A stretch of DNA of 64,000 nt, from assembly GCA_964016885.1 (NCBI GenBank), contig CAXHJY010001677.1:62001-126000 (forward strand), in the 5' to 3' direction. How positions within the stretch are numbered: position 1 is the first letter of the stretch; each line of letters starts with the position of its first letter. Of the stretch, positions 1-64,000 are shown one piece after another. The notes beneath the pieces were generated by a model. The model was not told where the DNA came from and did not search any database. It saw only the letters and a list, made by a program, of their open reading frames with translations. The stretch comes from Eledone cirrhosa. Lineage: Eukaryota. A program made the position numbers and the translations under genes.

Positions 1-1426
1 CTATAGTTTTTAAAAACCATATCTCTAATATTAGTCGTAGGACCTCCACCCTCTCTTCCTCAAAGCTATTTTCAATAAGGCATCCCCTACTATAATAAAG
101 CCCTCCAAAATAGCGGATTTAGCGAACCGATTAAATACATACCCAACCATACTAACTCTATTAAACATAAAAACAGGAAAAGAAAAATAACCTGGTTCAC
201 ACCCCCTACTATCTAGTAGTTAAAACTAATGTAGCCAAAAAATTCCTAGAACTCTTAGATAAACATTTCCCTAGAACACATAGATACTATAAGATCTTTA
301 ATAGAAACTGTGTCAAAATTAGCTACTCCTGCGGTCCCCCTATTAAATCTTATATCATCAACAAAAAATCACCTAGAGAACATCAAAATTGCTCCTGTAG
401 AGTCAAAAGTGAATGCCCATTACAAGGTAAATGCAACACCAAAGCCATTGTATATGCGGCTAATTGACAACCATCAGCAACAACCAACCAGCCACCAGTG
501 AACGATATTTGGGTATGACACAAGACAAATTCAAAACGCGTTATTACTCACATGTCGCATCCTTTCGACATCCAGAAAAAAGATTCACAACAGCTCTGGC
601 TAGCAGAATATGGGATTTGAAAGACCAAGGTATGCAATATAAATTGGATTGGTCAATTTTGAACCAATCTAAAGAATATGCAAGAGGAACCAGAAAATGC
701 ACGCTCCGCATAAATGAAAAATATTGGATTTTACAAAACCTTAAATCACCAAAAGCCTGCCTAAATACAAAGACAGAAATGTTCACCAGTTGCCCACACA
801 TGAAATCACACTTGCTTTCCAGCTCATATAAACTTAACACACTTTCAGATACTTATCCTCCAGAAGCTCTTATTCTTCACCTAAATTATTCTCTTTAAAG
901 ACTACTCTTTCTGATTTACTTTTTTAACCTTATTATTAATTTTATTTTTATTTTTATTTTTACTTCATATCCACCAGTAACCCCCCACCCCCCCTTATTC
1001 TTCGATTCACTTACCTAATATCTTCACTTTCCACTTTTTACTTCCTCTTTTCTTTACTAGCTGATTATAGTAGCCACTTGCGTTTTCCACTCCAGATATT
1101 TTCTGTAATTTCGCAGCCAATTTTATATTTTTATATTTGTACTGACTTATTCATAGGGCTGCTTTACAAAGAGTATCTATGTGTCTGAGCGTCTTTATGT
1201 GTGTTTACTTTCTGTAAATGTACGCGAACGCCTCCGTACGTGCGCGTGCGTGCATGTGTGTATATATATGTGTATGTATGTGTGTTTTGACTTCTGGATG
1301 TTTACATCTAGTGTTTTACATTCTTATTTTTATGTGTGTGATTGTAAGCGGGTCAATGTACGTGAATGTATATATGTGTGTATGTGTGTATGTATGTATT
1401 GTATGTATGGGTGTGTATGTGTGCGC

Positions 1427-1466
<40 letters not shown>

Positions 1467-2315
1467 GTGTGTGTGTATACAGTTGCGTAGGTACGTGTGA
1501 TTAGATATACATGGGGCGATATGTATGTATGTATATACGTGCATCATATGTGTGTATGTACGCTCGCAAACGCTTTTGTCTGCACGTATTGCGTGTATAT
1601 ATATATTTTTTTTTATAGATATATGTTTCTCATAGATATATGTGTATGTACGCGTATACCTTGTTTGTTTTCTTTCCTTTTCTTTTCTCTTCTCTAGTGT
1701 TTATTTGACTACTTTCTCTTTTTCTTTTTCTCTTTCATTTAAATATTGTTCCATTTTTATAAATATATCGAGAATGACACTTTCTTTTAACTATAACACT
1801 CCCTTACCTCTTTATCTTCCACATATAAGTAATCGCGCGTGTATGTGTGTTTATACGCGTGCCTTCATATTCTTATATGTATTTAACACCCTGTTTATGT
1901 ATACAAGTCAACTAGATTATAAATTTATTTTCAACTTATATTATATCCGTATTTGTGGTTACATATAGACAAATATACATGCCCTCATATATATATTTAC
2001 GGACACATTTTCACCATACACACGCATTTGTATATACATACATATGTACATTTGTGAGTGTATATACATACATATACACACACCTAACTATATTTCCTTA
2101 TATTTTTTATATATTTTATATGTCTATTCCATTACTTTCATTTATATATATATATAATATTTTTTTTTTTGCTTTTCTTGAGGAGACATTCCAAATATTT
2201 CACTATGTTTTATATTGCCTCGTCTGACGAACGAATGAGGACGTTTCTTTTGTATTCGTCTTATTCGGGGAACCTCTGGTAATGAGGTATTTATATTGTA
2301 TTGTTTATTATACAT

Positions 2316-2320
<5 letters not shown>
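1..2320 (+). mobile_element. PLE family B, 3' part: degraded thumb/linker, GIY-YIG endonuclease and long 3' UTR
   Basis: ORF 464..898 has YLGMTQDKFKTRYYSHVASF...TTALASRIWDLK...C.L...EK, a PLE-type GIY-YIG. Frameshifts lie upstream. Confidence 0.85.
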
Positions 2321-4214
<1,894 letters not shown>

Positions 4215-4215
<1 letters not shown>

Positions 4216-7200
4216 AATACAGTATTTACGTATCGAGAGAGAGAGAAAAAAAAGGTGAAGATAGGTGATACATATAGTTATTTGCCAAGTAGCGTATGCC
4301 AAAGGTGTTCGACACTAGTGCCGGCAGTATTAAATATTCGAAGTGTTAATAGTTAGTGGGCTAGAGAATTAGCAGAGCATAAGCACGTGGGAATGTAAGA
4401 AATCGGAGAATAGACCGTTAAAACATGTCTATTTAAAACAGCACCTACGTACGTTTCGCCCAGTTGGGTTTCTCAAGGGCATAAATAATCAAAAGTGTTC
4501 CTTACATTGCTTGGAAAGAGATTTTGAGGTTAAATCCACGTCAAGTTTCACTGCTCGCCAAAATAGCTTGTTTTGATTTTGCAGCAGGTGAAGGGAGGTA
4601 ACTCTGGCCGGTGTTAGCGCAATATTTCCCGTACAAATTTTTTTATCTGCTACTAGATGAGGTTACAACCTTACCATTGTCGATACGCATGTAATCAACG
4701 CTTATTTTGAGATTATTTTTTGCTGGATCTGTTTGTCTGAGTCGTTTGAGGCTGGGTCTCGTATGCAAGGATAGTTTCCTGGGTGTTCTATTGCAGCGCC
4801 TTCCCGCCGGGGTGTTAAGACTTGTTGCAGGGAGATCCGATGCACGCTTTCACTCCTCATCCTTAACCCATCTGAAGATGGATATTTTTAAGCGATGTGT
4901 ACAACTTATCGCTGTTTTAGCTCTGCTGTTGATGAGCTCGGGTGTGCAGTTATGATGTGGTAGAGCTCCATGAGGCAAAGATCGCATTTCCTCTTGAAGT
5001 TGTACAGTGCAGCCCGGCCGAAAATATCCCAGTGCGTGGAGAAGCTGATGTTTAAGTCCTTTTGTGATGTGATGTAGTCCGCGAGCGAAGTGGAGTTTCT
5101 TAGTTTTTTATTTGTGAAAGAGTGGAGATGTGTTCGAAACCTAATTTTGAACGGGCCGGAGGTAGCCCCTATATAATGTTTAACGCTATTGTGGCTAGTT
5201 ATAGTGCATCTATATATAACCCTATCAGTCAAGCAGTATCCTCTAAGTGGGCAGCGTCCTCTGTCGCGGCAGTTGCAATTTCTGTCGCGGTTCCGTCTAT
5301 TTCCCACGGTAAGGCTATCATTGTTTCTGCCTACGTTGTTACCCACGCTACCGCAGCTGTCGTTAGCACAATTACAACCCACAGCACGCGGGGTGGGGCG
5401 ATGGTTATTCCGCATGTCATGTCCTGCATGTTCCCCAGTCATTTCGCGGTTATGCTGGTTGCGTCTGCGTATGCCGTTGCCAACACTTTTGGATGCTGCC
5501 AGGGAGTGGTTAAAGCCGATATAGTTATTGTGAGGTGTAGGTGCGTCTGAGTCGAGGTGCTGTGTCTTGGTGATCTTACTGTGGTTCGTTGTCCTATGAT
5601 GTCTGCTAGGTTAGGAGTAGTAGAAAAGGATATTTTTATATTGTTCCTATTAAGAAATTTTCTATACCTATGGTTGGGCGGGAAGTTCTTCTCTAAGGCT
5701 TCGAAGAACATCCGGGGTATGTTGGAGGCCACACTCCGAGAATAGGGGGGTGGGGGTGGAACCATAGGACGTTACGGTGGCGATTACGTGTCCTTGTACG
5801 TTTGCTACGGGTGGTTCCATCTAGGTGACCCTCTTATGTGTGTTAGTGCGCAGTCGCCCGTTCGGTACCCCTTTCACTTTATGCTCGGGTGCACTCTTCC
5901 TACCTCTTCCATGTTTATGTACAGGAAGATGTTGGTTGGAAGGCGTTGGTAGTAGGCAGTCGCCTTTGTTGGTTTTGTAATAGGGGAATAGTTCGAGTAA
6001 TCTACAGTGGTGACCGTCGCCGGGGTCGTGATCTTTAGTACGGTTATCTATTCTATTATATCCAACTTCAACGAGGTCGCCGCGTGATCGGTTATAGGTA
6101 TGGCTTACTATAACGTTCGTTTTATGAGGTGGTGGTTTCTAGAGCTAGCGTTAGGGATGTAGGAAATTCCTCGGTTAAACCGGCGCTTATCAAGGCCCTA
6201 CTGTAGTAATCTGCCGCTTGGTTGAAGATATCCTCATTGGCGGATAGTCTCGAGATTCTATGTGAGATACTATAGACTATGGAGTTGAGAGTCTGCTTAG
6301 GGTGGTTGGAGGCATAATTAATATAAGAGAGGCACTCTCCAGGCTTATGATATGGCTTGTATAAACCCGTACTCAACTCCAGGGTCACGTCCAGGAAGTT
6401 GACAACCTTTTGGTTGAGGTCCATAGTTACGGATAGGCCGTATGACTTGAAGAACCTGTGTATATGTTTGTTAAGGTTCTCTATCCTACGGGGGCTATGG
6501 TTCCTAACAGGAAACAGGGCGTATCTCTATATACACCTCCTTGTAGGGCCGGTATCTCCTCCCTATGCTTATGTAGGAGGTATATCCCGACAAGGTCAGT
6601 TGCTTGCGCTGAGTCACTGGACCCCATCGTGGCATCGAAGTTATCAGGACGGTTGGTTCTGGTCCAGTGGGAGCCTTCGAACTGGATAATGTTTCTACGC
6701 GCCGCTAGAACTATGTCAATTTCTTTTTTAGTAAGGGTAGTGTTAGATTTAGCTAAGATAAGTGCCTTATTTAAGAGTATGGGGGATATAGAGGCGTAGT
6801 AATTATCTATGTCAAACTGGATGAACTTCAGGGTGGCTTTATCCGGCAACTCGGTGAACCAATTTATGACCTGGTCGGTGTTGCCCCAGAAGCAGAGCTT
6901 AACCTTTCTATTAAGCTCCAGTAGTACTCTGTCGAGAATCACTTTACTAATCTTACCTATATCTGATGTAGAGGGGCATATTAGTCTAATAGAGGGGCTT
7001 TCATTAAAGTCATATTTGTGATCCTTAAGAGAGAATTTAGGCGTAAGAGGGACGTACGGGTTAGTGTACTTTTCTATTTCTAAGCTGGTGCTAGTGACTA
7101 TATCCTTCCCTACTCTATTTATGTCATTTCGGGTACTAGAGGGTGTCTTTTTGTAGTGTTTGTGTAGTTCCTTATAAATGAATGTTTTATACTTATTCGC

Positions 7201-7615
7201 GTCCATCTTGTACAGCTTCTTGGTTTTGTGGGAGGTGACGAAGAGGTGCGGGTCATTCTTGATCTTAGTTATTAGTGTATCAAGGGACGTTAAGAATGGA
7301 TTACTGCATTTGTGTTTCTTTCTGAACTTAACGTTTTTGATCTTCAAAGGAGTCCAGTAAGGTGTTGTGCGGTGGGTTTCGGTATGTTTTGAAGCCAAAC
7401 CTCTCTTTGGGTTCAGGAAGGTTATGGGTGTTCTTATCCAGGTGGTAGGCCTTCCATCTGACTCTCGTATAAACGAATTAGTAGCGTCTATAAGCAGTTT
7501 GGGGTAGCTTTTTCTGCTGGGTAAGGGGATACACTTGAGAGACATGGGTAACGGCTGGTTCTCCAACATAATGGTAAATAAGGTGAGATGCTCTACAAAA
7601 GGAGCAAGGTAATAC
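4215..7615 (-). mobile_element. PLE family C, near full length, frameshifted
   Basis: RT motifs [41 protein letters not shown] and NFLDVTL. GIY-YIG CNCRDRGRCPLRGYCL...VIYRC...HYIGATSGPFKIRF. Confidence 0.9.
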
Positions 7616-7712
7616 AAATATATATATATGTATATATATATGTATATATATATATATGTATGTATATATGTATATATATGTATACATATATGTATATATA
7701 TATAAATATATG

Positions 7713-7749
<37 letters not shown>

Positions 7750-7909
7750 GTATATATATATATGTATATATATATATGTATGTATATATATATGTATATA
7801 TATATGTATATATATATATATCTGTATGTGTATATATATATATACAGATATATATATATATATACATATATATATACATACATATATATATATACATATA
7901 TATATATAC

Positions 7910-7941
<32 letters not shown>

Positions 7942-7980
7942 GTATGTATATATACATATATATATATATGTATATATATA

Positions 7981-8788
7981 CCTGTAAAATAAGCCCCCAT
8001 ATTAATTGTAAAACTAGAAATGTAGTGTATAGCATAAGATGTACTGAAGGACAATGTAGAGACAAAAATATAGTGTACATAGGTGAGACAGCTCGTAGTG
8101 TAGGGGAACGGATAAATGAACACTGGCGAGACCTTCAAGATAGTAAAGAATCATCTGTACTCTACCAACATGCTAAAATAGAACATAAGGGTAAATTAGA
8201 GAACATAGAAATAAAATTAGAATCTACACACAGAAAAGACGCAACGTTTAGACAAATCACAGAGGCAATAAACATAAAAGAATTACAACCAAAATTAAAT
8301 AGAAAATATGAGTGGAACAGCAACATCACAACTTACAATTAAGGACAAAATGAAAACACACACACACACATAGAACAAACAACCAACCGGTAACATGTAA
8401 ATAAACAAATAAATAAACAAATATAAACACACACAGACACCCAGATGTGGCGCATCCGCAGACTGAGCACCCAACACACACACAGAAACAAAATGGCGTA
8501 GGACAGAACAAAGGAGAGGCACAAAAACAAAGAAAAGAATCCCCAGTCACTGAAGAGGTCACAGAATGTGTGGCGAAAGAACTTTGACAATATATAAACA
8601 ACTATATGGTTGTGGAACCAACCCACCAACCAGAAATTTATAAATTCCTAAATTTATAAATTTATTATAATAAATTGAAGTGAAAGGAACTGGTGCGTGT
8701 GTTTCTTATGTGCAACGTGACCCTCCCAATATCAGTTTCAACACACGATTTCCGATAAAGAATCTTGCTAAACAAATTCAGAAACGAA

Positions 8789-8790
<2 letters not shown>
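7981..8790 (+). mobile_element. PLE family A, 5'-truncated copy A3 (GIY-YIG plus pLTR; mirror 49297-50106, minus)
   Basis: [12 protein letters not shown]...[16 protein letters not shown]. The 3' region is homologous to 18335-18810. Confidence 0.92.
8546..8588 (+). ncRNA. Minimal type I HHR in the family A pLTR (mirror 49499-49541, minus)
   Basis: gtca-CTGAAGA-g-gtcaca gaatg tgtggc-GAAA-gaac-TT-tgac. Confidence 0.65.
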
Positions 8791-8824
<34 letters not shown>

Positions 8825-8962
8825 GTATGTATATATATATATATATGTATATATATATGTATCTATATATATATATATATATATATACTCGTATATGTAT
8901 ATATATATATATGTATATATATATGTATGTATATGTATATATGTATGTATATATATATGTAT

Positions 8963-10142
8963 AACTGGAAAAGTAGGTGAGTGGCTGCATGACTTCCTAA
9001 GGGGCAGAAGCCAGACAGTCGCAGCAAATGGGGCCCTCTCAAAGGAAACACCAATAACAAGTGGGGTGCCCCAGGGGACAGTCCTGGGACCACTACTCTT
9101 TTTGGTGGCCCTCTCAGACATGCCCTCTGTAGTACATCCAACAACATCCCTTACTAGCTATGCTAATGACACTAAGGTAGCACAGGCAATCAAAAACCCG
9201 GCTGACGCTTCCCTTTTACAACAAGAACTTGATGCCTTATACAAATGGGCGGAAGAAAACAACATGCAGTTTAATGCTGGCAAAATCCACGCCCTACAAT
9301 ACAAACCTCCAAACAAACCTTCCAACACAAATATAGTACAACACAACTACACAGTACCAGGAGGGACCGATATCCCCGTGTCAAAATCGATACGAGACCT
9401 GGGCATAGACATGAGCGATGATGCAAATTTTTCCTCACACATCATGAAAGTGGCGACAAAATACAGACGACTTGCTGGCTGGATCATGAGGACTTTCCGG
9501 ACAAGAGACCGAAACACTATGTTGAAACTATGGAGGACATTTGTCCTAAGCTGCCTGGACTACTTCTCCCAGTTGTGGTCACCCAATAGTGTCAAACTAA
9601 CCACGGAGCTAGAGGCAATCCAGCGAAGCTACACCAAGCGGATTGCCACGATGAAGGAGACAAGCTACTGGGAGAGGCTAAAGGAACTGAACCTTTACAC
9701 CTTGGAACGAAGACGGGAGAGATACGGAAAATCCTTGAGGGTCTAGCACTAAACTTTGGCATTAGGAGTTGGACAAACCGTCAAACAGGACGTCACTGTG
9801 TGGTGCCAAAGTTCCCGTCTTCCACATCGAGAATACGGAGCAGGTATTGCAATAGCCTGGGATTCAAGGGCCCTCAACTCTTCAACAAGCTGTCGAAGGA
9901 TCTGAGAGATTTGCATGACGTGGAGGTGGATGTCTTCAAGAAACATCTCGACACCTTGCTATACAGTATCTCAGATGAGCCCACAGCACGGCAAGAGGGA
10001 AACCTAAGGACAGCAGCAACAAACTCCCTCTTACACCAGTGGCCAACCTATACAGGCTGGAGATAAAATGTATAGCAACAAGGGCGGTGCTCCAGCATGG
10101 CCTCAGCCGGATGGCTGTAACAGGTAGAAGAGTAAAAAGAGT
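8963..10142 (+). mobile_element. 5'-truncated non-LTR retrotransposon, CR1/L2-group-like RT C-terminus plus 3' tail (mirror 47945-49124, minus)
   Basis: [20 protein letters not shown] (YADD mutated), [12 protein letters not shown] and [19 protein letters not shown]. Confidence 0.9.
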
Positions 10143-10149
10143 ATGTATG

Positions 10150-10185
<36 letters not shown>

Positions 10186-10244
10186 TGTATGTATATATAA
10201 GTATATATATATATGTATATATATATGAATGTATATATATGTAT

Positions 10245-10750
10245 GTCAGGTGACCAGTTGGTGCTACTGGTAACATGTATTCCAGTACAACCTGTCTCAT
10301 GGTCGGGTCGTTGGCGACTAAACTGGCAACCCCACCAAGGTTTCTTGGTGAGGAGGGTGACTTTGGACATCCTGCAGGACTAAAAACAAAACCTGTCAAA
10401 GGGCAAAGGAGCTCTTAAGAGTCAATGGCCATCCAAAATCACTGGGAGAGATGATACCTTAGCCTTTGTCAAGGCAGAATTCTAGGAGAAAGAAAACTCT
10501 GATATAACACCTGCAACTCTGATGGTATCCAATGATGTTGACTTGTTCTTCTTTTTGGTAAATATCATCTTGGTTAAGAGAGTGGGACTGGCTTTGTGCA
10601 GTGCCTTTGTTCACTATAAAAGCTTCAGGGCAAGGCATTGCTTTATATCTGGAGATCTCTCTGCACTTGTCATCACATCGTATCATGGGCCCAGAACTAT
10701 GTGTCAATAATATAAAGTAGTGGCCGTACTCGAAAACGAGTTGGCAGCCA

Positions 10751-10752
<2 letters not shown>
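10245..10752 (+). repeat. Dispersed repeat, longest 5' version (mirror 47339-47846)
   Basis: Homologous to 3034-3446 and 29497-30024, with an internal deletion relative to them. Confidence 0.65.
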
Positions 10753-10785
<33 letters not shown>

Positions 10786-10811
10786 AGTATATATATATAT
10801 ATGTATATATG

Positions 10812-10845
<34 letters not shown>

Positions 10846-11042
10846 CGTATATATATATATGTATCTATATATATATATACGTATATATATATGTGTATAC
10901 ATATATGTATATATGTATATATATATGTATATATATATGTGAATATATGTATATATGTACATACATATATATATGTGTATATATATATATATGTATATAT
11001 ATATACAATTAACAACAAAGAGCGCTTAGAACATAGGTATAT

Positions 11043-11100
11043 CTTTAATTGCTAACAGTGTTTCGTCCACACTAGAAGTGGGACTCTTCAGAGCATAAAG
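11043..11100 (-). ncRNA. Type I HHR (mirror 46995-47052, plus)
   Basis: cttta-TGCT-CTGAAGA-GTCCCAC ttcta GTGTGGAC-GAAA-cactg-TT-AGCA-at-taaag. Canonical core with stems I and II paired. Confidence 0.85.
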
Positions 11101-11214
11101 AGTAAATACATAGTATACAAGCATTGACAAAGCCAAAACAGAAGAATATATGTGGGGATACCATAAGTTGGGAGGAGTTTAAAGAGTAAAGTAAAAGGAG
11201 TAAAATAAGAAAAG

Positions 11215-11830
11215 AGTAAAATAAAAATAAAAATAAAAATAAAAATAAAAATAAAAATAAAAATAAAAATAAAAATAAAAATAAAAATAAAAATAAAAAT
11301 AAAAATAAAAATAAAAATAAAAATAAAAATAAAAATAAAAATAAAAATGAAAAATAAGAAATGTTATCACTCACAGTTGGGCAGGGTTCCGTTAACATAC
11401 AGCTACATACAAGTATACGCATAATCATGAGCACCCGCATGCACCTACACACAAGCACCCGTATGCAACACATACAGTATACACTAATACAAATAACATA
11501 TCATAGACGGATGGGCACAAGTTAAGAGATAGAGAAAGATAAAAAATAGATAAGAGGTAGATAAAAAATAGATAAAAAAATAGATAAAAAATAGATAAAA
11601 AATAGATAAAAAATAGATAAAAAATAGATAAAAAATAGATAAAAAATAGATAAAAAATAGATAAAAAAATAGATAAAAAATAGATAAAAAATGGATAAAA
11701 CATAGATAAAACAGATAAAAAATAAATAAAAACTAGGTAAAAAATAGATAAAAATAGATAAAAAATATATAAAAAATAGATTAAAAAATAGATAAAAAAT
11801 AGATAAAAGATAAAAAATAAAATGAAATAA
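11215..11830. repeat. (AAAAAT)n hexamer run and (ATAGATAAAAA)n 11-mer minisatellite within the HHR-bearing non-coding segment 11005-11995
   Basis: Read directly. Both runs are longer in the mirror copy (about 46140-46880). Confidence 0.9.
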
Positions 11831-11996
11831 AATAAAATAAAGTAAAGTAAAATATACACCAGAAGATAAATAAAACAATACACCAAAAAAATGGAGTAAA
11901 ATATACAACATAAAGGAAGGTGTGGGTAAAGATAAGACTGGCAAATGCATAAGCTATCAAGCTATGTTCAACAAGTGATATACGTACAATATATAA

Positions 11997-13105
11997 AAGA
12001 ATGAAACGCGTAGATTACTTCCCTTGCTTTTATCGAGAATCTAATTGTAATACGTGACGTATTCTATTCTATAGCGATTAGGTCTTCAAAATGTTTATTA
12101 TAAACATACAGAATATTTTCGAATATTCTATGTCTATATTCACATATATATCGCTATTTCAGAGCATTTATTCCAATTTCTAATTTCTGCCGGACCGGCA
12201 ACCGCTCTTTCAAACCAGTTCCTGTACACAGCTAAGTATTCTATAAGTCTCTAGCTGTGTCATTCTCGATAAAAGCACTGGATATGTAGTTCTGAAGATT
12301 TCTAATAAGAATGAAACGCGTAGATTACTTCCCTTGCTTTTATCGAGAATCTAATTGTAATACGTGACGTATTCTATTCTATAGCGATTAGGTCTTCAAA
12401 GTGTTTATTATAAACATACAGAATATTTTCGAATATTCTATGTCTATATTCACATATATATCGCTATTTCAGAGCATTTATTCCAATTTCTAATTTCTGC
12501 CGGACCGGCAACCGCTCTTTCAAACCAGTTCCTGTACACAGCTAAGTATTCTATAAGTCTCTAGCTGTGTCATTCTCGATAAAAGCACTGGAGATGTAGT
12601 CCTGAAGATTTCTAATAAGAATGAAACGCGTAGATTACTTCCCTTGCTTTTATCGAGAATCTAATTGTAATACGTGACGTATTCTATTCTATAGCGATTA
12701 GGTCTTCAAAATGTTTATTATAAACATACAGAATATTTTCGAATATTCTATGTCTATATTCACATATATATCGCTATTTCAGAGCATTTATTCCAATTTC
12801 TAATTTCTGCCGGACCGGCAACCGCTCTTTCAAACCAGTTCCTGTACACAGCTAAGTATTCTATAAGTCTCTAGCTGTGTCATTCTCGATAAAAGCACTG
12901 GATATGTAGTCCTGAAGATTTCTAATAAGAATGAAACGCGTAGATTACTTCCCTTGCTTTTATCGAGAATCTAATTGTAATACGTGACGTATTCTATTCT
13001 ATAGCGATTAGGTCTTCAAAATGTTTATTATAAACATACAGAATATTTTCGAATATTCTATGTCTATATTCACATATATATCGCTATTTCAGAGCATTTA
13101 TTCCA

Positions 13106-13107
<2 letters not shown>
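11997..13107 (+). repeat. Tandem array, 310 bp unit x ~3.6, retrozyme-like, one HHR per unit junction
   Basis: atgaaacgcgtagattac recurs at 12001, 12311, 12621 and 12931. Units are nearly identical. Confidence 0.95.
12596..12638 (+). ncRNA. Minimal type I HHR of the 310 bp unit (also 12286-12328 and 12906-12948; mirrors 45047-45089, 45357-45399, 45667-45709, minus)
   Basis: GTAGTC-CTGAAGA-tTTCT aata AGAAt-GAAA-CGCG-TA-GATTAC. Palindromic stem III (ACGCGT) and predicted cleavage after GUA. Confidence 0.85.
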
Positions 13108-13137
<30 letters not shown>

Positions 13138-13215
13138 GTATATATATACGTATATATGTATATGTATATATATATATATGTATACATATATATGTATATA
13201 TATATATGTATATAT

Positions 13216-14643
13216 ATTGTTATACTTTGGGAGGGTCATGTTGCCAATAAGAAACACACGCACCAGTTGCTTTCACTTCAATTTATTATATATTTATAAA
13301 CTTATAAATTTACAAATCTACAAATTTATAAATTTCTGGTTGGTTGGTTGGTTCCACAACCAGATAGTTGTTTATATATATAGTCATAGTCCTTTCGTCA
13401 CACACTCTGTGACCTCTTCAGTGACTGGGGATTCCTTTCTTTGTTTTTGTGCCTTTCCTTTCTTCTGTCCTACGCCATTTTGTTTCTGTGTGTGTGTTGT
13501 GTGCTCAGTTTGCGCATGCGCCATATCCGGGTGTCTGTGTGTGTTTGTGTTCATTTATTTATTTGTTTATTTATTTACATGTTATTGGTTGATTGTTTGT
13601 TCTATGTGTGTGTGTATTTTCATTTTGTCCTTAATTGTAAGTTGTGATGTTGCTGTTCCACTCATATTTTCTATTTAATTTTGGTTGTAATTCTTTTATC
13701 TTTATTGCCTCTGTAATTTGTCTAAACATAGCATATTTTCTGTGTGTAGATTCTATTTTTATTTCTATGTTCTCTAATTTACCCTTGTGTTCTATATTAG
13801 CATGTTGGTACAGTACGGATGATTCTTTATTATCTTGAAGGTCTCGCCAGTGTTCATTTATCCGTTCCCCTATACTACGAGCTGTCTCACCTATGTACAC
13901 TATATTTTTGTTTCTACATTGTCCTTCAGTACATCTTATGCTATACACTACATTTCTAGTTTTACAGTTAATATGGGGGCTTATTTTACAGGTTATACAT
14001 TTCTTATCTATACATGAGGGTCTTTGGAACGGGTATGTCTTGCTAATAAGTGTTTTTACGGAGGTACCTGGTCTTTCTACTATCTTAATATTGAGTTTAT
14101 GTTTATTTAGGGCCCTTCTAAATTTGTAGGCTTGTTCGCCTCTAGGGGTTGTATCGATGAACATTACACTCTGGTATTTATTGCTATCATACCGTGAGTT
14201 TATTCTATTGGCCTTGTTCCTAGTTCTTTCTATTCTATTCCAAAATTTGCTCCTATACAAGGGGCAGGTCCCATTTATGTCATTATTTACCATTTTTTCC
14301 CATTTGGTTCTGGCTCCTCTATACACTCTGATTCTATCTCTCTGATTGTAGCCAGAGAACTGCATACGGTGGATGAAGTGTTGTATGTGTCTCTCTAGTT
14401 CTTCGGGGTTGCACATGCGGGACACATTTCTCATCACCCGTACCAAATCCGCAATCAGTATGTTGATTTTGGTATGGTCCGAAATGGCCGAGTTTCGGTG
14501 GATCAGATGTTTGGAAGTCATGGGTTTGGCATAATGGGATGGAGGATTTGTTTTTGGTTGTTAATGGTATCTAACCAGAGCTCTGTGTCTAGTACAGGTA
14601 ATCGATGGTTGGGCTGTCTACTTGGGTAGACTATAGTAACTCT
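13216..14643 (-). mobile_element. PLE family A1: inverted upstream 3' segment (thumb, GIY-YIG, pLTR with HHR at 13382-13426)
   Basis: ORF 13631..14521(-) is nearly identical to 17444..18334(+). It joins the plus-strand copy at about 14641-14643 via tct microhomology. Confidence 0.93.
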
Positions 14644-14653
14644 TATTGGCAAC

Positions 14654-42100: not shown

Positions 42101-44770
42101 CACCAACAGCCTCATGGTTGTTTCTATGTCTCTCATAATTACTCATGTCTCTTTCCACTGGCTCAATGTTGTTACCTACCCTATTTTGTGTGTCTGTGTG
42201 TTCGTCTTGGTTATTCTCTTTGTCCTTAGTCTCCCTTCCCCTCTTAATCCTATTACTTTCCCTTATTTCTGTGATTTCTGTGCTACTGTCATTACTTGCT
42301 TTCTGTGTCTGTGTGTTTGTTAAGATTGTGGTGGTGGTGAGAGGCATTGAATGCGTGTGTGTTGTTGTTGTTGATGTGTGCTGTTGTTGATGTGTGTTGT
42401 TGTTGTCTCCGTGTGTGCTATCGTTGTTGTGTGTGTTATTATTGTTGGTTGTGTCTGCGTGTCTGTTGTTGTTGTTTCTGTGTATGTTATTATTGTTGTT
42501 GATGTGTGTGTTGTTGTTGTTGTTGTTTGTGTCTGTGTGTCTGTTGTTGTTGGGATGTGTGTTGTATATGTGTGTGCGTATATTGTTGCTTTTGTTTTTG
42601 ATGCTCCAGCGTAGTTTTGTAAATGATTTTTCTATTTCTGACAGACAACTAATCATATTTACCTTCTTGAATGTCGCAAATTTCGGCGGCAAACATAACA
42701 CAGACATTTAATCATTATCTATTTTTGTGTTTCCATATATGTTGGTGTTTTTGTTGTTGAACTCTTCTGATAATGAGGTGTCGGCCATGTTGATACCGTC
42801 AATTTTGTCGGGATATCTATTGGTATACTCTATAGTATCCTGATTTAGTTTTGCCTGTTTAAGCCACTTTAGTTTCCTGTTAAAGTGCTTATCACATTCT
42901 TGAGTAATGTACTGTTCTTCAGGGCGTATAAGGCTTATAAATATTAGTTTCTCTCTTGGTGTGGTGATTTTAGCTATTTCTTGTATTAGGTTACGCTTTT
43001 GTTTTTCTTGATGACTTAATTCTCTATAGATCTTCTTTTTTATGTTTAAAATTAATGTTCGTATTAGCCTATCTGCTTGTTTTTTGGTGAGTTGTAATCT
43101 TCTAACGTCGGTATTGATGGTGTTGGTGTAGATTCTGTATGAGGCACATTGCTTTATGAAGGATAGTTGTCGAGATGTTATGGTTTTTCGTAGACAACAG
43201 AACATGGTGGTTTTCAGTATCTTGTTAGCCTGGCTAAGGCTTACGATATTTCGTTTCTGAATTTGTTTAGCAAGATTCTTTATCTGAAATCGTGTGTTGA
43301 AACCGATATTGTTATACTTTGGGAGGGTCATGTTGCCAATAAGAGTTACTATAGTCTACCCAAGTAGACAGCCCAACCATCGACTACCTGTACTAGACAC
43401 AGAGCTCTGGTTAGATACCATTAACAACCAAAAACAAATCCTCCATCCCATTATGCCAAACCCATGACTTCCAAACATCTGATCCACCGAAACTCGGCCA
43501 TTTCGGACCATACCAAAATCAACATACTGATTGCGGATTTGGTACGGGTGATGAGAAATGTGTCCCGCATGTGCAACCCCGAAGAACTAGAGAGACACAT
43601 ACAACACTTCATCCACCGTATGCAGTTCTCTGGCTACAATCAGAGAGATAGAATCAGAGTGTATAGAGGAGCCAGAACCAAATGGGAAAAAATGGTAAAT
43701 AATGACATAAATGGGACCTGCCCCTTGTATAGGAGCAAATTTTGGAATAGAATAGAAAGAACTAGGAACAAGGCCAATAGAATAAACTCATGGTATGATA
43801 GCAATAAATACCAGAGTGTAATGTTCATCGATACAACCCCTAGAGGCGAACAAGCCTACAAATTTAGAAGGGCCCTAAATAAACATAAACTCAATATTAA
43901 GATAGTAGAAAGACCAGGTACCTCCGTAAAAACACTTATTAGCAAGACATACCCGTTCCAAAGACCCTCATGTATAGATAAGAAATGTATAACCTGTAAA
44001 ATAAGCCCCCATATTAACTGTAAAACTAGAAATGTAGTGTATAGCATAAGATGTACCGAAGGACAATGTAGAAACAAAAATATAGTGTACATAGGTGAGA
44101 CAGCTCGTAGTATAGGGGAACGGATAAATGAACACTGGCGAGACCTTCAAGATAATAAAGAATCATCCGTACTGTACCAACATGCTAATATAGAACACAA
44201 GGGTAAATTAGAGAACATAGAAATAAAAATAGAATCTACACACAGAAAATATGCTATGTTTAGACAAATTACAGAGGCAATAAAGATAAAAGAATTACAA
44301 CCAAAATTAAATAGAAAATATGAGTGGAACAGCAACATCACAACTTACAATTAAGGACAAAATGAAAATACACACACACATAGAACAAACAATCAACCAA
44401 TAACATGTAAATAAATAAACAAATAAATAAATGAACACAAACACACACAGACACCCGGATATGGCGCATGCGCAAACTGAGCACACAACACACACACAGA
44501 AACAAAATGGCGTAGGACAGAAGAAAGGAAAGGCACAAAAACAAAGAAAGGAATCCCCAGTCACTGAAGAGGTCACAGAGTGTGTGACGAAAGGACTATG
44601 ACTATATATATAAACAACTATCTGGTTGTGGAACCAACCAACCAACCAGAAATTTATAAATTTGTAGATTTGTAAATTTATAAGTTTATAAATATATAAT
44701 AAATTGAAGTGAAAGCAACTGGTGCGTGTGTTTCTTATTGGCAACATGACCCTCCCAAAGTATAACAATA
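39174..44770. mobile_element. PLE family A1 mirror copy (body on minus 39174-43344, inverted segment on plus 43342-44770)
   Basis: ORFs 42708..43331, 41826..42707, 40874..41542 and 39708..40541 (-), and 43464..44354 (+). Confidence 0.95.
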
Positions 44771-44857
44771 TATATACATATATATACATATATATATATA
44801 CATATATATGTATACATATATATATATATACATATACATATATACGTATATATATAC

Positions 44858-44887
<30 letters not shown>

Positions 44888-44889
<2 letters not shown>

Positions 44890-45998
44890 TGGAATAAATG
44901 CTCTGAAATAGCGATATATATGTGAATATAGACATAGAATATTCGAAAATATTCTGTATGTTTATAATAAACATTTTGAAGACCTAATCGCTATAGAATA
45001 GAATACGTCACGTATTACAATTAGATTCTCGATAAAAGCAAGGGAAGTAATCTACGCGTTTCATTCTTATTAGAAATCTTCAGGACTACATATCCAGTGC
45101 TTTTATCGAGAATGACACAGCTAGAGACTTATAGAATACTTAGCTGTGTACAGGAACTGGTTTGAAAGAGCGGTTGCCGGTCCGGCAGAAATTAGAAATT
45201 GGAATAAATGCTCTGAAATAGCGATATATATGTGAATATAGACATAGAATATTCGAAAATATTCTGTATGTTTATAATAAACATTTTGAAGACCTAATCG
45301 CTATAGAATAGAATACGTCACGTATTACAATTAGATTCTCGATAAAAGCAAGGGAAGTAATCTACGCGTTTCATTCTTATTAGAAATCTTCAGGACTACA
45401 TCTCCAGTGCTTTTATCGAGAATGACACAGCTAGAGACTTATAGAATACTTAGCTGTGTACAGGAACTGGTTTGAAAGAGCGGTTGCCGGTCCGGCAGAA
45501 ATTAGAAATTGGAATAAATGCTCTGAAATAGCGATATATATGTGAATATAGACATAGAATATTCGAAAATATTCTGTATGTTTATAATAAACATTTTGAA
45601 GACCTAATCGCTATAGAATAGAATACGTCACGTATTACAATTAGATTCTCGATAAAAGCAAGGGAAGTAATCTACGCGTTTCATTCTTATTAGAAATCTT
45701 CAGAACTACATATCCAGTGCTTTTATCGAGAATGACACAGCTAGAGACTTATAGAATACTTAGCTGTGTACAGGAACTGGTTTGAAAGAGCGGTTGCCGG
45801 TCCGGCAGAAATTAGAAATTGGAATAAATGCTCTGAAATAGCGATATATATGTGAATATAGACATAGAATATTCGAAAATATTCTGTATGTTTATAATAA
45901 ACATTTTGAAGACCTAATCGCTATAGAATAGAATACGTCACGTATTACAATTAGATTCTCGATAAAAGCAAGGGAAGTAATCTACGCGTTTCATTCTT
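44888..45998 (-). repeat. Mirror copy of the 310 bp retrozyme-like array
   Basis: Reverse complement of 11997-13107. Confidence 0.95.
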
Positions 45999-47249
45999 TT
46001 ATATATTGTACGTATATCACTTGTTGAACATAGCTTGATAGCTTATGCATTTGCCAGTCTTATCTTTACCCACACCTTCCTTTATGTTGTATATTTTACT
46101 CCATTTTTTTGGTGTATTGTTTTATTTATCTTCTGGTGTATATTTTACTTTACTTTATTTTATTTTATTTCATTTTATTTTTTATCTTTTATCTATTTTT
46201 TATCTATTTTTTATCTATTTTTTTATCTATTTTTTATATATTTTTTATCTATTTTTATCTATTTTTTACCTAGTTTTTATTTATTTTTTATCTATGTTTT
46301 ATCTATGTTTTATCCATTTTTATCTATTTTTTTATCTATTTTTTATCTATTTTTTATCTATTTTTTATCTATTTTTTATCTATTTTTTATCTATTTTTTA
46401 TCTATTTTTTATCTATTTTTTATCTATTTTTTATCTATTTTTTATCTATTTTTTTGTCTATTTTTTATCTACCTCTTATCTATTTTTTATCTTTCTCTAT
46501 CTCTTAACTTGTGCCCATCCGTCTATGATATGTTATTTGTATTAGTGTATACTGTATGTGTTGCATACGGGTGCTTGTGTGTAGGTGCATGCGGGTGCTC
46601 ATGATTATGCGTATACTTGTATGTAGCTGTATGTTAACGGAACCCTGCCCAACTGTGAGTGATAACATTTCTTATTTTTCATTTTTATTTTTATTTTTAT
46701 TTTTATTTTTATTTTTATTTTTATTTTTATTTTTATTTTTATTTTTATTTTTATTTTTATTTTTATTTTTATTTTTATTTTTATTTTTATTTTTATTTTT
46801 ATTTTTATTTTTATTTTTATTTTTATTTTTATTTTTATTTTTATTTTTATTTTTATTTTTATTTTTATTTTTATTTTACTCTTTTCTTATTTTACTCCTT
46901 TTACTTTACTCTTTAAACTCCTCCCAACTTATGGTATCCCCACATATATTCTTCTGTTTTGGCTTTGTCAATGCTTGTATACTATGTATTTACTCTTTAT
47001 GCTCTGAAGAGTCCCACTTCTAGTGTGGACGAAACACTGTTAGCAATTAAAGATATACCTATGTTCTAAGCGCTCTTTGTTGTTAATTGTATATATATAT
47101 ACATATATATATATATACACATATATATATGTATGTACATATATACATATATTCACATATATATATACATATATATATACATATATACATATATGTATAC
47201 ACATATATATATACGTATATATATATATAGATACATATATATATATACG

Positions 47250-47283
<34 letters not shown>

Positions 47284-47904
47284 CATATATACATATATAT
47301 ATATATACTTACATATATATATATATATATATATATATGGTGGCTGCCAACTCGTTTTCGAGTACGGCCACTACTTTATATTATTGACACATAGTTCTGG
47401 GCCCATGATACGATGTGATGACAAGTGCAGAGAGATCTCCAGATATAAAGCAATGCCTTGCCCTGAAGCTTTTATAGTGAACAAAGGCACTGCACAAAGC
47501 CAGTCCCACTCTCTTAACCAAGATGATATTTACCAAAAAGAAGAACAAGTCAACATCATTGGATACCATCAGAGTTGCAGGTGTTATATCAGAGTTTTCT
47601 TTCTCCTAGAATTCTGCCTTGACAAAGGCTAAGGTATCATCTCTCCCAGTGATTTTGGATGGCCATTGACTCTTAAGAGCTCCTTTGCCCTTTGACAGGT
47701 TTTGTTTTTAGTCCTGCAGGATGTCCAAAGTCACCCTCCTGACCAAGAAACCTTGGTGGGGTTGCCAGTTTAGTCGCCAACGACCCGACCATGAGACAGG
47801 TTGTACTGGAATACATGTTACCAGTAGCACCAACTGGTCACCTGACATACATATATATACATTCATATATATATACATATATATATATACTTATATATAC
47901 ATAC

Positions 47905-47937
<33 letters not shown>

Positions 47938-49262
47938 CATACATACTCTTTTTACTCTTCTACCTGTTACAGCCATCCGGCTGAGGCCATGCTGGAGCAC
48001 CGCCCTTGTTGCTATACATTTTATCTCCAGCCTGTATAGGTTGGCCACTGGTGTAAGAGGGAGTTTGTTGCTGCTGTCCTTAGGTTTCCCTCTTGCCGTG
48101 CTGTGGGCTCATCTGAGATACTGTATAGCAAGGTGTCGAGATGTTTCTTGAAGACATCCACCTCCACGTCATGCAAATCTCTCAGATCCTTCGACAGCTT
48201 GTTGAAGAGTTGAGGGCCCTTGAATCCCAGGCTATTGCAATACCTGCTCCGTATTCTCGATGTGGAAGACGGGAACTTTGGCACCACACAGTGACGTCCT
48301 GTTTGACGGTTTGTCCAACTCCTAATGCCAAAGTTTAGTGCTAGACCCTCAAGGATTTTCCGTATCTCTCCCGTCTTCGTTCCAAGGTGTAAAGGTTCAG
48401 TTCCTTTAGCCTCTCCCAGTAGCTTGTCTCCTTCATCGTGGCAATCCGCTTGGTGTAGCTTCGCTGGATTGCCTCTAGCTCCGTGGTTAGTTTGACACTA
48501 TTGGGTGACCACAACTGGGAGAAGTAGTCCAGGCAGCTTAGGACAAATGTCCTCCATAGTTTCAACATAGTGTTTCGGTCTCTTGTCCGGAAAGTCCTCA
48601 TGATCCAGCCAGCAAGTCGTCTGTATTTTGTCGCCACTTTCATGATGTGTGAGGAAAAATTTGCATCATCGCTCATGTCTATGCCCAGGTCTCGTATCGA
48701 TTTTGACACGGGGATATCGGTCCCTCCTGGTACTGTGTAGTTGTGTTGTACTATATTTGTGTTGGAAGGTTTGTTTGGAGGTTTGTATTGTAGGGCGTGG
48801 ATTTTGCCAGCATTAAACTGCATGTTGTTTTCTTCCGCCCATTTGTATAAGGCATCAAGTTCTTGTTGTAAAAGGGAAGCGTCAGCCGGGTTTTTGATTG
48901 CCTGTGCTACCTTAGTGTCATTAGCATAGCTAGTAAGGGATGTTGTTGGATGTACTACAGAGGGCATGTCTGAGAGGGCCACCAAAAAGAGTAGTGGTCC
49001 CAGGACTGTCCCCTGGGGCACCCCACTTGTTATTGGTGTTTCCTTTGAGAGGGCCCCATTTGCTGCGACTGTCTGGCTTCTGCCCCTTAGGAAGTCATGC
49101 AGCCACTCACCTACTTTTCCAGTTATACATATATATATACATACATATATACATATACATACATATATATATACATATATATATATATACATATACGAGT
49201 ATATATATATATATATATATATAGATACATATATATATACATATATATATATATATACATAC

Positions 49263-49298
<36 letters not shown>

Positions 49299-50145
49299 TT
49301 CGTTTCTGAATTTGTTTAGCAAGATTCTTTATCGGAAATCGTGTGTTGAAACTGATATTGGGAGGGTCACGTTGCACATAAGAAACACACGCACCAGTTC
49401 CTTTCACTTCAATTTATTATAATAAATTTATAAATTTAGGAATTTATAAATTTCTGGTTGGTGGGTTGGTTCCACAACCATATAGTTGTTTATATATTGT
49501 CAAAGTTCTTTCGCCACACATTCTGTGACCTCTTCAGTGACTGGGGATTCTTTTCTTTGTTTTTGTGCCTCTCCTTTGTTCTGTCCTACGCCATTTTGTT
49601 TCTGTGTGTGTGTTGGGTGCTCAGTCTGCGGATGCGCCACATCTGGGTGTCTGTGTGTGTTTATATTTGTTTATTTATTTGTTTATTTACATGTTACCGG
49701 TTGGTTGTTTGTTCTATGTGTGTGTGTGTGTTTTCATTTTGTCCTTAATTGTAAGTTGTGATGTTGCTGTTCCACTCATATTTTCTATTTAATTTTGGTT
49801 GTAATTCTTTTATGTTTATTGCCTCTGTGATTTGTCTAAACGTTGCGTCTTTTCTGTGTGTAGATTCTAATTTTATTTCTATGTTCTCTAATTTACCCTT
49901 ATGTTCTATTTTAGCATGTTGGTAGAGTACAGATGATTCTTTACTATCTTGAAGGTCTCGCCAGTGTTCATTTATCCGTTCCCCTACACTACGAGCTGTC
50001 TCACCTATGTACACTATATTTTTGTCTCTACATTGTCCTTCAGTACATCTTATGCTATACACTACATTTCTAGTTTTACAATTAATATGGGGGCTTATTT
50101 TACAGGTATATATATACATATATATATATATGTATATATACATAC

Positions 50146-50177
<32 letters not shown>

Positions 50178-50337
50178 GTATATATATATATGTATATATA
50201 TATATGTATGTATATATATATGTATATATATATATATATCTGTATATATATATATACACATACAGATATATATATATATACATATATATATACATATATA
50301 TATACATACATATATATATATACATATATATATATAC

Positions 50338-50374
<37 letters not shown>

Positions 50375-50469
50375 CATATATTTATATATATATACATATA
50401 TGTATACATATATATACATATATACATACATATATATATATATACATATATATATACATATATATATAT

Positions 50470-53400
50470 TTGTATTACCTTGCTCCTTTTGTAGAGCATC
50501 TCACCTTATTTACCATTATGTTGGAGAACCAGCCGTTACCCATGTCTCTCAAGTGTATCCCCTTACCCAGCAGAAAAAGCTACCCCAAACTGCTTATAGA
50601 CGCTACTAATTCGTTTATACGAGAGTCAGATGGAAGGCCTACCACCTGGATAAGAACACCCATAACCTTCCTGAACCCAAAGAGAGGTTTGGCTTCAAAA
50701 CATACCGAAACCCACCGCACAACACCTTACTGGACTCCTTTGAAGATCAAAAACGTTAAGTTCAGAAAGAAACACAAATGCAGTAATCCATTCTTAACGT
50801 CCCTTGATACACTAATAACTAAGATCAAGAATGACCCGCACCTCTTCGTCACCTCCCACAAAACCAAGAAGCTGTACAAGATGGACGCGAATAAGTATAA
50901 AACATTCATTTATAAGGAACTACACAAACACTACAAAAAGACACCCTCTAGTACCCGAAATGACATAAATAGAGTAGGGAAGGATATAGTCACTAGCACC
51001 AGCTTAGAAATAGAAAAGTACACTAACCCGTACGTCCCTCTTACGCCTAAATTCTCTCTTAAGGATCACAAATATGACTTTAATGAAAGCCCCTCTATTA
51101 GACTAATATGCCCCTCTACATCAGATATAGGTAAGATTAGTAAAGTGATTCTCGACAGAGTACTACTGGAGCTTAATAGAAAGGTTAAGCTCTGCTTCTG
51201 GGGCAACACCGACCAGGTCATAAATTGGTTCACCGAGTTGCCGGATAAAGCCACCCTGAAGTTCATCCAGTTTGACATAGATAATTACTACGCCTCTATA
51301 TCCCCCATACTCTTAAATAAGGCACTTATCTTAGCTAAATCTAACACTACCCTTACTAAAAAAGAAATTGACATAGTTCTAGCGGCGCGTAGAAACATTA
51401 TCCAGTTCGAAGGCTCCCACTGGACCAGAACCAACCGTCCTGATAACTTCGATGCCACGATGGGGTCCAGTGACTCAGCGCAAGCAACTGACCTTGTCGG
51501 GATATACCTCCTACATAAGCATAGGGAGGAGATACCGGCCCTACAAGGAGGTGTATATAGAGATACGCCCTGTTTCCTGTTAGGAACCATAGCCCCCGTA
51601 GGATAGAGAACCTTAACAAACATATACACAGGTTCTTCAAGTCATACGGCCTATCCGTAACTATGGACCTCAACCAAAAGGTTGTCAACTTCCTGGACGT
51701 GACCCTGGAGTTGAGTACGGGTTTATACAAGCCATATCATAAGCCTGGAGAGTGCCTCTCTTATATTAATTATGCCTCCAACCACCCTAAGCAGACTCTC
51801 AACTCCATAGTCTATAGTATCTCACATAGAATCTCGAGACTATCCGCCAATGAGGATATCTTCAACCAAGCGGCAGATTACTACAGTAGGGCCTTGATAA
51901 GCGCCGGTTTAACCGAGGAATTTCCTACATCCCTAACGCTAGCTCTAGAAACCACCACCTCATAAAACGAACGTTATAGTAAGCCATACCTATAACCGAT
52001 CACGCGGCGACCTCGTTGAAGTTGGATATAATAGAATAGATAACCGTACTAAAGATCACGACCCCGGCGACGGTCACCACTGTAGATTACTCGAACTATT
52101 CCCCTATTACAAAACCAACAAAGGCGACTGCCTACTACCAACGCCTTCCAACCAACATCTTCCTGTACATAAACATGGAAGAGGTAGGAAGAGTGCACCC
52201 GAGCATAAAGTGAAAGGGGTACCGAACGGGCGACTGCGCACTAACACACATAAGAGGGTCACCTAGATGGAACCACCCGTAGCAAACGTACAAGGACACG
52301 TAATCGCCACCGTAACGTCCTATGGTTCCACCCCCACCCCCCTATTCTCGGAGTGTGGCCTCCAACATACCCCGGATGTTCTTCGAAGCCTTAGAGAAGA
52401 ACTTCCCGCCCAACCATAGGTATAGAAAATTTCTTAATAGGAACAATATAAAAATATCCTTTTCTACTACTCCTAACCTAGCAGACATCATAGGAACAAC
52501 GAACCACAGTAAGATCACCAAGACACAGCACCTCGACTCAGACGCACCTACACCTCACAATAACTATATCGGCTTTAACCACTCCCTGGCAGCATCCAAA
52601 AGTGTTGGCAACGGCATACGCAGACGCAACCAGCATAACCGCGAAATGACTGGGGAACATGCAGGACATGACATGCGGAATAACCATCGCCCCACCCCGC
52701 GTGCTGTGGGTTGTAATTGTGCTAACGACAGCTGCGGTAGCGTGGGTAACAACGTAGGCAGAAACAATGATAGCCTTACCGTGGGAAATAGACGGAACCG
52801 CGACAGAAATTGCAACTGCCGCGACAGAGGACGCTGCCCACTTAGAGGATACTGCTTGACTGATAGGGTTATATATAGATGCACTATAACTAGCCACAAT
52901 AGCGTTAAACATTATATAGGGGCTACCTCCGGCCCGTTCAAAATTAGGTTTCGAACACATCTCCACTCTTTCACAAATAAAAAACTAAGAAACTCCACTT
53001 CGCTCGCGGACTACATCACATCACAAAAGGACTTAAACATCAGCTTCTCCACGCACTGGGATATTTTCGGCCGGGCTGCACTGTACAACTTCAAGAGGAA
53101 ATGCGATCTTTGCCTCATGGAGCTCTACCACATCATAACTGCACACCCGAGCTCATCAACAGCAGAGCTAAAACAGCGATAAGTTGTACACATCGCTTAA
53201 AAATATCCATCTTCAGATGGGTTAAGGATGAGGAGTGAAAGCGTGCATCGGATCTCCCTGCAACAAGTCTTAACACCCCGGCGGGAAGGCGCTGCAATAG
53301 AACACCCAGGAAACTATCCTTGCATACGAGACCCAGCCTCAAACGACTCAGACAAACAGATCCAGCAAAAAATAATCTCAAAATAAGCGTTGATTACATG

Positions 53401-53875
53401 CGTATCGACAATGGTAAGGTTGTAACCTCATCTAGTAGCAGATAAAAAAATTTGTACGGGAAATATTGCGCTAACACCGGCCAGAGTTACCTCCCTTCAC
53501 CTGCTGCAAAATCAAAACAAGCTATTTTGGCGAGCAGTGAAACTTGACGTGGATTTAACCTCAAAATCTCTTTCCAAGCAATGTAAGGAACACTTTTGAT
53601 TATTTATGCCCTTGAGAAACCCAACTGGGCGAAACGTACGTAGGTGCTGTTTTAAATAGACATGTTTTAACGGTCTATTCTCCGATTTCTTACATTCCCA
53701 CGTGCTTATGCTCTGCTAATTCTCTAGCCCACTAACTATTAACACTTCGAATATTTAATACTGCCGGCACTAGTGTCGAACACCTTTGGCATACGCTACT
53801 TGGCAAATAACTATATGTATCACCTATCTTCACCTTTTTTTTCTCTCTCTCTCGATACGTAAATACTGTATTACA
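50470..53875 (+). mobile_element. PLE family C, mirror copy
   Basis: ORFs 50176..51606, 51663..51965 and 52322..53182. The endonuclease ORF is continuous here, while the left copy has a 1-bp deletion near 5592. Confidence 0.9.
53607..53647 (+). ncRNA. Degenerate minimal HHR in the family C 3' UTR (mirror 4441-4481, minus)
   Basis: cttgagaa-acccaactgggc-GAAA-CGTACG-TA-gg. Palindromic stem III (ACGTACGT) is intact but the CTGAnGA core is corrupted. Confidence 0.5.
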
Positions 53876-53884
53876 TACATATAT

Positions 53885-54011
<127 letters not shown>

Positions 54012-54095
54012 CATATATATATATATACATATATGTATATATATACATATATTTATATATACATACAAATATATATATATATATATACATACATA

Positions 54096-54157
<62 letters not shown>

Positions 54158-54320
54158 CATACAAATATATATATACACATATATATACATACATATATAT
54201 ATACATATATATACATATATACAAATATATATATACATATATATATACATACATATATACATATATATATACATTTATATATATATATAAATATATATAT
54301 ACATATATTTATATATATAC

Positions 54321-54351
<31 letters not shown>

Positions 54352-54370
54352 AACATATATATATAAATAC

Positions 54371-54403
<33 letters not shown>

Positions 54404-54416
54404 CATATATATATAC

Positions 54417-54591
<175 letters not shown>

Positions 54592-55066
54592 TATATATAC
54601 ATATATAGATATATATAGATATATATACATATATATATATACATATGTATATACACCGGGAGAGATGACCACTTAGCCTTTGACAAGGCAGAATTCTAGG
54701 AGAAGGAAAACTCTGACATAACACCTGCAACCCTGATGGTATCCAATGATGTTGACTTGTTCTTCTTTTTGGTAAATATCATCTTAGTTAAGAGAGTGGG
54801 ACTGGTTTTGTGCAGTGCCTTTGCTCACTATAAAAGCTTCACGGGACAGGCATTGCTTTATATCTGGAGATCTCTCTGCACTTGCCGTCACATGGTACTA
54901 TGGGCCCAGCACTATGTGTCAATAATTGTCACAAGTGCAGTGTTTGCACCAGAGTTTTCAAGTCGCTGGCTGGACTAAAAAGTCACACTCGTTCAGCGCA
55001 TCAGTAGGGGTTCTACTACATGGATATGAAGTAGTGGCCGTACCCGAAAACGAGTTGGCACCCACC

Positions 55067-55159
<93 letters not shown>

Positions 55160-55160
55160 A

Positions 55161-55203
<43 letters not shown>

Positions 55204-55225
55204 TATATATACATATAAATATATT

Positions 55226-55256
<31 letters not shown>

Positions 55257-55302
55257 TTATATATATATACATATATATATATATTTATATATATGAATAC
55301 AT

Positions 55303-55336
<34 letters not shown>

Positions 55337-55372
55337 TATATAAATATATACATATATATATATATATACATT

Positions 55373-55406
<34 letters not shown>

Positions 55407-55530
55407 CACACATATATATATATATACATATATATATACTTACATATATATATATATATATATATACATATATATATACATATATTTATATATATACATG
55501 TAAATATATATACATATATATACATACATA

Positions 55531-55580
<50 letters not shown>

Positions 55581-55685
55581 CATGTAAATATATATACATA
55601 TATATACATACATATATATATATACATATGCATATATATATACATGTAAATATATATACGTATATATACATATATATATATATAC

Positions 55686-55749
<64 letters not shown>

Positions 55750-55754
<5 letters not shown>

Positions 55755-56603
55755 ATGTATAATAAACAATACAATATAAATACCTCATTACCAGAGGTTC
55801 CCCGAATAAGACGAATACAAAAGAAACGTCCTCATTCGTTCGTCAGACGAGGCAATATAAAACATAGTGAAATATTTGGAATGTCTCCTCAAGAAAAGCA
55901 AAAAAAAAAATATTATATATATATATAAATGAAAGTAATGGAATAGACATATAAAATATATAAAAAATATAAGGAAATATAGTTAGGTGTGTGTATATGT
56001 ATGTATATACACTCACAAATGTACATATGTATGTATATACAAATGCGTGTGTATGGTGAAAATGTGTCCGTAAATATATATATGAGGGCATGTATATTTG
56101 TCTATATGTAACCACAAATACGGATATAATATAAGTTGAAAATAAATTTATAATCTAGTTGACTTGTATACATAAACAGGGTGTTAAATACATATAAGAA
56201 TATGAAGGCACGCGTATAAACACACATACACGCGCGATTACTTATATGTGGAAGATAAAGAGGTAAGAGAGTGTTATAGTTAAAAGAAAGTGTCATTCTC
56301 GATATATTTATAAAAATGGAACAATATTTAAATGAAAGAGAAAAAGAAAAAGAGAAAGTAGTCAAATAAACACTAGAGAAGAGAAAAGAAAAGGAAAGAA
56401 AACAAACAAGGTATACGCGTACATACACATATATCTATGAGAAACATATATCTATAAAAAAAAATATATATATACACGCAATACGTGCAGACAAAAGCGT
56501 TTGCGAGCGTACATACACACATATGATGCACGTATATACATACATACATATCGCCCCATGTATATCTAATCACACGTACCTACGCAACTGTATACACACA
56601 CAC

Positions 56604-56643
<40 letters not shown>

Positions 56644-58750
56644 GCGCACACATACACACCCATACATACAATACATACATACACACATACACACATATAT
56701 ACATTCACGTACATTGACCCGCTTACAATCACACACATAAAAATAAGAATGTAAAACACTAGATGTAAACATCCAGAAGTCAAAACACACATACATACAC
56801 ATATATATACACACATGCACGCACGCGCACGTACGGAGGCGTTCGCGTACATTTACAGAAAGTAAACACACATAAAGACGCTCAGACACATAGATACTCT
56901 TTGTAAAGCAGCCCTATGAATAAGTCAGTACAAATATAAAAATATAAAATTGGCTGCGAAATTACAGAAAATATCTGGAGTGGAAAACGCAAGTGGCTAC
57001 TATAATCAGCTAGTAAAGAAAAGAGGAAGTAAAAAGTGGAAAGTGAAGATATTAGGTAAGTGAATCGAAGAATAAGGGGGGGTGGGGGGTTACTGGTGGA
57101 TATGAAGTAAAAATAAAAATAAAAATAAAATTAATAATAAGGTTAAAAAAGTAAATCAGAAAGAGTAGTCTTTAAAGAGAATAATTTAGGTGAAGAATAA
57201 GAGCTTCTGGAGGATAAGTATCTGAAAGTGTGTTAAGTTTATATGAGCTGGAAAGCAAGTGTGATTTCATGTGTGGGCAACTGGTGAACATTTCTGTCTT
57301 TGTATTTAGGCAGGCTTTTGGTGATTTAAGGTTTTGTAAAATCCAATATTTTTCATTTATGCGGAGCGTGCATTTTCTGGTTCCTCTTGCATATTCTTTA
57401 GATTGGTTCAAAATTGACCAATCCAATTTATATTGCATACCTTGGTCTTTCAAATCCCATATTCTGCTAGCCAGAGCTGTTGTGAATCTTTTTTCTGGAT
57501 GTCGAAAGGATGCGACATGTGAGTAATAACGCGTTTTGAATTTGTCTTGTGTCATACCCAAATATCGTTCACTGGTGGCTGGTTGGTTGTTGCTGATGGT
57601 TGTCAATTAGCCGCATATACAATGGCTTTGGTGTTGCATTTACCTTGTAATGGGCATTCACTTTTGACTCTACAGGAGCAATTTTGATGTTCTCTAGGTG
57701 ATTTTTTGTTGATGATATAAGATTTAATAGGGGGACCGCAGGAGTAGCTAATTTTGACACAGTTTCTATTAAAGATCTTATAGTATCTATGTGTTCTAGG
57801 GAAATGTTTATCTAAGAGTTCTAGGAATTTTTTGGCTACATTAGTTTTAACTACTAGATAGTAGGGGGTGTGAACCAGGTTATTTTTCTTTTCCTGTTTT
57901 TATGTTTAATAGAGTTAGTATGGTTGGGTATGTATTTAATCGGTTCGCTAAATCCGCTATTTTGGAGGGCTTTATTATAGTAGGGGATGCCTTATTGAAA
58001 ATAGCTTTGAGGAAGAGAGGGTGGAGGTCCTACGACTAATATTAGAGATATGGTTTTTAAAAACTATAGGAGGATGGCAAGAGCCTTTATTTATATATTT
58101 TAAATTTTCATTAGGTTTATGGTATGGTTTATGAGAAGCAGTAGGCAAATCTAGGTTTATATCGAGGAAATTAACATTGGAAAGGTTTGTGTCAATAGTA
58201 ATTTTAAGATTGAAACTAGCAAAGGTTTTTATTAAGTCTTTCCTTAATCTATCTAAGTTATGACCTATGGTGGTATGGGAAAGTATTAGACCATCGTCGC
58301 GATAAAGTCCAAAAATATGGTTAGTGTGTAGGAGGAATAGGCCGACTAAATCACAAACATCAGCACTATCAAAAGAGCCCATTGAGACATCGAATGGGCT
58401 CTCTGTGTTAGATATTTTTACCCAAGTGTCATTATCAATAAAGAGTAGAGTGTTTCTAGCGTGCAAGATGGCATTCTCTTCAATATCAGAGATATTGGTA
58501 AACTTTCTAGCGAAATTTAAAGCTTTCGCTAAAAGAGTCTGAGTGATAGATGGGTAGAAATCTACAATGTCAAATTGGGTGAACCTAGAACTATTATTAT
58601 CTTTAATTTTATTAAACCAATGTACTACGGATGAGCTATTTATCCATTGGAGCAATTTAGACTTACTTCTAATGTGTGTGTTTATATTATTTAAGATTTT
58701 ATTACTGGCAAGACCAATATCAGTCTTAGCAGGGTTGATTAATCTACAAC
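55750..58750 (-). mobile_element. PLE family B, 5'-truncated: RT core, GIY-YIG and 3' UTR
   Basis: ORF 57975..58655 has QFDIVDFYPSI, MGSFDSADVCDLVGL, GLYRDDGL and NFLDINL. GIY-YIG at 57172..57606. Confidence 0.92.
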
Positions 58751-59398
58751 TACGCTCGCATACGCTTTTGTCAGCACGTATTGCGTGTATATATATATTT
58801 TTTTTTTTATAGATATATGTTTCTCATAGATATATGTGTATGTACGCGTATACCTTGTTTGTTTTCTTTCCTTTTCTTTTCTCTTCTCTAGTGTTTATTT
58901 GACTACTTTCTCTTTTTCTTTTTCTCTTTCATTTAAATATTGTTCCATTTTTATAAATATATCGAGAATGACACTTTCTTTTAACTATAACACTCCCTTA
59001 CCTCTTTATCTTCCACATATAAGTAATCGCGCGTGTATGTGTGTTTATACGCGTGCCTTCATATTCTTATATGTATTTAACACCCTGTTTATGTATACAT
59101 GTCAACTAGATTATAAATTTATTTTCAACTTATATTATATCCGTATTTGTGGTTACATATACACAAATATACATGCCCTCATATATATATTTACGGACAC
59201 ATTTTCACCATACACACGCATTTGTATATACATACATATGTACATTTGTGAGTGTATATACATACATATACACACACCTAACTATATTTCCTTATATTTT
59301 TTATATATTTTATATGTCTATTGCATTACTTTTATTTATATATATATAATTTTTTTTTTGCTTTTCTTGAGGAGACATTCCAAATATTTCACTATGTT
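58751..59398 (+). repeat. Inverted pseudo-LTR at the 5' truncation of family B
   Basis: Near-identical to 1559-2209 (ORF 58836.. matches 1642..), so it is inverted relative to the element's own 3' UTR at about 55861-56512. Confidence 0.9.
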
Positions 59399-59585
59399 CG
59401 TTTACCCTAGCGTCCCCCTTATTTACGTGTCCCAACGACTTTTGTTTAGCCGTTGCTCGCACCAACCTGAGGTATATAGCCTTTAATGCGACGAAATGCC
59501 TACGACGGTTGGATGGCCACTGATGAGGACAAACTTTTTCATATATATATATATACATTCAAATATATATACATACATATATATT

Positions 59586-59679
<94 letters not shown>

Positions 59680-61156
59680 AATATATATATATATACATAT
59701 ATATAGAATTCACAAGAATCAAAGCTATGTTCAAAGCATTTATTCACTTACAATTGTTTCATCCAAACCTAGGCTTGGTGGTCTTCGGAACATTTTTCAA
59801 TGTTTGTAGACATGATTGACCTCCTTTCCAACGCAATTGACATGCAGCTACATATGTATATATTTATGTACAGTGGAGTGACATATATTATATTATATTT
59901 CTGTATAGCAATTCAAATTCAAAATCAAAATCACATTAAAACAAATTCAAGGCAAAATTAAAGTTTAATCAGCAGTTAATATAGATAATATAAGAGGATA
60001 GTTTGTTAGTCAGGTGTAGTAGTTATTTAAGTTATTTTATGCGTTAGTTACACGTGGGAATGCACGTGTGTCTCATTCATATATGATTATTGTGCTGCAG
60101 GGTGTTACATGTAATAGAAGCACTTAAAGCGGGTAAGTAAGAGTATTATGGAGGTTGTGGTGTAATCTATTTTTTGTATATGATACATAAGTAGGCGTGC
60201 AGAGAAATAGTATAAAGGAGAAGCAAAAGAAAGTTATGGTTTTTGTATCCACAACCATTTTCACATTCAAGAAACGTAATATATAGTTTATACATCCTTC
60301 ACATAAATAACGATTATTCCGTATTGGATGTTTGATGCATTAAATTAAATTATGTTAGCACTGTTGCGGCTCAGTGTTCTTTAATCCAATTTTATAGAGC
60401 AGGTTGTTTCTGTTGCGAGAATTTGCATCGGTTTATTATCCGGAAGTATGTGTTAATGCGTAAGGAGAGGTAACTAGCTGATTTCTATAACTAAATTTAT
60501 TATTCCAACATACGTTGTAAGGTGTCTCAATTGAGTCCCTTATATAGACGGTTATATATTCATTTTCCAATTTTAAGTATTCTATTTTTAATTACAATCT
60601 ACTCTATCATGAAGTACTAAAGGTATCTATATTAGGATGATTACTCTTTATCATAGAGTGCTACAACTGAATATTCCATACAAAGAGCCACATCTTTATA
60701 TCAAAGTTCTTTGCAAATGTAATCTACTCACAGTACCTGTCAGGGGACCTATTAGAACTACGTCTATATAACCCCTGGTAAGTTCTGGGGCAGCGTATGA
60801 CTGACTGCATGGCAAAACTAAATACATCTCTACGGCAGACCAAAAAGCATCCCTCACTTACAATGTCATTAATCCATGCATCAAGTTATACATGCATATA
60901 TAACTCACATAGCACTCATACACAATTCATTGCACTCAACATATAGGTTATACAGATCTCTTATGTGAAAAAATTCATCTTATATATATCCAATGATAGC
61001 ACTCCATACATAGAAATACATTTGCACAAATAATCCATTGTCGAATCTGGTATTTAAAGTTTACATAGACTGTATTGTATCACTATATAATTATAAGTAA
61101 TTGAAAGTAATTATACTAAAAGTAGGGGTACATGGGGATATTTCTAGTGTATAAAA

Positions 61157-61690
61157 TTATAGATAGGTGGAACGATTTGTGTTAAGATAGGGTGGATCAG
61201 TGAGTGTAGAGTTATGGTGTAAGGTGTGCCCCTGATGTGTAGTGCTAGAAGTGGTGATGGGTTCAAGCCTGACATTTCTATATATTGGGTTTAAAGTTTT
61301 GGAAGGAGTGTCGGAAGCGGTGCTGGCACGACGCGAATACTTCCGATTTTTATTAAGGAGGTTATGGTTTGAGAAGATTATAGTATGGGTGTCTAGTAGA
61401 CAGAGGTTAAAAAATGTATTAGGTGGTTTGTACGATGACGCCTTAACTATCACTTCCCATTTAAGTGTATAAGATCTATTTTTAGTTTTTAGATAGTGTA
61501 TGTAGCTAGATAGTGAAGTGGAGTTGGCTAGACTGTGTTTTTTGAAAGAATGGAGGTGCGAATTGTATCTGGTTTTAAAGCAGTTTGAAGTAGAGCCTAT
61601 ATAGGTTTCAGAAGAGTTGCTAGTTATGACAGTACATGAGTAAATGATATCCTTGATTAAGCATTTTTTATCTAAAGGGCAGGTTCTACT
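61157..61690 (-). pseudogene. PLE GIY-YIG fragment (another B/C-like family)
   Basis: CPLDKKCLIKDIIYSC...YIGSTSNCFKTRYNSHLHSF...STSLSSYI. Confidence 0.85.
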
Positions 61691-62345
61691 AGAAAGCGCA
61701 GCCAAAAATCGCCAAATTGAATCTCAACCTAACGGGAGATTATTAAATATAAAGTTTTACATATACATAAAGTTATAGATATATATATGTTGCAACCGGT
61801 CACTTTTAAGCTCTATGAAGAATTAATAAATTTGGCTGCGCTTTCTGGCAGCAAGCCTACCCGCCGTAAGCAACCAATCACATTCTTTCTAGCTTGACCA
61901 CAGCCACATAGCGATACTTAGCCATTTTTTAATCTAATTTTGGCGCGATCGGGTTGAAAAACTAGATGTCTGATTTTGAGTTTGTCTCCTGATGAATCCT
62001 AACTCAGGACATCCCTATTATTTGGATGTCTAAAAATACGGATGAAACCATGGTAGAGATTTAATTACGGTATGTACGCATTTCTTCTAAGTTTAATTTT
62101 ACACCTAATTGTGTATGGTTGATGATATATTTAGTCAGTTTCTACATGCTGTCGAAATGTTGGATAAATACCCTATTGGGGCCACCGCGAAGAGGCCACT
62201 CTAGGTTATTTGTCGGAGATTTCTTCATAAGAGCCTTTCTTCTTATAGCTTGGTCTAATTGATTTTTTATATGGTTAATTATGCTAATTAGAACAGGGAA
62301 ATAGTATATATTTTATCTAATAATTCTAAGGACATGATTTATGAT
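61690..62345 (+). mobile_element. Diverged relative of the ~720 bp non-coding HHR element, with a 5' inverted segment
   Basis: Shares cttagccattttttaat, ttttacacctaatt and ggttatttgt.ggagatttcttcata with 19470-20000. 61710-61830 is the reverse complement of about 19310-19515. Confidence 0.8.
61985..62059 (+). ncRNA. Type I HHR with extended stem II
   Basis: TCTC-CTGATGA-ATCC...GACATCC ctattattt GGATGTC...GGAT-GAAA-CCATGG-TA-GAGA. Confidence 0.88.
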
Positions 62346-62348
62346 ATA

Positions 62349-62404
<56 letters not shown>

Positions 62405-64000
62405 GTTTTGCGAGGTTTTTATATGAAATCGTGTGTCGAAACAAATATTGTTATATTTGAGGAGGGTCATATTTGTGTAATATTGCCAGAATTAATAACA
62501 GAACACATTCACTGTTTGGTTGGTTTTCGCTTCTCGCTATCTTTTATATCGGTAATCTAACTTACTCGGTCCTCAATGTTGCCATTGACTGACCGACGGT
62601 CAAAAATAATACAGATACAATATAGACACAAACACATATTTATAGTTTATCATAAATCTTTCGTTGCACATCTGCAACATCGTCAGTGGTGTTATAATTT
62701 CCTACTGTTGTGTTGTATGTCTACGCCATTTTTATTCAGTCTGTCTATATATTTATTTATTTATTTGCTTGTTTGTTTATTTTATTTCGTTTCTTTGCGC
62801 ATGCGTTTGCGTGTGTGTATAGTGTTATGTTTGCTGTGTGATGGGTGACTAGTGTGTGTTTATGTGCTTGTTGTTATTGTGCTTGTGTATGTATTTATTT
62901 ATTTATTTATCTTATTTTATTTACTTATTTATACTTCTCTTAGGTCAGTGTTGTTTGTTTGGGTGTTGTTGTTATTCCATTCATTCTTTCTGTTTAGCTT
63001 TGGTCTTCTAATTTCTATTTCACTGGCCTCTCTGATTTGCCTATCTGCTAGGTCATTTCTATGTTTAGATATTATTCTAATTTTTATGTTGTCTATGTTA
63101 CCGTCATGTTGTTGTCTAGCATGTTCGTATAGTACTGAGCCGTTTTTTCGTCCTTTTAGTTCCCCCCAGTGTTGGTCTATCCTTTCACCTATGCTACGAG
63201 CTGTCTCACCTATGTATGTTGTTGTCATGTTTCTGCAAGTACCCTCTGTACATCTTATGCTATAGACTACGTTTCTAGTTTTACAGTTTATCCTGGGGTT
63301 CACCTTACATATGATACATTTCCTATTGGTACAGTGGGTTTTCTTAAAAGGGTAGGTTTTGCTGATCAGGGATTTTATGGTGGTTCCTGGCTTTTCTACC
63401 ACCTTTATTTTTAAGTGGGTCTTTCTCAGGGCCTTTCTACACTGGCTAGCTAATTTCCCTCCAGGAGTGGCGTCCACAAACATGACACTCTGGTATCTCT
63501 GGTTGTCGTACCATGAGGTTGCTTTCCCTATCTTATGTCTAGCCCTATCTAAGCTATTCCATGATTTGCTCCTGTATAATGGGAAAATTCCTTTCATGTC
63601 CAGTTCTATGAGGGTCTTATACTTTTCCATGGCTCCGTCGTATACTCTGACTCTGTCTCTTTGGTTGTAGCCAGAGAACTGCATGCGGTTGATGAAGTGT
63701 TGGATGTGTCTTTCCATTTCTGTTGCGTCGCACATGCTGGACACATTCTTCATCACTCGTACCAAATCTGCGATCAGAATATTAAACTTAGCACAACTGG
63801 ACATTGCTGAGTTTTTGAGTATCAGGTATTTGGAGGCCATGGGTTTAGCATAGTGTGAGTGGAGAATTTGGGCTCTCTCGTCTATAGTGTTAATCCAGAG
63901 TTCTGTGTCTAATACAGGTAGTCTATTGTTAGGGTGTTTGGAAGGGAAGTCGATAGTTACAGTTATACTCTGGTGTATGGAATTAGCTATCTGCTGGATG
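62405..64000 (-). mobile_element. PLE subfamily A' (diverged relative of A), running off the window edge; HHR-like motif at 62649-62690
   Basis: ORF 62929..63840 is homologous to family A thumb plus GIY-YIG. The 3' tail encodes MTLLKYNNICFDTRFHIKNLAK, like the family A N-terminus. Motif CTGACGA-t-GTTGCA gatg TGCAAC-GAAA. Confidence 0.92.

Follow-up and report, generated by a model that had tools for sequence, protein, structure and literature searches.

The 310-bp tandem array described here is probably a young non-LTR retrozyme that is moved in trans by a Penelope-like element (PLE), with reverse transcription (RT) starting at twin internal sites of the RNA. The retrozyme itself is ordinary. 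The new part is the anatomy of its insertions, and the mode of array insertion is the main point of this report; it was missed in the initial annotation of the window (the whole stretch of 64,000 nucleotides analysed). Two standing questions are concerned. One is which machinery moves animal retrozymes, and whether the circle is the template; the other is how the inverted arms of PLEs, with their one-sided tail, arise. Both are made countable by more than 1,000 near-identical young insertions of a 310-nt RNA.

Background

In the literature, non-LTR retrozymes are short hammerhead-bearing repeats in tandem that are expressed as circles, and PLEs have been put forward as a 'strong candidate' for moving them (Cervera and de la Pena 2020, PMC7229834). 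More recently, mobilisation by PLEs was argued from co-occurrence and pLTR homology, with the mechanism left to work out (Li et al. 2026, 10.64898/2026.07.22.740005). PLE insertions are marked by an inverted 5'-truncated copy, a tail of 30–40 bp that is often present at one end only, and (TA)n targets, the latter in the Hydra, Naiad and Neptune clades; the origin of inverted arms with a one-end tail is listed there as unresolved (PMC8557442). The purified PLE protein of the green anole cleaves both target strands, extends each of them on sense RNA, and is modelled as a dimer; RT starts at two internal sites which bound the tail, and hammerhead cleavage was unneeded in vitro (PMC11167929). No published retrozyme insertion with a PLE tail or inverted arms was found in a literature search that covered main texts, mostly of open-access papers.

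The array in the window and its neighbours

The array (Table 1) has a period of 310 bp and 99% identity between copies. Its three whole units differ from each other at 1–3 positions, and the GC content of the unit is 34%. Unit positions are counted from 12633, the first base past a GUA cleavage site. As in other non-LTR retrozymes, the unit has no LTR and appears to be non-coding. The sole open frame of at least 150 aa in the array begins within the final 74 nt and continues across the TA repeat, and an ORF with RT and GIY-YIG, as in an autonomous PLE, is absent from the array.

Table 1. Positions in the window of the array, its predicted ribozymes and priming sites, and adjoining elements.
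Feature	Position	Strand	Remark
Hydra-type PLE 3' region, 5'-truncated, own hammerhead (core 11091)	11006..11998	-	left neighbour
Candidate retrozyme array, 3.6 x 310 bp	11997..13107	+	5' truncation within hammerhead stem II
Monomer 1, cleavage site to cleavage site	12013..12322	+	
Predicted type I hammerhead, core from 12292	12280..12332	+	predicted cleavage after 12322
Monomer 2	12323..12632	+	
Predicted type I hammerhead, core from 12602	12590..12642	+	predicted cleavage after 12632
Monomer 3	12633..12942	+	numbering reference
Predicted 16-bp long-range stem closing the branched body	12645..12897	+	12645-12660 with 12882-12897
Predicted type I hammerhead, core from 12912	12900..12952	+	predicted cleavage after 12942
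Putative 'short' priming site, AT run of the last unit	13072..13081	+	unit positions 130-139
Penelope-type 'tail' between both priming sites	13082..13107	+	unit positions 140-165
3' end of the array ('long', tail-bearing end)	13107	+	unit position 165
(TA)n target tract	13106..13217		
Decayed PLE, same anatomy	13218..18807		right neighbour
Inverted twin of the array	44888..46001	-	within ~58-kb palindrome

The contig that contains the window is 272 kb long, in a genome of 3.0 Gb, and the window is rich in decayed PLEs within (TA)n. Positions 1–58069 form a palindrome of about 58 kb (arms 1–23710 and 34283–58069, 99.2–99.4% alike), and a third copy, in alternating orientation, is located upstream on the same contig. 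The palindrome may be a real inverted duplication or an assembly fold-back. The twin of the array shows 1 difference from it. The left junction of the array occurs three times on the contig with alternating orientation and was absent from all five other copies of the left-neighbour element examined. On these grounds, the twin was treated as the same locus and not as a second insertion.

With its long end in place and the second arm absent, the array of the window is an atypical one-armed case. Its 5' end joins the truncated PLE 3' region head-to-head, with a few A's shared. This junction may be a chimeric insertion of two RNAs, a short and a long end being the rule; a deletion between two insertions explains it equally well. 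The left neighbour ends at its own short end (11006) in (TA)n 10753–11005, and another copy of this PLE carries RT and GIY-YIG with Hydra-clade motifs, clade labels being assigned from motifs judged by eye against PMC8557442. The right neighbour is a separate insertion in the same (TA)n, with the short end of an inverted arm at 13218 and a main copy whose tail of about 60 nt ends at 18807. Both flanking PLEs show short and long ends like the retrozyme insertions. Pfam searches with 8 PLE fragments returned one weak RVT_1 match, below cut-off.

Further elements of this kind were noted. At 18925–20000, another hammerhead-bearing element with a long stem II is present in two copies, only one of which has a tail (about 70 nt). 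At a different locus (L116 3123–5482), a two-armed insertion encloses a near-complete Hydra-type PLE ORF (RT and GIY-YIG, one frame break); this PLE has a very long 3' region crowded with simple repeats. The 591-bp array of the window (25003–28281, flank to about 28430) carries on its - strand, by eye, a hammerhead-like motif with a U3-A8 core, a long stem II and a palindromic stem III. It is bounded by (TA)n on either side and includes a short inverted arm, and is probably another retrozyme that was inserted with this anatomy. The 310-bp unit had been called unrelated to this family, and the alignment agrees (local score 21; shuffled mean 21.9).

A PLE sharing sequence with the retrozyme was searched for in two ways. 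No resemblance was seen between the 310-bp unit and the 3' regions of four PLE-like elements of the window, and no PLE was encountered at 60 loci with the conserved priming-site block (30 of 241 and 30 of 86 matches); these loci are retrozyme copies or chance matches.

Hammerhead ribozyme and predicted fold

The initial annotation had placed a hammerhead at each unit junction. Three complete type I cores are present (Table 1), and the first junction (11997–12022) holds only the 3' half. GUA cleavage sites end, by sequence, at 12012, 12322, 12632 and 12942. The hammerhead comprises a stem I of 6 pairs with 3 more beyond an internal loop, the core CUGAAGA, a stem II of 4 pairs over a U-U followed by GAAA, and a stem III of 1 pair closed by a palindromic tetraloop. 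In the first complete copy the first pair of stem I is a wobble; in the second, the palindromic stem III is at 12626–12631 and the U-U lies at the base of stem II. Rfam gave no match in the array at gathering score. With E up to 10, weak sub-threshold matches to Hammerhead_HH9 (E 0.57 and 2.5) were obtained, the rest being TA-repeat miRNA noise. As all Rfam matches are below threshold, the ribozyme assignment is based on motif and fold.

The complementary segments that had been named for the unit were all recovered, that is, the 16-bp stem, the 8-bp helix ATAGCGAT/ATCGCTAT and five hairpins. The comparison with dinucleotide shuffles (n = 150), which had been put forward as the check, also came out for a structured RNA: the fold of the + strand unit scored -72.5 in linear (z -4.2) and -67.8 in circular mode (z -4.4), with z-scores of -4.6 and -5.4 for the - strand. 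Cleavage as a dimer had been suggested too. The unconstrained minimum free energy fold of 12270–12650, a stretch with two ribozymes, is a double hammerhead in which the palindromic stem III halves are paired and both cores are open, a fold compatible with the suggested dimer cleavage. The double hammerhead is the arrangement described for animal type I ribozymes (PMC4209133). In a recent study, only 1 of 9 tested retrozyme dimers cleaved (10.64898/2026.07.22.740005).

The U-U at the base of stem II had been suspected to inactivate the ribozyme. An axolotl hammerhead with the same U-U is reported to cleave weakly alone and better as a dimer (PMC7229834). The A-U form of stem II was found in only 8 of 50 two-armed insertions and the U-U form in the other 42. 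U-U is the majority form among mobile lineages; as an inactivating defect it is unsupported, and the concern is probably unfounded where mobility is considered.

Copy number and insertion ends

Genome-wide counts were made by exact sequence patterns. The search with a 29-mer taken from the unit gave 17,464 exact matches (about 5.4 Mb of units). The ribozyme form of the window was counted 1,578 times and the A-U stem II form 2,738 times. Ends fused to (TA)n number 1,041 at position 165 and 1,194 at about position 139. At the cleavage site there are at most 6 ends, possibly point variants; on this count, RT starting from the 3' end that cleavage leaves on a linear monomer was rejected. A control AT-rich site with more microhomology than position 165 gave 1 end; ends set by microhomology alone were rejected accordingly. 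Homology to the target at position 165 is only 2–3 nt, which argues for a start that is set by the protein.

Insertions were sampled on contig 1 only and mostly selected by their ends. For the first 222 Mb of this contig, 82 long and 100 short ends were listed. All 54 head-to-head pairs among them consist of one short and one long end (p 6e-17 against independent use of ends), and each of the 44 paired loci inspected is a two-armed array. The listed ends without a partner are 28 long and 46 short ones. Inspection of 19 of these 28 lone long ends revealed 14 two-armed insertions with a variant short end, 3 one-armed insertions, 1 two-armed insertion with the far end unseen and 1 end at a gap. 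A PLE arm was present at none of the 19, and retrozyme/PLE chimeras were rejected as a common class. Among 13 arrays chosen by the ribozyme motif alone, 9 were two-armed with a short and a long end, 3 one-armed and 1 cut by a gap.

In two-armed arrays, both outer ends are sense 3' ends fused to (TA)n; the site at unit positions 130–139, internal in the array of the window, forms the opposite end of such insertions at other loci. Target-site duplications, which where present in non-LTR retrozymes are longer than 4 bp, would be masked here, as (TA)n occupies both flanks. Poly(A) is absent at the insertion ends. Judged by its genomic copies, the element is a dispersed, mobile and young retroelement.

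Two further observations were made during these searches. Motif hits spaced about 60 kb and 6 kb apart (C12:17043245-17442406 and C14:25024762-25318856) point to large tandem duplications. In addition, 20 sequencing runs from 17 studies, none of them listed as RNA, contain 54–78% of the words sampled from monomer 3 (12633–12942). Four runs were examined: one, perhaps the source sample, yielded 604 contigs whose summed depth was very high and which had loose (AT)n ends at position 139, two yielded one self-closing 340-nt contig each (3 letters different, depth 365 and 34), and the fourth a partial contig at depth 5. These matches may represent trace DNA, contamination, low-copy relatives, or RNA common to the hosts.

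Selection on the RNA and a sister family

Sequence variants were analysed in 784 whole or partial units from 70 loci. Variants fixed across an insertion were scored as inherited and singletons as private; indels (2 and 23, respectively) were excluded. Variant types that break a pair or the core account for 4 of 26 inherited and 35 of 71 private ones (p 0.0025). After removal of one end-effect variant, transitions at paired sites break the pair in 0 of 10 inherited and 13 of 23 private cases (p 0.002), and the core holds zero inherited variants. The tolerated changes are mostly A to G, which give G-U pairs on the + strand. Inherited variants spare fold and core, and selection on wobble pairs fits a + strand RNA. 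On the RNA strand, 10 of the 26 inherited substitution types are A to G. This bias is explained by selection for G-U pairs, a possible alternative being A-to-I editing of the RNA.

A sister family (B) is older and has a unit of 318–327 nt (L111 2700–3500, L040 3635–4118, L117–L176). Its hammerhead differs, with a longer palindromic stem III and a U3-A8 core, which is a reported hammerhead variant (PMC4209133). The fold is kept: in this comparison of two lineages only, 9 of 61 pairs are changed on both sides versus 0–3 in slid controls, and the 16-bp stem shows 4 double-sided changes. Family B is most similar to the 310-bp unit around both start sites and ends at the same two places. Among the same loci, a few copies with a third hammerhead form share the priming-site block.

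The template of the two arms

The structure of the arms was studied in 61 insertions (62 junctions) for which each outer end is visible, out of 64 sequences examined. A short and a long end were found for 60 of the 62 junctions; of the two exceptions, one is a junction with a local repeat and the other a short end that the aligner had trimmed. The median insertion size is 7.8 units. Where both arms exceed 330 bp, the haplotype is identical in both arms in 45 of 50 insertions; 6.1 were expected by permutation, with a maximum of 14 in 5,000 permutations. The 5' ends of the arms are scattered along the unit, and those no more than 3 nt away from the cleavage site number 3 of 124, against an expectation of 2.4. 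Only 2 private changes were found in 601 crossings of the cleavage site, and such crossing without stalling indicates that the template was covalently continuous there. At the junctions between arms, 1–6 nt overlap in 36 cases, 7 are blunt, and 19 contain 1–28 extra bases. The change C131T is carried by the last unit at 34 of 60 short ends and by 11 of 540 internal units. From this excess, the target overlaps the AT run, so that the short start is placed at about 130–139 and the tail measures 26–35 nt.

This insertion record argues strongly for mobilisation by a PLE with two fixed internal starts, each used once, makes a good case for one template molecule per insertion, and lends moderate support to a circular template. 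Points on the other side are that no partner PLE was found in the searches given above and that arm lengths are only weakly correlated (rho 0.26, p 0.04). Tentatively, and short of calling it probable, we propose twin-primed rolling-circle RT, in which a PLE RT dimer on one 310-nt circle would extend two primed (TA)n strands and the cDNAs would be joined head-to-head.

With the same element and the same PLE enzyme, the RNA that is copied could instead be a linear multimer, left uncleaved after transcription of an array in the genome; circles, where formed, would be a side product. This is rather unlikely, even if the anole PLE in vitro mainly uses RNA that has not been cleaved (PMC11167929), a clonal parent array would also yield clonal daughters, and the monomer hammerhead, with its one-pair stem III, requires a partner. 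Rank-matched sharing between arms was observed at two loci, as a haplotype switch at equal rank in both arms (L043) and as one private variant common to both (L060); both count against a single monomer circle, since they need a template switch or later conversion. Only one private variant, however, is common to both arms at equal rank (2 of 54 tests), and none of the 61 insertions has an inversion junction in common with another. Provided that parent arrays carry private changes like present arrays, these findings speak for a monomer circle rather than genomic multimers as the template. Further points against the multimer are that arm 5' ends lack start-site clustering (KS p 0.09), that inherited variants spare core and fold, and that rare haplotypes fill whole arrays (e.g. 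all 22 units of one insertion), which implies a one-unit bottleneck somewhere.

An inverted arm could also follow from single priming, by fold-back self-priming of the cDNA or from antisense RNA, as proposed for rotifer PLEs (PMC3846280), with the second end supplied by nuclease resolution or annealing. Several junctions do lie within hairpins of the unit, and one haplotype as well as rank-matched sharing would likewise result. Nevertheless this course is improbable. A copied arm cannot exceed the first cDNA, yet the long-end arm is longer at 35 and shorter at 27 of the 62 junctions, by up to kilobases; with neither arm consistently longer, fold-back in a fixed order was rejected. Moreover, the wobble-pair selection fits + strand RNA, and the anole enzyme extends both strands from sense RNA (PMC11167929).

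Spread as satellite DNA at the DNA level (circles, unequal exchange) or movement by a LINE, with the hammerhead as a passenger, is very improbable: two arrays have grown at the DNA level, LINE-type RT fragments occur in the genome and L1 twin priming makes inversions (PMC2837659), but the fixed ends are paired in 54 of 54 cases on a (TA)n target and lack poly(A), the arms overlap rather than abut, the median insertion has 7.8 units, and selection on RNA pairing is strand-specific. The two grown loci, L078+L079 (C1:97461200-97476800) and L053+L077, are retrozyme insertions turning into satellites: one has an arm of 45 units in which recurrent variants are scattered, and in the other 7 units of an arm are duplicated.

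Proposed course of insertion

For the probable mobilisation by a PLE, the following course is proposed. Arrays would be transcribed, and adjacent hammerheads would pair via their palindromic stem III; cleavage after GUA would then set free monomers of 310 nt. The pairing is a computed fold, and cleavage would proceed as in related ribozymes. The monomers would be ligated into circles, which is on balance to be expected from coral, mussel and axolotl retrozymes. An RT/GIY-YIG protein, very probably that of a PLE, would then cut both (TA)n strands and start RT at two fixed internal sites, one per target strand: position 165, set by the protein, and about 130–139, where the TA target would be annealed to the AT run; the end positions and their pairing are observed. 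Both cDNAs would copy one RNA, passing the ribozyme junction a random number of times. The common haplotype makes it likely that the same RNA molecule is copied into both arms. Finally, the 3' ends of the cDNAs would join via 1–6 nt microhomology or short filler, resulting in a head-to-head array with the tail at one end; the structures of the junctions are observed, and the order of the joining steps would follow from them. Some arrays later expand by DNA-level duplication, as seen in two loci.

If twin-primed rolling-circle RT is true, circular RNA would be a true retrotransposition template in an animal, and the inverted repeat and one-sided tail of PLEs would be explained as one event. The element provides two precisely placed start sites that can be tested, and its RNA could serve as a minimal substrate when a PLE is assayed in vitro.

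Comparison with known systems

The assignment of the 310-bp element to the metazoan non-LTR retrozymes, made in the initial annotation, is supported at every point on which the sequence bears: tandem unit size, hammerheads, absence of coding capacity, low GC, fold and dispersal. Shared with this group are a tandem unit within 150–450 bp, one type I hammerhead per unit, low GC, a self-paired fold and co-occurrence with PLEs. The axolotl ribozymes HHR_Amex1 and HHR_Amex2 have the same stem III (one pair and a palindromic tetraloop) and the same U-U at the base of stem II, respectively. Published retrozymes show pLTR homology, whereas none was found for the 310-bp unit among the four PLE-like 3' regions of the window and the 60 loci. 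Inverted arms, tail and priming sites are not described in the accessible text on published non-LTR retrozymes; they are explicit in the 310-bp element. Newt satellite 2 and other hammerhead satellites, with a tandem unit of about 330 bp and a dimer-dependent hammerhead, are alike by their description in PMC7229834.

Viroids and plant LTR retrozymes share with the element a small structured hammerhead RNA and rolling-circle logic. In contrast to them, the element has thousands of DNA copies, a type I instead of a type III ribozyme that is unblocked by pairing in the predicted fold, and no LTRs. A viroid or satellite RNA ('no DNA stage') was rejected in view of the 17,464 genomic units, and with only 57–61% of bases paired in the unit fold, the former description as viroid-like was an overstatement.

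L1 twin priming as described in PMC2837659 is similar in that two primers are used on one RNA, the second by annealing, and in that the head-to-head junction has low microhomology. L1 starts at poly(A), with a variable second site and parts that do not overlap; in the 310-bp element the sites are fixed and 26–35 nt apart, and both arms repeat the unit many times.

The closest likeness in insertion anatomy is to EN+ PLEs (Neptune, Hydra, Naiad, Poseidon), for which the same inverted 5'-truncated arm, one-end tail, (TA)n target and internal RT start away from the hammerhead site are described (PMC8557442, PMC3846280, PMC11167929). Compared with these, the 310-nt element has no ORF, a tail of 26–35 nt and a common haplotype in both arms, and the one-end tail, present 'often' in EN+ PLEs as described, is strict here (54 of 54).
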